Shown here one piece after another: positions 1 to 64,000 of a DNA stretch of 64,000 bases; position 1 is the first letter of the stretch; every line of letters starts with the position of its first letter. The stretch covers positions 9,277-73,276 of the forward strand of contig JAKLGH010000004.1 in the NCBI GenBank assembly GCA_022710775.1, written 5' to 3'. The stretch is from Patescibacteria group bacterium (GTDB lineage: Bacteria > Patescibacteriota > Minisyncoccia > Minisyncoccales > UBA5738). The position numbers were made by a program, and so were the translations under genes. The notes under the pieces are model-generated. The model made no database searches, was not told the DNA's origin, and was given only the letters and a program-made list of their open reading frames with translations.

Positions 1-219
1 CGAGAAGTGTTTGGCCTAAAACCCGAAAAACTTACTTATTTTTATTTGGAGAACGCGAAAAAGATTACATTTATCGGCAGCGAATCCGATATTGAAAGAC
101 AAAAAGAGAAGATTGCCGGGCAGATTGAAAAGATAGAAAAAAGCAATTTCTACGCCACTCCCGGCTGGCACTGCGACTGGTGCGATTACAAAGGAATTTG
201 CGAATTCGCGAAAAAATAA
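1..219 (+). CDS. C-terminal fragment of a PD-(D/E)XK / Cas4-AddB-like nuclease (5' end outside window)
   Basis: The frame is open from base 1 to the stop at 217-219. It ends in the Cys cluster WHCDWCDYKGIC (CxxCxxxxxC) typical of Fe-S nuclease domains. Confidence 0.4.
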   Translation, partial: REVFGLKPEKLTYFYLENAKKITFIGSESDIERQKEKIAGQIEKIEKSNFYATPGWHCDWCDYKGICEFAKK

Positions 220-337
220 ATTTTACTCTTAACATGCTTCGCCAGGCAAAACATTCGGAAGATAAAATTGATTAAATATTTTTTGCGGATTTTTTAAATA
301 TGCGGGTAGTGTTATAATTTAAGCAGAATATAATTAT

Positions 338-553
338 ATGAACGGGATAATTAAATTTGTTTTTACTATTTTAGGGGGTGTTTTGATAGGGTTCGGATTG
401 GGAATATTTGTTTATAAAAGCGCTTTGCTGGCGATTAGGCAATATGAGATTGCGATGATCTTAAGCCTTATTTTGGGCGGTTTTTTCATTGCCTTGGGAA
501 TGCCCGGAAGAAAGAGCGTCCAGATCGAGCAAATCCAAAACGGCCAGCAATAA
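338..553 (+). CDS. Small hydrophobic protein (71 aa, about 2 TM helices)
   Basis: ORF track entry with two long hydrophobic stretches. No recognisable family. Confidence 0.35.
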   Translation: MNGIIKFVFTILGGVLIGFGLGIFVYKSALLAIRQYEIAMILSLILGGFFIALGMPGRKSVQIEQIQNGQQ

Positions 554-660
554 GAGCCGGATAGGGGTTTCGAGCTTTTGTTTTTCCGCGCCGGCGGTTT
601 TTTGCGGGTTTAATTGTAGAGGGGTTTTTAAAATTTTTTTGTATTGATGTCTGTAAAGGT

Positions 661-873
661 ATGATGGATTATATCGTATATACTCTTGCTCCGCTGATCG
701 CGGTTTTAGCCATTATTCTTTACGCGATCGGCTTGATGGTGAGCGCAGCCAGGCAGCATCCGGAAGGCATATTAAAATACAAAAAAGCGATCACAGCCGC
801 TATTATCGGTTTAATGATTATTTTTCTGGCAGCGGGCATGGTGAACCTCTTATTCAGAGTTATCAGCCGCTAA
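661..873 (+). CDS. Small hydrophobic protein (70 aa, about 2 TM helices)
   Basis: ORF track entry with a TM-loop-TM layout. No recognisable family. Confidence 0.35.
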   Translation: MMDYIVYTLAPLIAVLAIILYAIGLMVSAARQHPEGILKYKKAITAAIIGLMIIFLAAGMVNLLFRVISR

Positions 874-889
874 AACGAAAAGAGTCATT

Positions 890-1825
890 CTAGTTCTCAA
901 AAGCCCTCATCAAGGGAGGAAGGATCTCTTTTTTTCTGGACATGGCTTTATCGATGTAGACGGAAGCATTTTCCAGAGTCTTTCCGAAGGCTTTTTCCAC
1001 ATAGCCGGTTTCTCCGACGGCGAGGAGTTTCGAGCCTTCTTTGATGATGTCGGTGACCATTAAAACCGCCAGAGCCAGGTTTTCTTTCTGCCTGGCCAGT
1101 TCCATTGCTTCCAATATTTCCTTCTGGCGCTGATCGGCCTCTTGGAGGCCGCAGACTTCGATCTGGCCGACGCCGAATTTTTTTCCGCCGGCAACGAATG
1201 TTTTAAAATCGGAGTAGAGGATCTTATCGGCGCATAAGCCTTTCAAGCCGGCTTTTTGTTTTTTGATCTCGATGCCGAAATCGACCAGTTTTTTAATGCC
1301 AGCCGCGCGCCCGAGTTTTTTGGCGATGTCGATATCTTCGGGCGTGGTAGTTGCTGATTTGAAAAAAACCGTATCGGAAAGAATGGCGGAAAGCAATAGG
1401 CCGGCCGATTTTTTGGTGAGCAAAAAGTTCTTTTTATCGGCCATTAGGATTTTAGCCACTATCGTGGCGGTGGAGCCGACCGGTTTTACAAGAAAGGGTA
1501 TCGGGCTGTCGCAGGCAAAAACTATTTTATGGTGGTCGATGACCTCAACTACGGTTGCGGAATCCATTCCGTCGACGCCTTGGTTTATTTCGTTATGGTC
1601 AACCAGCACCAGCTTTTTGCCGAGGGCGGCGGATAAGAGCTCCGGCGGCGCCGCTTTGAAGCGGTTCAAGACGAATTTTGTTTCAGCATTGAGTTCTCCG
1701 GCCACAGCGGGAACGGCGTTCATTTTTTTTGCTTTTTTCAAATATTCGGCGTAAACAACCGCCGAACAAACCGAGTCGGTATCCGGGGATTTGTGGCCGA
1801 CAACGTAGATTTTTTCTTTTTCCAT
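890..1825 (-). CDS. ppaC: Family II (Mn-dependent) inorganic pyrophosphatase, DHH/DHHA2
   Basis: 311 aa. N-terminal GHKSPDTDSVCS and a DHH motif (VIDHHK). Length and layout match PpaC. Confidence 0.75.
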   Translation of the reverse strand: MEKEKIYVVGHKSPDTDSVCSAVVYAEYLKKAKKMNAVPAVAGELNAETKFVLNRFKAAPPELLSAALGKKLVLVDHNEINQGVDGMDSATVVEVIDHHKIVFACDSPIPFLVKPVGSTATIVAKILMADKKNFLLTKKSAGLLLSAILSDTVFFKSATTTPEDIDIAKKLGRAAGIKKLVDFGIEIKKQKAGLKGLCADKILYSDFKTFVAGGKKFGVGQIEVCGLQEADQRQKEILEAMELARQKENLALAVLMVTDIIKEGSKLLAVGETGYVEKAFGKTLENASVYIDKAMSRKKEILPPLMRAFEN

Positions 1826-2055
1826 GGGCGTAGTTGGTTTTAATTTGATTGTCTTTATATTAAAATAAACGATATTGAATGTAAAATAATTTTTTGATTT
1901 TAAATTTCCAATTTCTAATTTCCAATTTTCATTGAATTTTCAATGTTTCAATGATTAAATAAGCCGTGTCAGTTTGAAAATTGTTTTATCGAATCATTTA
2001 TTGTAAATTTGTAAAATTAAAAATTGAAAATTAAGAAATCATAATAATTGTATTT

Positions 2056-2805
2056 ATGTCTGACTTCATCGTTTATTCGATTTTGGGCGTTCTTCAGGGG
2101 ATCTTCGAGTGGATTCCCATTTCCAGCGAGGGAGTGGTGTCTTTGGCCGCCAATTTTTTAAAAGCGGAAGGTAATCCGGTCGATCTGGCGCTTTTTTTGC
2201 ACATCGGCACTTTAGCCGCGGCGATTTTTTATTACCGGAAGGACTGGATCAGCGTGTTTGCCTTCAAAGATCGCAAATTGCTGTCTTTTATAATGATTGC
2301 GACGATTATTTCCTTGCCGCTGGGGTTTGCGGTCTATAAGCTGATCGAGCAAACTGCGGTAGGGGCCGGGTTGCTGGCGATCACGGGAGCAGGATTGCTT
2401 TTTACCGCGTATTTTGCGAAAAAGAAGGTCTTTTTAAAGATCAGCGATGAAAAATTAGCCGCTATAACCGGCATTATGCAGGGTTTGGCGGTAATTCCGG
2501 GATTTTCGCGTTCCGGTTCCACGATATTCGGTTTATCGTTGGCGAAATCCGAACCCAAGGAAATCTTGCGGCTATCCTATTTGATGTCGGTACCGGCCGT
2601 AGCCGCTTCAACCCTTTATTTTCTGGTTTTTAAAGGAGGAGATTTTTCGATGCAGCTTTGGCCCGGCGTTCTGGCCAGTTTTTTATCGGGGCTGCTGTTT
2701 CTTGATATGCTGACCAAAATGGGGGAGAAGGTGAATTTTTTCAAATTTGCGCTGGCTTTCGCTTTTCTTTGCTTCGCCGGAGCGGCCCTGGAATTTGTTT
2801 TTTAG
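2056..2805 (+). CDS. uppP: Undecaprenyl-diphosphate phosphatase
   Basis: 249-aa polytopic membrane protein with EWIPISSEG and PGFSRSGSTI, the two UppP/BacA signature motifs. Confidence 0.75.
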   Translation: MSDFIVYSILGVLQGIFEWIPISSEGVVSLAANFLKAEGNPVDLALFLHIGTLAAAIFYYRKDWISVFAFKDRKLLSFIMIATIISLPLGFAVYKLIEQTAVGAGLLAITGAGLLFTAYFAKKKVFLKISDEKLAAITGIMQGLAVIPGFSRSGSTIFGLSLAKSEPKEILRLSYLMSVPAVAASTLYFLVFKGGDFSMQLWPGVLASFLSGLLFLDMLTKMGEKVNFFKFALAFAFLCFAGAALEFVF

Positions 2806-3132
2806 GTTTTTTAAAAACGTCCAGGGAGTGTTTTTGGCCGGAGTTTCGCGCAATTTAAGATTGATTGCCCTTGACTATTGTATTTAACTGAATTATTTTA
2901 TATTAAGGATAGTTTAAAGGTCGTATGACTACTATCGCTAAAAGCGCGAAAAAAGTTCCAGGCCGCTAAGGGCAAAAAGAAAATTCACGGTAAGCCGCCC
3001 GGCGGACAATCGGCATGTTTGAAAAAACAGGTCCGGGAATTCTCAATTCAGGCTTTTTGGCTAAGAAGCTTAATTGCCTGAAAGGAGGCAATAAAAATAA
3101 GTAAAAATAAAAATAAATAAATAAAAATTCAT

Positions 3133-3306
3133 ATGGCAACAACAGGATATTGCGTAAGATGCAAAGCTAAGCAAGAAATGAAGAATGAGAAGACTATTGA
3201 GATGAAAGGAAAGGGCGGAGTCAAAAGAGCTGCCGTCACCGGAGAGTGTCCGGTTTGCGGAACGAAGATGTTCAGGATCATGGGAAAAGCGAAACCGGAG
3301 GCTTAA
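3133..3306 (+). CDS. Small zinc-ribbon protein (57 aa), DUF5679-like
   Basis: ATG..TAA ORF below the track cutoff: MATTGYCVRCKAKQEM...GECPVCGTKMFRIMGK, with two CxxC pairs. Confidence 0.5.
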   Translation: MATTGYCVRCKAKQEMKNEKTIEMKGKGGVKRAAVTGECPVCGTKMFRIMGKAKPEA

Positions 3307-3482
3307 GTTTTTTGGCAGGTGATGTTTAGCGCTATTTTTTAATTCGAATTAAAAAATTTAAATCATTCGCGAAAACCGAAAGTTTGGCGCGATGGCTGTT
3401 TTATTCAAAAAAACGTTCCCCGCTTAGCGGGGGCGTTTTTTTGTTCCTTTACTTAAAAATTTTTCTTGGTAGAATCCAAGCC

Positions 3483-4373
3483 ATGAAAGATGATTTAAAG
3501 CCAAAAAAGCGGCGCAGCTTTAAAAAGATCATTGCCGTAACCGTAGTGGCGAATATGCTGGTTTGGCTGGCTTTTTTCGAATTGTCGGCACAAGGGCTGT
3601 TGCGCGTGGAATTTTTCGACGTGGGCCAAGGGGATGCCGCGCTGATAAAAACTCCTTCAGGCGCCGACATACTGATTGATGGCGGCCCTGGCCTCGCGGT
3701 TCTGGAGGGGCTGGGAAGGTCTTTGCCGTTTTGGGACCGCGATATCGATCTCCTGATCCTGACCCATGCCGACCATGACCATTTGGCCGGATTGCTGGAA
3801 GTTTTAAAGCAGTATAAGGTAAAAAGCGTTCTTTGGAACGGCGCGATAAAAGATACTGCCGAATTTGAGGAGTGGGCCAGGCTTATTTTTGAGGAAAAAA
3901 GCGATATTTACATCGCCCGCGCCGGTATGCGGATAACTTTTGACCGGGAACCCGGCCATTTTATTGAAGTGCTTTATCCGGAGCAGGATTTATCGGGGGT
4001 TGCGGTAAAAGACGCGAACAACGGGTCGGTGGTAGTAAAACTGGTTTATGGAGAAAGCGAGTTTCTTTTTACGGGGGACATATACGGTTTTATCGAAGAT
4101 AGTCTGGCGAACGGAGATACCGATTTGGATGCCGACGTTTTAAAAGTTGCGCATCACGGCAGTAAAAATTCCGCGTCCGAACTATTTTTGAGAAAGGTTG
4201 ATCCCGATATTGCGGTTATTTCCGTCGGACGCAACAGCTATGGCCATCCCAGCGAGGAAATCTTGGAAATGATGGAAAAACATGGTATAAAAATATTCAG
4301 GACGGATATGGCCGGAGATATAACATTTACAACCGATGGTCAAAATTTAAGTCTAAAAACCGAAAATCAATAA
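3483..4373 (+). CDS. ComEC/Rec2-related metallo-beta-lactamase domain protein, membrane anchored
   Basis: HADHDH and HHGS motifs and one N-terminal TM. The in-frame ATG at 3483 is preferred over the TTG-extended track ORF starting at 3384. Confidence 0.65.
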   Translation: MKDDLKPKKRRSFKKIIAVTVVANMLVWLAFFELSAQGLLRVEFFDVGQGDAALIKTPSGADILIDGGPGLAVLEGLGRSLPFWDRDIDLLILTHADHDHLAGLLEVLKQYKVKSVLWNGAIKDTAEFEEWARLIFEEKSDIYIARAGMRITFDREPGHFIEVLYPEQDLSGVAVKDANNGSVVVKLVYGESEFLFTGDIYGFIEDSLANGDTDLDADVLKVAHHGSKNSASELFLRKVDPDIAVISVGRNSYGHPSEEILEMMEKHGIKIFRTDMAGDITFTTDGQNLSLKTENQ

Positions 4374-4381
4374 ATCAAAAT

Positions 4382-5449
4382 ATGAAATTCCCAATTTTTA
4401 AAACCAAAATGGAAGGCAAGGACAAGACATTCAATTTAACCGATCCGGTGGAGCGCAACGACTATTTCCATTACAAGGTTGACGAAGAGATCGATAAGCT
4501 CAAAGATTATGTCAGGGAAAATTCTTTCATCGTTTATCTTTTAGGCAAAAAGAATTCCGGAAAGGGGACTTATTCCAAAATGTTTGCCGAGATAATTAAT
4601 CCCGAAAGGATTGACCATTTTTCCGTGGGCGATATGATCCGAGAGGTGAGCAAGGATATTCAGGACGGGACTAAGAAACAGGAAATCGAAGATTATTTGA
4701 AAAAAGAATACCGCGGCTGGGTACCGGCCGAGGATTTGATCAAAGCCATCGAGAACCGCGACACCAAAACGCTTCTTCCCACGGAACTGATATTGGCCTT
4801 GGTTAAGAGGGAAATCGCCAAACGGCCCAAGAAAACCATTTTCATCGACGGTTTTCCCCGGGAAATGGACCAGGTAAGCTATTCACTGTTTTTCCGGGAT
4901 TTGATCGGATTCCGCAACGACCAGGACGTGCTGGCATTCATTGATGTGCCGACCAACGTGATCGAAGAGCGAATCAAGTGGCGCCGGATCTGCCCGGTTT
5001 GCAACACTTCGCGCAGTATTAAGCTTTTGCCGACCGCCAAGATCGGCTACGACGAAGGCTCAAAAGAATTTTATTTGATTTGCGACAATCCAAAATGCCC
5101 GGGCCACAATACCCAAAAACTCGGTCCCAAAGAAGGCGACGAGCTCGGCATCGCTCCCTTGAAAGACCGCTTGGAGCTTGACCAAAAACTGATGGAAAAG
5201 GCCATGACGTTGTACGGCATTCCAAAAGTTTATTTGCGCAACGCCATTCCGGCTGAATTGGCCAAGGACTATGTCGACGACTACGAGCTGACCCCGGAAT
5301 TCGAATTTGCCTGGGACGGCAAAGAGGTGAAAACGACGCAAAAGCCCTGGACAGTCAAAGACGACGAGGGCGTCACTTCCCACAGCCTCATGGCCGCGCC
5401 GGTGGTTGTTTCTTTGATCAAACAGCTTGCCAGCGTGCTTGGATTATAA
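4382..5449 (+). CDS. Divergent adenylate-kinase-family protein with N- and C-terminal extensions
   Basis: 355 aa. P-loop GKKNSGKGT, DGFPR, and a zinc-lid-like CPVC...CDNPKCPG. Confidence 0.55.
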   Translation: MKFPIFKTKMEGKDKTFNLTDPVERNDYFHYKVDEEIDKLKDYVRENSFIVYLLGKKNSGKGTYSKMFAEIINPERIDHFSVGDMIREVSKDIQDGTKKQEIEDYLKKEYRGWVPAEDLIKAIENRDTKTLLPTELILALVKREIAKRPKKTIFIDGFPREMDQVSYSLFFRDLIGFRNDQDVLAFIDVPTNVIEERIKWRRICPVCNTSRSIKLLPTAKIGYDEGSKEFYLICDNPKCPGHNTQKLGPKEGDELGIAPLKDRLELDQKLMEKAMTLYGIPKVYLRNAIPAELAKDYVDDYELTPEFEFAWDGKEVKTTQKPWTVKDDEGVTSHSLMAAPVVVSLIKQLASVLGL

Positions 5450-5482
5450 ATTTTTCAGCGACATCGATTGTTTTTTTGGAAG

Positions 5483-5505
5483 CGCCCGGGTAACCGGGCG
5501 TTTTT
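5483..5505 (+). terminator. Rho-independent terminator after the Adk-like gene
   Basis: cgcccgg-gtaa-ccgggcg stem-loop followed by TTTTT. Confidence 0.7.
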
Positions 5506-5506
5506 G

Positions 5507-5534
5507 TTGACAGCCGACAGCTTTTAAATATAAT
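5507..5534 (+). promoter_or_regulatory. Sigma70-like promoter
   Basis: TTGACA (5507-5512), 16-nt spacer, TATAAT (5529-5534). Confidence 0.55.
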
Positions 5535-5885
5535 GACAGCGGGTGATATTATGTAGGAAGGCCTTCTAGCTTATTGGTCGCAAGAGCAGGTGCAATTCAT
5601 AAGGTGTATTCCAATACTGCTTTGGCTGATGCACGGCTTATTGTTTGGTATTATGGGGATCGCGCTTGGCAGCAAGAAATTGGTAAAAGACGGATTGGCA
5701 ATTTTAGTTACGGTCATGGCCGCGTTTTTATTCCGGCTAATCTGCCCCAAAAAGATTTTTTGACCGCGCTTTGCGTGATTATCGGATATGTTTTTATTGT
5801 CCACGGATATGTTAAGATCAGGCGCGCTAAAGCCGTTCTCGGATAGGGAAAAACGTGCTATATTAGCGCAAAAGGAGGCAGATCT

Positions 5886-6200
5886 TTGAAATATTCGCAA
5901 TATTTAAAGAGGTGCTTGCGGGGAACTTCCGGTTTTATTTGTCAGATATTTGCCGCTATATTGTTCGCGTGCGGCCTTATTGCCGAAGCCGCTGTTTATT
6001 TGATAGCCGGGGGATTGCTGTCGCTGTTTTTTTTGAAAAGTTTGCAGATGCAGACGCCAAGCACCTTTATCGATGTTATTTGGCAGCCGGTAGGAATAGC
6101 GCTGGGAATTATAATCTGGTCTGTCCAGCCCGGCTCGGGAAAAACACTGTTCCGCATTATCGCGGAGGTAAGAAAAATCAAAATACTCAAGAGGGCTTAA
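5886..6200 (+). CDS. Small membrane protein (104 aa, about 3 TM), TTG start
   Basis: GGAGG at 5874-5878, 7 nt before the TTG. Hydrophobic segments throughout. A weak hairpin plus T-run follows the stop. Confidence 0.4.
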   Translation: MKYSQYLKRCLRGTSGFICQIFAAILFACGLIAEAAVYLIAGGLLSLFFLKSLQMQTPSTFIDVIWQPVGIALGIIIWSVQPGSGKTLFRIIAEVRKIKILKRA

Positions 6201-6257
6201 TGCCTTCTTTTTTACGGCCAAATTTAAAAAAAATTGAAAAATTACCCGGGTTTTTGA

Positions 6258-6285
6258 TTGACAGGGCAGGCAATAAGCCTATAAT
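6258..6285 (+). promoter_or_regulatory. Sigma70-like promoter of the candidate sRNA
   Basis: TTGACA (6258-6263), 16-nt spacer, TATAAT (6280-6285), preceded by an A-rich tract. Confidence 0.55.
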
Positions 6286-6291
6286 AAAAGT

Positions 6292-6450
6292 ACCTCGTTT
6301 TGGTTACAAGTTCCAGAATAACTTTTTTTCGGGAGCCGGACATGCTTGCAATCCTCGGATTGCGGCTTGGGCACCCACTTGGGTTTCACCGGACACTTGT
6401 CCTCCAAAACGGGGTATGAAAACCCCTGCGCTTCGAGGCGCGGGTTTTTT
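6292..6450 (+). ncRNA. Candidate structured small RNA of about 160 nt, class unknown
   Basis: No credible ORF. An 11-bp closing helix pairs 6293-6303 with 6403-6413. Perfect 6-bp hairpin GCAATC-CTCG-GATTGC at 6348-6363. Ends in its own terminator at 6425-6450. Confidence 0.3.
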
Positions 6451-6474
6451 CTAAAACATCTTTTATCCTGAAAC

Positions 6475-6501
6475 AAAAAACTCCGTAATACGGAGTTTTT
6501 T
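6475..6501. terminator. Bidirectional terminator hairpin
   Basis: AAAAAA-ctccg-taata-cggag-TTTTTT. Lies between the candidate sRNA (+) and tRNA-Pro (-). Confidence 0.65.
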
Positions 6502-6546
6502 GTTTGTGAATCTACTCATCTGCTCAACACTCATCAACTATCCGAT

Positions 6547-6617
6547 TCGGGCTGCCGGGAATTGAACCCGGGTCGTACCCACCCCAAGGGTATATACTAC
6601 CGTTGTACTACAGCCCG
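6547..6617 (-). tRNA. tRNA-Pro (anticodon GGG)
   Basis: Hand-folded cloverleaf: acceptor CGGGCTG/CAGCCCG, anticodon arm TACCC-TTGGGGT-GGGTA, T arm CCGGG-TTCAATT-CCCGG. No encoded CCA. Confidence 0.8.
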
Positions 6618-6706
6618 TTGCGGCCGGCCGCGTTTTTTTACATAACAAACCCGGTAAACGGGTTTGATGTGATCGCTATTTTGAGCGGACAAAACATGCC
6701 GGAAAA

Positions 6707-6904
6707 TTATTTGACCGCGTTTTTAGCAAGCGTTTTTATGCATTTGGCGCAAGCCAAAATTTTTTCTCCCGAAGGCAAGGTTAAAGATTGCAGATTGGGA
6801 TTCTGTTTCCGTTTACAGGTCGGATTGTATTTTGTCGCCCTGAGCCTTACTCTCCGCCAAACAATTTTTCCGCGTTTTCCGCAGATTTTACATTCTTTTG
6901 ACAT
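6707..6904 (-). CDS. rpmB: 50S ribosomal protein L28 (Cys-containing form)
   Basis: 65 aa: MSKECKICGKRG...NPNLQ...CAKC. L28-like N-terminus and PNLQ motif. Confidence 0.75.
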   Translation of the reverse strand: MSKECKICGKRGKIVWRRVRLRATKYNPTCKRKQNPNLQSLTLPSGEKILACAKCIKTLAKNAVK

Positions 6905-6959
6905 ATCTTTTTTCCGATTATTGATGGCTTAAATCAGCCGAAAAAACCGTAACGCGTTA

Positions 6960-6988
6960 ATTATAAGGCATTTTAACTAAATTGGCAA
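6960..6988 (-). promoter_or_regulatory. Sigma70-like promoter for rpmB/tRNA-Pro
   Basis: On the minus strand: TTGCCA, 17 nt, TATAAT. Confidence 0.5.
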
Positions 6989-7034
6989 GATGCGGCTTCT
7001 GTGATAGGATAAAAAAGGACTAAAACACACTACA

Positions 7035-7691
7035 ATGGCGGACATTATAGGGCTTATCGCTTGGATTTTGATATTAGTTTTTTCGATCGTCATCCATGAA
7101 GTGGCGCATGGCGCGGTGGCTAATTGGCAGGGAGATCCGACGGCCAAATATTCCGGACGATTAACGCTCAATCCTCTGAAACATTTAGATATGTTCGGTT
7201 CTTTTTTGCTGCCGCTCGGCTTATATTTGGCTACAGCCGGAAGCATGGTTTTCGGCTACGCTAAGCCGGTGCCCATAAATCCAAGCAATTTTCGCGACCA
7301 GAAATACGGACCAGCCAAAGTGGCGATTGCCGGACCAGCCGTAAATTTTATTTTAGTGGTTTTGTTCGGCTTGGCATTGAGGTTCTTGCTGGGTTTTGAT
7401 TTTGTCCATCCGGCAATACAGGCTTTGAACAATATGTTTATCGTGGTCGTTTGGATAAACCTCATACTGATGATTTTTAATCTAATTCCGATTCCGCCGC
7501 TGGACGGCTCTCACATTCTGTTCGCTTTTTTGCCGCCTTCACAGGAGGATTTCAAGATTTTTCTGCAAAGATACGGCGGATTTATCCTGATATTTCTGAT
7601 CATTTTCAAAGTGGGGGATTTCAGCTTTGCGGCTTCGCTGCAAGTGATCATGGGTTTTCTTTTTAAAACTATCGTTGGATTTTCGATTTGA
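7035..7691 (+). CDS. Site-2 protease family (peptidase M50) membrane metalloprotease
   Basis: 218 aa. HEVAHG (HExxH) and NLIPIPPLDGSH motifs. Polytopic. Confidence 0.75.
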   Translation: MADIIGLIAWILILVFSIVIHEVAHGAVANWQGDPTAKYSGRLTLNPLKHLDMFGSFLLPLGLYLATAGSMVFGYAKPVPINPSNFRDQKYGPAKVAIAGPAVNFILVVLFGLALRFLLGFDFVHPAIQALNNMFIVVVWINLILMIFNLIPIPPLDGSHILFAFLPPSQEDFKIFLQRYGGFILIFLIIFKVGDFSFAASLQVIMGFLFKTIVGFSI

Positions 7692-7718
7692 TAATGGTCT
7701 CATTTTAAGCCTTTTTTT

Positions 7719-7789
7719 CGCGAATCGGGATGGTGGAAAAAGCGCCGAAAGAGACATGCTGAAAAAAACGGGCAACTTCGGCAGCGGGG
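7719..7789 (+). repeat. Promoter-upstream repeat element, copy a (core CGGCAGCGGG at 7779-7788)
   Basis: cgcgaatcggg...aaagagacatgctg...gcaacttcggcagcgggg. Alignable by eye to the copy at 31143-31216. The core is shared with copies at 46987 and 50925. Confidence 0.6.
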
Positions 7790-7796
7790 CGGCGTG

Positions 7797-7825
7797 TTGA
7801 CATTCTTTCTTTTTTTTGATACATT
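7797..7825 (+). promoter_or_regulatory. Promoter of the rpsL-rpsG-fusA cluster
   Basis: TTGACA (7797-7802), 17 nt, TACATT with an upstream TG (extended -10). Confidence 0.5.
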
Positions 7826-7916
7826 TTTGTTGAGCACAAAATACTCAATTAATTTTTTTGTTTTGATTGATTGAAACAAAGAAAAAATTTCAATAATTTT
7901 TTGTATTGCAACGACC

Positions 7917-8327
7917 ATGCCTACGATTCACCAATTGATTAAAAGAAGGAGAAAAAGCAAAACCAAAGGGAAAAAATCCCCGGCTTTGACGTTTGGTTTC
8001 AATGTGCTGAAGAACCGGCCGAAAGATTATTCGTCGCCGCTGAAACGCGGGATCTGCGTGAAGGTGTTTACCAGTACTCCGAAAAAGCCGAATTCGGCGT
8101 TGCGCAAGGTTGCCAGGGTGAAATTAACTAACGGCATGGAAGTTACCGCTTATATACCGGGCGAAGGACACAATCTCCAGGAACATTCGATCGTTGTTAT
8201 CCGCGGCGGAAGGGTCAAAGATCTTCCGGGTGTTAGGTATCATATCGTCCGCGGGCTGCTTGATACGGCTGGAGTTGATAAAAGAAAGCAGGAAAGGTCA
8301 AAGTACGGAACCAAAAGAAAGAAATAA
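7917..8327 (+). CDS. rpsL: 30S ribosomal protein S12
   Basis: 136 aa: PTIHQLIKR..., [13 protein letters not shown]. First gene of the str-like cluster. Confidence 0.92.
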
Positions 8328-8363
8328 TCCTAGATATCAAATTTAAGATAAGGCAATAAAGAA

Positions 8364-8831
8364 ATGTCTCGCAAAAAAATCACCAAAAGAGAAATAGCCC
8401 CGGATGCCGTTTACGACAACGTTATCATCGCTAAATTCATTAATCAAATAATGAAAAAGGGCAAAAAAAACACAGCCAAAAAGGTTGTGTACGGGGCTTT
8501 GGATATCATTAAAGAAAAAACCCAGAAGGATCCGATCGAAGTTTTTGAGCTGGCATTGAACAATGCGCGGCCTTTATTGGAGGTTAAATCCCAAAGGATC
8601 GGCGGCGCGACCTATCAGGTTCCCAAACCAGTCGTTAAAGAGCGCGGAATGGCTTTGGCGGTAAGATGGCTTCTTGAATCGGCCCGCAAGAAAAAAGGGC
8701 AGCCCATGAGGGAAAAATTGGCCGAAGAATTCATCAACGCCGCTAACAACACCGGCGTGGCGGTAAAGAAGAAAGAAGATACGCACCGTATGGCTGAAGC
8801 CAACAGAGCCTTTGCCCATTTCAAGTTCTAA
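8364..8831 (+). CDS. rpsG: 30S ribosomal protein S7
   Basis: 155 aa with S7-like sequence, positioned between rpsL and fusA. Confidence 0.92.
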
Positions 8832-8842
8832 AATTGAATTCC

Positions 8843-8880
8843 AACGCTAAAGACGCGTAAGGTCTTTAGCGTTTTAGTTT
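8843..8880 (+). terminator. Strong hairpin plus U-tract between rpsG and fusA (terminator or attenuator)
   Basis: 12-bp stem aacgctaaagac/gtctttagcgtt with a 7-nt loop, followed by TTTAGTTT. Confidence 0.5.
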
Positions 8881-9014
8881 CCAGGCCGCGTTAAATGCGG
8901 TTAATGAAACCAAGGATCCAAAGCGTAAGCCTATCAGTCTAGCGCTGCAAAATTATTGAACTTCGAATTTAAAGAACGAATAACCGCAATTATTCCTATA
9001 AATACTATAAATAT

Positions 9015-11123
9015 ATGTCACGTTTAGCCCCAATCGAAAAATATCGCAATTTTGGAGTGATTGCCCATATCGATGCCGGAAAGACAACCACCTCGGAGAG
9101 AATTCTTTTCTATACCGGCCTTTCGCATAAGATCGGCGAAGTTCATGAAGGCGCGGCGATCATGGATTGGATGGAGCAGGAAAGGGAAAGGGGCATAACC
9201 ATTACATCGGCGGCTACGACCTGTTTCTGGTCTCCGGGAGAGTATCTTACCAAGACAAAGACCAACGAGCACCGCATGAATATCATTGATACTCCGGGCC
9301 ACATTGATTTTACGGCCGAGGTACAGCGGTCTTTGCGCGTGTTGGACGGAGCGGTCGTTGTGTTTGACGGAGTGGCGGGCGTCCAGCCGCAATCCGAAAC
9401 AGTTTGGCGCCAAGCGGACAAATTTTTTGTTCCGCGGATGTGTTTCGTCAATAAGATGGACCGGACCGGAGCTAGCTTTGAGAACAGCTTGAATTCAATT
9501 TGGAAAAAACTTACTCCGAATGCCATTGCCGTCAATATACCGATCGGCGAGGAAAGCAACTTGAGCGGCGTTATCGATCTGGTTAAAATGAAGGCGCTGC
9601 GTTTCAACGGCAAGAACGGCGAGGATGTGGCGGAAGAAGAAATTCCAGCCGATCTTCTGGATTTGGCCCAGGAATGGAGGAATAAAATGCTGGATAAGGT
9701 CGCGGCGGAAGACGAACTTTTATTAAACAAATATTTAAGCGGAGAAGAGATCAGCCCGGATGAAATCCGCGCAGTTCTAAGGAAAGCTACTATCGGCAAT
9801 AAGCTGGTTCCGGTATTTTTCGGATCATCGTTAAAGAATACGGGCGTCCAACCGGTTCTTGACGGAGTTTGTTATTACTTGCCCCATCCTTTAGATTTGC
9901 CTCCTGTTGTGGGAACCGATCCTAAAACCGAGGAAAAAATCGAGCGCCGCGCGTCCGATGACGAGCCTTTTACTGCTTTGGCATTCAAAGTGGCTGCCGA
10001 TCCTTATGTTGGGACATTGACTTTCTTCCGCGTTTATTCAGGTACGTTAAATAAAGGATCCTACGTTTTAAACACGACCACCGGAGAAAAGGAAAGGATA
10101 GGACGTATCCTCCGCATGTATTCCAATGACCGTAAGGAAATTGACGATGTATGCGCCGGGGACATTGCCGCAACCGTCGGCTTAAAGAATACTTCAACCG
10201 GCCATACTTTATGCGACGAAACCAAGCCGATCGTATTGGAAAAGATCACTTTCCCGGAACCGGTCATTTCCATCAGGGTCGAGCCTAAAACCAAAGCCGA
10301 TCAGGAAAAAATGGGCCTGGCGCTTAAAAAACTATCCGAAGAGGATCCTACGTTCCGCGTTGAGAGCAATGAGGAAACCAGCGAAACTATCATTTCAGGC
10401 ATGGGCGAACTTCACTTGGACATTCTGTGCGATCGGATGAAACGCGAATTTAAAGTTGAAGCCAACGTGGGACGTCCGCAGGTGGCCTATCGTGAAACTA
10501 TCAAGATTATGGCGGAAGCCCAGGGTAAATTCATCAAGCAATCGGGCGGCCGCGGCCAGTACGGCGACGTTTGGGTTAAGGTTGAGCCTAAAGAGCAGGG
10601 AACCGGTTTTGAATTCGTGGATGAGATTAAAGGCGGCGTGATTCCAAAAGAATACATCAATCCGACCAAGAAAGGAATTGAAGAAGCCTTGGCGAAAGGC
10701 GTTGTTGCCGGATATCCGATGGTGGATGTAAAGGCGACGCTTTACGATGGTTCGTTCCACGAAGTTGATTCGTCGGAAATGGCTTTTAAGATCGCCGGAT
10801 CGATGGCTTTGCAGGCAGCGGCTAAAAAAGCATCTCCGATAATTCTTGAGCCGATCATGAAGTTGGAAGTTACGTGCCCGGAGGAATTCTTTGGCGACGT
10901 TATTGGCGATCTGTCATCGCGGCGCGGGAAGATCGAGGATTCGCTTGACCAGATGGGCATGAAAATCATTAATGTAAAAGTGCCGCTGGCGGAAATGTTC
11001 GGATACGCAACCAACTTGAGGTCGCTTACGGAAGGACGGGGAACGTCAACGATGGAATTTGACCATTATGAGGAAGTTCCCGGGAATATTACCAAAGAGA
11101 TTATTGAAGGAAAAAGAAAATAA
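9015..11123 (+). CDS. fusA: Elongation factor G
   Basis: 702 aa. [10 protein letters not shown]1 motif, DTPGHIDF, and EF-G domain order. Confidence 0.95.
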
Positions 11124-11382
11124 CAAGAAATGAAAATTAGACCGGTGGAAAACAAGGTATTTCGCGGAAGATTGCTACGGATTCCAGATATAAATCCGCG
11201 ATAAACCAGGCAAAGAGTTGACTTTTTTCCAAAAATGAATAATATATATTGTATAATGAATTCTTGTTGTTTTTGATCTTATCAGATTTTATGCTTCGAA
11301 AACATTAGCGTTTAAAAGGATACCGGCGAATTAAATATTAAATTTAAATCGTAATTAAAAAAGTTAAAATAAAAGAAAAAAT

Positions 11383-12582
11383 ATGGCAGAAAAAGAAAAG
11401 TTCGTGAGAGGCAAATCTCACTTAAACATCGGTACCATCGGCCACGTTGACCATGGCAAAACCACGTTGAGCGCGGCTATTTTGCACGCTTTGAAGCTGA
11501 ACGGCATGAAGGCTTCGGAGAAGTCCGTTGACCAGATCGATGCCGCCCCCGAAGAGAAACAACGCGGCATCACCATTAATATTGCCCATTTGGAATACGA
11601 AACGGAAAAAAGGCACTATGCCCATATCGATTGCCCGGGACACGCCGATTATATCAAGAACATGATTACCGGCGCCGCGCAGATGGACGGCGCTATCTTG
11701 GTTGTTTCCGCGCCTGACGGTCCGATGCCGCAGACCCGCGAACACATTCTTTTAGCCTACCAGGTCGGACTTCCGGCTATGGTTGTTTTTCTAAACAAAG
11801 TTGATCAGGTTGACGACCCTGAAATTATTGATTTGGTCGAGTCCGAGGTTCGGGAACTTTTGAAGAAATACAAATTCCCCGGAGACGAAGTGCCTGTTGT
11901 TCGAGGTTCCGCTTTGAAAGCGTTGGAGGGTAAGACAGCCGATGACCCTGCGGTTAAACCGATTTTAGAATTGATGCAGAAAGTTGATGAATATTTCCCC
12001 GAACCCGCCCGCGAGACCGACAAACCGTTCTTGATGGCCGTTGAAGATGTTTTCTCCATTGCCGGCCGCGGCACCGTTGCTACCGGCAGGATTGAAAGAG
12101 GCGTTATTAAATCTAACGAAGAAGTGGAGCTGGTTGGCATCAAGCCCAATACCAAAACTACGGTTGTTTCGATCGAAATGTTCCAGAAAATCCTTGATGA
12201 AGGAAGGGCCGGGGATAACGTCGGTATTTTGTTGCGAGGTTTAAAGAAAGAGGAAGTGGAAAGAGGGCAGGTTTTAGCCAAAACTGGTTCCATAACTCCC
12301 CATACCGAATTCCAATCGGAGGTTTACATTCTTACCAAGGAAGAAGGCGGCCGCCATACACCGTTCTTTACCGGTTATAAGCCCCAGTTTTTCGTCAGGA
12401 CTTGCGATGTTACCGGGGAGGTGACATTAGACGCCGGCGTGGAAATGGTGATGCCGGGAGACACGGTCAAGTTTAATGTCAAATTGATCTCTCCGATCGC
12501 ATTGGAGGAAAAACAAAGATTTGCCATCAGAGAAGGCGGAAAAACCGTAGGCGCCGGCGTGGTAACTAAGATCGTAAAATAA
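11383..12582 (+). CDS. tuf: Elongation factor Tu
   Basis: 399 aa. [21 protein letters not shown]. Confidence 0.95.
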
Positions 12583-12640
12583 TAACGAAAAAAGGAATTA
12601 AATTATTCCAAAAAACGACTAATTGGAATTCTATAGAAAG

Positions 12641-12994
12641 ATGGCACCCACGACAACAAAGAAAAAAAATCAGGATTCAAAAGACGAGGCAAAGCAAAAG
12701 CTCAGGATCAGGTTGCGCGCCTATGATCACAAAGTGATCGACAGCTCGACCAAGCAAATCATCGAAACGATAGCTCGGTATGGCGTAGAAGTACTGGGTC
12801 CGGTTCCGTTGCCGATTGAAATCCATAAATATACCGTAAACCGGTCGTCATTCGTACATAAGGATGCGAGAGAACAATTCGAAATCAGGATACACAAACG
12901 GCTGCTGGATATATTGAACCCCAATCCAAAAGTGATTGAAGCGTTAAGAAATCTTACTTTACCGGCAGGGGTGGATATTGAAATTAAAATGTAG
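12641..12994 (+). CDS. rpsJ: 30S ribosomal protein S10
   Basis: [16 protein letters not shown] core. In-frame ATG at 12641 preferred to the track TTG at 12623. Short K-rich N-terminal extension. Confidence 0.9.
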
Positions 12995-13158
12995 CTTGGT
13001 GCCATCAAAAGAGGCTAGCGGCAAGCGGCGGTATTGCCAAAATTGATAATTTATTGTAAGATATTGATGTTAAAGATAAAAAAATAACATACGCCAATAG
13101 TCATGGTTGAGACCGGGCTATGCCCGGTTTTCAATTGAGTAAAGAAAACTATCCGATC

Positions 13159-13770
13159 ATGAAATTCATATTAGGAAAAAAAATAGGAATGTCGCAGATA
13201 TTCGACGAGAAGGGAAGGGTAGTTCCTGTGACTTTGGTTGAGGCTGGCCCCTGCAAGGTTGCGCAGATCAAGACTAAAGAAAAGGATAGTTACTCGGCCG
13301 TCCAGCTTGCGTTCCAGGAATTGAAGGCTAAGAAGGTTAAGAAGACCCAAAACGGAAAACCTTTCCGTTATTTGAAGGAATACCGCCTTGTTAACGAAGA
13401 TTGCGCACTAAACACCGGAGATAGCATCGATGTGAGCGTTTTTGAAGTCGGTGATATTGTCAAGGTTGCCGGTCTCACCAAAGGCAAAGGCTTTCAAGGA
13501 GCGGTGAAACGGCACGGTTTTGCCGGCAGGGCTTCCGCGACGCATGGCCAGAAACACGAACTTAGAACCATAGGTTCGGTTGGCTGTTCCAACCCGGATC
13601 ATGTAATCAAAGGCAAGAAAATGCCGGGACGCATGGGATTCGAACGCGTAACTGTGAGAAACGCGAAGATTGTCAAGATTGACAAAGATAAAAACATTAT
13701 AGCGATCCGGGGAGCGGTTCCGGGCGGGAAAGGGACATTTGTTGAGATAAAGGGAAAGAAAACCGCATAA
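13159..13770 (+). CDS. rplC: 50S ribosomal protein L3
   Basis: MKFILGKKIGMSQIFDEKG N-terminus. In-frame ATG at 13159 preferred to the track start at 13120. Confidence 0.9.
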   Translation: MKFILGKKIGMSQIFDEKGRVVPVTLVEAGPCKVAQIKTKEKDSYSAVQLAFQELKAKKVKKTQNGKPFRYLKEYRLVNEDCALNTGDSIDVSVFEVGDIVKVAGLTKGKGFQGAVKRHGFAGRASATHGQKHELRTIGSVGCSNPDHVIKGKKMPGRMGFERVTVRNAKIVKIDKDKNIIAIRGAVPGGKGTFVEIKGKKTA

Positions 13771-13811
13771 TCAAACCAATACAGCGCTTAAGCAAGCGAA
13801 ATATTAATAAT

Positions 13812-14495
13812 ATGTTGGCCAAGACTTACAACCAAAAAGGCGAGGAAGTGGGGAAAACACAGTTACCCAAGGCGGTTTTTGAAGTAAAAATAAATCCGGA
13901 TCTTATATATCAGGTTGTAACAAGCCAGCTTTCCAATCAGAGACAAAGTATTGCCCATACCAAAGATCGGAGCGAGGTAAGCGGCGGCGGAAAGAAACCG
14001 TGGAAACAGAAGGGTACGGGCAGAGCGCGCCACGGTTCGACCAGATCGCCCATTTGGCGGCATGGCGGAGTGGCATTTGGACCCAGAAACGAAAAAAACT
14101 TCGAACGCAAGATCAACAAAAAAATGAATCGCTTGGCTTTAAAGATGGTGCTGACAGCTAAGGCGCAGGGTAATTTTCTTTTAGTAGTGGATAATTTTGA
14201 TCTGCCGGAAGTGAAAACCAAGATTTTAGCTGCCAGCCTAAAGGCCATCCGGGAGAAAGCGGAGGGAGCTGCAAAAGGAACTATGCTGATTGCCCTGCCA
14301 AAATACGACCGCAAATTCTATTTGGCAGCGAGGAATCTTAAAGGGGTGAAAACGATCGAGGCCGCGAAATTGAATTCATTGGACTTGTTATCGTCTAAAT
14401 TTTTGATGCTTTCAAAGGATGCGATCGGAACCATCAAGGAAACATTCGCGAAAAACGAAGAAGGATCCGAGGCTGATAAAAAAGAGAAAGAATAA
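13812..14495 (+). CDS. rplD: 50S ribosomal protein L4
   Basis: 227 aa in the S10-operon position, with a GGGKKPWKQKGTGRAR motif. Confidence 0.9.
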   Translation: MLAKTYNQKGEEVGKTQLPKAVFEVKINPDLIYQVVTSQLSNQRQSIAHTKDRSEVSGGGKKPWKQKGTGRARHGSTRSPIWRHGGVAFGPRNEKNFERKINKKMNRLALKMVLTAKAQGNFLLVVDNFDLPEVKTKILAASLKAIREKAEGAAKGTMLIALPKYDRKFYLAARNLKGVKTIEAAKLNSLDLLSSKFLMLSKDAIGTIKETFAKNEEGSEADKKEKE

Positions 14496-14519
14496 CGATC
14501 CGCTTGACGGTTAACGTAT

Positions 14520-14960
14520 ATGGCAATCACTAATATTTTCAACAAAAAGGAAGAAGGAAAGAATACAAATCTTGGATCCAATCCGGCAAAAAGCGCGGCG
14601 AAGGTTAAAAATGCCAAAAAAAAGATGGTGTCCGCGGCTAAAAATCCAGAAAAAACAATCGTTGCCGCCAAAGATAATGCCAGCGTTTACCGGATCATCA
14701 GAAATCCCCATATTACTGAAAAGGCCACTAGGCTTGCCGAGATCAACCAATACGTTTTTAAAGTATTCGATAATATCAATAAAGATATGATCAAGAAGGC
14801 CGTCGAAGATTATTACGGCGTGAAGGTCGTGGCGGTAAGAATGGTCAACATTCATTCAAGGAAAAAGAGGCGCGGGAAAGGGGTTGCGATAAAACAGGGC
14901 TATAAAAAAGCGATTGTGGCCGTTGCCAAAGGACAAACGATCGAGGTTCTTCCCAGGTAG
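14520..14960 (+). CDS. rplW: 50S ribosomal protein L23 (long N-terminal extension)
   Basis: 146 aa. The L23 core begins near RIIRNPHITEK. About 50-aa K/A-rich leader. Confidence 0.85.
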   Translation: MAITNIFNKKEEGKNTNLGSNPAKSAAKVKNAKKKMVSAAKNPEKTIVAAKDNASVYRIIRNPHITEKATRLAEINQYVFKVFDNINKDMIKKAVEDYYGVKVVAVRMVNIHSRKKRRGKGVAIKQGYKKAIVAVAKGQTIEVLPR

Positions 14961-14996
14961 TTAAAATGCCTGCCCAAAAATATTTAGAAATCCAAC

Positions 14997-15767
14997 ATGA
15001 AAACCATATTGTCGAAAAACAAACCGCATAAAGGATTGCTTGCTCCGCTAAAAACCACCGCCGGAAGGAATTTTTCAGGCCGGATTACCGTGCGCCATCG
15101 CGGCGGAGGAGTTAAGAGGATGTACCGGATTGTTGATTTCGGCCAGGAGAAAATGGGCGTTAAAGGCAAGGTTGCGAGATTGGAATACGATCCGAACCGC
15201 ACAGCCTATCTGGCGTTTGTCGAATACGAAGACGGCAGCAAGAGATATATTCTGGCCGCCAATAACATCAAGGCGGGAGATGACATTATTTGCGCTGAAA
15301 GCGGCGAGATCAGAATCGGAAACAGGATGATGCTGAAAAATATTCCTGTCGGTATCGAGGTTTTTAATATTGAACTGGTGCCTAACAAAGGCGGTCAGGT
15401 TGTAAGATCGGCCGGCTCGGTAGCGCGCGTTATGGCGCACGAAGGAAAATTTATTCAATTGGAAATGCCTTCCAAAGAGATTAGGAGAGTTCCAGCTGAA
15501 TGTTTTGCTTCAATTGGCCAGGTTTCGCATCCGGAATACCGTTTCGAGATATTCGGAAAGGCGGGAACCAGCCGCAGGAAGGGCTGGAGGCCGGCGGTGC
15601 GCGGATCAGCAATGAATCCGCCAGACCATCCGCATGGCGGCGGGGAAGGCAGGACCGGAATCGGTTTGAAACATCCCAAGACCCCCTGGGGAAAACCGGC
15701 TATGGGCGTTCGTACCAGGAAGAAGAGGTGGACCGACAAGCTGATAATCAGAAGAAGAAAAAAGTAG
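14997..15767 (+). CDS. rplB: 50S ribosomal protein L2
   Basis: 256 aa. RHRGGGVKR and PPDHPHGGGEG motifs. Confidence 0.92.
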   Translation: MKTILSKNKPHKGLLAPLKTTAGRNFSGRITVRHRGGGVKRMYRIVDFGQEKMGVKGKVARLEYDPNRTAYLAFVEYEDGSKRYILAANNIKAGDDIICAESGEIRIGNRMMLKNIPVGIEVFNIELVPNKGGQVVRSAGSVARVMAHEGKFIQLEMPSKEIRRVPAECFASIGQVSHPEYRFEIFGKAGTSRRKGWRPAVRGSAMNPPDHPHGGGEGRTGIGLKHPKTPWGKPAMGVRTRKKRWTDKLIIRRRKK

Positions 15768-15817
15768 AAACCGGCGGAAAATAATTTAAAAAATTCTTAA
15801 GAAAACAAAGTAAAATT

Positions 15818-16150
15818 ATGGCAAGAAGTCTAAAAAAAGGACCTTTCGTGGACGAAAAATTGATCATAAAAATGAGGAAGGCCGGAAAGACGTTGGTCAA
15901 AACCTGGTCTCGAAGATGCACGATCGTTCCCGAAATGGCCGGCTACACTTTCGGAGTCCATAACGGAAAAGAATTTATTTCCGTCAAAGTGACTGAAGAT
16001 ATGGTTGGACACAAGCTGGGAGAATTTTCTCCGAGCACAAAATTCCATCGCCATGGCGGAAAGATGCAGCGTGATTTAGAAGCTAAGGTAGCGACCGGAG
16101 CGTCTTCGCCCGCGTCAGCGGCAGGAGCGAAGGCGAGACCAGCGAAATAA
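15818..16150 (+). CDS. rpsS: 30S ribosomal protein S19
   Basis: [13 protein letters not shown]-terminus with an A/S-rich C-terminal tail. Confidence 0.92.
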
Positions 16151-16174
16151 TCGGGAAATTTCTAAAGAAAAAAT

Positions 16175-16603
16175 ATGGCAATCAGCGCACAAATTAAATA
16201 CTTGAGGATATCCCCCAGAAAAGTCAGAATGGTGGCGGATTTGATCAGATACAAACCGGTTAGCGAAGCCGAGGCGATTTTGAAATTCACGGCCAAGAAA
16301 GCAAGCAGGCCCATACTGAAATTATTAGAGTCTTCGATTGCCAATGCCAAAAATAATTTTAAAAAAGACGCTTCTAAGTTATATATTTCCAGCATTAAAG
16401 TGGATGGCGGTCCCATATTGAAAAGAAGCATGCCCCGGTTGCGCGGAACTGCCTTTGCTATTCAAAAAAAGACTTCCCATATAACGATTGTTCTGGAAGA
16501 AACGGGCGTAGGAGCCCAGAAAAAGGTTGCAAAAGAGGTGAGGAAGGATGCAGGAACGAGCCCGAAAAAAACCAAGAAATCGGAGGTTCCGATCGCAAAA
16601 TAA
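16175..16603 (+). CDS. rplV: 50S ribosomal protein L22
   Basis: 142 aa. LRISPRKVRMVADLIR motif and a K-rich C-terminal tail. Confidence 0.9.
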   Translation: MAISAQIKYLRISPRKVRMVADLIRYKPVSEAEAILKFTAKKASRPILKLLESSIANAKNNFKKDASKLYISSIKVDGGPILKRSMPRLRGTAFAIQKKTSHITIVLEETGVGAQKKVAKEVRKDAGTSPKKTKKSEVPIAK

Positions 16604-16615
16604 TTCAATAAGACC

Positions 16616-17263
16616 ATGGCACACAAGGTTCATCCCAAAGCATTTCGGATCAAAGGCATAGCGAACTGGTATTCGCGCGGTTTTTACGAAAAAAATTTCC
16701 CCAGCATGCTGGAGGAAGATTATAAGATCCGGACTTTTTTGCAGAAAAGGCTGGCCAAGATCGGAATATCGGAGATTGAGATCGAAAGATACGCCAACAA
16801 GCTGAATATCCTTATTTTCTGCGTCAGGCCCGGTTTGATCATCGGCCGCCAAGGGCAGGGTATAGAAGAGCTGAAGAAAAAACTTGAAAAAGAGATTTTT
16901 AAAGGTAAAAAAACAGGACACGACTTGCGCGTAGAAATCCGGGAGATCACGAACCCTTGGGCATCAGCGGAATACGTCGGCCAATCGGTTGCCGTCCAGA
17001 TCGAAAAGAGAATGCCATATTTGAAGATTTTAAAACAAAGTTTGGAAAAGATCATGGCTTCCAAAGAGGTTGGAGGGGCAAGGATTCAGGTTTCAGGCAG
17101 GCTTAATGGCGTAGAAATTGCCAGAACCGCTTGGCTGTCGAAAGGAAGATTGCCGCGCCAGACGATCAGAGCCGATATCAATTACGCTCTTACGGAAGCG
17201 CATTGCACTTATGGAAAGATCGGCATCAAGGTTTGGATATTCAAAGGGGAAAAAATATCCTAG
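16616..17263 (+). CDS. rpsC: 30S ribosomal protein S3
   Basis: MAHKVHPKAFR N-terminus. KH and S3-C layout. Confidence 0.92.
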   Translation: MAHKVHPKAFRIKGIANWYSRGFYEKNFPSMLEEDYKIRTFLQKRLAKIGISEIEIERYANKLNILIFCVRPGLIIGRQGQGIEELKKKLEKEIFKGKKTGHDLRVEIREITNPWASAEYVGQSVAVQIEKRMPYLKILKQSLEKIMASKEVGGARIQVSGRLNGVEIARTAWLSKGRLPRQTIRADINYALTEAHCTYGKIGIKVWIFKGEKIS

Positions 17264-17291
17264 AAATCGAGTCAGACACTAAAACAAATCC

Positions 17292-17708
17292 ATGTCAATT
17301 TTAATGCCAAAAAAAGTAAAGCACCGGAAATGGCAACGGGGCAAGAACAAGGGAACAGAATCAAGAGGAACGGAACTGAACTTCGGAAGTTACGGTTTGA
17401 AATCGCTTGATTACTACCGGATATCTTCTCGCCAGATTGAAGCGGCCAGAAGGGCTATTTTGAGATATCTGAAGAAGGGTGGAAAGCTTTGGATCAGGGT
17501 TTTTCCTGATCGGCCGGTTACCAAAAAAGGCGATGAAGTTCCTTTGGGCGGAGGCAAGGGATATGTCGACCATTATGTGTTCCAAGCTCGTCCCGGCAGA
17601 GTATTATTCGAACTGGAAGGCGTAAAGGAAGAGTTGGCCAAGGAAGCTTTGGAGAAAGCCGGAGACAAGCTTGGGCTGAAAACGAAATTTGTCACAAAAG
17701 ATATTTAG
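17292..17708 (+). CDS. rplP: 50S ribosomal protein L16
   Basis: LMPKKVKHRKWQRG N-terminus. 138 aa. Confidence 0.92.
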   Translation: MSILMPKKVKHRKWQRGKNKGTESRGTELNFGSYGLKSLDYYRISSRQIEAARRAILRYLKKGGKLWIRVFPDRPVTKKGDEVPLGGGKGYVDHYVFQARPGRVLFELEGVKEELAKEALEKAGDKLGLKTKFVTKDI

Positions 17709-17746
17709 CATTCGAAGTCATTGACATTGATTTAGATACAAAAAAA

Positions 17747-17959
17747 ATGAAAACGAAAGAGATCAGGCAAACAAACATATCGGAATTGCAAAAACTTTTA
17801 AAGGACAAGAAAAGCAAGCTGGGAAGTTTGAATTTTGACCTGGTTGGCGGGAAGGTCAAAAACATCAAAGAAATGCGCGAAGCGAGAAAAGACATAGCCA
17901 AGATCTTAACGGTTTTAAAAGAAAACGAGACCTCTTCGTCTAAAGCGAAGCAGAAATAA
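17747..17959 (+). CDS. rpmC: 50S ribosomal protein L29
   Basis: 70 aa between rplP and rpsQ. KELRQ-like N-terminus. Confidence 0.85.
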   Translation: MKTKEIRQTNISELQKLLKDKKSKLGSLNFDLVGGKVKNIKEMREARKDIAKILTVLKENETSSSKAKQK

Positions 17960-18011
17960 GAACGGCCGACGCAAAAAACCAACCTAAATTTATATAAGAA
18001 ACAAGAATTTT

Positions 18012-18263
18012 ATGAAAAACCAATTAATCGGAAAAGTCGTATCGGACAAAATGCAAAAAACGGTGGTTGTTTGCGTCCAAAGGCTGAAACAGCATCCTAA
18101 ATATTTCAAACGGTTTAAGATAAACAAGAATTACAAAGCGCACGATGAAAAAAAGGAATATAAGGTCGGAGACGTCGTCATGATCGAAGAGTGCAAGCCG
18201 ATTTCGAAAGATAAGACTTGGAAAGTTTTGAAAAAGATTACGGAAAACAAAACGGAGAAATAG
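18012..18263 (+). CDS. rpsQ: 30S ribosomal protein S17
   Basis: 83 aa: GKVVSDKMQKTVVV...HPKY. Confidence 0.9.
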   Translation: MKNQLIGKVVSDKMQKTVVVCVQRLKQHPKYFKRFKINKNYKAHDEKKEYKVGDVVMIEECKPISKDKTWKVLKKITENKTEK

Positions 18264-18289
18264 CCGTTAAGGAAATTTATTTCATTCAT

Positions 18290-18661
18290 ATGATCCAATT
18301 GAGAACAATGTTAAAAGTGGCCGATAACAGCGGAGCGAAAACAGTCCAGTGTTTTCACGTTCTTCACGGAATAAGAAGGCGGTATGCCAGGGTGGGCGAT
18401 GTTGTTAACGCCGCGGTTAAGGAGGCTGAACCCAGGAAATTGGTCAAAAAACACGAAAAGGTCCGCGTGGTGATAATCAGGCAAAGGAAGGAATTTAAGC
18501 GAGCTGACGGCACTTATGTGCGTTTTGACGACAACGCGTGCGTGGTTTTGGAAGGAAAGACCATGGAACCGAAGGGCGGAAGGATATTCGGTCCGGTCGC
18601 CAAAGAATTGAAAGAAAAAGGTTTTGACAAGGTCGCGGCTTTGGCGGAAGAATTGGTATAG
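18290..18661 (+). CDS. rplN: 50S ribosomal protein L14
   Basis: MIQLRTMLKVADNSGAK N-terminus. In-frame ATG at 18290 gives 123 aa. The track ORF is 5'-extended. Confidence 0.92.
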   Translation: MIQLRTMLKVADNSGAKTVQCFHVLHGIRRRYARVGDVVNAAVKEAEPRKLVKKHEKVRVVIIRQRKEFKRADGTYVRFDDNACVVLEGKTMEPKGGRIFGPVAKELKEKGFDKVAALAEELV

Positions 18662-18674
18662 TAATCTTAAGAAT

Positions 18675-18992
18675 ATGAAAATCAAAAAAGGCGACAAAGT
18701 TTTAATCATTGCCGGAAAGGACCGCAACAAAACGGGCAAAGTGATCAAGGTTAACCCGGATAAGGGGCAGGTTGTAGTGGAAAACGTCAATATAGCGAAA
18801 AAGCACCAGCGCTCGCGCAAACAAGGCCAAAAAGGGCAGATTGTAAGTTTGCCGAAACCGTTAGACGCGTCAAACGTCAAGATCATCTGTACCAAATGCG
18901 GCAAGGCTACCCGCGTCGGTCATGAAATATCCGTTAAAGAAGGAGCGCGCCAGAGTTTCAGGGTATGCAAGAAATGCCAGGCGGAAATTTAA
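18675..18992 (+). CDS. rplX: 50S ribosomal protein L24 (C-terminal CxxC...CxxC)
   Basis: MKIKKGDKVLIIAGKDRNKTGKV KOW N-terminus. In-frame ATG at 18675 gives 105 aa. Confidence 0.9.
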   Translation: MKIKKGDKVLIIAGKDRNKTGKVIKVNPDKGQVVVENVNIAKKHQRSRKQGQKGQIVSLPKPLDASNVKIICTKCGKATRVGHEISVKEGARQSFRVCKKCQAEI

Positions 18993-19000
18993 TCAATGCT

Positions 19001-19558
19001 ATGTCATATCTCAACGAAAAATACAATAAGGAAGTCGTTCCGGCCATGATTAAGAAGTTTTCTTATAAAAGCAGAATGGCTGTTCCAAAGATCGACAAAG
19101 TAATGATCAATTGCGGATACGGACGGCTGATCGCCGGGAAGACTAAAGATGAAGCAAAGAAGATCCAGGAAGCAATAGCGCGCGACATTGCTTTGATCGC
19201 CGGCCAGAAAGCTGTTCTGACCAAATCGCGCCAGTCTATTTCAAGCTTTAAGATCCGCGAAGGGCAGGAAATAGGATGCAAGACGACTCTGAGAAGGAAA
19301 AAGATGGTTGATTTCTTAGAGAGGGTCATTAATGTAACCTTGCCTCGATCCCGTGATTTTCAGGGTTTGAGCGCTGAAGGAATGGATAAATTCGGGAATT
19401 ACAGCTTTGGGATCAAGGAGCACATCGCTTTTCCGGAAGTATCGCCTGAGAAAGTGAATTTCATTTTCGGCTTTCAAATAACTATTGTTACTACTGCCGA
19501 AAGCAAAGAAGAAGGCTTGGAGCTTTTAAAATTGATCGGGGTTCCGATAAAATCTTAA
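19001..19558 (+). CDS. rplE: 50S ribosomal protein L5
   Basis: In-frame ATG at 19001 gives 185 aa in the spc-operon position. Confidence 0.9.
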   Translation: MSYLNEKYNKEVVPAMIKKFSYKSRMAVPKIDKVMINCGYGRLIAGKTKDEAKKIQEAIARDIALIAGQKAVLTKSRQSISSFKIREGQEIGCKTTLRRKKMVDFLERVINVTLPRSRDFQGLSAEGMDKFGNYSFGIKEHIAFPEVSPEKVNFIFGFQITIVTTAESKEEGLELLKLIGVPIKS

Positions 19559-19570
19559 ACGAATATTCTT

Positions 19571-19756
19571 ATGGCAACACAAGCGCAAATAGCCAAATCA
19601 AATAAGAAACCGAAATTTAAAGCAAGAATTACCCGCCGGTGTTTTAAATGCGGCCGGAAAAACGGTTATATGAGAAAGTTCGGGCTTTGCCGCATCTGTT
19701 TCCGCGAAGCGGCCAACAAGGGTTTGATTCCGGGCATTAAGAAAAGCAGCTGGTAA
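19571..19756 (+). CDS. rpsN: 30S ribosomal protein S14 type Z (zinc form)
   Basis: 61 aa with CFKCGR...CRIC. Confidence 0.9.
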
Positions 19757-19761
19757 ACGGG

Positions 19762-19832
19762 CTATTCGCCTGAGCTATTCAAAGGGAAGGAGTTTTAAAG
19801 CTAAGATCCCTTTTCATAGCCCAAGCGAATAG
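19762..19832 (+). promoter_or_regulatory. Long imperfect hairpin immediately 3' of rpsN
   Basis: Outer 8 bp pair 19762-19769 with 19825-19832. Inner 5 bp + 2x2 loop + 7 bp pair 19774-19787 with 19807-19820. Followed by three CGGGAG repeats. Confidence 0.45.
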
Positions 19833-19878
19833 AACGGGAGTTTGCCGGGAGCGAAAGAGTGACGACCATGCGGGAGAC

Positions 19879-19906
19879 TTGAAAAAAATATTTTTTGTTA
19901 TATAAT
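19879..19906 (+). promoter_or_regulatory. Internal sigma70-like promoter upstream of rpsH
   Basis: TTGAAA, 16 nt, TATAAT, located 12 nt before the rpsH ATG region. Confidence 0.45.
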
Positions 19907-19918
19907 TAAATTCTTCTT

Positions 19919-20323
19919 ATGGATACAGTTTCAAACATGTTAGCGGTGATCAAAAATGGCGAGGCGGTGGAACGGCCGGCGGTTTCCGTTCCTTATTCCA
20001 ATTTAAAGCATGAAATCGCGAAGATTCTAGCTCAGAAAGGTTTTATCGCAAAGGTGGAAAAGAAGAGCCGCAAGATCAGCAAGAGCGCGAAGGTCAAACC
20101 TTGCCTGGAGATTACGCTGAAATATGATAATCGGACGCCGGCGATCACGGGATTCAAGAGGATTTCGACCCAGGGCCAAAGGATTTATCTTCCCTTCAAC
20201 AAGATCAGAAAAGTCAAGCAAGGCTTCGGAATCAGCATAATTTCAACTTCGAAAGGATTAATGACCAACGTGGAGGCCAGAAGAAAGAAGATAGGCGGAG
20301 AGATGCTGTGCGAGGTTTGGTAA
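19919..20323 (+). CDS. rpsH: 30S ribosomal protein S8
   Basis: 134 aa. DTVSNMLAVIKNG N-terminus. Confidence 0.92.
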   Translation: MDTVSNMLAVIKNGEAVERPAVSVPYSNLKHEIAKILAQKGFIAKVEKKSRKISKSAKVKPCLEITLKYDNRTPAITGFKRISTQGQRIYLPFNKIRKVKQGFGISIISTSKGLMTNVEARRKKIGGEMLCEVW

Positions 20324-20360
20324 TCGGTATGCCGTCCTTAAAGAAACAGATAATAAAATT

Positions 20361-20903
20361 ATGAGCCGAATAGGAAAAAAACCAATAACAATACCTGATG
20401 GCGTCGAGGTGAAGCTTGACCAAAGGATTCTTACGGTTAAAGGGCCGAAGGGCCAATTATCGCGCGAAATTCCTGCTACTATCGCAATTGAAATCGCGGA
20501 AAAGGAAGTTAATGTAACTGCCAGCGGGGAAGATAAATTCTCAAGGTCTTTGTGGGGAACGATGAGGATGCATGTCAGCAACATGGTTGAAGGAGTGAGT
20601 AAAGGCTTTATTAAGCAATTACAGATAGAAGGTATCGGATACCGCGCCAGCGTGGAAGGGGAAAACTTGGTTTTGCAGGTTGGATATACCCATCCGGTAA
20701 AGATCTCCGCGGAAAAGGATATTAAATTCACTGTGGAAAAAAATATCGTTACGGTATCAGGAATCAATAAAGAAATTGTTACTAAAATTGCCGCCCTGAC
20801 CAAACGCGTACGCCCTCCCGAACCTTATAAAGGCAAGGGGATTCGGTACGTCGGAGAGAAGATAAGAAGGAAAGTAGGCAAAAAGACGGCAGCTGGCAAA
20901 TAA
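20361..20903 (+). CDS. rplF: 50S ribosomal protein L6
   Basis: MSRIGKKPITIPDGVEV N-terminus. 180 aa. Confidence 0.92.
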   Translation: MSRIGKKPITIPDGVEVKLDQRILTVKGPKGQLSREIPATIAIEIAEKEVNVTASGEDKFSRSLWGTMRMHVSNMVEGVSKGFIKQLQIEGIGYRASVEGENLVLQVGYTHPVKISAEKDIKFTVEKNIVTVSGINKEIVTKIAALTKRVRPPEPYKGKGIRYVGEKIRRKVGKKTAAGK

Positions 20904-20968
20904 TGCCGTTCAGCTTCTTATTTATCCACAATGAAGCAAAGCGGCCTGGAAATTAATTAGACATCAAC

Positions 20969-21388
20969 ATGAACACGAGAAATAGGACAATCACCAAAAT
21001 AGCTAAAAGAGGAAGACGCCACGCGCGAGTGAGGGCGAGAGTGGCAGGAATTACCGCAAAACCCCGATTGTATGTTTTTCGTTCGAACCAGCATATTTAT
21101 GCGCAAGTCATCGATGACCAAAAGAACAAGACTTTAATCGTTGTTAGCGATAAAGGGATAAAGACTACGAAAACAAAACCGGCGGAATTAAATAAAAACC
21201 CTAAAAAAGGAGCCGATAAGGAATTGTCCGGAAAACAGGCAGTCGCATTCGAGGTTGGCAGGCAAGTTGCCGAAAAAGCGAAAGAGATGAAGATTGCCGA
21301 GGTTGTTTTTGACCGCGGAGGATATCTTTACCACGGACGCGTCAAAAGCTTAGCCGATGGAGCCAGACAGGGAGGGCTTAAGTTCTAA
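20969..21388 (+). CDS. rplR: 50S ribosomal protein L18
   Basis: 139 aa with [18 protein letters not shown] and a K-rich internal insertion. Confidence 0.9.
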
Positions 21389-21426
21389 ATTAAGGAACAG
21401 CCAAGGAAAAATTAAACGTAAAAACA

Positions 21427-22107
21427 ATGGAAGAAAAAAACCAAGCAACCAATACAGAAGCTCCGGTCCAAGCTACTGCCGCCGCCGTTCAAAAACCACA
21501 GGATGCGTTCCAGGCGAGACCGGAGAGGCGAGGGTTTAATCCTCAACAAAGAGGAAGATTTTCCGGCCGTCCGCAAGGAGATCAAAGGGGATTTCGGAGA
21601 GATTCCCGGGAAAAGAAAGATGATATGGAGTCCAAACTTCTGGATCTGGCCAGGGTTTCACATACCAGGGCCGGGGGCAGGCGTTTGCGTTTCCGCGCGA
21701 TCGTGGTTTGCGGGAATAGGGCCGGCAGGGTAGGATTTGGGGTTGCGTCCGGTTTAGATGTGGCCCAGGCAGTTGAAAAGGCGACTTATCAGTCCAAGAA
21801 GAATATGATCGATGTTCCGATCATGAACGAAACGATTGCCCACGAGATTACCGCCAAGGTTGGTCCCGCCAAGGTTTTGCTTAAGCCCCAACAGAAAGGC
21901 AGGGGATTGATAGCTGGCGGAGTTGTGCGCTTGATCTGCCAATTGGCGGGAATAAAGAACATTTCTTCAAAACTTCTGGGTACTACCAAGAATAAATTAA
22001 ATAACGGCCGCGCGACAATTCTGGCATTTAAAAAATTAAAGGCTCAGGGAGAAACAAAGGCAGCCGCAGTATCCGTGAAAGAGGAAATTAAACAGGCCGC
22101 CCAATAG
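21427..22107 (+). CDS. rpsE: 30S ribosomal protein S5 (long Q/R/G-rich N-terminal extension)
   Basis: 226 aa. The S5 core starts near LLDLARVSHTRAGGRRLRFRA. Confidence 0.9.
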   Translation: MEEKNQATNTEAPVQATAAAVQKPQDAFQARPERRGFNPQQRGRFSGRPQGDQRGFRRDSREKKDDMESKLLDLARVSHTRAGGRRLRFRAIVVCGNRAGRVGFGVASGLDVAQAVEKATYQSKKNMIDVPIMNETIAHEITAKVGPAKVLLKPQQKGRGLIAGGVVRLICQLAGIKNISSKLLGTTKNKLNNGRATILAFKKLKAQGETKAAAVSVKEEIKQAAQ

Positions 22108-22128
22108 AGCCGGGGTGAACACAAAAAT

Positions 22129-22560
22129 ATGCAGTTAAACCAAATTATCACAATTAACAAGCCCAAGAAATCGAAAAGGATTGGGCGCGGCGGAAAACGC
22201 GGCACTTATTCGGGTCATGGCGGCAAAGGGCAAACAGCAAGATCCGGAAGGAAAATGCGCCCCATCGTCCGCGACATCATCAAAAAATATCCCAAATTAA
22301 GAGGGTATAAGAACCACGCGGTAAGCGTTAAACCTCAAATTATGAATGTTTCAGAGTTAGAGAAGAAATTCCAGAAAGGCGATACCGTGAGCCCCAAAGT
22401 GCTCTATGAGAAAAATCTGACTACTCGCGCCGGAGGCGTATTGAGCGAAGTTAAAATTCTAGGATCGGGAGAGCTGAAGAAAGAACTGCATATCAAAGGA
22501 TGCGTTGTTTCAAAAACCGCCAGAGAAAAAATAGTTAAAGCCGGAGGAACCGTCAAGTAG
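22129..22560 (+). CDS. rplO: 50S ribosomal protein L15
   Basis: 143 aa with RIGRGGKRGTYSGHGGKGQ. Follows rpsE directly, with no rpmD between them. Confidence 0.9.
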   Translation: MQLNQIITINKPKKSKRIGRGGKRGTYSGHGGKGQTARSGRKMRPIVRDIIKKYPKLRGYKNHAVSVKPQIMNVSELEKKFQKGDTVSPKVLYEKNLTTRAGGVLSEVKILGSGELKKELHIKGCVVSKTAREKIVKAGGTVK

Positions 22561-22631
22561 ATCGAGCACGGTTCGCATCTGTTTGGGGCTTTAACCGCCG
22601 CCAGATAAAAAAAATTCGAAAAATCAAAACA

Positions 22632-22687
22632 CGAATGTTTAAAACAAATTCAATGTTTTAAACATTCGGATTTCGGTATTCGGATTT
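22632..22687 (+). repeat. Hairpin + (A/T)TTCGG heptad element, copy 1
   Basis: Perfect 15-bp stem cgaatgtttaaaaca/tgttttaaacattcg (22632-22668), then ATTCGG-ATTTCGG-TATTCGG-ATTT. Ends 6 nt before the secY ATG. Confidence 0.6.
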
Positions 22688-22693
22688 ATTGCC

Positions 22694-23971
22694 ATGTGGT
22701 ACCAACGATTAACTCAAATTTTTAAGATTAAAGACTTGCGAAGCAGGATTCTTTTCATTTTTGGGATATTCGCGCTGGCGCGTTTGATGGCCAATATTCC
22801 CATACCCGGCATTGATTTAGAGAGGCTGCGCATGTTTATGGACCAGTTTCAAAGTTTTAAGCTGCTGGGCGCTTTTACCGGCGGCTCAATGGATAATATG
22901 TCGGTAGCCATGCTTGGTTTGGGGCCGTATATCACCGCGATCATCATTTTACAGCTGCTCACAATGATTTTTCCGTCTTTAGAAAGGATGTATAAGGAAG
23001 AAGGCGAAGCGGGACGCAGTAAATTCAACCAATACGCGAGGATCGCGAGCATTCCTCTCGCGGCCTTGCAAGGATATGCCATGCTGGTTTTGCTTACGCG
23101 TCAAAACGTTGCTCATTTCGATTCACCGATTATTTTATTCGCGGCGCTTGCGACCGTAACGTCCGCGTCCCTGCTTTTGATGTGGCTGGGAGAACTTATC
23201 TCAGAAAAAGGGATCGGGAACGGAGTATCGCTGCTGATCTTTGCCGGCATTATTTCAAGTTTTCCAACCAGTTTGCGCCAGATCATATTTGACTGGGATC
23301 CGACCAAAACCCTTAGCTACATCCTGTTTATGATAGCTTCGGTGGCTATTATTGCCGGGGTTGTTTTGATCAACGAAAGTCGGCGGAACATCCCGGTTTC
23401 TTATGCCAAGCGCGTGAGAGGAAATAAAATGTTCGGAGGAGTTTCCACTTATTTGCCTTTAAATATTAATCCTGCCGGGGTTATACCGATTATTTTCGCT
23501 TTATCGATTTTGCTTTTTCCTTCAATGATAGCCAGTTTCTTGGGCGGATACTCTGGATTTGTGGGGCAGGCGGCAACCGCGGTCAACAATTTTTTCAATA
23601 ACCAGCTTTTTTACGGAATTGCTTACTTTATTCTTGTTGTTTTGTTCACGTATTTCTATACGGCAGTGACTTTTGATCCGAAAAACATTGCCTCAAACCT
23701 CCAGAAAATGGGAGGATTTGTGCCGGGCATCAGGCCGGGAACGCCGACAGCAACCTATATGTACTATATTTTAAACCGGGTTTTGCTGGTAGGCGCCGTG
23801 TTTCTTGGCTTGATTGCCGTTATGCCTTCGATCATCGGTGCCGCTACCCAGGTCAACACATTCTCGTTTATGGTGGGCGGTACTTCGTTATTGATCGCGG
23901 TGAGTGTGATTTTGGAAACAGCACGCCAAATTAACGCCCAATTGCAAATGCGCGAATATGAAACTTTCTAA
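22694..23971 (+). CDS. secY: Preprotein translocase subunit SecY
   Basis: 425 aa, 10-TM pattern, in the canonical position after rplO. Confidence 0.92.
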   Translation: MWYQRLTQIFKIKDLRSRILFIFGIFALARLMANIPIPGIDLERLRMFMDQFQSFKLLGAFTGGSMDNMSVAMLGLGPYITAIIILQLLTMIFPSLERMYKEEGEAGRSKFNQYARIASIPLAALQGYAMLVLLTRQNVAHFDSPIILFAALATVTSASLLLMWLGELISEKGIGNGVSLLIFAGIISSFPTSLRQIIFDWDPTKTLSYILFMIASVAIIAGVVLINESRRNIPVSYAKRVRGNKMFGGVSTYLPLNINPAGVIPIIFALSILLFPSMIASFLGGYSGFVGQAATAVNNFFNNQLFYGIAYFILVVLFTYFYTAVTFDPKNIASNLQKMGGFVPGIRPGTPTATYMYYILNRVLLVGAVFLGLIAVMPSIIGAATQVNTFSFMVGGTSLLIAVSVILETARQINAQLQMREYETF

Positions 23972-24752
23972 CAACACTAACTTGGAATCTCAAAAAAAAA
24001 GTGCGGATCTTTCAAATAACAACGGAAATGGGAATCAAAAGCAGAAAGTGATAATCATTTTCGGGCCTCCGGGATCAGGCAAGGGAAGCCAGGCCGATCT
24101 TTTGTCGAAAAAATTCTATTTTTATAATCTTGAAACAAGCAAGGTCCTTGAGGAGAAGTTTAAAAAGGCGCGCTCCAACGAATCTATCGAAGTTGACGGT
24201 AAGAAATATCTGATTGCCGATGAAGCTAAGCTTTGGAGGGAAGGAATTCTTTGCAGCCCGACGATGGTCACTTATCTGATCAAGAAACAGATCGAGGAAA
24301 TTTACTCGATGAGGAAATCTTTGATCATGACCGGATCGCCCCGGACGCTTTACGAGGCCCAGCAATTAATGCCATACCTTAAGGAGAAATTCGGCAAAGA
24401 AAACATCTCCGTGATCTTCTTGAAGCTTACGGCCAAGCAGACGATTTTCCGTAACACCAACCGCCGCATCTGCGAGTTGATGAGGCATCCTATTCTTTAT
24501 ACCAAGGAAAACGCTCATCTTACGCGCTGTCCTCTGGATGGATCAAAGCTGTTGCGGCGGAAAGGCTTGGACAGTCCGGAAACCATCAAGGTGAGATTAA
24601 AGGAATACGAACAAAGGACCCTCCCCCTGCTCAATTACTTTAAAGAACAGGGCTTGGAAATCAAAACGATCAATGCGGGACAGCTTGTGGAGAAAGTTTT
24701 GAAAGACGTTCTCAAAGCTCTCGGAAAAGACTATAAAAATTACGAACTTTAA
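23958..24752 (+). CDS. adk: Adenylate kinase (N-terminal N/Q-rich extension)
   Basis: IIIFGPPGSGKGSQ P-loop. Position after secY. Overlaps the secY stop. Confidence 0.85.
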   Translation: MKLSNNTNLESQKKSADLSNNNGNGNQKQKVIIIFGPPGSGKGSQADLLSKKFYFYNLETSKVLEEKFKKARSNESIEVDGKKYLIADEAKLWREGILCSPTMVTYLIKKQIEEIYSMRKSLIMTGSPRTLYEAQQLMPYLKEKFGKENISVIFLKLTAKQTIFRNTNRRICELMRHPILYTKENAHLTRCPLDGSKLLRRKGLDSPETIKVRLKEYEQRTLPLLNYFKEQGLEIKTINAGQLVEKVLKDVLKALGKDYKNYEL

Positions 24753-24808
24753 ACGAAAAATTGGCTACCCCGGGTTTCTCCCCTGGGTAGTCTACTAAAG
24801 AAACCAAA

Positions 24809-25600
24809 ATGATCTCGATAAAAAGTCCGAATGATTTGGAATTGATGCGCCAAGGAGGCCGGATTTTGGCTGTAATTTTGTATCAAGTTTCAAAAGAGGT
24901 CAAACCGGGGGTTGCAACCAGGGATCTGGACCGGCTGGCTGAAAGCCTGATCTTTGAACTGGGCGGAAGTCCGTCTTTCAAGGGATATAACCGCTTTCCC
25001 GCGGCTATGTGTATTTCCGTTAACGAGGAAATCGTCCACGGCATACCCTCGGACCGGGTTCTTAAAGAAGGCGAGGTGGTAACACTCGATTTGGGAATAT
25101 TGTATAAGGGTTTTCACAGCGATATGGCTATAACAGTTGGAGTGGGGAGCATTGAGCCCGAGATCCAGCGATTAATCCGCGTTACGCGCAAAGCGTTAAA
25201 GCGGGGGATAAAAAAGGCTCGGGTTGGCAATACATTCGGGGATATTGGCAACACGATCGAAAGATATGTCGAAGGCCAGGGTTTTGGCGTGGTTCGAGAG
25301 CTTTGCGGGCATGGTATTGGAAAACGCCTGCATGAAGACCCTCAGATTATGAATTTCGGAAAACGACGCAGCGGCCCTGCTATTAAAGCCGGAATGACTT
25401 TTTGCATTGAACCGATGGTAACCATTGGAGACTGGCACGCTAAGATTGCGAAAGACGGCTTAAGCTACGTAACTAAAGACAAAAGCTGGGCTGCCCACTT
25501 CGAACATACGATCGCGGTTTTGCCCGAAGGTCCGGAAATTCTTACCCGTTTGGAAGGAGAATCCGAGAACCGAGAACTTGATGAAGAAGAACCGGAATAG
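24809..25600 (+). CDS. map: Type I methionine aminopeptidase
   Basis: 263 aa. Metal ligands in DLG..Y.G.HSDMA, HGIG and FCIEP/EHT context. Confidence 0.9.
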   Translation: MISIKSPNDLELMRQGGRILAVILYQVSKEVKPGVATRDLDRLAESLIFELGGSPSFKGYNRFPAAMCISVNEEIVHGIPSDRVLKEGEVVTLDLGILYKGFHSDMAITVGVGSIEPEIQRLIRVTRKALKRGIKKARVGNTFGDIGNTIERYVEGQGFGVVRELCGHGIGKRLHEDPQIMNFGKRRSGPAIKAGMTFCIEPMVTIGDWHAKIAKDGLSYVTKDKSWAAHFEHTIAVLPEGPEILTRLEGESENRELDEEEPE

Positions 25601-25606
25601 GCTTAG

Positions 25607-25633
25607 CGCCGCAGAAATGCGGCGTTTGTCTTT
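25607..25633 (+). terminator. Rho-independent terminator after map
   Basis: cgccgca-gaaa-tgcggcg followed by TTTGTCTTT. Confidence 0.65.
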
Positions 25634-25733
25634 GATAAATCAGCCCGTTGTGATAAATTTAAATAACAATAATGCTGCGCGCGGATTGTCGCAGTATTTC
25701 TTAGGATATCAATTATATATTAATTAAAAGATC

Positions 25734-26471
25734 ATGGTTAATCCACGCTTATCCGTCATCGTGCCTTCGTATAACGAAAGCCAGAGGATACTCCAAACCC
25801 TTGAAGCCCTTGATTCTTACTTAAAAAAACAGAATTATTCTTATGAGATCATTGTCGTAAGCGACGGCTCCAAGGATGATACAGCCAAGGTAGTCGAAAG
25901 CCTTAAATCAAAGGTGGCCAATTTACGCCTGATTGCGAATACGGATAATCACGGCAAAGGATATGTTGTCCGCCAAGGAATGCTGGAAGCGCGCGGGGAA
26001 TATCGTTTATTTACCGACTCGGATAATTCTACGCCCATTGAACAGGTTGAGAAGCTATGGCCGTATTTTGATCAGGGTTTTGACGTGGTGATCGGTTCCC
26101 GAGATGCCAAAGGAGCGGTTCTTGATCCGCCCCAGCCCATGCTTCGCCGTTTTTTGGGAGAGATGTTCGGCTTTCTTACCAATCTTATCGTTGGGACATG
26201 GGGCATTGCCGATACGCAATGCGGGTTCAAGGCGCTGACCGCTAAAGCAACGGTTGAAATCATGCCGTTATGCAAGATTGAGAGATTCGCTTTCGATCCG
26301 GAGATCCTGGCCATTGCCAAAATGAAGAAAAAAAAGATCAAGGAGGTGGGGATCTTGTGGAAGAACGATACGCGCAGCACCGTGAAATTCAAGTCGATGG
26401 TAAAAATGTTTTTCGATCTGTTTAAGATCCGTTTAAACATGGTCAACGGAGTTTATGGAAGAAACAAATAA
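25734..26471 (+). CDS. Family 2 glycosyltransferase (dolichyl/polyprenyl-phosphate glycosyltransferase-like)
   Basis: VIVPSYNE N-terminus and a DSD (DxD) motif. 245 aa. Confidence 0.7.
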   Translation: MVNPRLSVIVPSYNESQRILQTLEALDSYLKKQNYSYEIIVVSDGSKDDTAKVVESLKSKVANLRLIANTDNHGKGYVVRQGMLEARGEYRLFTDSDNSTPIEQVEKLWPYFDQGFDVVIGSRDAKGAVLDPPQPMLRRFLGEMFGFLTNLIVGTWGIADTQCGFKALTAKATVEIMPLCKIERFAFDPEILAIAKMKKKKIKEVGILWKNDTRSTVKFKSMVKMFFDLFKIRLNMVNGVYGRNK

Positions 26472-27495
26472 TAATTATTGCCAGTTTCCGTCGCAGTTTC
26501 GTTATGATCCGGTTTCCCAGGATTGGGTGATTGTTGCGGTTGGCCGCGGCAAGCGGCCCGAAGCGTTCAAAAGCAACCGCGCCAAGATCATGGTACCTCC
26601 GCAGAATTGCGTTTTTTGCAACCAAAAAAACGAAGATCCCAGAAAGTTGGTGATGGTTAGCGGAAAGGTTTTTAAAGGGTCTGGTTTGCCGGCGGATTGG
26701 ACCTTGATCGTTATTCCCAATAAGTTCCCGGCATTCTGCCCAGCCGAGAAGATTGAGAAGGTCAAGATCGGAAAATTTTATCAAATAATGACCGCGGCCG
26801 GTTTTTGCGAAGTGGTTATAACCCGGGGCCATGACAATCATATCTTTCAAATGGAAACGGCTCAGGTTAAGGAGCTGATCGATGCTTATCAGATCAGGTA
26901 TCTGGCTTTAAAAAAAGAGAAGTTTGTCAAGTTTATTTCCATTTTCCACAATTACGGCCCTGAAGCCGGCGCTTCCCAGCCGCATCCCCATTCGCAGATA
27001 ATCACCAGTCCGTTCGTTGATGCCGATTTTAACCGATCGCTTACTATGGCTAAACGTTATAAAGCCAAGAACGGAAAATGCATTTATTGCGAAATGAACA
27101 AATTGGAGAAAAAAGAAAAAAGCCGGATCGTTTTCGAGAACGACCACTTTTTGGCGGTTTGCCCGTTTGCTTCCAAGACGGCGTTCGAAACCATCATCAG
27201 CCCCAAAAAGCATTTTTCCCGGTTCGAGGAAATAAGCGAAGAGATGAAGTTGAGTTTAGCCGAAGCGTTCCGGACGGTTTTGGGGAAGATCAAGAATGGC
27301 TTAAACGACCCATCGTTTAATTATTATCTTCATACCTCTCCGTCCGATGGAAAACTTCACCCGTATTATCACTGGCATTGGACGATTTTTCCGAGGATCG
27401 GAATCCAGGCCGGTTTCGAGATCGGAACGAAAATGGAGATATCAACCATCGAGCCGGAAGCGGCAGCCGATTATTTGCGCAACCAAAACGCTTGA
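26455..27495 (+). CDS. galT: Galactose-1-phosphate uridylyltransferase-like (HIT superfamily)
   Basis: 346 aa. CVFC zinc motif and the HPHSQ active-site motif. Confidence 0.7.
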   Translation: MEETNNNYCQFPSQFRYDPVSQDWVIVAVGRGKRPEAFKSNRAKIMVPPQNCVFCNQKNEDPRKLVMVSGKVFKGSGLPADWTLIVIPNKFPAFCPAEKIEKVKIGKFYQIMTAAGFCEVVITRGHDNHIFQMETAQVKELIDAYQIRYLALKKEKFVKFISIFHNYGPEAGASQPHPHSQIITSPFVDADFNRSLTMAKRYKAKNGKCIYCEMNKLEKKEKSRIVFENDHFLAVCPFASKTAFETIISPKKHFSRFEEISEEMKLSLAEAFRTVLGKIKNGLNDPSFNYYLHTSPSDGKLHPYYHWHWTIFPRIGIQAGFEIGTKMEISTIEPEAAADYLRNQNA

Positions 27496-27690
27496 TGCGA
27501 GTTTCTTTATATAATAGACCTACTGCTCAAAGATTTCCTACTGCGCCAATCCTCTTTAAGCTACGAAAAATTCATCAGTCGGCGGCAGGCTTTAAGCTAA
27601 GCATGCCTTTTCCTTCTTCATTTTTCTCGCTCAGAAGATGCTTTGCTCGCTACGAGAATCTTTAAGCATTAGGCCTAAAAAACAAACAAG

Positions 27691-28416
27691 ATGAAATATT
27701 ATTTATTTGGAAATTGGAAATGCAATCCGGTCAGCGCTCAGGAGGCAAAAAAACTGATTTCAGATACCGCCAAAAGCGTTAAAAGAACGGAAAAAGTTGA
27801 AGTCGCTGTTTTTCCGCCTTTTTGCTATCTTTACGAGGTTGTCGGCAAAAAGAAGGAAGTAGCGGTTGGCGCGCAGAATTGCTGCTTTAAGGAAGCCGGC
27901 GCGTTTACCGGAGAAGTGTCGCCTAGGCAGATTGCCGATCTTGAATGCAAATACGTTTTGATCGGCCATTCGGAACGCCGGAAAATATTTTCCGAGACCG
28001 ACAGTTTCGTGAATGATAAAACAAAACTGGCCTTGGCTTGCGGCCTGGTTCCGGTCGTGTGCGTGGGGGAGACTGACGAAGAAAGGACGGCCGGGAGAGC
28101 TGTTGAGATCGTTACGGGCCAGATCGAGGCTGGTCTGAAAGACGTCGATGCCAAGCAGGTTTTGGTCGCTTACGAGCCGGTTTGGGCCATCGGAACAGGT
28201 AAGGCTTGCGGTCTCGCCGAGGCCCGGGAGATAAGCCGAATGATCAAAGAGGCGCTTGGTTCGGAAACCCCGGTTTTATACGGAGGCAGCGCCAACGCCA
28301 AAAACGGAGCGGTTTATTTGAAGGAAGCAGGCTACGACGGTTTATTGGTCGGCGGGGCATCGCTGAAAGCCGATGAGTTTGCCAAAATGTTTGAAGAGAT
28401 CGAAGGTTTGGATTGA
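27691..28416 (+). CDS. tpiA: Triosephosphate isomerase
   Basis: NWKCN, IGHSERR, AYEPVWAIGTG and YGGS motifs. Confidence 0.92.
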   Translation: MKYYLFGNWKCNPVSAQEAKKLISDTAKSVKRTEKVEVAVFPPFCYLYEVVGKKKEVAVGAQNCCFKEAGAFTGEVSPRQIADLECKYVLIGHSERRKIFSETDSFVNDKTKLALACGLVPVVCVGETDEERTAGRAVEIVTGQIEAGLKDVDAKQVLVAYEPVWAIGTGKACGLAEAREISRMIKEALGSETPVLYGGSANAKNGAVYLKEAGYDGLLVGGASLKADEFAKMFEEIEGLD

Positions 28417-28447
28417 TGTTATGGCTATAATTTCTTCGTTTTTTACA

Positions 28448-28474
28448 AACTGCCGTATCATGCCGGCAGTTTTT
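28448..28474 (+). terminator. Rho-independent terminator after tpiA
   Basis: ctgccg-N8-cggcag followed by TTTTT. Confidence 0.6.
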
Positions 28475-28658
28475 GGCATTAGCGCGAAGAGGGTTTTTAG
28501 GCCGCGCTTTTTTTGAGCCGCGCAAAACGCGACTAATTAGAATAGACCAAATTAAAATTGGTTTTTTGTTGTTGCGCCTGATTGACCGACTTTGGCCGAT
28601 TTGTTAGCATTTTTATATACGGTAAAACCTTTTTGTCCTTCTCGGCCAAGGAACAAGG

Positions 28659-29192
28659 GTGGCGGAGCAAGTAAAAACCATGGCAAGGTTCGACGAGGGT
28701 TATTTCTACAACCCCACTAAAGGCAACTTAACATTGGATGGGACGCTGGAAGAAATGATGAATTACATGCTGGAGAAACCAGACATCAACTACGAAATCG
28801 TGGTCGGTTGTGATTCGTCTTCCGACGAAGAACCTCATTTTCCCGCGGCGATAGTTATTTTAAGGAAAGGAGCTGGCGGCCGGTTTTTTCTAAAAAAGAT
28901 CACTTATTCAAAAGAAAGGAAATTTTATAACTTCCGCCAGAGGATCCTGGAAGAAACCTTGCTATCTTGCGAGCTGGCCTTGGTTTTAAAAGAGATGCTC
29001 GAAAAAAAGAGAACGGTATGGCCAAAAAATCTTAAATGGAAATTCATCAATATTCATGCCGATGTGGGTGAGCGCGGCTCAACCAAGGAAATGATCAAAG
29101 AAGTGACCGGTTTGATACGAGGCAGCGGTTTTATTCCGATCATTAAACCGTTTTCTTTTGCCGCATCGGCCATTTCGGACCGGTATACCTAA
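28659..29192 (+). CDS. YkuK/DUF458-like RNase H-fold protein
   Basis: FYNPTKG...VVGCDSS...KGAGGRFF...RQRILEET pattern resembles DUF458. The start may be GTG 28659 or ATG 28680. Confidence 0.5.
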   Translation: MAEQVKTMARFDEGYFYNPTKGNLTLDGTLEEMMNYMLEKPDINYEIVVGCDSSSDEEPHFPAAIVILRKGAGGRFFLKKITYSKERKFYNFRQRILEETLLSCELALVLKEMLEKKRTVWPKNLKWKFINIHADVGERGSTKEMIKEVTGLIRGSGFIPIIKPFSFAASAISDRYT

Positions 29193-29319
29193 TCAAGACT
29201 TACGCAGTCGCCCCATCTTCTGCGTTAAAGTGTTCGGGTGCTAGTTGCCAAGCCTTGGCTGGGTTCCGGCGCGCCCGCGCGCTTTGCCTTGAACCTGTGC
29301 CAACTGCGCAAGTCTTGAT
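29192..29319 (+). promoter_or_regulatory. 17-bp inverted repeat enclosing a G+C-rich segment of about 95 nt, directly upstream of alaS
   Basis: atcaagacttAcgcagt (29192-29208) pairs with actgcgCaagtcttgat (29303-19319 region, i.e. 29303-29319), with one mismatch. Spans from the upstream stop codon to 2 nt before ATG 29321. Confidence 0.45.
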
Positions 29320-29320
29320 A

Positions 29321-31093
29321 ATGTATCCTGATAAACAAATGACATCAAAAGACCTTCGTAAAAATTTCTTGGATTATTTCGCGAAACGGGGACACAAGAT
29401 AGTGCCGTCTTCGTCTTTGGTCACAAACGATCCAAGCGTTTTGTTCGCGACGGCCGGCATGCAGCAGTTCAAGCCGTATTATCTGGGCCAGGAGTCGCCA
29501 TACGGTTTGAATGTGGCGAGCTGCCAGAAATGCGTCCGGACTTCGGATATCGATGAAGTCGGAGATCACAGCCATCTGACTTTTTTCGAGATGCTTGGTA
29601 ATTTTTCTTTCGGAGGATACGGCTCAAACTTCAAAGAGGAAGCGATAAAGCTGGCTTACAATTTTATTTTCGCAGAACTGAAATTGCCCCTCCAGGACTC
29701 TTTTTTCACGGTATTCGAGGGAGATGCCGTTGTACCGGCGGATAAAGAATCTGAAGCCATCTGGACTCGAATGGCGGGCAATAGGGCAACGATCCAGCGT
29801 TTCGGCCGGGCTGATAATTTTTGGGGGCCCACCGGGGAATTCGGGCCTTGCGGTCCGACTACGGAAATCCATTACCGGAACACGGAAATCTGGAACATCG
29901 TCTTCAACGAGTATTACCAGGACAAGGACAAGTCTTTGAAACCGCTGCCAAAAAAAGGCATTGATACGGGTATGGGTTTTGAGCGCCTTTTAATGATGGT
30001 TCAGGATAAGCAAACGGTTTATGACACCGATTTGTTTGTGCCGATCATGGAAAAGATACCCGGTACCGACCTGAAGGCGAGAAGAATAGTGGCCGATCAC
30101 ATTAAAAGCGCGGTTTTTCTGATAAGCGACGGCGTTTTGCCTTCCAATCTGGAAAGAGGCTATGTTCTACGGCGTATTTTAAGGAGGGCGATCCGGTATG
30201 GACGGATTTTAGGCCTGACCGGCGATTTTTTGATGCCATTGGCCCAAACGGTAATCTCGATATACCGGGAGGCGTATCTTGACCTAGCCGTCAATGAAGA
30301 CGGCATTCTGACCGCCATTCATGCCGAACAGGAAAAATTCGATAGAGTTATTGATGAAGGGTTACGGGAAGTCAAAGCGCTGGAAAAAGTTTTAACGGAG
30401 GCTGGCGCGGCTTCGATAAAACCGGAGGGTCTTGCGGAGCTTTCGGCCAGCGATATTATGATCAACCGTCTTTTTGATCTTTACCAAAGCAAGGGAATGC
30501 CGCTGGAGCTTGTTTTTGAAGAATTCGACAATGACTCGGTGAAATGCGATAAAGCCGCAATCCAGGCAAGATTTAATGAAAAACTGAAACATCATCAAGA
30601 GATTTCCCGCGCCGGCGCCGAAAAAAAATTCGGGGGCATCGGCGGAACCGCGACCGAGGAAGCGAAAAAATTACATACTGCCGCCCATCTTCTGCATGCG
30701 GCATTAAGAAGAGTGCTGGGAACGCATGTCAAACAAATGGGTTCCGATATCACTTCGGAGCGTTTGCGCTTTGATTTTTCCCATCCGGCAAAAATGACAG
30801 CCGGGGAACTTGCCAAGGTTGAAGACCTGGTTAATTATGCGATCAAAGACAATATCCCGGTCATAAAGGAATTAATGTCCTATGAGGAAGCGATTGCCGG
30901 AGGGGCGCTGGCTTTTTTTAAGGAAAAATATCCCGCCCAGGTTAATGTTTATACCATTAAGGATTATTCCAAAGAGATTTGCGCCGGCCCTCATGCGGAA
31001 CGGACAGGGAGCCTGGGACAATTCCGGATTGTAAAAGAAGAATCATCGGGTGCCGGCGTGAGGCGGATCAAAGCGGTTTTGTCGCCCCGATGA
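29321..31093 (+). CDS. alaS: Alanine--tRNA ligase, short form (no C-Ala domain)
   Basis: TSKDLRKNFLDYFAKRGH N-terminus. Editing-domain HTAAHLLH and CAGPH motifs. Ends just after the editing domain. ATG at 29321 or 29339; the track start 29255 runs through the inverted repeat. Confidence 0.85.
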   Translation: MYPDKQMTSKDLRKNFLDYFAKRGHKIVPSSSLVTNDPSVLFATAGMQQFKPYYLGQESPYGLNVASCQKCVRTSDIDEVGDHSHLTFFEMLGNFSFGGYGSNFKEEAIKLAYNFIFAELKLPLQDSFFTVFEGDAVVPADKESEAIWTRMAGNRATIQRFGRADNFWGPTGEFGPCGPTTEIHYRNTEIWNIVFNEYYQDKDKSLKPLPKKGIDTGMGFERLLMMVQDKQTVYDTDLFVPIMEKIPGTDLKARRIVADHIKSAVFLISDGVLPSNLERGYVLRRILRRAIRYGRILGLTGDFLMPLAQTVISIYREAYLDLAVNEDGILTAIHAEQEKFDRVIDEGLREVKALEKVLTEAGAASIKPEGLAELSASDIMINRLFDLYQSKGMPLELVFEEFDNDSVKCDKAAIQARFNEKLKHHQEISRAGAEKKFGGIGGTATEEAKKLHTAAHLLHAALRRVLGTHVKQMGSDITSERLRFDFSHPAKMTAGELAKVEDLVNYAIKDNIPVIKELMSYEEAIAGGALAFFKEKYPAQVNVYTIKDYSKEICAGPHAERTGSLGQFRIVKEESSGAGVRRIKAVLSPR

Positions 31094-31142
31094 CGGAATT
31101 GAAACCGGCTTTTTGGCCTAGTCTCAATTTAAACCTTTTTCT

Positions 31143-31216
31143 CTGCGAAACGGAAATTTGGAACGGAGCAGCAAAAGAGACATGCTGCCAAAGGCAAGGC
31201 AACGTCGGCAGCGGGT
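31143..31216 (+). repeat. Promoter-upstream repeat element, copy b (core CGGCAGCGGG at 31206-31215)
   Basis: ctgcgaaacgg...aaagagacatgctg...gcaacgtcggcagcgggt. Followed by TGgTATAAT at 31240-31248. Confidence 0.6.
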
Positions 31217-31341
31217 CGTTAGGTATTAAACCCGTTTTTTGGTATAATTTAGCTAGCGTTCAATCGCGCGGCGGGGTTCTCTGCATTTTGCGGAAGAATC
31301 AAGCAAAAATCATTAAAGCGTAAGTCAACCATAATATCCAC

Positions 31342-32712
31342 ATGGTGAAAAAAGTATTAGATATCATACCTCCTAAAAAACAGGAAGCATCGAAAGAAAA
31401 TGCTTCGCGGATCGGTAAAGAAAAGGCGGAAATAAAGCCGGCTCCTAAACCGAAGATAACTTATATCCCGAAGAAAATTCCCGCTCCGGTTTTTAAGCCA
31501 AGCGGGATGAAATTGCCGTCAGGAATGGTTTTTTCGCCGAAAACGCTGCTTGCTTCGAAAATCGCGATAGTTTTAATTGTGGTTTTGGGCGCATTTATTT
31601 TCCTGGACAATAAACTGGCCAAAGCGACAATCACGATTTGGCCTGAAACCGAGGATTTAAGATCGGAAGTTCAGCTGACTGTAGATTCGTCGCTGAAAGA
31701 GCCGGACCTGGCCAAAAAAGCCATTCCGGGAACCGTGATCACGGCGGAAAAAACCTATTCCGACGATTTTGCGGCTACCGGAAAGAAAAACAGCCAGAAC
31801 AAAGCGCAAGGAACGGTTAAAATCTATAATAATTTTTCCATTGCCCAACGCTTGATTAAAGGTACGCGTTTGCAGGCTCCTCTGGAAAAATTTCAGCCTG
31901 CTTTATCGAAAGATGAAACTCCGTGGTTCCGGACGGCCGCTGATGCGACCATTGGCGCCAAAGCTTCCGCCGATGTTCTGGTCGTGGCTGACGGGACAGG
32001 GGAGAAATATAATATCGAACCGTCTATTTTTTCCATTCCCGGTTTAGTCGGGACGCCGCAATATACTTTTATCTACGGGCAGTCTTTTGAAAAATTCCGG
32101 GGCGGGGAAAAAGGCGCTTTACCCGAAATCAAACAGGAAGATCTCGACGGGGCGAAAGACGCTTTAACCAAAAAAGCCGAAACCGAGATCAAAAAAGACA
32201 TGGAAATCATGGTTCCGGAAAACCACGTTCTGATCGCGGAAACCGTGAAGTTTGAGGTTTTGGACGCTTCGCCGGCCGCCGTTGCCGGGACCAATGTGGA
32301 AAAATTTACTTATCAAGTCAAAGTTAAAGCTACTGGCCTGGTTATTGATAAAAAAGAGCTCGACGCGATTGCCAAAGAACATCTTTTAAGCCAGGTCGAA
32401 GATAATTTCGGGATTTACGAAAAAAGTTTTTTTGTAAAATATACCTATGTTCCTTTTGCGGCATCAACGCCGCCTGTCTCAACCGGCGTATCGGTTGCCG
32501 ATATAAAAGTGGAAGCGGGCGCGCGTGTTTACCAGCCGATAGACGAAGTTTTCGTGAAGAAGGGCCTGGCTGAAAAGAAAGTAGAAGTGGCCAAGTTTTT
32601 TTTAATGAACCAATCCAAGGTTAAAAACATAGAAATGGATGTTTCTCCGTTCTGGCGGACAAATATTCCCAGGGACTTGGAGAAAATCCAAGTAAACATG
32701 AATTTCGATTGA
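31342..32712 (+). CDS. Hypothetical single-pass membrane protein (456 aa)
   Basis: K/P-rich N-terminus, one TM (IAIVLIVVLGAFIFL), and a large extracytoplasmic domain. No family recognised. Confidence 0.6.
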   Translation: MVKKVLDIIPPKKQEASKENASRIGKEKAEIKPAPKPKITYIPKKIPAPVFKPSGMKLPSGMVFSPKTLLASKIAIVLIVVLGAFIFLDNKLAKATITIWPETEDLRSEVQLTVDSSLKEPDLAKKAIPGTVITAEKTYSDDFAATGKKNSQNKAQGTVKIYNNFSIAQRLIKGTRLQAPLEKFQPALSKDETPWFRTAADATIGAKASADVLVVADGTGEKYNIEPSIFSIPGLVGTPQYTFIYGQSFEKFRGGEKGALPEIKQEDLDGAKDALTKKAETEIKKDMEIMVPENHVLIAETVKFEVLDASPAAVAGTNVEKFTYQVKVKATGLVIDKKELDAIAKEHLLSQVEDNFGIYEKSFFVKYTYVPFAASTPPVSTGVSVADIKVEAGARVYQPIDEVFVKKGLAEKKVEVAKFFLMNQSKVKNIEMDVSPFWRTNIPRDLEKIQVNMNFD

Positions 32713-32796
32713 TTTTTGTTCGTTTTGGCGGTTATTTAAATTATAGGTAAAACCAGCTTAAATTAGCTTTAAATAGTCGGGAAATAACGAATGGGG

Positions 32797-32825
32797 TTGA
32801 CTAGTTTGAGGCAATCTGATATATT
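32797..32825 (+). promoter_or_regulatory. Sigma70-like promoter for the infA-rpmJ-alpha operon
   Basis: TTGACT, 17 nt, TATATT. Confidence 0.55.
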
Positions 32826-32924
32826 AAGAAATTGTTTAATCTTTAGTTTTTAACTTAGGCCAAAACGCGGCAAAAGGCTGGCGGGCGGCAGAAAACATAA
32901 GGATTGCAACCGAAGGCCGTTTAC

Positions 32925-33143
32925 ATGTCAAACAAAAAAATATTGAGATTCCAAGGGCAAGTTTACGAATCTTTGCCTGATGCCAACTTTCGAGTGAGGC
33001 TGTCTGACGGGCGGGAATTATTGTGCCACTTGGCTGGAAAGCTGCGGATGTACCGGATTAAGATCCTGCCAGGCGATACGGTCACAGTTGAAATGAGCCC
33101 GTACGACGAAAAAAGGGGAAGAATAGTTTATCGAGGAAGATAA
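32925..33143 (+). CDS. infA: Translation initiation factor IF-1
   Basis: 72 aa from the in-frame ATG at 32925. S1-like sequence [25 protein letters not shown]. Confidence 0.9.
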
Positions 33144-33153
33144 TAATTACCTT

Positions 33154-33270
33154 ATGAAGATAAGAGCATCAGTAAAAAAAATTTGCAAAGATTGCCAGAT
33201 TGTCAAAAGGCAAAGAAAGATATACGTAATTTGTAAAAAGAATCCCAAGCATAAGCAAAGGCAGGGTTAA
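33154..33270 (+). CDS. rpmJ: 50S ribosomal protein L36
   Basis: 38-aa ORF below the track cutoff: [38 protein letters not shown]. Confidence 0.9.
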
Positions 33271-33415
33271 TTAAATATACCCGCGTTTGACCATACAATA
33301 TAATTAAGTTAAGCTAGAAATCCAAGTTCCAAAAAAATTGGGTTTCCGGATCCACTAAAAAACAAAAAATGGATTTTGGTTTTAGTGTTGCTGTTAATTC
33401 AATAAATACAACAAT

Positions 33416-33805
33416 ATGCCACGTCTTCTCGGAGTAAACATTCCAGACAACAAACCTATATTGATTTCTTTGGGTTATATTTACGGAATAGGCCGGCGAT
33501 CGGCTGAACTTGTGTTAAAGGAAGCCAAGATCGATCCTCAAGCCAGGGCGAAAACGCTTACCAGCGAACAGCTGAACAGCCTGCAGGAAATTGTTAAAAA
33601 GAATTACCGCGTTGAAGGAGATTTAAAAAGGGACATCATGATGAATGTAAAGCGCCTGAAGGATATTATGAGCTGGAGGGGAATGCGCCACATGAGAGGG
33701 CTGCCTTGCCGCGGACAAAGGACGAAGACCAATAACCGTACGGTGCGCGGAAATGTCAGAAAGACCGTTGGTTCGGGCAGGAAGCCGGCAGCTACTCCCA
33801 CCTAG
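33416..33805 (+). CDS. rpsM: 30S ribosomal protein S13
   Basis: MPRLLGVNIPDNK N-terminus. 129 aa. Confidence 0.92.
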   Translation: MPRLLGVNIPDNKPILISLGYIYGIGRRSAELVLKEAKIDPQARAKTLTSEQLNSLQEIVKKNYRVEGDLKRDIMMNVKRLKDIMSWRGMRHMRGLPCRGQRTKTNNRTVRGNVRKTVGSGRKPAATPT

Positions 33806-33830
33806 AAATAAATGTTCGAAGCACGAAGCT

Positions 33831-33893
33831 CGAATGTTCGAAACAATTTTTGGAGGAACTTGTTTCGAATATTCGGATTTCGGACATTCGGTT
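33831..33893 (+). repeat. Hairpin + (A/T)TTCGG heptad element, copy 2
   Basis: 16-bp stem cgaatgttcgaaacaa/ttgtttcgaatattcg with a loop containing GGAGG, then ATTCGG-ATTTCGG-ACATTCGG-TTT. A half-copy aatgttcgaagc lies at about 33810. Confidence 0.6.
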
Positions 33894-33959
33894 TAAGCAA
33901 AGAGAAATGAAATGGAGCTAGAATTATCAATTAATCAATTATAATTAGTTTTCAAAGAA

Positions 33960-34412
33960 ATGGGTAAAAAGCACGTAGCTACCAAAACAAAAGAAGAGCT
34001 GCTCAAGGAGAGAGATGTGATCGAGGAAAAGACCAAAAAGGAGGTCAAGATCAAAACCCCGTCGCGCATGCGCGAAGGGAGGGTTTACATTTCTTCGTCC
34101 TATAACAATACGATCGTTTCGCTTACCGATGACTTAGGAAACATCCTTTGCTGGAGATCGGCAGGAAGCATCGGTTTCAAGGGTACCAAAAAAGGAACGC
34201 CGTTCGCGGCTTCAAAAGTAGCGGAAGCGGTAGCGGAAGCGTTAAAGAAGATGAATATCGAGAAAGTCCAGGTTTTTGTGCGGGGCATAGGTTCCGGACG
34301 CGATTCGGCCGTTCGTTCATTGGCGGCGCGCGGAGTGGATATTGTTTCAATAAAGGACATTACGCCTATACCGCATAACGGCTGCCGGCCTCGGAAAGTA
34401 AGACGCGTATAA
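33960..34412 (+). CDS. rpsK: 30S ribosomal protein S11
   Basis: 150 aa. RVYISSSYNNTIVSLTD and PHNGCRPRKVRRV. Confidence 0.92.
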   Translation: MGKKHVATKTKEELLKERDVIEEKTKKEVKIKTPSRMREGRVYISSSYNNTIVSLTDDLGNILCWRSAGSIGFKGTKKGTPFAASKVAEAVAEALKKMNIEKVQVFVRGIGSGRDSAVRSLAARGVDIVSIKDITPIPHNGCRPRKVRRV

Positions 34413-34445
34413 TACGCCGAGCAATAAAGCAATAACATCCTAAAG

Positions 34446-35075
34446 ATGAACAACGATAAATGTAAAATTTGCCGAAGGTCGGGACAAAAACTTTTTCTAA
34501 AGGGGGAGCGTTGCTTTGGCCAAAAATGCGCCATTGTAAGAAGGCCTTATGCCCCGGGAAAGAAAGGCAAGAGAAGGACGAAAAACCTATCAGAATACGG
34601 ACGCGAACTTCGAGAAAAGCAAAGTTTAAGGAATTGGTACGGGTTGCGCGAACAGCAGTTCAAAAATTACGTGCGCAAAACTTTGGCTAAAAAGGGCCAG
34701 GCGGAAAATCTTGGCCTGATATTGATGAAATCCCTGGAGAGCCGGCTTGATTCCGTGGTATTCCGCCTTGGCTTTGCGGCGTCTCGGGTTTTGGCACGCC
34801 AATTGGTGAGCCATAATAATTTTCTCGTCAACGGCAAGCCGGTAAATATCCCGTCTTACCAAGTTAAGAAAGGGGATGTAGTTTCAGTAGCTCCCAGAAA
34901 GATGAAGAAAGTATATTTTCAGGGCATTCTTCCCGGATTGAAGAAACATAAAGCGCCGACCTGGCTGGTCTTGGATGCCGATAAAATGGAAGGAAAGATG
35001 GCTGATGAAATGAAGATGGAAGAGATAAATCCTCCGGGCGAGATTGAATCGATTTTCGAATATTACGCCCGCTAA
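34446..35075 (+). CDS. rpsD: 30S ribosomal protein S4
   Basis: 209 aa. N-terminal CKICRR...C..KC zinc motif and an S4 domain. Confidence 0.92.
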   Translation: MNNDKCKICRRSGQKLFLKGERCFGQKCAIVRRPYAPGKKGKRRTKNLSEYGRELREKQSLRNWYGLREQQFKNYVRKTLAKKGQAENLGLILMKSLESRLDSVVFRLGFAASRVLARQLVSHNNFLVNGKPVNIPSYQVKKGDVVSVAPRKMKKVYFQGILPGLKKHKAPTWLVLDADKMEGKMADEMKMEEINPPGEIESIFEYYAR

Positions 35076-35228
35076 TCAAATTTAAAAATAATTGCGATCT
35101 GTGAAGGGTTGGAAATAATTCCGGCCCGCGCGGACGAAAACCGTTGAGGCTCTGGGCGCGAAGATTGATTGCGAACGCTCGAGGGCTTACGGTTAACAGT
35201 TCAGGCCTATGGCTTGGCAAAAAAGACA

Positions 35229-35915
35229 ATGATTCCCTTACCGCTTAAACCAAAAGTAATCGAAGGAAAAGGCAATTGGGCAATAATCGAGATTGAGGCT
35301 CTTTATCCGGGATACGGCGTTACCGTGGGAAACGCTTTGAGACGGGTGCTTCTTTCATCGTTGGAAGGGGCGGCAGCGACCAAGATCAAGATTAAAGGCG
35401 TGCCTCACGAATTTTCAACGATCACAGGGGTGTCGGAAGACGTGATTACGATAATGCTCAACGTCAAACAGCTTAGGTTTAAAATGACCGGCGAGGAACC
35501 GCAAGTTTGCGTATTGAAGGGGAAAGGAGAGAAAGATATTTCCGGCAAAGATTTCGATATTCCCAGCCAATTGGAATTGATTAATCCTGATGCCCATGTC
35601 GCGACAATGACGGCGAAGACCGCCAAACTTGATATGGAGATCACGGTGGAAAAAGGCATCGGATACACATCGAAAGAAACGAAAAAGAAAGAAAAGCTCG
35701 AAATCGGCGTGATACCTCTGGATGCCATCTATACCCCGATCAAGAAGGTGGGATTCAAGGTCCAGAATATGAGGGTGGGAGACAGGACCGATTACGATAA
35801 GATCATGCTGGAGCTTGAAACCGACGGAACAATCAGCCCCGAAGACGCGTTTATGAAAGCGTCGGAAATTATCATTAACCACTTTTCATTATTTAAAGAA
35901 GCTTTCGTAAAGTAA
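35229..35915 (+). CDS. rpoA: DNA-directed RNA polymerase alpha subunit, N-terminal domain only (228 aa)
   Basis: GNALRRVLLSS motif. Alignable by eye to the E. coli alpha NTD up to its end. The stop comes 23 nt before rplQ, and no CTD-like sequence follows. Confidence 0.85.
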   Translation: MIPLPLKPKVIEGKGNWAIIEIEALYPGYGVTVGNALRRVLLSSLEGAAATKIKIKGVPHEFSTITGVSEDVITIMLNVKQLRFKMTGEEPQVCVLKGKGEKDISGKDFDIPSQLELINPDAHVATMTAKTAKLDMEITVEKGIGYTSKETKKKEKLEIGVIPLDAIYTPIKKVGFKVQNMRVGDRTDYDKIMLELETDGTISPEDAFMKASEIIINHFSLFKEAFVK

Positions 35916-35938
35916 AGCGAGGCCAATAATTAATCGAT

Positions 35939-36442
35939 ATGTACAAGCGGATAAAAGGTAAAAAATTCAGCAGAAAAACCGATCAAAGGAGGGCTTTTCT
36001 AAGGAATTTGGCGGTTAATCTGATAATGGAAGAAAGGATAACCACCACGAAAACCCGGGCAAAAGCGGCCTCTTCTTTGGTTGAAAAAATGATTACCAAA
36101 GCAAAGAAAGGCAATCTTGCGGCAATAAAACGGCTTTCCAGCATGCTTCCCCAACTGGCCGTAAAAAAGCTGATGGCTAATGTTGCGCCGCGTTTTATGC
36201 AAAGAAACGGCGGATATACCCGGATTATGAAATTGGGCCAACGCTATAAAGACGGATCAGAAATGGCCATAGTTGAGTTTATCGACCATGACGAGGTGCA
36301 TGCCGCCGAACTGGCGGAAAAAGCGAAAAAAATTACCGAAAAGAAAAAGGGTGTAAAGAAAGAAAAGGCTGCCAAGAAAGAGACGAAGAAAGCGGCAAAA
36401 ACAGCTAAGCCCGAAATTGTGGCGGAAAGCGATGGAAAATAG
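35939..36442 (+). CDS. rplQ: 50S ribosomal protein L17 (K-rich C-terminal tail)
   Basis: 167 aa. RAFLRNLAVNLI...RITTT motif. Confidence 0.9.
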   Translation: MYKRIKGKKFSRKTDQRRAFLRNLAVNLIMEERITTTKTRAKAASSLVEKMITKAKKGNLAAIKRLSSMLPQLAVKKLMANVAPRFMQRNGGYTRIMKLGQRYKDGSEMAIVEFIDHDEVHAAELAEKAKKITEKKKGVKKEKAAKKETKKAAKTAKPEIVAESDGK

Positions 36443-36478
36443 CTATCGATAAAAATATTTTTTAGTAACACTAGTAAT

Positions 36479-36829
36479 ATGAATCGAGAAAAATACACAA
36501 TCGACGCATCGGGAAAAGTCCTGGGTAGGCTGGCTGCCGAGATTGCTTTGCTGTTACGCGGAAAAAACAAACAAGGCTTCGTTCCTTATAAAGATGAAGG
36601 CGATTTTGTAACCGTGAAAAACGCGAAGGACGTCAAGGTTTCCGGCAGGAAAATGGACCAAAAAATTTATTACCATTATACCGGTTATACCGGAGGCTTG
36701 CGCAGAACGCCGATTAAGCGGATGCTGCAGAACAAGCCGACGGAAATTTTAAAAAAGGCCGTTTATAGAATGCTTCCAGATAATAAGTTGCGCGACAAAA
36801 TGATCAAACGGCTTAAGTTTGAAGATTAA
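36479..36829 (+). CDS. rplM: 50S ribosomal protein L13
   Basis: 116 aa: GKVLGRLAAEIALLLRGK. Confidence 0.9.
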   Translation: MNREKYTIDASGKVLGRLAAEIALLLRGKNKQGFVPYKDEGDFVTVKNAKDVKVSGRKMDQKIYYHYTGYTGGLRRTPIKRMLQNKPTEILKKAVYRMLPDNKLRDKMIKRLKFED

Positions 36830-36833
36830 TTAC

Positions 36834-37445
36834 ATGACTACTAAAGAAATTAAACCAAAGACCGCGCCGAAGGTGCGCAAGGCGCCTGCCAAGGTTAAAA
36901 AGGAAGCGGAAATAAAAGGACAAGAGCAAAAAGCAATGGCCGAAACGGAAGAAACAAAAAAAACAGCGATGGGGGAGAAGGTTTCTGCCGTCGAGCCTGT
37001 TTCTGCGGAAGAAACCGGCGACTTGGCTGATGAGAACGGAAAAACCCCTAAATCAAACCGCTACTATGAAGCTGTCGGCCGCCGCAAGACCGCAACCGCG
37101 CGCGTGAGGCTTTTTACCAGGGGCGACAAATCTTTTGTTATCAACGACAAACCGCTGGAAAAATATTTTCCGGGTGCGATTTTCAAATCCGTCATTGAAG
37201 CTCCTTTGGTGAAAATGAATATTGTAGATCGCTTCAAGATAACCGCTGTTGTCAAAGGGGGAGGGATCAATGCTCAGGCGGAAGCGATCAGGCACGGAAT
37301 TGCCCGGGCCTTGGTGATGTTTAATCTTGATTTTAAGAAACGCTTGAAAAAATCCGGATACCTGACGCGAGATTCAAGGATGAAGGAAAGGAAAAAGCCC
37401 GGTTTGCGCAAAGCCCGCCGAGCGCCCCAATGGGCCAAACGTTAG
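36834..37445 (+). CDS. rpsI: 30S ribosomal protein S9 (K/E/A-rich N-terminal extension of about 75 aa)
   Basis: C-terminal GGGINAQAEAIRHGIARAL...KARRAPQWAKR. In-frame ATG at 36834. Confidence 0.9.
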   Translation: MTTKEIKPKTAPKVRKAPAKVKKEAEIKGQEQKAMAETEETKKTAMGEKVSAVEPVSAEETGDLADENGKTPKSNRYYEAVGRRKTATARVRLFTRGDKSFVINDKPLEKYFPGAIFKSVIEAPLVKMNIVDRFKITAVVKGGGINAQAEAIRHGIARALVMFNLDFKKRLKKSGYLTRDSRMKERKKPGLRKARRAPQWAKR

Positions 37446-37575
37446 CGAACGTTTGGTACTGAGCCCAGCAGGGCGAATGTGCCGAAAACAGCGAACGTTT
37501 GGTACTGAGCCCAGCAGGGCGAATGTGCCGAAAACAGCGAACGTCTGGTACTGAGCCCAGCAGGGCGAATGTGCC
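37444..37575 (+). repeat. Tandem direct repeat, 3 x 46 nt (third copy truncated or diverged)
   Basis: Units start at 37444, 37490 and 37536: agcgaacgtttggtactgagcccagcagggcgaatgtgccgaaaac. Each can fold as GGUAC-UGA-GCCC-AGCA-GGGC-GAAU-GUGCC. Confidence 0.85.
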
Positions 37576-37595
37576 AAGTGCTAATTTTAAATTAA

Positions 37596-37627
37596 AACCA
37601 CTCCGGAATACGGGGTGGTTTTGTTTT
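37596..37627 (+). terminator. Rho-independent terminator of the rplM-rpsI unit
   Basis: ccactccg-gaata-cggggtgg followed by TTTTGTTTT. Confidence 0.7.
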
Positions 37628-37920
37628 AATTTTTTACCGAAATTTTCTTTCGGTATCGCTGTTATCAATAAAAAATTAGTCGCATGCGCAACTAATCTTC
37701 GCTTGTCCAGCAATTGTTATCATCGGGGAAAGCGCCAAGCGCAATAGCCACAATGATCGCTAATATCAATATCGCTATTATTCCATAAGCGAACCACATC
37801 GATCCCTGATGAATGGCTCCTCCCAAAGCTAAAAGAACTGAAATAAATTCACCTCCCGCAATTTGGAGCGTACCACAATAGACTTAAAAATCGATTGTTA
37901 AAGTATTGCCGTTTTGCATT

Positions 37921-37946
37921 AAAAAAAACGGATGTTTTTCATCCGT
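37921..37946 (-). terminator. Rho-independent terminator (minus strand)
   Basis: Minus strand reads acggatg-aaaaa-catccgt followed by T8, 14 nt after the stop of the 128-aa ORF. Confidence 0.7.
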
Positions 37947-37959
37947 ATCGGGCTAGCGG

Positions 37960-38346
37960 TTATTTGTTCCAAAGATAGGTTCTGGCTTTAATGAGCAAAT
38001 TCGATATCAGTGCCGCGATCATTTCCCGCTTGTTTACGCGGAACGCTTTGTTCGCATCTTTGATCCAGCCGCCGCGGTTTAAGCGGACGTGGGTTTGCCA
38101 GTCGCTGTCGTATCTTGAGCGATAGTATTCCACGATTTTCCCGTCAAAAAAACTCTTGACAAACACCAATGATCCGGCAAAAACAATGTAAAGGATAGAC
38201 CCGCCTAAAAGCGCGTTAGGATTTTTAACCATCAGGAAAATTCCAAAAAGGACCATTCCGGCGAACAAAATATTCATTAGCTTTTTTGTCATTCTGTCGC
38301 ACGATTCAACGTAAAGCCGCAACAGGTTTAGCGCGCGATCGTCCAT
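37960..38346 (-). CDS. Hypothetical membrane protein (128 aa, 2 TM)
   Basis: GGAGG precedes the ATG. Has its own terminator. No family recognised. Confidence 0.55.
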   Translation of the reverse strand: MDDRALNLLRLYVESCDRMTKKLMNILFAGMVLFGIFLMVKNPNALLGGSILYIVFAGSLVFVKSFFDGKIVEYYRSRYDSDWQTHVRLNRGGWIKDANKAFRVNKREMIAALISNLLIKARTYLWNK

Positions 38347-38357
38347 GCTGTTCCTCC

Positions 38358-38399
38358 TTATAAACGAACTAAGCCTAGTTATAAACGAACTAAGCCCAG
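38358..38399 (-). repeat. Tandem 21-nt duplication abutting the Shine-Dalgarno of the 128-aa ORF
   Basis: ttataaacgaactaagcc(t/c)ag x2 on the plus strand. On the coding strand: ..ggcttagttcgtttataa x2, then ggaggaacagcATG. Confidence 0.8.
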
Positions 38400-38479
38400 T
38401 TTATTGAAAAGCGCTGAAAAATCAAGCAAGCGGGCGAGACTGGCCGGTTTTCACGAAAAAATGATGCCGTTTAAAAGCA

Positions 38480-38929
38480 TCATTTGGTCCATACCAGTAC
38501 CCTGTAGTCATTTAATCTGGTTCCGGTTTGGGGCTGGAAGGCTTCGCTTAGGCAGAGCGGCTGGATGCCGAGTTCTGTTTCTCGCCTGATCCAGGGGTCG
38601 GTTGGATGGAGTAAAAGCCTAGGTTGCCAGCCTTCTTTTTTTAGCCGGCGGTAACTGTTTTCGCCCTTAGTCCAAACCAAGGCTCGGCGGTCGTCAAGCC
38701 TTATCCCGGTTTTAGGGTCGAAGGCCTTTCCTACAAATACTTTCTGGCCGCCTAACTTTCTAATTTGTTCGATCCGGGGGTCGTTTTCATTGGCCAAGAA
38801 TTCCGGGGTCCAGCCTAGCCTCTGAAGCCGTTGGAATTCGCTCTCGCCGATCTTTGGCGCTGTTCTTCTCGCGTTGCCCTGGGCTTTTGATCCCAGGTTA
38901 TGCAATATTCTCCCTACCATTATTACCAC
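38480..38929 (-). CDS. Hypothetical soluble protein (149 aa) built from two homologous repeats of about 55 aa
   Basis: Repeat 1 is LGWTPEFL..DPRI...FDPKTGIRLDDRRALVWTK. Repeat 2 is EGWQPRLL..DPWI...FQPQTGTRLNDYRVLVWTK. Has its own promoter and terminator. Confidence 0.6.
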   Translation of the reverse strand: MVIMVGRILHNLGSKAQGNARRTAPKIGESEFQRLQRLGWTPEFLANENDPRIEQIRKLGGQKVFVGKAFDPKTGIRLDDRRALVWTKGENSYRRLKKEGWQPRLLLHPTDPWIRRETELGIQPLCLSEAFQPQTGTRLNDYRVLVWTK

Positions 38930-38948
38930 TCACCAAATTTATTATAAT

Positions 38949-38976
38949 TATTATAACAGAAATATAATTTATGTCA
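38949..38976 (-). promoter_or_regulatory. Sigma70-like promoter of the 149-aa ORF
   Basis: Minus strand: TTGACA, 16 nt, TATAAT. Confidence 0.55.
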
Positions 38977-39023
38977 AGGCGCAAAAGGACAAAAAAAGCG
39001 ATGGGTCATCGCTTGTATTAAAA

Positions 39024-39227
39024 TTACACTTGCCCGTCTTTTGAAATTGTTTGGTTTGCGGCGGGCAGTTTTAACTCGCGGAAAGCGATTATAACACACC
39101 CTCCCAGCTGTATGTAAAGCGCCCAAAAACCGAAACTGTCAGGCAGAAAACCCAGACCATAGATGATGAATTCCGCCAGGAGAATTCCTGAAACAATGCC
39201 GATGAACAGTGCCGAACGGTCGTTCAT
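39024..39227 (-). CDS. Small membrane protein (67 aa, 2 TM)
   Basis: Start overlaps the stop of the upstream 65-aa ORF (ATGA-type overlap). A hairpin plus T-run lies downstream. Confidence 0.45.
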   Translation of the reverse strand: MNDRSALFIGIVSGILLAEFIIYGLGFLPDSFGFWALYIQLGGCVIIAFRELKLPAANQTISKDGQV

Positions 39228-39421
39228 ATCAGCCTCCCGGCCGGGATTACTGCTGTTTTTCGTTCACAATGGAACACCAATGCCGGAAAAGCCGCCAGCT
39301 GGAAAATTAGCATAAAAATGACGGAACCGTCGTTTAGAGGGATTCCAGCTACGAGCAATAAAATCGTCTCTGCGATAACTCCGTAAAGCGTACCTAATAT
39401 TACCCATATGATAAAGTTCAT
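39224..39421 (-). CDS. Small membrane protein (65 aa, 2 TM)
   Basis: Translationally coupled to the 67-aa ORF. TTGACT-17-TAAATA lies upstream on the minus strand. Confidence 0.45.
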   Translation of the reverse strand: MNFIIWVILGTLYGVIAETILLLVAGIPLNDGSVIFMLIFQLAAFPALVFHCERKTAVIPAGRLI

Positions 39422-39568
39422 CGCAATACCTCAAACTTAATGCTTAATATTATTTAACATCAATTATTTAAAAAGTCAATTTTGGCTTGGTGATATATTT
39501 TTGGCGGAATTTTTTTTGGATGTTTAGCCGGTCCAGGAAAAAAGAAAATAAAAACCCTTTTTAAAGGG

Positions 39569-39856
39569 TTATCCGAATTCATCGTTGCGGCCTTTTTGTT
39601 TTTTAAGTTGTTTGTTTGTCCAAGGCTCCAGTACGAACTTAGTAAAAATCGCAACGCATATCGCAAGGCTGTATATCCAGCCGTAATCAATGAAAAGAGC
39701 CAGGAAAGCTATCATCAAGGCTAGCAGGCAAACGAACACATTTTTCAAGAACCTTTTCTTGGCGGCCGCTTCCCAGGCTAGTTTGTTTTCTTGAATGTAA
39801 GCTTCGATCTTTTCGTCCAATTTCGTCACCGTCCCGCGCTTAGGAAAAAATATCAT
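39569..39856 (-). CDS. Small membrane protein (95 aa, 2 TM)
   Basis: Amphipathic N-terminus followed by two TM segments. Terminator hairpin accctt/aagggt lies at its stop. Confidence 0.45.
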   Translation of the reverse strand: MIFFPKRGTVTKLDEKIEAYIQENKLAWEAAAKKRFLKNVFVCLLALMIAFLALFIDYGWIYSLAICVAIFTKFVLEPWTNKQLKKQKGRNDEFG

Positions 39857-39975
39857 TTTTTTCGGTTTTACGCAATATTTAAATAACTGTTTGTACGGTA
39901 AAGGCCGTTGCTTGCAATTGCCCCGCGAAAGATTAAAATGGTAATACTCCCAATCGCTTTAATGACGAAAATAAA

Positions 39976-40653
39976 ATGTTGTCCGAACTGATCGATAAAT
40001 TTTATCTTGATAAGGAAAAAGACCATGAGCGCCACCGTTTTTACGTTACCGACGCGGGAAAATGCCCCCGCTCCGTTTTTTACAAATTCAAAAACGCGCC
40101 GGGAAAAGACATGACTCCGGAAATTTTGAGGCTTCTGGACCACGGCGATTACATTCAGATGCATATGATGAGCAATTTGTTCTCCTTGGGCATTGTCCGG
40201 GCCTCCGAGGTGCGCATACCGCCCCAGGAGATCGTTTCCGGCCGGGCCGACGCGATCGTGACCCTGGATAACGAATTGTATGTCATTGACGTGAAGGGAA
40301 TCAACAGCAATACTTTTAAAACCCTGGTTGAGGCCAAGCCCGATAACGTCAACCAGATCCAGCTCTACCTCCATTTTTTTAAAATTCCGCGAGGCATTCT
40401 TTTATACGTTAATAAGAACACGCTGGAGTTAAAAGAGTTCTTGGTTGATTATGATAAAGACCGGTGCGAAAATTTGATGGCGGAATTGGCTGCCCTTAAG
40501 GCTAAGATCGGCCAAAACATCATTCCGGCCAGGATCGGCGGATATCCGGGCGATTATCAGTGCCGGTATTGCCAGTTTAAAGAAGTTTGCCAGATATCGG
40601 GCCAGGGAGAGATTGACTGGGGCGCGTTCCGGAAGAAAATCGAAACCGCTTGA
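39976..40653 (+). CDS. Cas4-like PD-(D/E)XK nuclease with Fe-S cysteine cluster (stand-alone)
   Basis: 225 aa. N-terminal Cys (DAGKCPR), D...IDVKG (DxK), QIQLY (QxxxY), and C-terminal CRYCQFKEVC. Confidence 0.65.
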   Translation: MLSELIDKFYLDKEKDHERHRFYVTDAGKCPRSVFYKFKNAPGKDMTPEILRLLDHGDYIQMHMMSNLFSLGIVRASEVRIPPQEIVSGRADAIVTLDNELYVIDVKGINSNTFKTLVEAKPDNVNQIQLYLHFFKIPRGILLYVNKNTLELKEFLVDYDKDRCENLMAELAALKAKIGQNIIPARIGGYPGDYQCRYCQFKEVCQISGQGEIDWGAFRKKIETA

Positions 40654-40654
40654 A

Positions 40655-40682
40655 CAAAAAAAGGGCTTTTGCCCTTTTTTTT
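40655..40682. terminator. Bidirectional terminator hairpin
   Basis: AAAAAA-aagggc-tttt-gccctt-TTTTTT. Confidence 0.7.
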
Positions 40683-40781
40683 GTTTGAACCCCCGCCGGT
40701 TTCGCGGTAAAATTAAAAAACAACGTAAAACATATTTGAAGCGCCGCGACGCGCTGATAACGATTACGCTTAACAACGATT

Positions 40782-41945
40782 ATGGAAGAACAACAGAAAA
40801 AAAAGACGGTTAAAACATTGACTCTGGCATCTTTTTTAAATGATTTCGGTTCCGACGTTATTTATCCCGTCTGGCCGATGTTTGTTACCACGTTCCTCGG
40901 CGCCAATATGGCGGTGCTCGGTTTTATTGACGGTCTCGGCGACGCGATCGTTTCGATTTCCCAGGCGATATCGGGATATTATTCCGACCGCATAAAAAAG
41001 CGCAAGATTTTCGTATCGACAGGCTATTTTTTCGGCGGACTTTCCCGGATCGGGTACGCCGTGGCCAGCACATGGCAGCTATTGATACCTTTCAAGATCC
41101 TGGATCGGGCAGGGAAGATGCGAGGCGCGCCGCGGGACGCCATGGTCGCGGATGCTTCAACCGCTTTAAACCGCGGAAAGAATTTTGGGATATTGTCGAC
41201 CTTTGACAATCTGGGGGCGGTTTGCGGGATTATTTTTTGCATAGCTTTGTTTCCGCTGCTGGGCTACCGCAACTTGTTTCTGTTGGCGGCCATACCGTCG
41301 CTGATCGGCGCGCTCATGATCACGCTAGCCATCAAAGAACAAAAAAAAGCCGAAGGCAGGATCTTCAAAGGATTCCGTTTTGCCAACCTAGACCGGAATT
41401 TCAAGCTTTTTTTGCTTTTATCCGGGATTTTCGCTTTGGGTTCTTTCAGTTATTCTTTTCTGCTGGTATTCGCGAATAAATACGGCTATTCCGAAACTTT
41501 TCTGCCGGTGCTGTATTTAATATTCACTTTCGCATCTTCTTTGGCTTCTTTGCCGTTCGGACGGTATTCCGACCGGCTGAAGAGCCGGAAAAAACTGCTT
41601 TTTTTATCCTATTTTTTCTGGTTCCTCGTTTGCGGGATACTGATTTACAGCCAGAGCCAGGCGGCAATTATCGCAGCTTTCGTGCTATACGGCATCCATA
41701 AAGGGGGGATAAACGTGGTGCAGAAAGCCTTCGTTTCCGATTTGTGCGCGACGGAAGTGCGGGCGTCCAGCTTGGGGGCTTTCCAGCTGGTTGTCGGGTT
41801 CTGCGCGCTGCCCGCTTCGCTGGTCGCCGGTTTGTTGTGGGATGCCGTCAATCCCATGGTGCCGTTTTTCCTTTCCCTGGCTTTGACCGCGGTTTCGGGA
41901 ATTTTACTGATGTTCGTAAAAGAAGATTTTTCCGCCGCCGCTTAA
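40782..41945 (+). CDS. MFS transporter
   Basis: 387 aa, about 12 TM. GYYSDRIKKRK loop resembles MFS motif A. Confidence 0.75.
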   Translation: MEEQQKKKTVKTLTLASFLNDFGSDVIYPVWPMFVTTFLGANMAVLGFIDGLGDAIVSISQAISGYYSDRIKKRKIFVSTGYFFGGLSRIGYAVASTWQLLIPFKILDRAGKMRGAPRDAMVADASTALNRGKNFGILSTFDNLGAVCGIIFCIALFPLLGYRNLFLLAAIPSLIGALMITLAIKEQKKAEGRIFKGFRFANLDRNFKLFLLLSGIFALGSFSYSFLLVFANKYGYSETFLPVLYLIFTFASSLASLPFGRYSDRLKSRKKLLFLSYFFWFLVCGILIYSQSQAAIIAAFVLYGIHKGGINVVQKAFVSDLCATEVRASSLGAFQLVVGFCALPASLVAGLLWDAVNPMVPFFLSLALTAVSGILLMFVKEDFSAAA

Positions 41946-41966
41946 AACTTTCTATCGAAAAAGAAA

Positions 41967-41986
41967 AAGGCCGCGTTAGCGGCCTT
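41967..41986. terminator. Bidirectional terminator between convergent genes
   Basis: aaggccgc-gtta-gcggcctt, flanked by A- and T-runs. Confidence 0.7.
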
Positions 41987-42007
41987 TTGAGATTTTAAGC
42001 TTGTTCG

Positions 42008-42640
42008 CTATCCGGCGTATTTTTTAAAAAGATCTTTAACGGTCATTATCTTTGCTCCTTTAGATTCCAGCTCCGACAAAATCTTTTTCTTGTTTTCTTC
42101 GGTTCCGGTTTTTCCGGGGCCGAAAGCGGGCGCGGTTACGTCTCGCAAAACAATCAAATCGAAATTTTCCTCTAATAGTTGCAGGCAGGCAAGACGCATA
42201 CAGCAGTCAAAACCATTTCCGAAGACAACCCATTTTTTAATTTTCAGTTTTTTAAATAATTTTAACGCGTTTTTATTATATTTGAAAAAATTATAGGCAC
42301 TGCGCTCGGAATTTATCCGCGGACAGCCATATTGTTGTTTTTCAATGTAAAAATAACGGTACTCTTCCAAGTCTTTTGCCCAGGAACAGCCTTTTTCGTT
42401 TATGGGGATGTAAAGAACATAATCCAAGGAATCTTTTTTTAGAAAAGTTCCGGAACAGCAAGTTGAAAATACAAACATCAGCTGGTGTTCGTAGGCGAAA
42501 TCATACAAAAGATTGAGTTTATCCGCTATCGGCTTAACTCTTTCCCGAAGCTCCAAACCAAGGCCGTCTTGGCTTAGTTCGCGGCTGTCAACATCGAAGA
42601 ATCCTATTTCCCCGTTCAGGGGCTGCTTTTTTCTGGCCAT
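42008..42640 (-). CDS. Hypothetical hydrolase, possibly isochorismatase-like (cysteine hydrolase fold)
   Basis: 210 aa. WVVFGNGFDCCMRLACLQLLEENFDLIVLRDVTAP resembles the isochorismatase-family G-x-x-x-D-x-C strand-helix. Lies 11 nt downstream of the ABC ATPase. Confidence 0.3.
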   Translation of the reverse strand: MARKKQPLNGEIGFFDVDSRELSQDGLGLELRERVKPIADKLNLLYDFAYEHQLMFVFSTCCSGTFLKKDSLDYVLYIPINEKGCSWAKDLEEYRYFYIEKQQYGCPRINSERSAYNFFKYNKNALKLFKKLKIKKWVVFGNGFDCCMRLACLQLLEENFDLIVLRDVTAPAFGPGKTGTEENKKKILSELESKGAKIMTVKDLFKKYAG

Positions 42641-42651
42641 GTGTTTTTAAT

Positions 42652-43419
42652 CTATAAAACGGAGGAATCGCAGCTTGCTTTAGGCAAAATATACCTTCCT
42701 TCTCCGTCTTTGATTATTTTAGCTTTAATGCCGTAAACTTCTTCGAGCATTGATTCGGTAACTATATTTTCCGGTTTTCCGGAAGCGTATATTTTGCCGT
42801 TCTTAACCACATGCAGGGCGTTGGCGTATCGGACAGCCAAGTTTAAGTCATGGAGGACGATTAGCGCGCTGGCTTGGTTTTTCCGGGCGTACCGGCTGAT
42901 TTTATCCATGATTTCAAGCTGGTTCTTCAGGTCCAGATTATTGGTCGGTTCGTCTATCAGCAGGTACTTAGGGTTTTTCATCAATGCCTGGGCGATAAAG
43001 ACTTCCTGAAGCTGTCCTCCGCTTATCTCGTTAATTTTTTTTTGGGCCAGGTAGCGGATATTGAATTCGTCCATAACCTTTTCCACTTGTTCCAGGTTTT
43101 TTCTTCCGATATGCCAGGACAGCTGTTCCATGTTGCCTAAAAGCATTATTTCAAAAACATTTAAAGCGGCATTAACAGATATTTGCTGAGGGAGATAGCT
43201 TAGTTTTTGATATAGATTTTTGTGTTCGTTGATTTCTTTCCCTTCAAAAAAAACACTGTCTTTTGTTTTTAAAACCCCGGCCAGGCATTTTAAAATTGTA
43301 GATTTACCGGAAGCGTTTGGGCCGATAATGATATTTATGCCCTTGCCAAATTCAAAGTCGATATGGTCCAAGACACGTTTTTGTGCGTGATATTCGAATG
43401 TCAGTTGCCGAGCTATCAT
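42652..43419 (-). CDS. ABC transporter ATP-binding protein (FepC/BtuD-like)
   Basis: Walker A GPNASGKST, signature ISGGQLQ, Walker B LLIDEPT. Confidence 0.85.
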   Translation of the reverse strand: MIARQLTFEYHAQKRVLDHIDFEFGKGINIIIGPNASGKSTILKCLAGVLKTKDSVFFEGKEINEHKNLYQKLSYLPQQISVNAALNVFEIMLLGNMEQLSWHIGRKNLEQVEKVMDEFNIRYLAQKKINEISGGQLQEVFIAQALMKNPKYLLIDEPTNNLDLKNQLEIMDKISRYARKNQASALIVLHDLNLAVRYANALHVVKNGKIYASGKPENIVTESMLEEVYGIKAKIIKDGEGRYILPKASCDSSVL

Positions 43420-43425
43420 AGTTTT

Positions 43426-44481
43426 TTACCAGTAGTTTTGTTTTTTCCCGACGACTATGGCTAAAAAGAACGGAATGCCGATCAATGAAGTTATGATGCC
43501 GATAGGGAAGATGACCCCGGGGAGGATAGATTTGCATAATATCGAGGCGCCTGACAAGATAAATGCTCCGCATAGAGCCGATAAGGGCATAAAAAAGCGC
43601 TGGTCTTCTCCCACTATCATTCGCGCAATGTGAGGCGCTACAATACCGATAAAGCCGACGGTTCCCACGAAACAAACCGCCGTAGCCGTTAGAATTGAAA
43701 TATAAACAAGCATAGTAAGACGGAGCTTTTCCACGTTAATACCCAGGCTTTTTGCTTTTTCGTCCCCAAGCCTCATTGCGGTCAATTTCCAGGCATTGGA
43801 CGCGATCAGCGGGATAATGACGGCAAGTACGGCGGCCAAAATGCCGACTTTAGGCCAGGTTGCTTGCATTAAGCTGCCAAACAGCCAGAAAACTATGGCT
43901 TGAAGCTCATCGGAAGTTGAGAAAAATTGGATCAGAGACAGCAGGGAATTAAACAAAAAAGCAAGGGCTACTCCCGCCAAGATGATGGTTTCGGTGGATC
44001 CTCTTTTCATTTTTCCGATGCCATAGATCAAGAGCATTGAAAGGAACGCAGTTAGAAAAGCGCATATTGGAACGATATAGCTTTCAATTCCCGGCAAAAA
44101 ACGATATCCGAAAACGATGGCTAGCGAAGCTCCAAATCCGGCTGCCGCGGATACGCCAAGCGTAAACGGGCTAGCAAGAGGATTGTTAAGGATTGTTTGC
44201 ATTTGCGATCCTGCAATGGCGAGCGCCGCTCCGACAAGCAAAGCCATAATCGCGATAGGCAGGCGGTAAACCCAGACGATCACTTTGCTTACGGCGTTGA
44301 CGCTATCGGGGTAAAATATGGCTTGCAATACTTCTTTGGCGGTAAGGCCGGATGAACCGGTAAAAACATCTATCAGGAAGGCTGTTATTAACAACGAAAC
44401 CAGGCTTGCGATAACCAGTAATTTGCGGCGAACCAGTTTTCCATACAAAACAACGATTTTTGGGTTATTCTTAGATTCCAT
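43426..44481 (-). CDS. FecCD-family ABC permease (iron-chelate/cobalamin type)
   Basis: 351 aa, about 10 TM. Size and hydrophobic pattern match BtuC/FepD. Sits between the binding protein and the ATPase. Confidence 0.8.
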   Translation of the reverse strand: MESKNNPKIVVLYGKLVRRKLLVIASLVSLLITAFLIDVFTGSSGLTAKEVLQAIFYPDSVNAVSKVIVWVYRLPIAIMALLVGAALAIAGSQMQTILNNPLASPFTLGVSAAAGFGASLAIVFGYRFLPGIESYIVPICAFLTAFLSMLLIYGIGKMKRGSTETIILAGVALAFLFNSLLSLIQFFSTSDELQAIVFWLFGSLMQATWPKVGILAAVLAVIIPLIASNAWKLTAMRLGDEKAKSLGINVEKLRLTMLVYISILTATAVCFVGTVGFIGIVAPHIARMIVGEDQRFFMPLSALCGAFILSGASILCKSILPGVIFPIGIITSLIGIPFFLAIVVGKKQNYW

Positions 44482-44487
44482 TTGCCT

Positions 44488-45642
44488 TTACCGGTTTAAT
44501 TGCGCAGACCATATTCCGCTGTATTCCACCGGCATGAACCGGCGGTAAAACTCCTTTAGATTTTCAACAGGATCGACATCCGCGAATTCCTCGGGATAGA
44601 ACCACTTAGCCATCTGCTGGAGGGCGAAAAAATTAAAAAAATGGCCAACGCAACCGCTGTGGATCGCGTAAAACCGGCCGTTCTTTACCGCTTTGAGGTC
44701 TTGCCAGCCGGGGCGGCTGGTGTAGCTTTGCAATAATTTTTGCGTTTCTTCTTCGGAAGCGTAAAAACCTGTTCGCATCGAGCCCTCGGTTGCCGGCCAG
44801 TTTCCGCCGGTAATAATGATGATGTCGGGGTCTTTTTTGAAAAGGAATTCCGGATCGATATAGATGCTTTCACCCAGTTTGTAATCGATGATATTTTTTC
44901 CTCCAGCCAGAAGTATTTGCGCGCCCCAATTGTGGAGTTTGTGTACGCCGTCCTCGCCGTAAGTTTGTCCGTATTTTTGCGCTCCGCTGTTTCCTGATTC
45001 GATGTAGACTACCGGTTTTTCCTTGTCGATTATAGCAAGCCTGGATGTTACAATTTCCACTTGCGCGTCTATATAATCATTAATCTCTTTGGTCCTTTCT
45101 TCTTTATTGAACAACTGGCCCAAGACCGAAATTCCTTTTTGCGGGTTTTCCAGGGCGTCGTAGGCCGCGTTGAGAAAAACCATGGGTGCGTTCGCGGCTT
45201 TCAATTTATCAACGATTTTCAACTGCCGCCTAATCATATAGCTGTCCATCAGGACCAAGTCGGGTTTGTATGAGAGTACATCTTCGGGGTTCGTCGCGTC
45301 TTTGGCAATATCGCCTAAAACCGGTTTTTCTTTGAGTGCCGGGAATTTTTCCGTAAATTTTTCATAAGCGTCAAGATCGGAATTTTTAAGATCCGGCCCC
45401 CAGGCCGCGATTTTTCCGGGCGCGTCTTCGCCCAATATCAAAGATAATTCGTAAATATCGGAACTTTTCATCAATACGGTTCTTTGGCAGGGAGTTATGA
45501 AAACGGTTTTGCGGCCTTCCAGGTCAATGATCGATTTTCCGCTATCCGCTATTTGAACCGGTTTTTCGGAAATTTGCGTAAAATATATTGCTCCGCCAAT
45601 GATCAAAAAAATAGAAACTAATGCTACGATTTTTTTGGACAT
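44488..45642 (-). CDS. ABC substrate-binding protein, cluster A (Peripla_BP_2-like), paralog 1
   Basis: N-terminal anchor. PCQRTVLMKSSDIYELSLILG, KPDLVLMD, PGWQDLKAVKNGRFYAI. Confidence 0.75.
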   Translation of the reverse strand: MSKKIVALVSIFLIIGGAIYFTQISEKPVQIADSGKSIIDLEGRKTVFITPCQRTVLMKSSDIYELSLILGEDAPGKIAAWGPDLKNSDLDAYEKFTEKFPALKEKPVLGDIAKDATNPEDVLSYKPDLVLMDSYMIRRQLKIVDKLKAANAPMVFLNAAYDALENPQKGISVLGQLFNKEERTKEINDYIDAQVEIVTSRLAIIDKEKPVVYIESGNSGAQKYGQTYGEDGVHKLHNWGAQILLAGGKNIIDYKLGESIYIDPEFLFKKDPDIIIITGGNWPATEGSMRTGFYASEEETQKLLQSYTSRPGWQDLKAVKNGRFYAIHSGCVGHFFNFFALQQMAKWFYPEEFADVDPVENLKEFYRRFMPVEYSGIWSAQLNR

Positions 45643-45652
45643 ATTATGCGTA

Positions 45653-46813
45653 TTATTTAGAGATTTCGGTGAACCAAGTTCCGCTGTATTCGATGGGCAT
45701 AAAGCGGTTATGGAATTCCTTCAAATTAGCCTCCGGGTTGATATCCGCGAATTCCTCGGGATAGAACCACTTAGCCATCTGCTGGAGGGCGGCGAAAGCG
45801 AAAATATGCATTGTCATGCCGTGATGGATCGCGTAAACCCGGCCGTTCTTTACCGCTTCGAGGTCTTGCCAGCCGGGGCGGTTGGTAAAGCTTTTCAACA
45901 GCTGTTGGGCTTCATCTCCGGACGTGTAATATCCCATTCTCATCGAGTCTTCTACTGTCGGCCAATTGGCCCCGGTGATAATGATCACATCGGGGTTTGA
46001 TTTCAGCAAGTATTCAGGATCAATGGAAAATAATTCACCAGGCAGATCTCCGACGATATTTTTTCCTCCGGCATACTGGATCATTGCTCCCCAACTGGTA
46101 TATTGTCCGTTGACGTCTACTCCCCAAGTGCTGCCATATTGCTTGGCCCCCAAATCTCCGGTTTCCATATATACAACCGGCGCGGTTTTTTCGATCTTGG
46201 CCAGGCGGGATGTCACGATATTTATCTGTCCGTCGACAAAATCGGCAATTTCTTCGGCCCGTTCTTCCTTATTGAACAGCTGGCCCAGGACTGTGATTCC
46301 TTTTTGCTGGTTGGTCAGAATGTCATTGGTTTGGTCCATGAACGCCATTGGCATACCGGCTTCCTTAAGCCGGTCGACGCTTTTGTATTGTCTACGCGTC
46401 ATGAAATTGTCCATTACGATCAGGTCGGGGTTGTAGGACAGAACGTTTTCAGGGTCAAGGGAATCGTTATAGATGCTGCCGACCAAAGGTTTATCCGCCA
46501 AAGAAGGGAATTTTTCGGAATATTTTTTATAAGCGTCGGTATCGGAAGTTTTAATATCTTCTCCCCAGGCCACGATCTTGTCGGCGGTTTGTCCGCCAAG
46601 GACTGCTGAAAGCTCATAGATATCCCGGCTGCGGGGCAGAATAACCTTTTCGCACGGCGTCTTGAAGGTTTTTGTTTCTCCGGAAAGGTCGGTTATCTGT
46701 TTGTTCTGACTTGAAATTTCCGGTGTTGGTTCCGGAGTTTTCGAAGTTGATAAATAAAATAGTCCGGCTGCCGCGGCAGCCAAAACCAAAACAAACGGTA
46801 TTTTTCTGTTCAT
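45653..46813 (-). CDS. ABC substrate-binding protein, cluster A, paralog 2
   Basis: Same architecture as paralog 1. The C-terminal part is nearly identical to it even at nucleotide level. Confidence 0.75.
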   Translation of the reverse strand: MNRKIPFVLVLAAAAAGLFYLSTSKTPEPTPEISSQNKQITDLSGETKTFKTPCEKVILPRSRDIYELSAVLGGQTADKIVAWGEDIKTSDTDAYKKYSEKFPSLADKPLVGSIYNDSLDPENVLSYNPDLIVMDNFMTRRQYKSVDRLKEAGMPMAFMDQTNDILTNQQKGITVLGQLFNKEERAEEIADFVDGQINIVTSRLAKIEKTAPVVYMETGDLGAKQYGSTWGVDVNGQYTSWGAMIQYAGGKNIVGDLPGELFSIDPEYLLKSNPDVIIITGANWPTVEDSMRMGYYTSGDEAQQLLKSFTNRPGWQDLEAVKNGRVYAIHHGMTMHIFAFAALQQMAKWFYPEEFADINPEANLKEFHNRFMPIEYSGTWFTEISK

Positions 46814-46960
46814 TGATATCTTTTAAATATTTCTTTATTGTATCTTAATTATATCAATAATTCAAAAAACATTTTTTTATCGCCGAAATTGAAACCATGG
46901 TTTCATTCGCGATTTGTTTTGAATATTGTTTGAAAATGGGTTCTTGGGTGTTTATTGTTC

Positions 46961-46997
46961 TTAGCTCAAAGATTAGGCGGCAATATCGGCAGCGGGG
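46961..46997 (+). repeat. Promoter-upstream repeat element, copy c (core CGGCAGCGGG at 46987-46996)
   Basis: ttagctcaaagattaggcggcaatatcggcagcgggg. Followed by TGTATTATAAT at 47024-47034. Confidence 0.55.
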
Positions 46998-47080
46998 CAG
47001 CCTGGCAGATATTTTTCAAATATTGTATTATAATTCAAAGAGATCAATATCTTGAATTTAATTTAATCCAATCAAAAAAA

Positions 47081-47884
47081 ATGGAAACAGAGGATAAACT
47101 TATCGTGTTCGGGATCTCATTAGTTCTTTTAATCGTTGCCGTTCTGATCCTTAATCCCTTCGTTATCGTTAACGCCGGAGAAAAGGGGGTAGTGATGAAT
47201 TGGGGGGCGGTTTCGGACAAAGTGGTGGGGGAAGGTCTTCATGTTTTGATACCGATACAGCAATCGGTTAAAAAGATCAACGTAAAAACGGTTAAATACG
47301 AAACCGAAGTGGCCGCTTATTCCAACGACGCCCAAGTGGTAACCGGCAAGCTGGCTTTAAACTATCATTTGCAGGGCGATAAGGCTAACCGTATTTACCA
47401 GGAGATCGGGGATAACGGAATGGTCCAGGACACGATTGTTAATCCGGCAATTCAGGAGGCTTTTAAATCCGCGGCGGCGCGGTTTTCAGCCGCCGACCTG
47501 CTGGGAAAAAGAACATTGATGGCCGAAGATATGAAAGCCGGACTTTCCGACAGGCTTAAGGATAATTTTATTACCGTTGACGCGTTATCGCTGGTTAATT
47601 TCTCTTTCAGCTTTGACTACGAGCACGCCGTGGAAGCCAAACTGATCGCCCAGCAGAACGCATTGAAAGCGGAGAACGATTTGCAGAAAGCGAAAGCGGA
47701 GGCGGCCGCGCAGGTTGCCAAAGCGGAAGCCGAAGCTTCTTCAATCAAAATGCAGGCCGAGGCCATTAAGGAACAAGGCGGCAAAGATTATATCCAGCTG
47801 AAGGCCATCGATAAGTGGGATGGTTCACTGCCTTCGCAAATGGTTCCCGGCGGTTCGGTTCCGTTCCTGGATCTGTCTAATTAA
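47081..47884 (+). CDS. SPFH/band-7 (prohibitin-like) membrane protein
   Basis: In-frame ATG at 47081 gives 267 aa. N-terminal TM, SPFH core, and a coiled-coil AKAEAAAQVAKAEAEA. Confidence 0.75.
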   Translation: METEDKLIVFGISLVLLIVAVLILNPFVIVNAGEKGVVMNWGAVSDKVVGEGLHVLIPIQQSVKKINVKTVKYETEVAAYSNDAQVVTGKLALNYHLQGDKANRIYQEIGDNGMVQDTIVNPAIQEAFKSAAARFSAADLLGKRTLMAEDMKAGLSDRLKDNFITVDALSLVNFSFSFDYEHAVEAKLIAQQNALKAENDLQKAKAEAAAQVAKAEAEASSIKMQAEAIKEQGGKDYIQLKAIDKWDGSLPSQMVPGGSVPFLDLSN

Positions 47885-47906
47885 CTCAACGCTTAAGATA
47901 CGAAAA

Positions 47907-47931
47907 CGGCGCTTGATAGCGCCGCTTTTTT
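47907..47931 (+). terminator. Rho-independent terminator after the SPFH gene
   Basis: cggcgc-ttgata-gcgccg followed by CTTTTTT. Confidence 0.65.
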
Positions 47932-47997
47932 GATATTAATTATCGTTTTAATTATTGCCGCCGGTCGCCGGCATCATCCGCTTTGAACCCTTTTTGG

Positions 47998-49335
47998 CTA
48001 TTTAATTTCGGCTTTGTACAAATCGGTTCCGTCCAGGACGTAGAAGTTATTTTTGCTATTTTCCCAAAAAAGGTTCTGGCTTGATCCGGTCCGGCCGTCC
48101 CCGGAGAATTTAACGAGATCGATCACATTCAGCTTGTCGCGGTCATCCATTTCGGCGATCTTTACGTTCCCGCCGCTTGAGAAGGCCAGGTAATCGGAGC
48201 TGATCCAGGCGGAATCCTGGATTTTTTCGGAGAGGCGGACAACGAACAATTTGTCGCCGGCAGCTTTTTTAGGTTCGTCGGTTTTTTCCTTAAGGTAGTA
48301 AACCCAAAGTTCGGAGTTTGAAAAATAAGCGATTTTCGTACCATCGGGAGCGATTTCCAAGTCAGACGCCAGGCCATCGAAGATCTTTTGGAATTCCTGG
48401 GATTTGCCGTCGAAAACATATAGATTCTGGCCATCGGAAAGAAAAATAAATCCGTTAATATTCCAGATCTTATGGGCCGCCTTTTCGTCAATCGGCAGAG
48501 GCTTTTCGTTGATCTTTTCGATCTGGCCGGCGACGGTGTCTTTTTTAAATAAAAAGCCGGATTTGTCTAAATAAAAAAGGGTATTGTCCGATAATTTATC
48601 GGCCACCGATCCTTCGGGTGCCAAAACAGAGTTGTCTTCCCGGATTAATTGGGGAGAAAGGCGGTCAACGCTTAAAGAATAATACCTTTGTTCATCATGA
48701 AGGCCGGCTGTGATGGTGATCTTCTTGTTATCTTGCGACCATTCCAGGCTTTCTAGTTTGGCTCCATCGGCGGAAATATCGCTTTCTTCCGCCAGCTGGC
48801 TTTTTAAACCGTTCTCGACGTTAAAAAGCTTGATTGACCAGCCGTCGGTTGCTTCGCTGTACAGGATGATCTTGGTTCCGTCGGGACTGGGCCAGAATCT
48901 GTTAACGTCCTCGGCCGCGACGGCGAAAGACGGGTTTTGAGGGAAGAGCGTCACATATTTTATTTCCGTTACTTGCTTTTCCCGGATTTCCAGCTGTTTT
49001 TTCCAAGAATGGTAACCTTCTTTTCTGATCTCGATATCGTATTTTTTGGGCATTAGGTTCTCGATCAGGCTGGAACCGAAGAAAATATCCGTTTTTTTGG
49101 ACAGACCGCCGTTAACGTAAATATCAGCTTGTTTGGGAGTCGCTTTGACGAAAAGCCCCCCGGTTTTAACGAGGATTTTGCCGTTCTGCGGCGGGATGCT
49201 TAAACGATAACCTTGGGAATAAAGGATGATCGTAGGCGCCGCCATTAAAAAAAGGCAGAAAAAGGTCAAAAACAAAATTTTCCGGCTTGAAGCGGTCATT
49301 GGATATAGCGTGATTGTTGAAACTGACAAATCCAT
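47998..49335 (-). CDS. PEGA-domain plus TolB-like beta-propeller protein, membrane anchored
   Basis: 445 aa. N-terminal TM, a PEGA-like ADIYVNG...YDIEIRKEGYHSW, then SPDGTKI/APDGTKIAY repeats. Confidence 0.6.
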   Translation of the reverse strand: MDLSVSTITLYPMTASSRKILFLTFFCLFLMAAPTIILYSQGYRLSIPPQNGKILVKTGGLFVKATPKQADIYVNGGLSKKTDIFFGSSLIENLMPKKYDIEIRKEGYHSWKKQLEIREKQVTEIKYVTLFPQNPSFAVAAEDVNRFWPSPDGTKIILYSEATDGWSIKLFNVENGLKSQLAEESDISADGAKLESLEWSQDNKKITITAGLHDEQRYYSLSVDRLSPQLIREDNSVLAPEGSVADKLSDNTLFYLDKSGFLFKKDTVAGQIEKINEKPLPIDEKAAHKIWNINGFIFLSDGQNLYVFDGKSQEFQKIFDGLASDLEIAPDGTKIAYFSNSELWVYYLKEKTDEPKKAAGDKLFVVRLSEKIQDSAWISSDYLAFSSGGNVKIAEMDDRDKLNVIDLVKFSGDGRTGSSQNLFWENSKNNFYVLDGTDLYKAEIK

Positions 49336-49371
49336 TATACCGCATTAATCCGCCGCAATCAATCCGAAAAA

Positions 49372-49399
49372 TTGACAAAATACTATTTTGTTATATGAT
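49372..49399 (+). promoter_or_regulatory. Sigma70-like promoter of the Nudix gene
   Basis: TTGACA, 16 nt, TATGAT. Confidence 0.5.
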
Positions 49400-49435
49400 T
49401 AAAGGGTTCCTTGATAATCGGAGCGGAGTGATATA

Positions 49436-49987
49436 TTGGCTGAAGTAAAAGGAGAAGAAGCCCCAAAAAAGACATCGAGCACGGCCAAGCCTGCGATGGG
49501 TTTGTTTGCCGCCATTTCTGATGGCCAAGGCCGGTTACTGGTTAAACGGAGGCAGCCTTGGGAATCTTTCCCCGGCGACTGGGATTTGCCGGGCGGCGCT
49601 TTCGATCTTGAAGAAGCGGAGCGGGCACTTGACGAAAGTGTCATTGGCAGGGCGCTGTGCCGGGAAGTTCTCGAGGAAACCGGGATCGATATAGAACCTT
49701 GGGATATCGAGAATATGCCGGCCATGTTTCCGGCTTTGCTAAAAGGCGGTAAAGATATCGGTTATCTGATAATCATCGGCCGATACGATGTAGAACCGAT
49801 ATTGGGCGAATGGCGGTATGTAAACACCAAGGAGCTTTTGGAACTCTGCGCCAATCCAAAAGGCAATCAGTTGGTGAGCGGTTTTGGGAAGCGAATGTGC
49901 CGTCTGTGCCTGAAGGCTTTAACCCTCAGTTCGGATGCCGAATCGGCCGCTTTGGCCAGAAGCAAGTTAGCCGAATGCTACGAGTAA
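49436..49987 (+). CDS. Nudix hydrolase
   Basis: Nudix box GGAFDLEE...ALCREVLEETGI. TTG start with GGAG 8 nt upstream; alternative ATG at 49496. Confidence 0.75.
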   Translation: MAEVKGEEAPKKTSSTAKPAMGLFAAISDGQGRLLVKRRQPWESFPGDWDLPGGAFDLEEAERALDESVIGRALCREVLEETGIDIEPWDIENMPAMFPALLKGGKDIGYLIIIGRYDVEPILGEWRYVNTKELLELCANPKGNQLVSGFGKRMCRLCLKALTLSSDAESAALARSKLAECYE

Positions 49988-50233
49988 GCAGCTAATAGCC
50001 GCGATTAAACGCGGTTTTTTATTACGACAGCGCCAAAGTCGATACAAACCCGGCAATAACGGTGAAATTAATCATAATGGAAGGCAAGAATAAAAAAATC
50101 AAGGAACTGTTAGCCAATCTTGACGAAACCCAAAAAAAAGATTAAGGAAAATCCAGTTCTTATAAATTGCCTAGATGCCGTAACAATACCGCGGCAAATA
50201 GCCGAAAAATGCGTTAAAAAGGAGGAATACGAA

Positions 50234-50785
50234 ATGGATGTTAGATATTGGAGAAAGACGCCGCCGGTGAGCCAGATTACGGTCTATACCATCATTGCCG
50301 GCGACGATGACCCGCAATCTCAAGGGAAAGAAAAGATTTTGTTGTTTCCCCAGAATCGGAAAAATGAACCGCTCTCGCTGGGAAACCTGAATGCGAGCAT
50401 CGAGCCGAAGGCTTTGAAAGATTCCTTGGTTTCGGCCAAACTGGGAAATTATGTCCAGCCGCTGATTGACCGGGCCGTGGTACCGTTGGTCATGCAATCG
50501 CTGGGAAAGCAACTATCGGCCAGCGCGATCGGCATCGATCCTTCGGAAACCACATTCCTGTGCGTGCCGTCCGGAGGTGCTCCGAAGCAGAGGACTTTTC
50601 ATTTAAAGATCGGCTGCGTTATTCCGATCGCGTTTTTGCCCTTTCCTCTCAACGTGTGGATGAACTCCGTGGATGAATTGCATTGGGTTAGGATCAGCAA
50701 TATCCTGGACGGTTACCGCCTTGATGGCGGCGAGGACGAAGAGTTTTTGGCGAAAACGGCGCTTCGCGCTTATTTAAGAGACTAG
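50234..50785 (+). CDS. Hypothetical protein (183 aa from the ATG with a strong RBS)
   Basis: AGGAGG lies 8 nt before ATG 50234. The track ORF (50120, TTG) is probably 5'-extended. No family recognised. Confidence 0.5.
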   Translation: MDVRYWRKTPPVSQITVYTIIAGDDDPQSQGKEKILLFPQNRKNEPLSLGNLNASIEPKALKDSLVSAKLGNYVQPLIDRAVVPLVMQSLGKQLSASAIGIDPSETTFLCVPSGGAPKQRTFHLKIGCVIPIAFLPFPLNVWMNSVDELHWVRISNILDGYRLDGGEDEEFLAKTALRAYLRD

Positions 50786-50897
50786 CTGTAACAATAGTCT
50801 CTTTTTTTTGCGCGGCTCCGGGCCGAAGTTGCAACCCCGCCTTTCGGCCTAGGCTCATTCGCTGTTTTTGTTTCCGTGGAATGGGGAGGGCGTAAAG

Positions 50898-50935
50898 GAG
50901 CAGGCTCCTAATAACGCACAATACCGGCAGCGGGA
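50898..50935 (+). repeat. Promoter-upstream repeat element, copy d (core CGGCAGCGGG at 50925-50934)
   Basis: gagcaggctcctaataacgcacaataccggcagcggga. Followed by TTGCCA...TAGTATAGA. Confidence 0.55.
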
Positions 50936-51065
50936 CGCTTTGCCATTTTTTTTTAAATAGTATAGAGTGAAATCGTGAAAGGGTTTAAGGCGCCGTGAAG
51001 GGAAAATCGTGAAGCTAGCGCCGGGTTTGGGATTTTTATCCAACATTCAAGATTACTAACATAAT

Positions 51066-52064
51066 ATGAAAATAGGCATTGATCTGGGCACAAGAAACAC
51101 AGTGGTTTTTGTACCAAAAAAAGGGGTTGTTCTGCAGGAGCCTTCGGTGGTCGCTGTTGATTTGGACGAGAACAAGATCTTAGCCGTGGGAAAGGAAGCG
51201 AATGAAATGATGGGCCGGACTCCCGATGCCATCAGGGTATACCGCCCGATGCGCGAAGGCGTGATCGCCGATTTTCGCGTAACCCAGGCAATGCTTCATT
51301 ATTTGATCAATAAAGTGGTGGGCCCGGTTAAATTCTTCAAACCCGAGCTTGTGATCAGCGTGCCGGCCGGGATAACTTCAACGGAACGCCGCGCCGTGAT
51401 CGAGGCCGGATTGAACGCCGGAGCCAAAGCGGTTTATCTTTGCAAAGAGCCTATTCTGGCCGCGGTTGGGGCGGGGATTCCCATCCATTCCTGTTCCGGG
51501 AACATGATCGTGGACATCGGCGGCGGCACGGCTGAAGTGGCGGTGATCTCGCTGGGCGGGATTGTCAACTTCCAGTCGCTTCGCGTGGCCGGAGATAAAA
51601 TGGATTCGGCCATTGCCGACTATGTTAAAAGAAAGCACAACTTGGCCGTTGGCGACCAGACTACCGAAGAGATAAAGATCAACATTGGAACGGCTTCTCC
51701 CGATAAAGAGCCTAAGATTTTAGAAATCCGGGGCCGCGACCTGATCAGCGGTTTGCCGCGAAACATAAAAATAAATTCCAACGAAGTGAGCGAATCGATT
51801 TCCGACGTGCTGTTTGAGATCGTCCAAACCATCAAAAATGTTTTGCGCGACACTCCTCCGGAGCTTTCCGCGGACATTATGGATAAGGGCATGGTTTTGT
51901 CCGGAGGAAGCAGCTTGCTGCGGAATTTGCCGGAACTGGTGACTCAATCCATCGGCGTGCCCTGTACTGTGGCCGACAACTCTCTTTTATGCGTAGCCAA
52001 AGGTACGGGAGCGGTTCTTGAGAACCTTGAGTTTTACAAGAAGAGCATCATGAACAAGAAATAG
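51066..52064 (+). CDS. mreB: Rod-shape protein MreB (paralog 1)
   Basis: IGIDLGTRNTVVF...EPSVVAV, actin-fold phosphate motifs (DIGGGTAEVAV). 332 aa. Confidence 0.88.
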   Translation: MKIGIDLGTRNTVVFVPKKGVVLQEPSVVAVDLDENKILAVGKEANEMMGRTPDAIRVYRPMREGVIADFRVTQAMLHYLINKVVGPVKFFKPELVISVPAGITSTERRAVIEAGLNAGAKAVYLCKEPILAAVGAGIPIHSCSGNMIVDIGGGTAEVAVISLGGIVNFQSLRVAGDKMDSAIADYVKRKHNLAVGDQTTEEIKINIGTASPDKEPKILEIRGRDLISGLPRNIKINSNEVSESISDVLFEIVQTIKNVLRDTPPELSADIMDKGMVLSGGSSLLRNLPELVTQSIGVPCTVADNSLLCVAKGTGAVLENLEFYKKSIMNKK

Positions 52065-52100
52065 AAACGCCGGTTTTTCGCCGCGCGATACGACGTTTAA

Positions 52101-53039
52101 ATGATCGGCCACCAAAAACAACTCAATTTGCTGAATAACGCGGTCTTGGCTAAAAAACTGTCCCATGCTTATTTGTTCTGCGGTCCCAATAGAGTTGGAA
52201 AAAAAATCGCAGCTATGGAATGGATTTCCCGCCTTTTCAAATCGGAGATCCGTGAAGGACAGGCCCATCCGGATTTTGTTTTCGTTAAAGCGGATGAAAA
52301 AACAAACAATATCAAAATAGAGCAGATTCGGGATCTGATCTGGAAGCTGTCTCTTAAGCCGGCAGCAGCGCCTTTGAAGGCGGCTGTGATCGACGGTTCG
52401 CATTTGATGACCGCCGACAGCCAGAACTGCCTTTTAAAAACCTTAGAAGAACCGGGCGGCCGGACTCTGATAATTCTGATTGCGCAAAATCAGCGGTTGT
52501 TGCTTCCAACCATTGTTTCAAGATGCGAAACGGTCAAGTTTAATTTTGTTCCGGATAGCGAGATCAGCGATTTTTTAAAAAAAGAATACAGCTCAAAATC
52601 CGGTATTGCGGATATTGATGAAATAACCAGGCTGTCTTTTGGCCGTCCGGGACGGGCCGTAGGATTCATTTCGGACCCGGCTGAGTTCGACAACTGGAAA
52701 AACGAGATTCAACACTTGGCATGCGCGGTATCCGGCGGCATGGGGGAGCGTTTCAAGTATGTCAAAAACATATCCGAGCAGAAGAATATCGAAGAGATCC
52801 TCGAGATCTGGTCGTTTTATTTCCGAAGCTTGATGCTGCAGGAGCTGAAGCCGAATAAAGCCCTTAAACCTGCGGCGGAAGCGCCGAAAACGTTTCAGTT
52901 TTCGAGGCCGGCGGCAAGCCAAAGCCGTTTGGCCAAGATCGTCGGGACTTTAAAAAAGATCCAGGAATTGGATTATATCCTGTCGGCGACCAACGTTAAC
53001 GAAAAGCTGGCGTTGGAAAGCCTGATGCTTGAGATTTGA
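52101..53039 (+). CDS. holB: DNA polymerase III delta' subunit
   Basis: HAYLFCGPNRVGK and LLKTLEEPG motifs. 312 aa. Confidence 0.75.
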   Translation: MIGHQKQLNLLNNAVLAKKLSHAYLFCGPNRVGKKIAAMEWISRLFKSEIREGQAHPDFVFVKADEKTNNIKIEQIRDLIWKLSLKPAAAPLKAAVIDGSHLMTADSQNCLLKTLEEPGGRTLIILIAQNQRLLLPTIVSRCETVKFNFVPDSEISDFLKKEYSSKSGIADIDEITRLSFGRPGRAVGFISDPAEFDNWKNEIQHLACAVSGGMGERFKYVKNISEQKNIEEILEIWSFYFRSLMLQELKPNKALKPAAEAPKTFQFSRPAASQSRLAKIVGTLKKIQELDYILSATNVNEKLALESLMLEI

Positions 53040-53054
53040 TGTTTCTTCCGGCGC

Positions 53055-53699
53055 TTAAGGAAGTATCAGCGATAGCAAGATGATAGGAATAACGAAGAAG
53101 TAAACGAATTGGGCCAAGATCAGCAACAGAGCGCTGACGACAAGGAATTTATTCCACCCTTTTTTTCTGATAACACCATAGAAGATTAGCGAAAGGAATA
53201 CAGCCAAAGCAGTTTCAAGGATCAGCATGGAGAAATTGGCAGGCAGGTCCAAAAAAGAGTCAAAACTGCTGCCATTATATAAAATATCGATACAGCCGGA
53301 TGAAGGCTTGGCATTGTACAAATCCGTTTCGATCTGATTGCTGACGATGCTTCCCCCTAAAGCAAAGGCCAGGAGAATCGCAGATGTCGCCAAGGGAGCG
53401 GTTAAAAAAGCCCATTTCCTGTCTTTAAATAATTTTGTTTCCACTAGCCAGAAAAAAGCCAATATGGCCGCCGAGGCTGCCGCGCAAAAAGCGATACTGC
53501 CGGCCGGGTAGTCGCCCAGGGACCAAAGAACAAAAATCAATCCGCGGAAATATAGATTTTCAACATTGCCGATGAAACCATTGGTTTGCTCTTGGAGAGA
53601 AAATAAATTGTAATATTGGAGCCAATAAACCGCAGTTCCCAGCATTATGACGGCTAAGGTAAGTACCGCGTAAATGGCGTATTTTATTGATTTTTCCAT
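53055..53699 (-). CDS. Hypothetical polytopic membrane protein (214 aa)
   Basis: About 6 hydrophobic segments. No family recognised. Confidence 0.5.
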   Translation of the reverse strand: MEKSIKYAIYAVLTLAVIMLGTAVYWLQYYNLFSLQEQTNGFIGNVENLYFRGLIFVLWSLGDYPAGSIAFCAAASAAILAFFWLVETKLFKDRKWAFLTAPLATSAILLAFALGGSIVSNQIETDLYNAKPSSGCIDILYNGSSFDSFLDLPANFSMLILETALAVFLSLIFYGVIRKKGWNKFLVVSALLLILAQFVYFFVIPIILLSLILP

Positions 53700-53840
53700 A
53701 ATTATTAAATATATTATAATAACTTTCCGTTAATAAGGCTATCTGTTTTCCGGCGGGATAACTCGACAAGCCGGGGTAATTTTGTTAGATAATTAGTGTG
53801 AGGCTTCCGTAAAAGCGAGGTTTGAGAAAGCTAAAAAACC

Positions 53841-54398
53841 ATGGAATACAAAGAAATAATAAAAAGGAGCACGCCTGAAATGGATAAGGCTATTGCTTAC
53901 TTTGAGCGGGAATTATCAAAGATCCATACGGGGAGAGCAAGCGCGGCGATTGTCGAAGATTTGGTTGTCGATTGTTTCGGGCAAAAAATGCCGTTGAAGC
54001 AATTGGCGATGATCTCGATCCCTGAACCGCGCCAAATCGTCATCCAGCCATGGGATAAATCATATTTCGAAGGGATACAGAACGCGATAAAGCAATCGCA
54101 GCTCGGATTGGCGCCCATCGCGGACCAGAATGTCATCCGTATTTCGATGCCTGATCTGACCAGCGATTACCGCCAAGGTTTGGCAAAGGTTATATCGAAG
54201 ACCCAGGAAGAAGCGCGGCAGGCGATAAGGCGCTTGAGGGATCAAGCTTGGTCGGAAATCCAAAAAAGGGAAAGGGATGGCGAGGTTCGCGAAGATGACA
54301 AATTCAAAGCCAAGGATGAATTGCAAAAGATTATCGATGAATACGGAAAAAAGATCGAGGCAAGCGGCGAGCGCAAGAAAAAAGAAATCGCCCAATAA
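53841..54398 (+). CDS. frr: Ribosome recycling factor
   Basis: 185 aa. RTGRASAAIVEDL and IPEPR..VIQPWD motifs. Confidence 0.9.
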   Translation: MEYKEIIKRSTPEMDKAIAYFERELSKIHTGRASAAIVEDLVVDCFGQKMPLKQLAMISIPEPRQIVIQPWDKSYFEGIQNAIKQSQLGLAPIADQNVIRISMPDLTSDYRQGLAKVISKTQEEARQAIRRLRDQAWSEIQKRERDGEVREDDKFKAKDELQKIIDEYGKKIEASGERKKKEIAQ

Positions 54399-54485
54399 TA
54401 ACTTTAAACTTTAGCTGCTGGCTATAAGCTTTTTGACGCAACGCTTTTAATAATGGTCAAAGACCGACAGTAAGCGGTTAATCAT

Positions 54486-55577
54486 TTGATGGCAATATCT
54501 ATCATTGTCGTTTTTCTCAGCCTGATCGGATTGATCACGCTTCATGAGTTCGGCCATTTCATTCTGGCGCGGCTTTTTAAGGTAAAAGTGGAGGAATTTG
54601 GAATTTTTCTGCCGCCAAGAATCTTCGGAAAACAAATAGGGGAAACAATCTGGTCGCTGAACGCTTTACCATTGGGCGCTTTTGTCAAACTTTACGGCGA
54701 GGATGGACGGATGGAGGATTCCAGAAGCTTTGCGAGCAAGCCTGTTTGGCAGAGGGCGTTAATCGTCGCAGGCGGCGTAATCTCTTTCTGGCTGATAGCG
54801 GTTGTTATTTTCGCTTATGTTTATACGACCGGATCGGTCCAGCCTGTTCTTGATACGGACGAAGTTTTTGATGCTAAGGTGCAGGTTACGGGTATTTCTC
54901 CCAATTCCCCGGCCAGCCAGGCCGATGTCCGGCCCGGCGATTTTATCAAAAAACTGAACCTTGCTTCCGATCCAGTCCAAACCTCCGTTATTGATAAAGT
55001 AACTCAAGTCCAGGATTTCACCAGCGTCCATAAAGGACAGCCGGTCGTAATGGAGGTTCAAAGGGGCAACGAAACGCTATTTCTGAATTTAACGCCCAGA
55101 GTTGATCCTCCTGACGGGGAGGGAGCGGTGGGCATTTCTTTAGCCAGAACGGCTTACGTATCTTACGGCCTTTCACAAGCGGCCGTGAAAAGCGTTACGA
55201 CAACCTGGGATATAACCGTTAATTTCTTCTCGGGTTGGAGCCAGATCATCAAACGTTTGGCAAGCGGGCAAGGCATGCCGCCGGGAACGCAGTTTGTCGG
55301 GCCGATCGGCATCGGAAATATGATGAACCAGGCGGCTCAAATGGGATTGAACTATTATCTTCAATTCGTTGCCGTAATTTCGGTTTATCTGGCGATTTTC
55401 AACGCCCTTCCGATACCGGCTTTAGACGGCGGAAAGCTGGTTTTTCTGGGAATTGAAGCGTTGAGGCGGAGACCGGTATCGGAAAGGATCGAACAAACCA
55501 TAACCGCTGTTTTCTTTTTCATTTTGATCGCGCTCTCGATATTTGCCACTATTGGAGATATTTCCCGGCTTTTCTAA
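54486..55577 (+). CDS. rseP: RIP metalloprotease RseP (M50 with PDZ domain)
   Basis: HEFGHF (HExxH), a PDZ-like middle region, and NALPIPALDGG. 363 aa. Confidence 0.85.
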   Translation: MMAISIIVVFLSLIGLITLHEFGHFILARLFKVKVEEFGIFLPPRIFGKQIGETIWSLNALPLGAFVKLYGEDGRMEDSRSFASKPVWQRALIVAGGVISFWLIAVVIFAYVYTTGSVQPVLDTDEVFDAKVQVTGISPNSPASQADVRPGDFIKKLNLASDPVQTSVIDKVTQVQDFTSVHKGQPVVMEVQRGNETLFLNLTPRVDPPDGEGAVGISLARTAYVSYGLSQAAVKSVTTTWDITVNFFSGWSQIIKRLASGQGMPPGTQFVGPIGIGNMMNQAAQMGLNYYLQFVAVISVYLAIFNALPIPALDGGKLVFLGIEALRRRPVSERIEQTITAVFFFILIALSIFATIGDISRLF

Positions 55578-55593
55578 TGTTTTTTAAAGAGCC

Positions 55594-56850
55594 ATGAAAC
55601 AAAGCAATCTATTCAGCAAAACAAGAAAAGAAGCGCCTAACGACGAGGCCAGCGCTTCCGCCCGGTTTTTGATCCGGGGCGGTTTTGTTGAAAAGATCGG
55701 AGCCGGGATTTACGCTATGCTTCCCTTGGGTTTGCGCGTTTTAAACAAAATAGAAAAGATTATCGCCCAGGAAATGGATGCCATCGGAGGCCAGCGCATC
55801 CTGATGACGGCGTTAATGCCCAAAAAGAATTGGGAGACGACCGGACGCTGGTCAAGCCTGGATGTTTTATTTAAGATCGAACGCGAAAAAGGCGAGTCTT
55901 ATGCTTTGGGTGCGACCCACGAGGAAGAGGTTGTTCCTTTAGTTCAGAAATTCGTTTATTCCTACAAAGACCTGCCGTTTTCCGTTTACCAGATCCAAAC
56001 CAAATTTCGCGACGAGCTGCGCGCCAAATCAGGCCTTCTTAGATTGCGGGAGTTTTCGATGAAAGACTTGTATTCCTTCCATGCCGATGAAGCCGGATTG
56101 GATGTTTTTTACGAAAAAGCCAAGGACGCTTATTTTAAAGTTTATGAACGGACGGGAATAAAAGACAAGACTTTTCTCACTTTTGCCAGCGGCGGTTCTT
56201 TCGCCAAATTTTCCCATGAGTTCCAAATGATTACGGACGCGGGAGAAGATATTATCCATATCTGCAAGAAATGCGGTTTGGCGATCAATAAGGAAATTAA
56301 AGAAGAATATCCTGTTTGTCCGGAGTGCCAATGCGCTGAATTCGAAGAAAAGAAAGCTATTGAGGTTGGTAACATCTTCAAGTTGAAAACCAAATATTCG
56401 GATCCGTTCAATCTCCAGTTTACCGATAAGGACGGGCAGAAAAAATTGGTGATCATGGGAACCTACGGAATCGGCCTGACCCGTTTGATGGGCGCCGTGG
56501 CGGAAGCGCACCATGACGAATCCGGGATTATCTGGCCCAGGGAGATAGCGCCTTTCGATGTTCATTTGATCGCGCTTAATTCTACCGACGAAGCGGTTTA
56601 CGGCAAGGTTAAAAACGCTGCCGATAAATTATACTTTGATTTACAAAAAGCGGGTTTGGAAGTATTATACGACGACAGAGCTGAAAAATCGGCAGGAGAA
56701 AAATTCAAAGACAGCGATCTTTTGGGGATACCTTCCAGGATCGTGGTCAGCGAAAAAACCCTGCAAAAAGACAGCGTGGAGCAAAAAAACAGGAATTCAA
56801 AAGACCAAAAGCTTATTTTGCTGAGCGAGGCGGATCCGCGAAACTTATAA
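55594..56850 (+). CDS. proS: Proline--tRNA ligase, short form (Zn-ribbon insert instead of the INS editing domain)
   Basis: MKQSNLFSKTRKEAP...FLIRGGF N-terminus, class II motifs, CKKCG...CPECQC, and a C-terminal anticodon-binding domain. 418 aa. Confidence 0.85.
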   Translation: MKQSNLFSKTRKEAPNDEASASARFLIRGGFVEKIGAGIYAMLPLGLRVLNKIEKIIAQEMDAIGGQRILMTALMPKKNWETTGRWSSLDVLFKIEREKGESYALGATHEEEVVPLVQKFVYSYKDLPFSVYQIQTKFRDELRAKSGLLRLREFSMKDLYSFHADEAGLDVFYEKAKDAYFKVYERTGIKDKTFLTFASGGSFAKFSHEFQMITDAGEDIIHICKKCGLAINKEIKEEYPVCPECQCAEFEEKKAIEVGNIFKLKTKYSDPFNLQFTDKDGQKKLVIMGTYGIGLTRLMGAVAEAHHDESGIIWPREIAPFDVHLIALNSTDEAVYGKVKNAADKLYFDLQKAGLEVLYDDRAEKSAGEKFKDSDLLGIPSRIVVSEKTLQKDSVEQKNRNSKDQKLILLSEADPRNL

Positions 56851-56859
56851 TCAACTTCA

Positions 56860-57966
56860 ATGCTTAAATTCTGGGATAATTTCAAGAAACTGTTTTCCGA
56901 GGATATGGCGATCGATTTGGGTACGGCCAATTCCAGGGTTTATGTCCGCGGCCGCGGAATCGTGATCCAAGAACCGTCGGTGGTAGCCGTCAACCAAAAA
57001 ACCGGGCAAATACTGGCCGTCGGCGAAGAAGCGAAAAAAATGGTGGGACGCACTCCGTCCCATATCGTGGCAGTAAGGCCTCTGCGCTCCGGAGTTATCT
57101 CGGACTTTGAAGTGACGGAACAGATGCTCCGGTATTTCATTGAGAAAGCCCGGAAGAAAAAATTAATATTCAATATCCGGCCGCGGATAATCGTTGGTGT
57201 TCCTTTCGGAGTCACCGAAGTGGAAAAGAAAGCGGTAATCGATGCCGGCATATCGGCCGGGGCGCGCGAGGTTTTTTTGATCGACGAACCGATGGCTTCG
57301 GCTATCGGAACCCGTTTGCCGGTACAGGAAGCAGTTGGGAATTTCGTTGTCAATATCGGCGGCGGTACGGCTGAAATCGCGGTTATTTCGCTGGGCGGCA
57401 TCGTTTTGGGGAAGAGTTTGCGCGTCGCGGGCGACAAACTTTGCGAAGATATTATCCAATTTGTTCAGGAAGAATACAAGCTGCTGATCGGGGAGAGAAT
57501 GGCCGAGAACATCAAAATAGGCATAGGATTGGCTTACCAGGTTGACCAAAGCGGGCCGGTTCAAAAAGGCGTTGTTGGCGCGAAGAAACCTCCGAGGCGC
57601 GATTTTAAGATGCGGGGGCGCAATCTGGTGACCGGTTTGCCCGAAGAGATTGTGATTTCCGAGGATGAGATCAGGCGCGCCATCGAGAAGTCGGTTAAGC
57701 AGATCGTATCCGAAATTAAAATGGCCATTGAGGAAACACCGCCCGAATTGATAGCCGATATCATGTCCAACGGCATCTACTTGGCCGGCGGGGGGAGCCA
57801 GCTGCGGGGACTGGATGTATTGATAGAGAAAGAAACCCGTATTCCGGTCAAGGTCGTGGAAGATCCGATGACTTCGGTTGTCCGCGGCGCAGGAATGGTG
57901 CTGGAAAACCTGGACAAATTGCGCGAGGTCCTGATCGAAACCAAGGAACTGGAACCGCCGAAGTAG
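56860..57966 (+). CDS. mreB: Rod-shape protein MreB (paralog 2, with an internal insertion)
   Basis: MAIDLGTANSRVYV...EPSVVAV and NIGGGTAEIAV. 368 aa. Confidence 0.85.
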   Translation: MLKFWDNFKKLFSEDMAIDLGTANSRVYVRGRGIVIQEPSVVAVNQKTGQILAVGEEAKKMVGRTPSHIVAVRPLRSGVISDFEVTEQMLRYFIEKARKKKLIFNIRPRIIVGVPFGVTEVEKKAVIDAGISAGAREVFLIDEPMASAIGTRLPVQEAVGNFVVNIGGGTAEIAVISLGGIVLGKSLRVAGDKLCEDIIQFVQEEYKLLIGERMAENIKIGIGLAYQVDQSGPVQKGVVGAKKPPRRDFKMRGRNLVTGLPEEIVISEDEIRRAIEKSVKQIVSEIKMAIEETPPELIADIMSNGIYLAGGGSQLRGLDVLIEKETRIPVKVVEDPMTSVVRGAGMVLENLDKLREVLIETKELEPPK

Positions 57967-58023
57967 GGAGGACAGCTGATTAAGTCCATTAAGCTTATTA
58001 AGCAAAAGCCAAGAACAATAAAC

Positions 58024-58045
58024 CCGCGTAAACCCGCGGTTTTTT
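58024..58045 (+). terminator. Rho-independent terminator after mreB paralog 2
   Basis: ccgcg-N6-cgcgg followed by TTTTTT. Confidence 0.6.
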
Positions 58046-58065
58046 GTAAAAGAAAATGACGGTTT

Positions 58066-58593
58066 TTATCCGTCATATCGTACAAAATTTTCTGCCGGCT
58101 GCCAACCGTAAGAGCTTCCCTGCAGGCCATAGATATGGACTTCTTTTACCGATACGTCCGGCAGGCCTTCGCAAACAAAGCATGGGTCGTTGCCGCACTC
58201 ATGTCCTATGGGCGCCAAGGAACTGTCTTTTCGCAGCGACGTTCTTTCTTCGATCACCCAGAAGACTTGTCCAACTTGAGGCTGTCGTCCGCGGGTTCCC
58301 GGATAGAGCTGGCCGATCTTGATGGCTTTAACTTTGTAATTTGTTTCTTTAACTGTTTTTTTGGCCGTTTGTATCGCGATTAAATAAATATTTGTCGCAA
58401 CGATTCCAGCCGCTTCGGCGTAGATGAATGGCCAAACCGCCATAGCCTTGAAGGGCCAGCCGAAAAACAAATAGACCAAAAGAACAATTGAGGGTAGAAT
58501 TATCCATCGATTTCTTGTCGTACCAATTATAAACCCTCCAACCGCTAGCAAGGCGCCGAACAGGAACGCGGCGATCATGGTAAATATTTCCAC
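58066..58593 (-). CDS. Hypothetical membrane protein (175 aa: 3 TM plus a Cys-containing C-terminal domain)
   Basis: GTG start preceded by AAGGAGG. Has its own TTGACA-17-TAATGT promoter. C-terminal GHECGNDPCFVCEG. Confidence 0.55.
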   Translation of the reverse strand: MEIFTMIAAFLFGALLAVGGFIIGTTRNRWIILPSIVLLVYLFFGWPFKAMAVWPFIYAEAAGIVATNIYLIAIQTAKKTVKETNYKVKAIKIGQLYPGTRGRQPQVGQVFWVIEERTSLRKDSSLAPIGHECGNDPCFVCEGLPDVSVKEVHIYGLQGSSYGWQPAENFVRYDG

Positions 58594-58616
58594 TTCCGTA
58601 CCTCCTTATTATTTAC

Positions 58617-58645
58617 ACATTAACACTTTATTTTATTTTTGTCAA
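58617..58645 (-). promoter_or_regulatory. Sigma70-like promoter of the 175-aa ORF
   Basis: Minus strand: TTGACA, 17 nt, TAATGT. Confidence 0.5.
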
Positions 58646-58669
58646 CAAAAAAACTGCGTTGGCCGCAGT
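58646..58669 (-). terminator. Rho-independent terminator after the 55-aa ORF
   Basis: Minus strand: actgcg-gccaa-cgcagt followed by T7. Confidence 0.65.
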
Positions 58670-58690
58670 TCAATTCAAACGAAGCATTGT

Positions 58691-58858
58691 TTACTTTAGC
58701 TCCACTGCCAGTATTTTTCCCGGACAATCGGGAGATACCGCGGCATGGGCCGACTCGATCTTTTCCAGCTGACGCGAAGCTTCTCCGAACAAGTATATAT
58801 CAACGGTTCCGGTTTTTCCGCAATCTTCGCATTTCCATATTGCATTTGCCCGATTCAT
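58691..58858 (-). CDS. Small Cys-containing protein (55 aa, zinc-ribbon-like)
   Basis: Below the track cutoff: MNRANAIWKCEDCGKTGTVDIYLF...SPDCPGKILAVELK. GGAGG lies 7 nt before the ATG. Confidence 0.5.
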   Translation of the reverse strand: MNRANAIWKCEDCGKTGTVDIYLFGEASRQLEKIESAHAAVSPDCPGKILAVELK

Positions 58859-58906
58859 TTTCTTGCCTCCATTACTTGTCTATTTGTAGCATAAAAAAAC
58901 GCAGCG

Positions 58907-59275
58907 TCAATTTTCCGGGGGTAAATATGATGAAAAGCTAGTCCGTGTTGGATCTAGCTTTCTTGATTTTTCCTCGCAGTCCGGGTGGGGAAGACACAAC
59001 GGTCTTTTATCCACCGGCAAGGCGCCGTCTATCGCCCAGCCGCATACGGGGCAGACTTCGTAGCCCATCTGGTCGGCTAACTCTTTTTGCAGGTCGCCGG
59101 CCGCGAGATAGCGGGCCGTGCTGTCCGTTAAGGCCCATCGCGCCAGCAGGGCGGAAAGGTCGCTATTCAGTTCACCGTGGAATACCTTGGTATTCCGTTC
59201 GAGCCAGAATCCGGAGCGAAATAGCATTACGAGGATCATGGCGTAAATATTCCATCCAACATTCATTTCAATCAA
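58907..59275 (-). CDS. Hypothetical protein (122 aa: N-terminal TM plus a CPVC...C...C region)
   Basis: ORF track entry, visibly more G+C-rich than its surroundings. No family recognised. Confidence 0.45.
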   Translation of the reverse strand: MIEMNVGWNIYAMILVMLFRSGFWLERNTKVFHGELNSDLSALLARWALTDSTARYLAAGDLQKELADQMGYEVCPVCGWAIDGALPVDKRPLCLPHPDCEEKSRKLDPTRTSFSSYLPPEN

Positions 59276-59475
59276 CCCTTAAGTTTAATTTAATAATTAT
59301 AGAATAAATATTATCTTATGTCAAGATTAACAAACTTTCTGGTTTGGGTTAAACTGAATTTGTGAACGCGTTTAAAAACGTGCATTTTAACTTAAAAAGC
59401 TTAAAAAACTTAATAGGCTTAATGAGCTTAAAAGCTTGATTAACTTAGTAAGCTTGCTTATTGGCTATTCTTAAT

Positions 59476-59766
59476 ATGCTTTCCAAAGAAGAAACAAAAC
59501 ATATTGCCAAGCTGGCCCGTTTGGGGCTAAGCGAAACCGAAATAGAAAGGTACCAAAAGGATCTGTCCTCGATTTTGGATTACATTGAAAAACTAAAAGA
59601 GGTTGATATCAAAGGAACCAAACCATTTACGCATCCGATCGAAATATCCAACATAACCCGGATTGATAAGGCTAAGCCCCAGCCGACTGAAATCGCAAAA
59701 AAGCTTATCGATCTTATGCCCGGCCAAAAGGACGGTTATTTGAAAGTTAAATCAGTATTCGAATGA
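59476..59766 (+). CDS. gatC: Glu/Asp-tRNA amidotransferase subunit C
   Basis: In-frame ATG at 59476 gives 96 aa. HIAKLARLGLSETE motif. Overlaps the gatA start. Confidence 0.88.
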   Translation: MLSKEETKHIAKLARLGLSETEIERYQKDLSSILDYIEKLKEVDIKGTKPFTHPIEISNITRIDKAKPQPTEIAKKLIDLMPGQKDGYLKVKSVFE

Positions 59767-61184
59767 ACATGAAAAACTTTCCGCAAACGATCAAAAAAAT
59801 ACAAGAGGGTTTGAAAAAAAAGGATTTTACCGCAAGCGAACTGGCCAATTCTTACCTGGAAGCGATCAAAGAAGAGAATGAAAAAATTTTCGCCTTTTTG
59901 AACATAACCGAAGATTTGGCTTTAAGCCAAGCCAAAGCGGTTGACGAATCGATTGCCAAAGGGGAGGATCTGCCGTTACTTGCCGGAGTGCCTTGCGCTA
60001 TTAAGGACAATATGCTGGTCGAGGGCGTAAAATGCACGTCCGCGTCCAGGATTTTGGAAAACTACGTTGCGCCTTACGACGCTACGGTAGTTAAAAAATT
60101 GAAAGACCGGAAAGCGGTGATCCTTGGCAAGACCAATATGGATGAATTTGCCATGGGAAGTTCCACGGAGAATTCGGCTTACGGCGTAACCCGTAATCCG
60201 CGGGATCTGGAGCGCGTTCCCGGGGGATCGTCGGGCGGTTCGGCTGCGGCGGTCGCATCCGGCCAGGCTGTTTTTGCCTTGGGATCCGATACCGGCGGAT
60301 CGATCCGCCAGCCTGCTTTTTGCTGCGGGATTGCGGGATTGAAACCGACCTACGGATCGGTTTCGCGCTATGGCCTTATGGCTTACGCTTCTTCGCTGGA
60401 CCAGATTGGTCCGCTTGCGAATAACGTTGAAGATGCCAGGATCGTGTTTGAAGCGATCTCGGGCCGCGATCCATTGGATAGCACTTCCTGCGAATTGAAA
60501 CCTTTTTTGGAAACGCAAGGAAAAAAATTTACCGTTGGAGTTCCCAAGGAATATTTTATCAAGGGAATTGATCCGGAGATTGAGAAAATCGTGAAGGGAA
60601 AGATCGAACAATACCTTGCCCTAGGCCACAAGATCGAAGAAATAAGCCTGCCCCACACTGAATACGCTTTGGCGTGCTATTACATTATAGCCACTTCGGA
60701 GGCCAGCGCGAATCTTGCGCGCTTTGACGGGATCAGGTACGGTTATTCTTCGAAGGAAGCCAAAAGCCTGTTGGAAATATATATGCAGAGCCGAGCCGAG
60801 GGATTCGGGGCGGAAGTCCGCCGCCGCGTCATGCTGGGCACTTACGTGCTTTCGGCCGGATATTACGACGCTTATTATCTGCGCGCCCAGAAAGTACGCG
60901 CGCTTATCAAGCAGGATTTCGATAAAGCGTTTGAAAAAGTTGACGCCATTTTTACCCCAACTTCCCCAAGCCTGGCTTTTAAGATCGGGGAGAGAACCCA
61001 GGATCCGCTGCAGATGTATCTGTCTGATATTTTTACCGTATCCGTCAATTTGGCGGGTGTGCCCGCGATTTCGGTTCCTTGCGGAAAGATCGGTGACCTG
61101 CCCGTCGGTTTGCAGGTTATCGGTAAACCGTTCGAAGAAGCAACGCTTTTCGCGATAGCCAAGGATCTCGAAGATCAAATATAA
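59763..61184 (+). CDS. gatA: Glu/Asp-tRNA amidotransferase subunit A
   Basis: Amidase signature GGSSGGSAAAVA...GSDTGGSIRQPA. 473 aa. Confidence 0.92.
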   Translation: MNMKNFPQTIKKIQEGLKKKDFTASELANSYLEAIKEENEKIFAFLNITEDLALSQAKAVDESIAKGEDLPLLAGVPCAIKDNMLVEGVKCTSASRILENYVAPYDATVVKKLKDRKAVILGKTNMDEFAMGSSTENSAYGVTRNPRDLERVPGGSSGGSAAAVASGQAVFALGSDTGGSIRQPAFCCGIAGLKPTYGSVSRYGLMAYASSLDQIGPLANNVEDARIVFEAISGRDPLDSTSCELKPFLETQGKKFTVGVPKEYFIKGIDPEIEKIVKGKIEQYLALGHKIEEISLPHTEYALACYYIIATSEASANLARFDGIRYGYSSKEAKSLLEIYMQSRAEGFGAEVRRRVMLGTYVLSAGYYDAYYLRAQKVRALIKQDFDKAFEKVDAIFTPTSPSLAFKIGERTQDPLQMYLSDIFTVSVNLAGVPAISVPCGKIGDLPVGLQVIGKPFEEATLFAIAKDLEDQI

Positions 61185-61705
61185 TGAATCAGCTTTCCCA
61201 AACCGAGATTGACGCAATATTGTTTCCTCCGATAGCCGGCTGGTTTCTAGCGGCCAAGATTTTTTGTATTTTGATTTCCGTTTCCATTATTATTTTTATC
61301 ATTTACGTTTGGTTTACGACTCCCTGGTTAAAAAGGCTGGTTATCTGGGATTTGATGGAATTTTTCACTTTCCGGCCCTACGTTATTAAAAAAATAGACA
61401 AGCAATGGATGAAGATCCTCCAGCGTTTGGAAAGCGAGTTGGAAACCGAATACAAACTGTCGGTGATAGAGGCTGATCTCTTGCTGAACGACGTGATGAA
61501 GCGCCTGGGCAATGAAGGAAAAAACCTGAACGAAAAATTGGAACGGGTGAAACCCGGCGTCTTTTCCCAGCTCCAAACCTTAAAAGAAGCCGATCAGGTC
61601 TATCAGAATCTGGTTTACGATACGAGCTATCATTTAACTCAGTCCGATGCCAAAAGAATAGTGGCGGAGTTTGAGCGCGCGCTTTCGGAATTGGAAGCTT
61701 TTTAG
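61184..61705 (+). CDS. Hypothetical membrane-anchored protein (173 aa)
   Basis: Start overlaps the gatA stop. One or two N-terminal TM segments. No gatB follows. Confidence 0.5.
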   Translation: MNQLSQTEIDAILFPPIAGWFLAAKIFCILISVSIIIFIIYVWFTTPWLKRLVIWDLMEFFTFRPYVIKKIDKQWMKILQRLESELETEYKLSVIEADLLLNDVMKRLGNEGKNLNEKLERVKPGVFSQLQTLKEADQVYQNLVYDTSYHLTQSDAKRIVAEFERALSELEAF

Positions 61706-61834
61706 CGAAACATTTGACAAGCTGCTGAATTTTGGCTAAGACTAAAACGTGATAAAGGGTCAACGGATAGCCCGTTCTGGTTTTTTTTGTTGAATTGCTG
61801 TATACTAAGTACGTTCGTATTTTCTTTCTTTTAT

Positions 61835-61905
61835 CGCGGGGTAGAGAAGTAGTATCTCACCAGTCTCATAAGCTGGAGGCCCTGGTGCAATTCCAGGCCC
61901 CGCAA
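61835..61905 (+). tRNA. tRNA with anticodon CAT (atypical; possible initiator)
   Basis: Hand fold: acceptor CGCGGGG/CCCCGCA gives a C1-A72 mismatch, anticodon loop CTCATAA, T loop TGCAATT, and D loop AGTAGTA with no GG. Confidence 0.6.
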
Positions 61906-61921
61906 CAAGGCAAGCATGAAA

Positions 61922-61993
61922 GCCGGCGTAGCTCAGCGGTAGAGCGAGGTCTTCATAAGGCCGAGGTCGCTGGTTCGATCCCAGCCGTCGGCA
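61922..61993 (+). tRNA. tRNA with anticodon CAT (canonical elongator Met or Ile2-type)
   Basis: Acceptor GCCGGCG/CGTCGGC, D arm GCTC-AGCGGTA-GAGC, anticodon loop TTCATAA, T arm GCTGG-TTCGATC-CCAGC. Confidence 0.8.
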
Positions 61994-62092
61994 CGGCGGA
62001 TTTTATTGGCGTGTTGCGGCGGAGCATAGACCAAAATAAGTTGCAATTAAAAGGATTTTGAGGTAACTGATGATTGCCGTTAAAAATTGTTT

Positions 62093-62167
62093 GGACTCGT
62101 AGTGTAGCCCGGTTAACACGCCTCCCTGTCACGGAGGAGATCACGGGTTCAAATCCCGTCGGGTCCG
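62093..62167 (+). tRNA. tRNA-Asp (anticodon GTC)
   Basis: Acceptor GGACTCG/CGGGTCC, anticodon arm CCTCC-CTGTCAC-GGAGG, T arm ACGGG-TTCAAAT-CCCGT. Confidence 0.85.
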
Positions 62168-62181
62168 CAAAATGGATAAAA

Positions 62182-62208
62182 AAACCAGCCTAAAATGGGT
62201 GGTTTTTT
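62182..62208 (+). terminator. Terminator after the tRNA cluster
   Basis: aaccagcc-N6-gggtggtt (one mismatch) followed by T7. Confidence 0.55.
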
Positions 62209-62306
62209 TGATTCCTGATTAAGGGTGATTCCAAGGTTCTGGACTTTGGCGTAATAATTGACAAATTGGCCTTTTTTGCTATTCATTATCCAGTAGTTTA
62301 AAAAAG

Positions 62307-62795
62307 GTGTCAGAAATGAAAATGGCTTGCGGTAAGAAGAAAAATCCAATTCCGGAGCTTAAGTTTTTTATTACGGAAGCGCTGGGACCGGATGCGGGCA
62401 TCGAAGAAATAAAATTGTCGCATGAAAACTGCGGCGGAGGGAAAGCCCGAATCTCTCTGGCAAAAAAGGAAGAATTTATCATTCATCAAAGTTATTACGG
62501 TGAAATATTGGAAACATCGTTTGGTGTTCCATTGCCGCCAGATTTTATGAGCAGAGTTGTGGGCGATTATCGTAAAAGGTATTTGGTGGGGAATGAACCG
62601 GTTTTAACGATTACCTGTGCTTGCGGTTTTAACACAAACCTGATTCTGGCCAATGGGGGCAGGGAAGCGTTAGTAAATTTGGCCAGATGGGCGACTGAAA
62701 AGCCCAACGCGATCATCGTATCAAGTGCTGATTTGCCTTCATTTTACGGCGGAGAGGTGTTTTTTGGCAGGATGAAGGATGGAAAGGTTTTTTAA
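62307..62795 (+). CDS. Hypothetical protein (162 aa)
   Basis: ORF track entry. AAGGTG precedes the ATG. No family recognised. Confidence 0.45.
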   Translation: MSEMKMACGKKKNPIPELKFFITEALGPDAGIEEIKLSHENCGGGKARISLAKKEEFIIHQSYYGEILETSFGVPLPPDFMSRVVGDYRKRYLVGNEPVLTITCACGFNTNLILANGGREALVNLARWATEKPNAIIVSSADLPSFYGGEVFFGRMKDGKVF

Positions 62796-63113
62796 CAGCA
62801 GATCAAGAGAGCGATAGCTCATTTTTTAAAACTCATTATTGCCGTGCCAACCCTTTTCCACCGGTTTTAAGAAAGCCGTTTCCCAAAAGAGGCGGTTTTT
62901 ATTTTGCTAATTAAACATTTAGGATGGGTGAGAACGGAGTCGAAAATCGGAAATCCCAAGATTTGGCCGGAGCGCCGTCCGAATTTTTTTAAAGATAACC
63001 TCCAAGGCTTTTAGCCGCTGAGGATTTTTTTATCAGCCGTAACGGCCCCCCGGTTTTTCCGCCGGGTTGCATTTTTGGCGTAAAAGTGGCTAGTATGGGT
63101 TACGCGTATCAAT

Positions 63114-63629
63114 ATGAATATTACTTTGATAGGTATGCCCGGATCGGGAAAAACAGCCGTCGGGAAAGAGCTGGCCGCCATGCTTGATTACAAGCTTATC
63201 GATCCGGACCGGCTGATGGAGAAGAAATATTCCTGCCTGTTGCAGGCGTTTTTGGACAAGAACGGGGAAGAAAAATTTTTAAAAAAAGAAGAAGAGATCG
63301 CTATTGCGGCTGCAAAAGGAAAAAACAATTTGGTAATTTCTCCGGGAGGCAGTATTGTCTATTGCCCTAAAGCCATGGAATATTTTCAGGAAATCTCAAC
63401 CATTTTTTACCTTAAAACGCCTCTGGCGGTTATAGAAAAACGCATAGGAAACAGGGAGCGCGCGATAGTTGGTTTAAAGGAAAAAACGCTCGGATGCCTT
63501 TATGCCGAAAGGTCTCCCTTGTACGAGAAATGGGCCGAAGCGGCGATAGACGCGAATCGTGACGCAAAGTCGGTCGCGTTAGAGATTCTTGAGAAACTAA
63601 GATCAATTCATGGAGCTCAAAGGTTTTAA
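63114..63629 (+). CDS. aroK: Shikimate kinase
   Basis: MNITLIGMPGSGKTAVGKELA Walker A. 171 aa. Confidence 0.8.
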   Translation: MNITLIGMPGSGKTAVGKELAAMLDYKLIDPDRLMEKKYSCLLQAFLDKNGEEKFLKKEEEIAIAAAKGKNNLVISPGGSIVYCPKAMEYFQEISTIFYLKTPLAVIEKRIGNRERAIVGLKEKTLGCLYAERSPLYEKWAEAAIDANRDAKSVALEILEKLRSIHGAQRF

Positions 63630-64000
63630 CGAAAAAAAAATTCAAGAACGCGCGATCGCGATCCTTAGCTCCGGCCGGCCGGGCTGGGACATACCTCATA
63701 CCTTAGCTACGGTTTATTGGATGAAAGAGCTGTTGGCTGGCGAGGGCGGGGATGGCCCGGTCTTAATCTGTGCCGCTTACTTGCACGATATCGGATATTC
63801 CCAGGTTGAATTTGCCAACAATTGGGACGGAATCCATCAGGCTAAGAATGACCATATGGCTAAAGGAGCGGCAATGGCCGCCGGGCTCATCAAGGATCTT
63901 CCGCTAACCGAAGGACAGCAAAAAGAAATCGTCCATCTGGTCGAAGTGCATGACAAATTGGATATGCTTTCAACTAAAAACGAGATCCTTTTATTCGAGG
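63610..64000 (+). CDS. HD-domain phosphohydrolase (3' end outside window)
   Basis: ATG at 63610 overlaps the aroK end. AAYLHDIGY HD motif. Frame is open to the end of the window. Confidence 0.6.
   Translation, partial: MELKGFNEKKIQERAIAILSSGRPGWDIPHTLATVYWMKELLAGEGGDGPVLICAAYLHDIGYSQVEFANNWDGIHQAKNDHMAKGAAMAAGLIKDLPLTEGQQKEIVHLVEVHDKLDMLSTKNEILLFE

Follow-up and report, generated by a model that had tools for sequence, protein, structure and literature searches.

The window analysed here is a 64-kb stretch of DNA from a Patescibacteria/Paceibacteria (CPR) MAG. Between the rpoA-rplQ-rplM-rpsI operon and a Cas4-like nuclease gene, both on the plus strand, it carries a block of genes on the minus strand. 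The first-pass annotation had described five minus-strand ORFs here, of 128, 149, 67+65 (coupled) and 95 aa. All five are present, and we refer to them as A, B, C, D and E, respectively.

Four of the products, A, C, D and E, contain two hydrophobic segments each and match no family, in agreement with their earlier description as 2-TM mini-proteins. Gene A (37960..38346; 128 aa), supported by ORF call, hydrophobicity and an omega of 0.32 against the sister species, encodes a two-TM hairpin with a basic C-terminal tail of ~60 aa that holds the conserved motif YRSRYDSDW..RLNRGGWIK..NKAF. It has 4 close relatives in all among 5.8e9 proteins. Gene C (39024..39227; 67 aa) encodes a two-TM hairpin with the conserved core DSFGFWALYIQL.GC.II and is supported by ORF call and an omega of 0.28 against the sister species. 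Gene D (39224..39421; 65 aa), a further two-TM hairpin identified by ORF call and homologues, overlaps C by 4 nt (ATGA), and this overlap couples the two translationally. Homologues of D are found in L033 and L035, with omega values of 0.16-0.34. Gene E (39569..39856; 95 aa; ORF call, omega 0.27) places an N-terminal amphipathic helix before its two-TM hairpin and has 1 relative in all. The outer loops of the four hairpins are predicted to be short, and the positive-inside rule predicts that their tails face the cytoplasm.

Gene B (38480..38920) encodes 146 aa from the ATG at 38920, where its homologues start, or 149 aa from a GTG at 38929 (38480-38929). Its product is basic (pI 10.4) and soluble, with no hydrophobic segments. 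A disordered N-terminal tail, MxGRIxHNLGxKAQGNxRR, precedes two tandem repeated domains of ~60 aa each, modeled as helix-strand-helix-strand-strand. The AF2 model is alpha/beta with two repeats (pLDDT 82.7), and no fold match was found in the PDB or BFVD. Of the proteins of the block, B is the most widely conserved and also varies most between strains.

The rpoA-rplQ-rplM-rpsI operon ends in an intrinsic terminator with a 13-bp stem and a T run (37593..37623, plus strand). Like the terminator hairpin after A (37928..37946, minus strand, as are all signals that follow), it is kept in strains L026 and L028 and in L006. The promoter of A, TTGATT-16-TAAACT (38398..38425), stands out as a phylogenetic footprint with a -35 element invariant in 5 sequences. 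The terminator hairpin after B, ATGATGC...GCATCAT + T6 (38456..38483), overlaps the B stop codon and is also invariant in 5 sequences. For B itself, the TTGACA-16-TATAAT promoter reported earlier proved perfect. It reads from 38977 to 38950, matches 12/12 consensus positions and includes a TG extension, TTGACA-16-(TG)TATAAT, and both TTGACA and TGTTAT(A/T)AT are kept in 5 sequences across species. The terminator hairpin after C (38996..39014) has a conserved stem and a variable loop in 5 sequences. The D-C unit is preceded by TTGACT-16-TTAAAT (39452..39479), invariant in 4 sequences that include the sister species without D, and the terminator hairpin after E (39553..39570) is kept in 4 sequences. 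The hairpins of A, C and E come immediately behind the stop codons of these genes. The block and the nuclease gene diverge across a common 120-bp control region.

What makes these signals credible is where they lie with respect to the genes and that they are conserved across species, not how many there are. That conservation supports four transcription units, namely E, D-C, B and A. Generic promoter-like sites are not enriched in the region over shuffled sequence (8 vs 6.3±2.6), and the same applies to generic terminator-like sites (10 vs 7.1±3.0). The earlier claim of densely set, autonomous promoters holds for the gene-placed, conserved signals but not for their density.

The gene to the right of the block (39976..40653, plus strand) encodes a 225-aa Cas4-like, putatively 4Fe-4S, PD-(D/E)XK nuclease, assigned by family scores, synteny and conserved motifs. 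It matches PDDEXK_1 (2e-7), PADLOC Cas4 (8e-11) and phrog_1706 (8e-26), and its best PHROG matches are phage Cas4-type exonuclease families. The score passes the superfamily model PDDEXK_1 (31.5 bits vs a cut-off of 22) and lies under the curated Cas4 cut-offs (TIGR00372, 40.2 vs 65 bits; PF01930, 14.4 vs 22.7 bits). The RecB-type motifs GRADA, (V/I)D.K and Q.QLY (QxxxY) are kept in an alignment of 20 homologues, as is a putative four-Cys 4Fe-4S signature (C30, AGKCPR + CX2CX5C, C.YC..KE.C). Neither a CRISPR array nor cas1/cas2 was found within the 64-kb window. The omega of the nuclease, 0.05-0.10, is core-gene-like.

The region has two tandem repeats. A repeat search located a 46-bp repeat of 2.9 copies in the rpsI 3' UTR, starting from the stop codon (37444..37581, plus strand). 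Its unit is found nowhere else in the window and, by fold prediction, each copy may form an imperfect hairpin. L026 has 1 copy, L028 has ~2 plus a different repeat, and the region is an N-gap in the NCBI assembly (L001). The second is a 21-bp x 2.1 tandem duplication between the A -10 element and the Shine-Dalgarno sequence (38358..38401, minus strand). It is duplicated in the window and in L028, single in L026, L006 and L033, and is a recent duplication in the A 5' UTR. Both repeats are real, but we rejected them as island borders, the first being a copy-number-variable 3' UTR repeat and the second a 5' UTR duplication.

A further, doubtful small ORF (37692..37847, minus strand) would encode 44 aa from a poorly placed TTG or ~50 aa from an ATT after GGGAGGTG. 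It contains one long hydrophobic segment and matches no family in Pfam, PADLOC and PHROG searches. It sits on a 285-bp indel (~37640-37925) that is missing in L026 and L006. L028 retains it with 86% aa identity and an omega of 1.7. The open frame and its want of a canonical start codon are as described before, but the indel and the omega make it a weak candidate.

A recurrent insertion slot at the rpsI/Cas4-like junction

Ancestrally, the genes ran rpoA-rplQ-rplM-rpsI-Cas4-like nuclease, with a convergent PEGA-domain gene next. The nuclease gene lies directly downstream of rpsI, on the same strand, in 19/19 more distant Patescibacteria genomes, a count conditional on these genomes having been retrieved via the Cas4-like gene. 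In 14 of the 19, the gap between the two genes is 5-224 bp, the smallest being 5-15 bp. Other genomes carry unrelated cargo at the junction: a type II restriction-modification system in L018 (N6_N4_Mtase + RE_TdeIII, 5e-57), a PDDEXK_3 gene in L007 (1e-29) and a 275-aa membrane protein in L013. Conserved flanks, unrelated alternative cargo, and content and allele differences between close strains, as expected of a variable slot, were all found. The nuclease gene, as a syntenic core gene, anchors the slot on its right-hand side and is not island cargo. A second lineage-specific insertion, located between the Cas4-like and PEGA-domain genes, includes an MFS gene. The suggestion that rpsI might elsewhere be followed directly by this MFS gene failed: in other genomes, the gene after rpsI is the Cas4-like one.

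In the small clade of the window, the slot holds a vertically inherited, opposite-strand block of four transcription units, E, D-C, B and A. Strains L026 and L028, the sister species (L006/L032) and L033 share the block order. L030, L031 and the P0009 contig have B-like and A-like genes at the equivalent place; at the distant locus L030, an A-like 75-aa gene adjoins the B-like gene. One-domain B homologues are present at the equivalent position in more distant relatives, and in L031 the B-like gene still adjoins the Cas4-like gene, though rpsI is no longer adjacent. B, usually with A adjoining, is the persistent core of the block. Since the gene set and order recur in every strain sampled and in the sister species, and in part among deeper relatives, vertical descent accounts for the block and a recent mobile island does not. 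To this extent, the block does behave as a conserved gene set.

Searches for signs of mobility gave the same result as the earlier reading. No integrase, recombinase or transposase ORF or Pfam match was found within 37.4-40.7 kb, the nearest tRNAs are at 6.5 kb and 61.8 kb, and no repeat pair flanks the block. Its GC content is 0.437, vs 0.456±0.016 for the window, and its tetranucleotide distance has a z of 2.85. None of the five block proteins has a significant match in Pfam, NCBIfam, PHROG or PADLOC, and neither they nor the small ORF match a PADLOC-DB defence model at E <= 1. Relatives of A, B or the nuclease were not found in IMG/VR, nor relatives of A or B in GenBank phages. The proposal of defence or phage-derived cargo thus finds no homology in its favour.

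Homologues of all five genes are under purifying selection (omega ~0.1-0.35), which establishes them as real coding genes. Omega values for the block are 0.12-0.32 against the sister species and 0.14-0.34 against L033 and L035, vs 0.03-0.07 for flanking genes. Strain-level comparison covered three strains and ~10-14 kb of common sequence only. Within this sequence, flanking proteins are 97-100% identical (dS 0-0.2), B is 63-84% identical (dS 0.56-1.98, values > 1 being saturated) and C is 66-70% identical (dS 0.5-0.7). The dS in the block thus rises 5- to 10-fold over the flanks, and the identity profile shows mosaic breakpoints. Gene-scale indels add to this. D is intact in the window; a 141-bp deletion leaves 18 codons of it in L026 and L028, and L006 lacks the gene; the 5' half of E is deleted in L028; and the small-ORF segment is present or absent. 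Compared with its flanks, the block evolves unusually fast by swapping gene segments for divergent alleles, each under purifying selection. This mode appears to resemble balancing or frequency-dependent turnover.

Being lineage-restricted and strain-variable, the minus-strand ORFs are accessory in the evolutionary sense. The first-pass annotation was right on this point but wrong to count the nuclease among them: the gene is PD-(D/E)XK/Cas4-like by PDDEXK_1, PADLOC and PHROG, and its synteny (19/19) places it outside the set.

Possible roles of the block

Our best guess places the action of the block at the cytoplasmic membrane, in biological conflict or in the interaction with partners. We favor, with middling confidence, a vertically inherited, fast-turnover block in the rpsI/Cas4-like slot with such a role, because of the balancing-like mode of evolution, the presence of restriction-modification in the slot elsewhere, and the membrane-hairpin products. 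It could, for example, provide immunity to membrane-targeting toxins or phage, or exclude them, and B may serve in the cytoplasm as a partner or regulator, possibly nucleic-acid-binding, that acts together with the A tail. This functional part is inferred from evolutionary mode, context and protein type; no homology in Pfam, NCBIfam, PHROG or PADLOC ties the block proteins to defence, toxin, immunity or holin families.

It is possible, if on balance doubtful, that these are ordinary lineage-specific genes under weak constraint: clade-specific small membrane proteins and a small basic protein that possibly associates with the nucleoid or ribosome, with roles in housekeeping or in the niche, their variability coming from low constraint and ordinary homologous recombination. 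Small hydrophobic orphan genes commonly turn over fast in CPR genomes, and conflict is not required for this. Vertical inheritance with conserved order and regulatory signals, omega < 0.4 throughout the block genes, native GC content and the lack of defence or phage homology all agree with such a view. So does B, since its high pI, consensus promoter and place beside the ribosomal operon would also fit a housekeeping nucleic-acid-binding protein. However, the dS of B and C is 5- to 10-fold above that of near-identical flanks, and weak constraint alone would lift dN, not dS. The repeated loss or truncation of D and E, and the restriction-modification system in the equivalent slot of other lineages, also speak against it.

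A bolder version of the conflict role, which we consider unlikely, makes the block a module for conflict or partner specificity, new to science, in episymbiotic CPR bacteria. In it, the hypervariable B and interchangeable hairpins would set strain, phage or host immunity or compatibility, perhaps with the core nuclease that the lineage has within its ribosomal-protein cluster.

The nuclease has a larger part in a second alternative, a new anti-phage or abortive-infection system in which B would be the sensor or adaptor, the hairpins the effectors and the nuclease a DNA-processing partner. The shared 120-bp control region, the continued adjacency of the B-like and Cas4-like genes in L031, the restriction-modification system in the L018 slot and the strain-level variation of the block would suit this arrangement. 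Yet the nuclease occurs without the block in 19 genomes, joined there to the ribosomal operon, and its function is therefore independent of the block. It also evolves like a core gene (omega 0.05-0.10), the block proteins have no PADLOC matches, and E, the block gene nearest the nuclease, is dispensable, as its truncation in L028 indicates. We regard such a system as quite improbable.

The original view of a horizontally acquired accessory, defence or phage-derived island with the nuclease as cargo is largely refuted and now highly improbable, for although the small opposite-strand genes with their own signals, the mildly atypical tetranucleotide composition (z = 2.85) and the phage Cas4-type matches of the nuclease fit it, the nuclease is a syntenic core gene, integrase, tRNA target and border repeats are missing, GC content is native, no sampled strain lacks the block, which the sister species also has and deeper relatives have in part, IMG/VR (A, B, nuclease) and GenBank phages (A, B) hold no relatives, and the tandem repeats are UTR features.

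The defence repertoire and host-recognition determinants of Patescibacteria are poorly known. If the conflict reading is true, the block would be among very few candidate strain-specificity or immunity loci in these bacteria; if not, it exemplifies the orphan small genes that abound and evolve fast in CPR bacteria. Whatever its role, the junction immediately before the Cas4-like gene offers a natural insertion slot in which accessory cargo of these genomes can be sought. Across Paceibacteria, the Cas4-family nuclease, a putative Fe-S protein, is encoded by a core gene that keeps its syntenic place beside the rpoA-rplQ-rplM-rpsI cluster, and an orphan "cas4" call in a CPR genome should therefore not be taken for a CRISPR-system remnant.

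Comparison with known systems

Small hairpin membrane proteins are known from conflict systems, among them bacteriocin or toxin immunity, superinfection-exclusion and abortive-infection proteins, holins and type I toxins. The likeness of A, C, D and E to these is one of protein type only: 65-128 aa, two TM helices and a very short outer loop, encoded by genes with their own promoter and terminator and with rapid, allele-like strain divergence. They differ in having no sequence or profile similarity to such families, and the block has no adjacent toxin, antisense RNA or lysis gene.

B recalls the RCC1-type beta-propeller repeats (PF00415/PF13540). Each of its domains ends in TG-x-R-x-(N/D)D-x-R-V-L-V-W-T-K-G, close to the CGIR-x-ND-S-RVLCWG strand pair of one RCC1 blade subclass, and the repeat period is similar (~60 aa). 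This resemblance accounts for multi-stretch HMM matches to giant RCC1 proteins. Single stretches score only 2-14 bits. Membership in the RCC1 family was rejected, given no Pfam RCC1/RCC1_2 match at E <= 1 and an AF2 model with helices and two repeats but no propeller. We treat the likeness as a motif-level resemblance.

The nuclease shares GRADA, DxK and QxxxY with Cas4 (TIGR00372/PF01930) and with phage Cas4-type exonucleases (phrog_1706, phrog_1990), and also has their four-cysteine Fe-S signature (C30, CX2CX5C). Unlike Cas4, it falls below the curated cut-offs in a window without array or cas1/cas2, and its conserved partners are rpsI and the PEGA-domain gene (19 genomes), making it a stand-alone core gene in the clade.

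Hotspots, that is, variable slots between core genes that hold alternative accessory or defence cargo, are a concept from enterobacteria and vibrios. The rpsI/Cas4-like slot differs from them in showing no mobile-element hallmarks, in the vertical inheritance and fixed order of its cargo in this clade, in block proteins that match no known defence family, and in its setting, inside a ribosomal-protein gene cluster of a reduced CPR genome. Like them, it lies between conserved core genes, with rpsI on one side and the Cas4-like gene on the other; it carries unrelated cargo in different lineages (type II restriction-modification, a PDDEXK_3 gene, a membrane protein, the E/D-C/B/A block); and its alleles and gene content change at the strain level.

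The Cas4-like nuclease gene and its operon

The gene for a 225-aa Cas4-like nuclease lies on the plus strand at 39976-40653, divergent from five minus-strand genes, A to E, that separate it from rpsI. Its product passes the PD-(D/E)XK superfamily model PDDEXK_1 (31.5 bits) and resembles both Cas4 (PADLOC, 8e-11; TIGR00372, 40 bits, short of the 65-bit threshold) and the Cas4-type exonucleases of phages (phrog_1706, 8e-26). An identical nuclease occurs in GCA_035453565.1 (Candidatus Paceibacterota; contig DAOTDI010000004.1) and on a number of metagenomic contigs.

We scanned one genome per GTDB species with the nuclease, obtained 20 loci from Patescibacteria (46-83% identity), and searched these loci with the window proteins by tblastn. 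Outside the immediate clade, the order rpoA-rplQ-rplM-rpsI-nuclease was found on one strand in all 19 loci with upstream sequence, a count conditional on genomes retrieved through the nuclease. The gap between rpsI and the nuclease gene was 5-224 bp in 14 of the 19 loci and is often 5-15 bp, so the two genes are probably co-transcribed. In the distant loci a convergent PEGA-domain gene usually comes next after the nuclease gene.

The homologues retain the N-terminal Cys, GRADA, DxK, QxxxY, and CX2CX5C motifs throughout, and omega is core-gene-like at 0.05-0.10. Together with the conserved gene order, these features identify the nuclease, on comparative grounds, as a core and hence non-accessory gene. 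The first-pass annotation had counted it as accessory cargo, which the synteny with rpsI contradicts. A stand-alone Cas4-family nuclease with all four Cys ligands is thus syntenic across Patescibacteria so deeply diverged that their rpoA products are 57-66% identical. In literature searches, orphan cas4 in Patescibacteria appeared only as passing mentions, and such calls in CPR MAGs (e.g. bioRxiv 10.1101/2024.03.08.584096) may correspond to this gene and not to CRISPR remnants.

The ribosomal genes of the operon have features of their own. The rpsI product (36819-37445) is an S9 protein of 203-208 aa in which a Lys-, Glu-, and Ala-rich extension makes up the N-terminal ~75 aa; the length varies among relatives (222 aa in L006, the sister species), and gene callers differ on it (140 aa in the NCBI record). 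The L17 protein encoded by rplQ (35939-36442) has a ~50-aa C-terminal tail rich in Lys, Ala, and Glu.

Genes and transcription units of the block

The ORF listing and direct reading bore out the small ORFs described earlier. On the minus strand lie A (37960-38346, 128 aa), B (38480-38929, 149 aa from a GTG, or 146 aa from the ATG at 38920, the start used in homologues), C (39024-39227, 67 aa), D (39224-39421, 65 aa, sharing an ATGA overlap with C), and E (39569-39856, 95 aa). The products of A, C, D, and E have two hydrophobic helices apiece, joined by a very short loop, and B has no hydrophobic helix and a pI of 10.4. None of the five, nor a small doubtful minus-strand ORF at 37692-37847, had a meaningful match in Pfam, NCBIfam, PHROGs, or PADLOC. 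No paralogues were found elsewhere in the window, paralogy between C and D was not detectable, and no Rfam model matched the 36.8-41.0 kb region at E <= 1. The small ORF is preceded by a strong Shine-Dalgarno sequence yet lacks a canonical start at proper spacing; with an omega of 1.7 and a patchy distribution, it is unproven as a gene.

The dense promoters that had been read as a mark of accessory DNA carry no such weight, since generic promoter-like and terminator-like sites do not exceed their frequency in shuffled sequence. The evidence is instead the position and conservation of the signals. When the intergenic regions of the window were aligned with those of two other strains, the sister species, and one further relative, invariant elements appeared 5' of B (TTGACA-16-TGTTATAAT), 5' of D-C (TTGACT-16-TTAAAT/TAAAAT), and 5' of A (TTGATT-16-TA(A/T)(A/G)CT). 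In the sister species, which has no D, the D-C element lies directly 5' of C. The hairpin and T-run terminators that directly follow the stop codons of E, C, B, and A are likewise invariant. Because these predicted signals do not vary across the aligned regions, a layout of four transcription units, E, D-C, B, and A, is well supported; no convincing promoter was identified for E.

Two tandem repeats accompany these units. A 46-bp array occupies 37444-37581, from the rpsI stop codon onward, and is followed by the conserved terminator of the operon (37593-37623). Its unit, in the rpsI 3' UTR, is hairpin-forming; the array was found at this site only, differs in copy number among strains, and broke the NCBI assembly, leaving a run of N in L001. 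Strain L028 has a second, different tandem repeat (~45 bp) alongside it. A 21-bp repeat, common to the window and L028 only, arose by duplication within the 5' UTR of A. Given these locations in untranslated regions, we rejected the repeats as island borders.

Inheritance and variation of the block

The order E, C, B, A, with D present or not, recurs in strains L026 and L028 of the window species and in the sister species (L006/L032), and a further relative, L033, carries D-C-B-A. Against the sister species, A, B, C, and E had omega values of 0.32, 0.12, 0.28, and 0.27, respectively, compared with 0.03-0.07 for flanking genes; D homologues in L033 and L035, another relative, gave 0.16-0.34. 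These comparisons indicate that the block genes are real and that the block is inherited vertically. Among 5.8 billion clustered proteins, we found 8 close relatives of B, 4 of A, and 1 of E, and a metagenome scan with B again recovered the sister species only.

An exhaustive profile search with B added one-domain versions of 105-134 aa, which on their contigs likewise lie in the rpsI-nuclease interval, in one case adjoining an A-like 75-aa gene. This shared position points to B, with A, as the old core of the block. Beside one-domain B homologues in two distant relatives (L031 at 5596-5877, minus strand, and the contig of P0009) are ~90-aa multi-zinc-ribbon proteins, which suggests further alternative partners in the slot.

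The AlphaFold2 model of B (pLDDT 82.7, from an 8-sequence alignment) has a disordered, basic 18-residue N-terminus followed by two helix-strand-helix-strand-strand repeats. Since a single repeat folded alone reached a pLDDT of only 64, and was left out of the fold search, the two halves of B probably pack against each other; one-domain homologues may dimerise. Foldseek of the B model against the PDB and BFVD gave no match at E < 0.3 or TM > 0.25. The B profile against PDB sequences gave a weak match to the Cpl-7 CW_7 repeat (E = 0.012, 5 bits per repeat), which we treat as a lead only. Giant RCC1-repeat proteins, which also came up in the exhaustive profile search, were rejected as family members, as their matches are motif-level (2-14 bits per stretch) and stem from a single source, CGIRxNDSRVLCWG in the giants and TGxRxNDxRVLVWTKG in B. 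The tail of A has an RL.R.GW motif in common with B, a weak lead for which the hhalign profile-profile probability was 4.6%, and homology is not claimed.

Comparison of three strains over about 10-14 kb revealed strong local variation. Flanking genes of L026 and L028 are 97-100% identical to the window at the amino-acid level (dS 0-0.2). In contrast, identity for B drops to 84% and 63% (dS 0.56 and 1.12), and its dS reaches 1.98 between L026 and L028, values >1 being saturated. C is 66-70% identical (dS 0.5-0.7) and A 80-84%, with omega at 0.1-0.5 for A, B, and C. A 100-bp identity profile showed mosaic low-identity tracts with breakpoints within genes. Indels are common: a 141-bp deletion leaves 18 codons of D in both strains, L028 has lost the 5' half of E, and a 285-bp segment with the small ORF, present in the window and L028, is missing from L026 and L006. 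As raised synonymous divergence coexists with purifying selection, the pattern indicates recombinational replacement with divergent alleles and not simple decay.

The insertion slot and a possible role of the block

Unrelated cargo lies between rpsI and the nuclease gene in 3 of 19 genomes, each a more distant relative: L018 has a type II restriction-modification pair (N6_N4_Mtase 2e-14; RE_TdeIII 5e-57), L007 a PDDEXK_3 gene (1e-29), and L013 a gene for a 275-aa membrane protein. The pair at 3865-5861 of L018, from another Patescibacteria MAG (JBBTVX010000014.1), is a complete type II system of an N6/N4 methylase and a TdeIII-family endonuclease. The junction thus behaves, in these genomes, as a recurrent insertion site.

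A second lineage-specific insertion occupies 40782-47884, between the nuclease gene and the PEGA-domain gene (47998-49335), which in more distant relatives is directly 3' of the nuclease. It contains genes for an MFS transporter, an isochorismatase-like 210-aa protein, a Band7 protein, and an ABC importer with an ATPase, a FecCD permease, and two tandem paralogous Peripla_BP_2 proteins (55% identical). The nuclease/MFS intergenic region (40654-40781) is strongly diverged in L026 (47-60% identity over ~200 bp) between genes that are 92-99% identical.

From the mode of evolution, the slot occupants, and the protein type, we favor a role for the block in conflict or interaction at the cytoplasmic membrane, where its products could act in an immunity- or exclusion-like manner, B serving as a partner in the cytoplasm. 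The leading alternative is that A to E are ordinary clade-specific genes under low constraint. A defence system coupled to the nuclease is less likely, since 19 genomes have the nuclease gene but lack the block.

The original idea of a mobile island is also less likely: we confirmed the absence of an integrase, nearby tRNA, or border repeat, in IMG/VR neither A, B, nor the nuclease had relatives, and in GenBank phages neither A nor B did. Block GC is native, and tetranucleotide usage is only mildly atypical. The first-pass observations were largely correct and the interpretation half right, in that the block is accessory-like and variable; mobility or phage origin is without evidence, and the Cas4-like gene belongs to the core. 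The comparisons give good support to a picture in which the nuclease gene is core, the slot is used repeatedly, and the hypervariable block, with its four transcription units, is inherited vertically. The locus adds a further case to a known kind, here occupied by orphan families.

Follow-up and report, generated by a model that had tools for sequence, protein, structure and literature searches.

Repetitive extragenic palindromes of Proteobacteria (REP/BIME) are imperfect intergenic palindromes from which stem-loops can form in the transcript, and intercistronic hairpins can couple the translation of operon genes or lead to differential mRNA stability. Mobile insertion cassettes and MITEs consist of passenger genes or short DNA between IS-type inverted repeats and carry no transposase. 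Some transposon ends possess multiple subterminal repeats in mirrored orientation. Contiguous short repeats also make up the operators of ribbon-helix-helix repressors, examples being the omega heptads of pSM19035 and the 8-bp MetJ boxes. TIGR-Tas systems have been found in Patescibacteria; each 36-nt unit of their arrays has two spacers placed between its edge and loop repeats, and the array is located beside the gene of the Nop-domain protein Tas (PMC12045711).

Here we describe a segment (58004-59386) of a 64-kb stretch of Patescibacteria DNA (the whole stretch is called the window) that is a genus-restricted islet of three small orphan genes (O175, O55 and O122), located on the strand opposite to that of their neighbours and bracketed by two arrays of short repeats in inverted orientation. 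The initial annotation compared the arrays to transposon or cassette ends, or to multi-site binding arrays for a regulator. The interpretation to which we give somewhat better than even chances is that the phased arrays are the two arms of a native intergenic array hairpin with the islet between them, and not the ends of the islet. With TIGR arrays the locus has in common that short-period repeat arrays occur in the genome of a parasitic bacterium, but here the units measure 9 nt and follow one another without spacers, and a Tas-like gene is missing; assignment to TIGR-Tas arrays was rejected on the basis of the 9-nt period, the 69-nt span and the lack of a Nop-domain match. Positions of the features are listed in Table 1.

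Table 1. Genes, arrays and expression signals of the mreB-gatC region (window coordinates)
Feature	Position	Strand	Remarks
mreB	56860..57966	+	last gene of the rseP-proS-mreB run, left flank; Pfam MreB_Mbl, E = 6.7e-129; synteny in 80 related species
Left arm	57974..58003	+	30-nt inverted-repeat partner; mreB 3' UTR, between stop codon and terminator
mreB terminator	58024..58046	.	G+C-rich stem-loop and T run; minus-strand detection as well; conserved position among genus relatives
Terminator-like hairpin	58056..58076	-	overlaps the O175 stop codon; AAAATGACGG..CCGTCAT conserved in all genus members
O175	58066..58593	-	orphan protein; dN/dS 0.09-0.25
Terminator-like hairpin	58651..58671	-	downstream of O55
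O55	58691..58858	-	small soluble protein; conserved CxxC...H...C motif; GGAGG upstream; dN/dS 0.24-0.42
O122	58907..59266	-	122 aa (119 aa from ATG); dN/dS 0.19-0.36
Sigma-70 promoter of O122	59296..59324	-	perfect consensus: TTGACA, 17 nt, TATAAT (12/12 matches); conserved in the genus
Candidate gatC promoter	59327..59355	+	TTAACA, 17 nt, TAAACT; forms a divergent pair with the O122 promoter
Right arm	59387..59460	+	eight RCTTR-core units, 8-9-bp period; predicted gatC 5' UTR
gatC	59476..59766	+	first gene of the gatCA-O173 run, right flank; Pfam GatC, E = 6.4e-16; no Shine-Dalgarno site

The islet is a lineage-specific insertion between mreB and gatC

The islet genes are on the minus strand and interrupt a conserved plus-strand gene run, as the initial annotation had recognized. 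The empty site, which that annotation had proposed to look for, was found in 58 of the 75 informative related species, where mreB is directly followed by gatC with a median gap of ~24 nt; in most Paceibacterota the gap is roughly 0 to 140 nt. Homologues of O175, O122 and O55 were detected in a few close relatives belonging to a single genus and always between mreB and gatC, and within this genus the locus has been inherited vertically. The three islet genes are a lineage-specific insertion into the mreB-gatCAB run. The cassette had been described as more G+C-rich than its flanks, which proved to be wrong: the G+C content of the islet (45.6%) is equal to that of the window (45.6%) and the flanks have 47.2% and 46.3%, hence the islet cannot be called foreign by composition. 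Five other inserts are known at the mreB-gatC junction among the relatives.

The predicted minus-strand reading frames of 122, 55 and 175 amino acids were present. They are real genes, because their dN/dS values (0.09-0.42) indicate purifying selection on all three and their Cys/His motifs are invariant. O175 has three predicted N-terminal helices, a hydrophobic N-terminal third and a beta-rich C-terminal domain with an invariant H-E-C-G-x-D-x-C-x-x-C-E motif; its start codon is GTG or TTG, located 7-8 nt downstream of an invariant GGAGG, and its synonymous sites are saturated across the genomes of the genus (dS above 2). O122 is characterized by a short hydrophobic N-terminal helix, a helical middle part and an invariant CPxCGW...CLPHPxC motif. 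Thus, of the cysteine motifs and transmembrane helices that had been ascribed to the three proteins, the former were found as conserved Cys/His motifs, whereas hydrophobic segments are limited to the N-terminal third of O175 and the short helix of O122, and O55 has none. O175 is predicted to be an integral-membrane protein, and O55 and O122 are small proteins with putative zinc-binding motifs. The statement that the proteins belong to no recognizable family held up: searches of Pfam, NCBIfam, PHROGs and PADLOC yielded sub-threshold matches only, and there was no family or fold match. A profile of the O175 family run against 1.84 billion representative proteins retrieved the family itself and one 89-aa fragment, O122 and O175 found nothing in viral contigs, and the 64-kb window contains no paralogues of the islet genes.

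The islet carries its own sigma-70-type promoters, Shine-Dalgarno sites and terminators. The O122 promoter probably serves O55 as well, and inspection of the sequence showed -35 elements ahead of O175 and O55. All three islet genes have Shine-Dalgarno sites, which are missing from nearly all host genes. On the opposite strand, the element at 59327..59355 is likely to be the gatC promoter; the aligned sequence of relatives is TTAACA, 16 nt, TATAAT. The promoter block TGTCAAGATTAACA, which lies inside the arrays, is also present in the sister lineages L007, L009 and L097, which lack arrays of the window type. An integron gene cassette was considered and discarded: O122 has a perfect consensus promoter, two terminator-like hairpins follow islet genes, there are three genes with Shine-Dalgarno sites between housekeeping neighbours, and the flanking sequences are tandem arrays, not single attC-like sites. 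The islet represents a clean, datable gene gain in an ultra-small genome, in which a conserved two-gene junction acquired orphan genes, and selection keeps these genes, whose canonical expression signals are absent from the host's own genes.

Complementary arrays flank the islet

In the left arm the hexamer ATTAAG occurs three times at exact 9-bp phase (57979-84, 57988-93 and 57997-58002), in agreement with the initial annotation. Exact hexamers in phased triplicate were found twice in the window, compared with 0.02 per dinucleotide shuffle. The right-hand array was also present in the opposite orientation, but it is longer than had been claimed, with eight RCTTR units starting at 59390, 59399, 59408, 59417, 59426, 59434, 59443 and 59452; TRF calls a 9-bp tandem repeat at 59387-59455 (69 nt). 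It begins ~35 nt downstream of the gatC -10 element and ends ~15 nt before the gatC ATG. Both arms fall outside every promoter-to-terminator unit of the islet. Although the arrays are not random, the heptamer RCTTAAT, of which they had been said to consist, shows no enrichment (16 copies in the window against 23 expected) and accounts for only two of the eight right-arm units; the repeating unit is 8-9 nt long with an RCTTR core. Three-unit RCTTR arrays of 8-9-bp period were detected in 64 kb in the two arms only, on opposite strands, and never in shuffled sequences. Likewise, there is no GCTTA array elsewhere in the 64 kb.

The inverted pair matching at 15 of 17 positions, from which the relationship of the arms had been recognized, is part of a 30-nt inverted match between 57974-58003 and 59399-59428 with 25 identities (25/30). 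Its score of 15 was reached in none of 1000 shuffles (maximum 13), and the best match between the arms in direct orientation is at chance level. The RNA duplex predicted for the two arms has a free energy of -35.4 kcal/mol (z = -6.8).

The inverted relation is seen in relatives as well, with 29/32 identities in L089 and 17/19 in L005, the direct orientation being again at chance. Predicted arm-arm duplexes are strong in three genomes (-35 to -45 kcal/mol, z from -6.8 to -8.9) and weaker in four others (z from -2.0 to -3.7), z thus being negative in all seven genomes that have both arms. In L093 and L094 the arms are decayed, and the right-hand array is absent from L097. In L005, L088 and L089 the mreB stop codon shares nucleotides with the first TAAGC unit. 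The number of right-arm units is five in L088, L089, L093, L094 and L098, eight in the window and nine in L005. Four kinds of left-arm unit were seen, depending on the genome: ATTAAG (9-nt period), TAAGC and AAGCAAGA (8-nt period each) and AAAAGCG. Both arms retain the core motif from genome to genome. The left spacers of the window and L005 have diverged far more than the neighbouring synonymous sites, and few non-coding sequences are as well conserved as the gatC-proximal part of the right arm.

Array hairpins are native to the spacers of the clade

Array hairpins, in which each arm is a tandem array of 7-9-nt units and the two arrays are inverted relative to each other, are native to the intergenic spacers of these genomes. 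In L017, which has no cassette, the mreB-gatC spacer is filled by four ACGAATT units, a loop and five AATTCGT units (fold z = -6.5). Further array hairpins were found in L007, L008, L041, L042, L050 and L071 (z from -3.3 to -6.4), and the window itself contains two intact, mutually homologous copies of a TTCGGA-type hairpin at 22600-22693 (z = -6.7) and 33806-33900 (z = -4.8). Strict arrays occur in 29 of 458 spacers, compared with one after shuffling; where a partner array is present it is inverted (five cases) and never direct. Short arrays with other units are common in the spacers of the clade. Inverted short-unit arrays are thus a native spacer feature of the clade, found also at an mreB-gatC junction without any cassette. 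This architecture of short-tandem-array hairpins is recurrent in Paceibacterota and apparently undescribed: full-text literature searches found no description of intergenic repeat arrays in Patescibacteria/CPR.

Of the known elements, REP/BIME are similar in that array hairpins are intergenic imperfect palindromes between genes of the same operon and their transcripts are able to fold into stem-loops (z from -3.3 to -6.7 for the intact hairpins; for the islet arms, which are 1.4 kb apart, the corresponding duplex is the one of -35.4 kcal/mol given above). At least one unit type, the TTCGGA type, is present in two homologous copies in the window. Array hairpins differ from REP/BIME in that the arms are tandem arrays of 7-9-nt units that can pair in several registers, the unit sequences vary between loci and species, and the GCTTA type is single-copy in 64 kb and has widely separated arms. 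Intact array hairpins extend from 2-10 nt past the stop codon of the upstream gene to the start codon of the downstream gene or its vicinity. Such a stop-to-start geometry is what is expected of a coupling hairpin whose stem is opened by terminating ribosomes; in contrast to these, the arms are built of repeats, which is unusual, and the islet arms belong to different transcription units. Array hairpins could bear on operon expression where Shine-Dalgarno pairing is not used.

Origin of the arms

In the scenario that we regard as somewhat more probable than not, the arms would derive from an array hairpin, an imperfect intergenic palindrome with TAAGC-type units after mreB and GCTTA-type units before gatC, that was presumably there before the insertion. 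The islet would have been inserted between the arms, leaving one in the mreB 3' UTR and the other in the gatC 5' UTR; they would be separated by 1.4 kb because the islet sits between them. The arms may change by gain, loss and resizing of units through slippage, and since slippage would renew the core motif, complementarity could be preserved without need for selection. Intact array hairpins may act in the intercistronic RNA, their geometry being suited to translational coupling or RNA processing without Shine-Dalgarno sites. The overlap of the left arm with the mreB stop codon in relatives and the position of both arms outside the transcription units of the islet assign the arms to the flanking genes, in favour of this scenario. 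Several observations speak against a split hairpin. An intact TAAGC/GCTTA hairpin at an empty site was found in no genome, and for this reason the order of events is inferred. The internal promoter block is also found in L007, L009 and L097, whose arrays are different or missing; therefore the arms must have been replaced there or arisen later in the genus of the window. None of the five other inserts at the junction is flanked by complementary arms, thus such arms are not a general signature of mreB-gatC junction inserts. Finally, arms 1.4 kb apart have remained strongly complementary in three lineages, and the reason could instead be a function that they still perform, for example in pairing or in the binding of a protein. 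If the arms are halves of a split spacer hairpin, they illustrate that an insertion can be framed by inverted repeats that are not the termini of a mobile element; for the islet, a divided native spacer structure is the better explanation.

We consider it unlikely that the arrays are relic terminal inverted repeats. On this view a non-autonomous transposon (mobile insertion cassette or MITE) would have brought in the genes with the arrays at its ends, moved once by a transposase acting in trans and immobile since. The inverted repeat does bracket lineage-specific DNA and is nearly perfect in L089, and the islet resembles mobile insertion cassettes and MITEs in having few small genes, no transposase, inverted repeats of ~30 nt and a site that is empty in relatives. 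A foreign origin is also hinted at, because the islet genes have canonical promoters and Shine-Dalgarno sites, the latter lacking in the host genes. On the other hand, the target-site duplication that had been proposed as a check is lacking, as the arms are not bordered by direct repeats either in the window or in L089, and scans of the three proteins with Pfam, NCBIfam, PHROGs and PADLOC revealed no transposase-like family. No second copy of the genes or arrays was found in 5.8 billion proteins, the 1.84-billion-protein profile search, viral contigs or a metagenome scan. In the latter, a right-arm 16-mer hit 80 loci, 79 of which were unrelated single matches without arrays, therefore there is no dispersed family. 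Multiple insertion sites across genomes were not found either, all homologues lying at one locus in one genus. Moreover, the repeats are short-unit arrays that overlap the stop codon of the neighbouring gene in relatives, the promoter block within the arms is common to lineages without these arms, and the composition of the islet is not foreign. We know of no cognate IS for these repeats. Taken together with the vertical inheritance of the locus, these results do not support the transposon-end interpretation of the initial annotation.

Similarly doubtful appears to be the possibility that the arrays are functional recognition arrays, in which a protein or an RNA-RNA contact recognizes the TAAGC/GCTTA units on both sides. 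The recognizing partner might be a cooperative DNA binder that loops or insulates the islet, or a protein bound to the RNA of the gatC leader; alternatively, the mreB 3' UTR and the gatC 5' UTR might pair in trans. Retention of the core motif on both sides despite the saturation of synonymous sites in O175, the strong predicted arm-arm duplex, the restriction of the arrays to the islet locus within 64 kb and the conservation of the gatC-nearest stretch of the right arm all point in this direction, and the contiguous 7-9-bp units, present in several copies in direct or inverted arrangement, resemble the operators of cooperative ribbon-helix-helix repressors. In contrast to such operators, the right array follows the gatC promoter and the left one the mreB stop codon, with no overlap with either promoter, their units are poorly conserved between close relatives, which differ in both period and unit sequence, no such repressor is recognizable nearby, and the islet proteins have no recognizable DNA- or RNA-binding domain. 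The divergence of the left spacer between the window and L005 beyond that of neighbouring synonymous sites, the decayed arms of L093 and L094 and the missing right-hand array of L097 also argue against recognition. The gatC leader RNA is not unusually structured (z = -0.11) and matched no Rfam family with E below 0.6, all scores being far under the gathering scores, hence it was rejected as a known cis-regulatory leader. With the arrays off the promoters and no DNA-binding protein recognizable nearby, the regulator-array idea of the initial annotation is given a low probability.

A more far-reaching proposal, which we put forward as a speculation with a rather low chance of being correct, is that array hairpins constitute an undescribed class of intercistronic elements in Patescibacteria without Shine-Dalgarno sites, which would couple translation or direct RNA processing between neighbouring genes, and that at the islet locus the separated TAAGC (mreB 3' UTR) and GCTTA (gatC leader) arms would still form a trans duplex, for which -35 to -45 kcal/mol was predicted. 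Such pairing, if true, would keep a post-transcriptional link between the formerly co-transcribed mreB and gatC.

It is very improbable, and already disfavoured, that the arms are two unrelated slippage products, each spacer having grown its own array, with an inverted likeness due to the palindromic AAGCTT core and chance: AAGCTT is self-complementary, short arrays of other units are common in the clade's spacers and array copy number varies between strains, but none of 1000 shuffles equalled the inverted match, the direct match is at chance, the inverted relation recurs in L005 and L089, and the duplex z is negative in every genome with both arms.

Phased inverted arrays flank the islet

The initial annotation had described phased arrays in inverted orientation on either side of the islet between mreB and gatC, and this observation proved real and non-random. 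An exact hexamer present three times at a fixed 7-11-nt period was found twice in the 64 kb, as against 0.02 times per dinucleotide-preserving shuffle, and three-unit RCTTR arrays with 8-9-bp spacing occurred in the window only at these two sites, on opposite strands, and not at all in shuffles. The top alignment between the two spacers was inverted (57974-58003 against 59399-59428, 25 of 30 positions) and its score was reached in none of 1000 shuffles; the top direct alignment was at chance level (837 of 1000). The right array was present as reported, but its extent had been drawn too short: with RCTTR cores at eight positions, it is two units longer. The plain heptamer RCTTAAT, originally taken as the repeated element, was not enriched in the window.

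Features of the window and of related loci
Feature	Location	Strand	Remarks
mreB stop codon	57964-57966		
Left array, ATTAAG	57979, 57988, 57997		directly 3' of mreB stop codon
mreB terminator, G+C-rich	58024-58046		3' of left array
Islet gene starts	58593, 58858, 59266	-	all with Shine-Dalgarno motif, among 45 gene starts checked
O122 promoter, perfect TTGACA-17-TATAAT	59324-59296	-	sequence match
Right array, 9-bp tandem	59387-59455		upstream of gatC; TRF
RCTTR cores of right array (starts)	59390, 59399, 59408, 59417, 59426, 59434, 59443, 59452		
Intact array hairpin	22600-22693		fold z = -6.7
Intact array hairpin	33806-33900		fold z = -4.8
Array hairpins in relatives	L017:5708-5812, L071:6778-6915, L008:10825-10920, L042:7984-8094		intergenic
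46-nt unit x2.9	37444-37575		98% identity; TRF score 257

The islet genes are a lineage-specific insertion

Three minus-strand ORFs, O122 (119 aa counted from ATG), O55 and O175, lie between the arrays. None matched a curated family or, by sequence, a solved structure; their AlphaFold2 models were of low confidence, and the sole indication of a fold was that the O175 C-terminal domain weakly resembles SH3-like structures. Invariant residues and dN/dS show that they are real genes: H131, E132, C133, G134, D136, C138, C141 and E142 are all invariant among O175 relatives, C72, C75, C91, H94 and C97 are conserved in O122 and CxxC...H...C in O55, and dN/dS was 0.09-0.42, compared with 0-0.07 for the adjoining housekeeping genes. 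A terminator-like hairpin is located 3' of O55, and another overlaps the stop codon of O175, which has its own −35 element as read from the sequence. The islet had been thought more G+C-rich than its flanks, which was not the case (45.6% versus 47.2% and 46.3% in the surroundings). As a side result bearing on islet origin, the expression signals look foreign: a loose Shine-Dalgarno match precedes all three islet genes but only 3 of the window's 42 host genes (Fisher p ~0.001, our own calculation), and eight genomes of the genus share an unchanged GGAGG upstream of O175. According to a published survey (PMC9297842), just 48% of Parcubacteria 16S rRNAs had a detected anti-Shine-Dalgarno motif; the 64-kb window contains no 16S rRNA.

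The host belongs to the Paceibacterota / Minisyncoccales-Nealsonbacteria neighbourhood. A 4.3-kb stretch from mreB to gatA was compared and is identical in contigs of GCA_035453565.1, JGI 3300009771 and one ENA assembly; the nearest species representatives show 82-84% MreB identity. Among 5.8 billion proteins, 5, 7 and 1 clusters were found for O175, O122 and O55, respectively, and an O175 profile search of 1.84 billion representatives returned only the O175 family itself and one fragment. All placeable homologues are located in the mreB-gatC gap and are encoded on the strand opposite to these two genes; the islet of the related locus L089 carries an additional 129-aa gene, in L095 O55 is missing and in L098 O122 and O55 are fused. 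The trio was found in none of 80 related species loci. In 58 of the 75 informative ones gatC follows mreB directly (median gap ~24 nt), five have different inserts of 0.5-1.9 kb, and in 12 no gatC occurs within the downstream sequence covered. These counts make rseP-proS-mreB-gatC-gatA-O173 the ancestral order and the three genes a lineage-specific insertion, in agreement with the earlier view that they interrupt a housekeeping run.

Array hairpins are common in spacers of these genomes

Short-period arrays, with species- and locus-specific units, are frequent in the spacers of these genomes. Strict arrays were detected in 29 of 458 spacers versus 1 after shuffling, and cover 1.0% of intergenic versus 0.15% of coding bases. 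Where a spacer held a second array, it was the reverse complement of the first in five cases and a direct copy in none, and such pairs form long imperfect hairpins (fold z -3.3 to -6.5). The clearest case is L017, a related locus without the islet, whose 99-nt mreB-gatC spacer consists of ACGAATT x4, a loop and AATTCGT x5. The two intact hairpins of the window are mutually homologous and thus constitute a small dispersed family. In the window and the four tabulated relatives the arm units are 7-8 nt (fold z -3.3 to -6.7). Array hairpins begin 2-10 nt past the upstream stop codon and extend to or near the downstream start codon; the intact ones may have an RNA-level role, in translational coupling or processing. 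No description of them was found in full-text literature searches.

Origin of the flanking arrays

Most likely, an orphan-gene islet is lodged within an inverted-array hairpin native to the mreB-gatC spacer: the two arrays would be the hairpin arms, and the islet would sit between them. Extragenic palindromes and orphan gene islets are known kinds, of which this arrangement is a variant. When the two arms were joined conceptually, the predicted pairing was -35.4 kcal/mol (z = -6.8), with -39.6 predicted for L005 and -45.3 kcal/mol for L089; pairing was weaker in L095, L088, L093 and L094 (z -3.7 to -2.0). The arms turn over through unit changes. The right arm has five units in most of the genus, eight in the window and nine in L005. 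The left-arm unit is ATTAAG (period 9) in the window; L005 and L095 have TAAGC and L094 has AAGCAAGA, both at period 8, and L093 has AAAAGCG. Slippage would duplicate existing units, so that core motif and complementarity could persist without selection, and the graded decay of pairing among lineages is consistent with this. Because no empty mreB-gatC site with an intact TAAGC/GCTTA hairpin was found in the genomes compared, the order of hairpin and insertion is one that we infer.

The suggestion that the arrays are transposon or cassette ends is not supported. Neither a target-site duplication at the islet borders nor a transposase in the islet was found, and further copies of the islet genes or arrays numbered zero in viral contigs and in a metagenome scan. 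Both arms are outside every islet transcription unit. The left arm lies between the mreB stop codon, which its first TAAGC unit overlaps in L005, L088 and L089, and the mreB terminator; the right arm is located 3' of a pair of conserved divergent promoters (TTAACA-17-TAAACT in the window, TTAACA-16-TATAAT in relatives) and therefore within the predicted gatC 5' UTR. The promoter block TGTCAAGATTAACA sits inside the arms and is common to the sister lineages L007, L009 and L097, which have other genes at the junction and different or no arrays. Relic transposon ends would account for the bracketing by repeats and the foreign-looking expression signals, but three of four membership tests were negative, and we consider this origin unlikely. 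It is likewise improbable that the arrays are recognised by a protein or pair with an RNA in trans: motif retention on both sides would be explained, but the arrays do not cover the promoters, binding domains are not apparent and close relatives differ in their units. Independent slippage in each spacer with chance resemblance is contradicted by the orientation statistics and is highly improbable.

Gene turnover at the junction and other observations

Genes turn over at the mreB-gatC junction. In L009 and L007 (5040-5596) it is occupied by a gene on the plus strand, encoding 175 aa, that weakly matches AbiEii-like nucleotidyltransferases and also matches PHROG_12854. In L009 the shared promoter block flanks this gene as a direct repeat of 45 nt (2748-2792 and 3468-3512; 87% identity), and L007 additionally encodes, on its minus strand, a small CxxC protein that is unrelated. 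Independent small-gene inserts are present in L032 (1.9 kb gap), L071 (0.74), L075 (1.3) and L083 (0.5 kb), none of them with complementary arms. A general landing-pad role of the hairpin was rejected, since such arms surround none of the five other inserts. L071 also has a long G+C-rich compound palindrome directly 3' of mreB.

Compared with L005, the window shows a mosaic of synonymous divergence across 58066-59266 (dS 0.18 for O175, 0.66 for O55 and 0.59 for O122; 0.07-0.27 for flanking genes), and the window O122 is nearer to that of L094 (dS 0.36), which suggests recombination within the islet among genus members. L095 has ~250 nt extra, G+C hairpin-rich and with an assembly gap inside, ~110-380 nt past the mreB stop codon (mreB orientation), bounded by the mreB terminator on one side and by the O175-homologue stop codon on the other.

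Elsewhere in the window, the 46-nt repeat is located at the border of two predicted ORFs and is followed by a terminator-like hairpin. Two MreB paralogues (51066-52064 and 56860-57966), ~5 kb apart, are 43% identical, an arrangement conserved in most related species.
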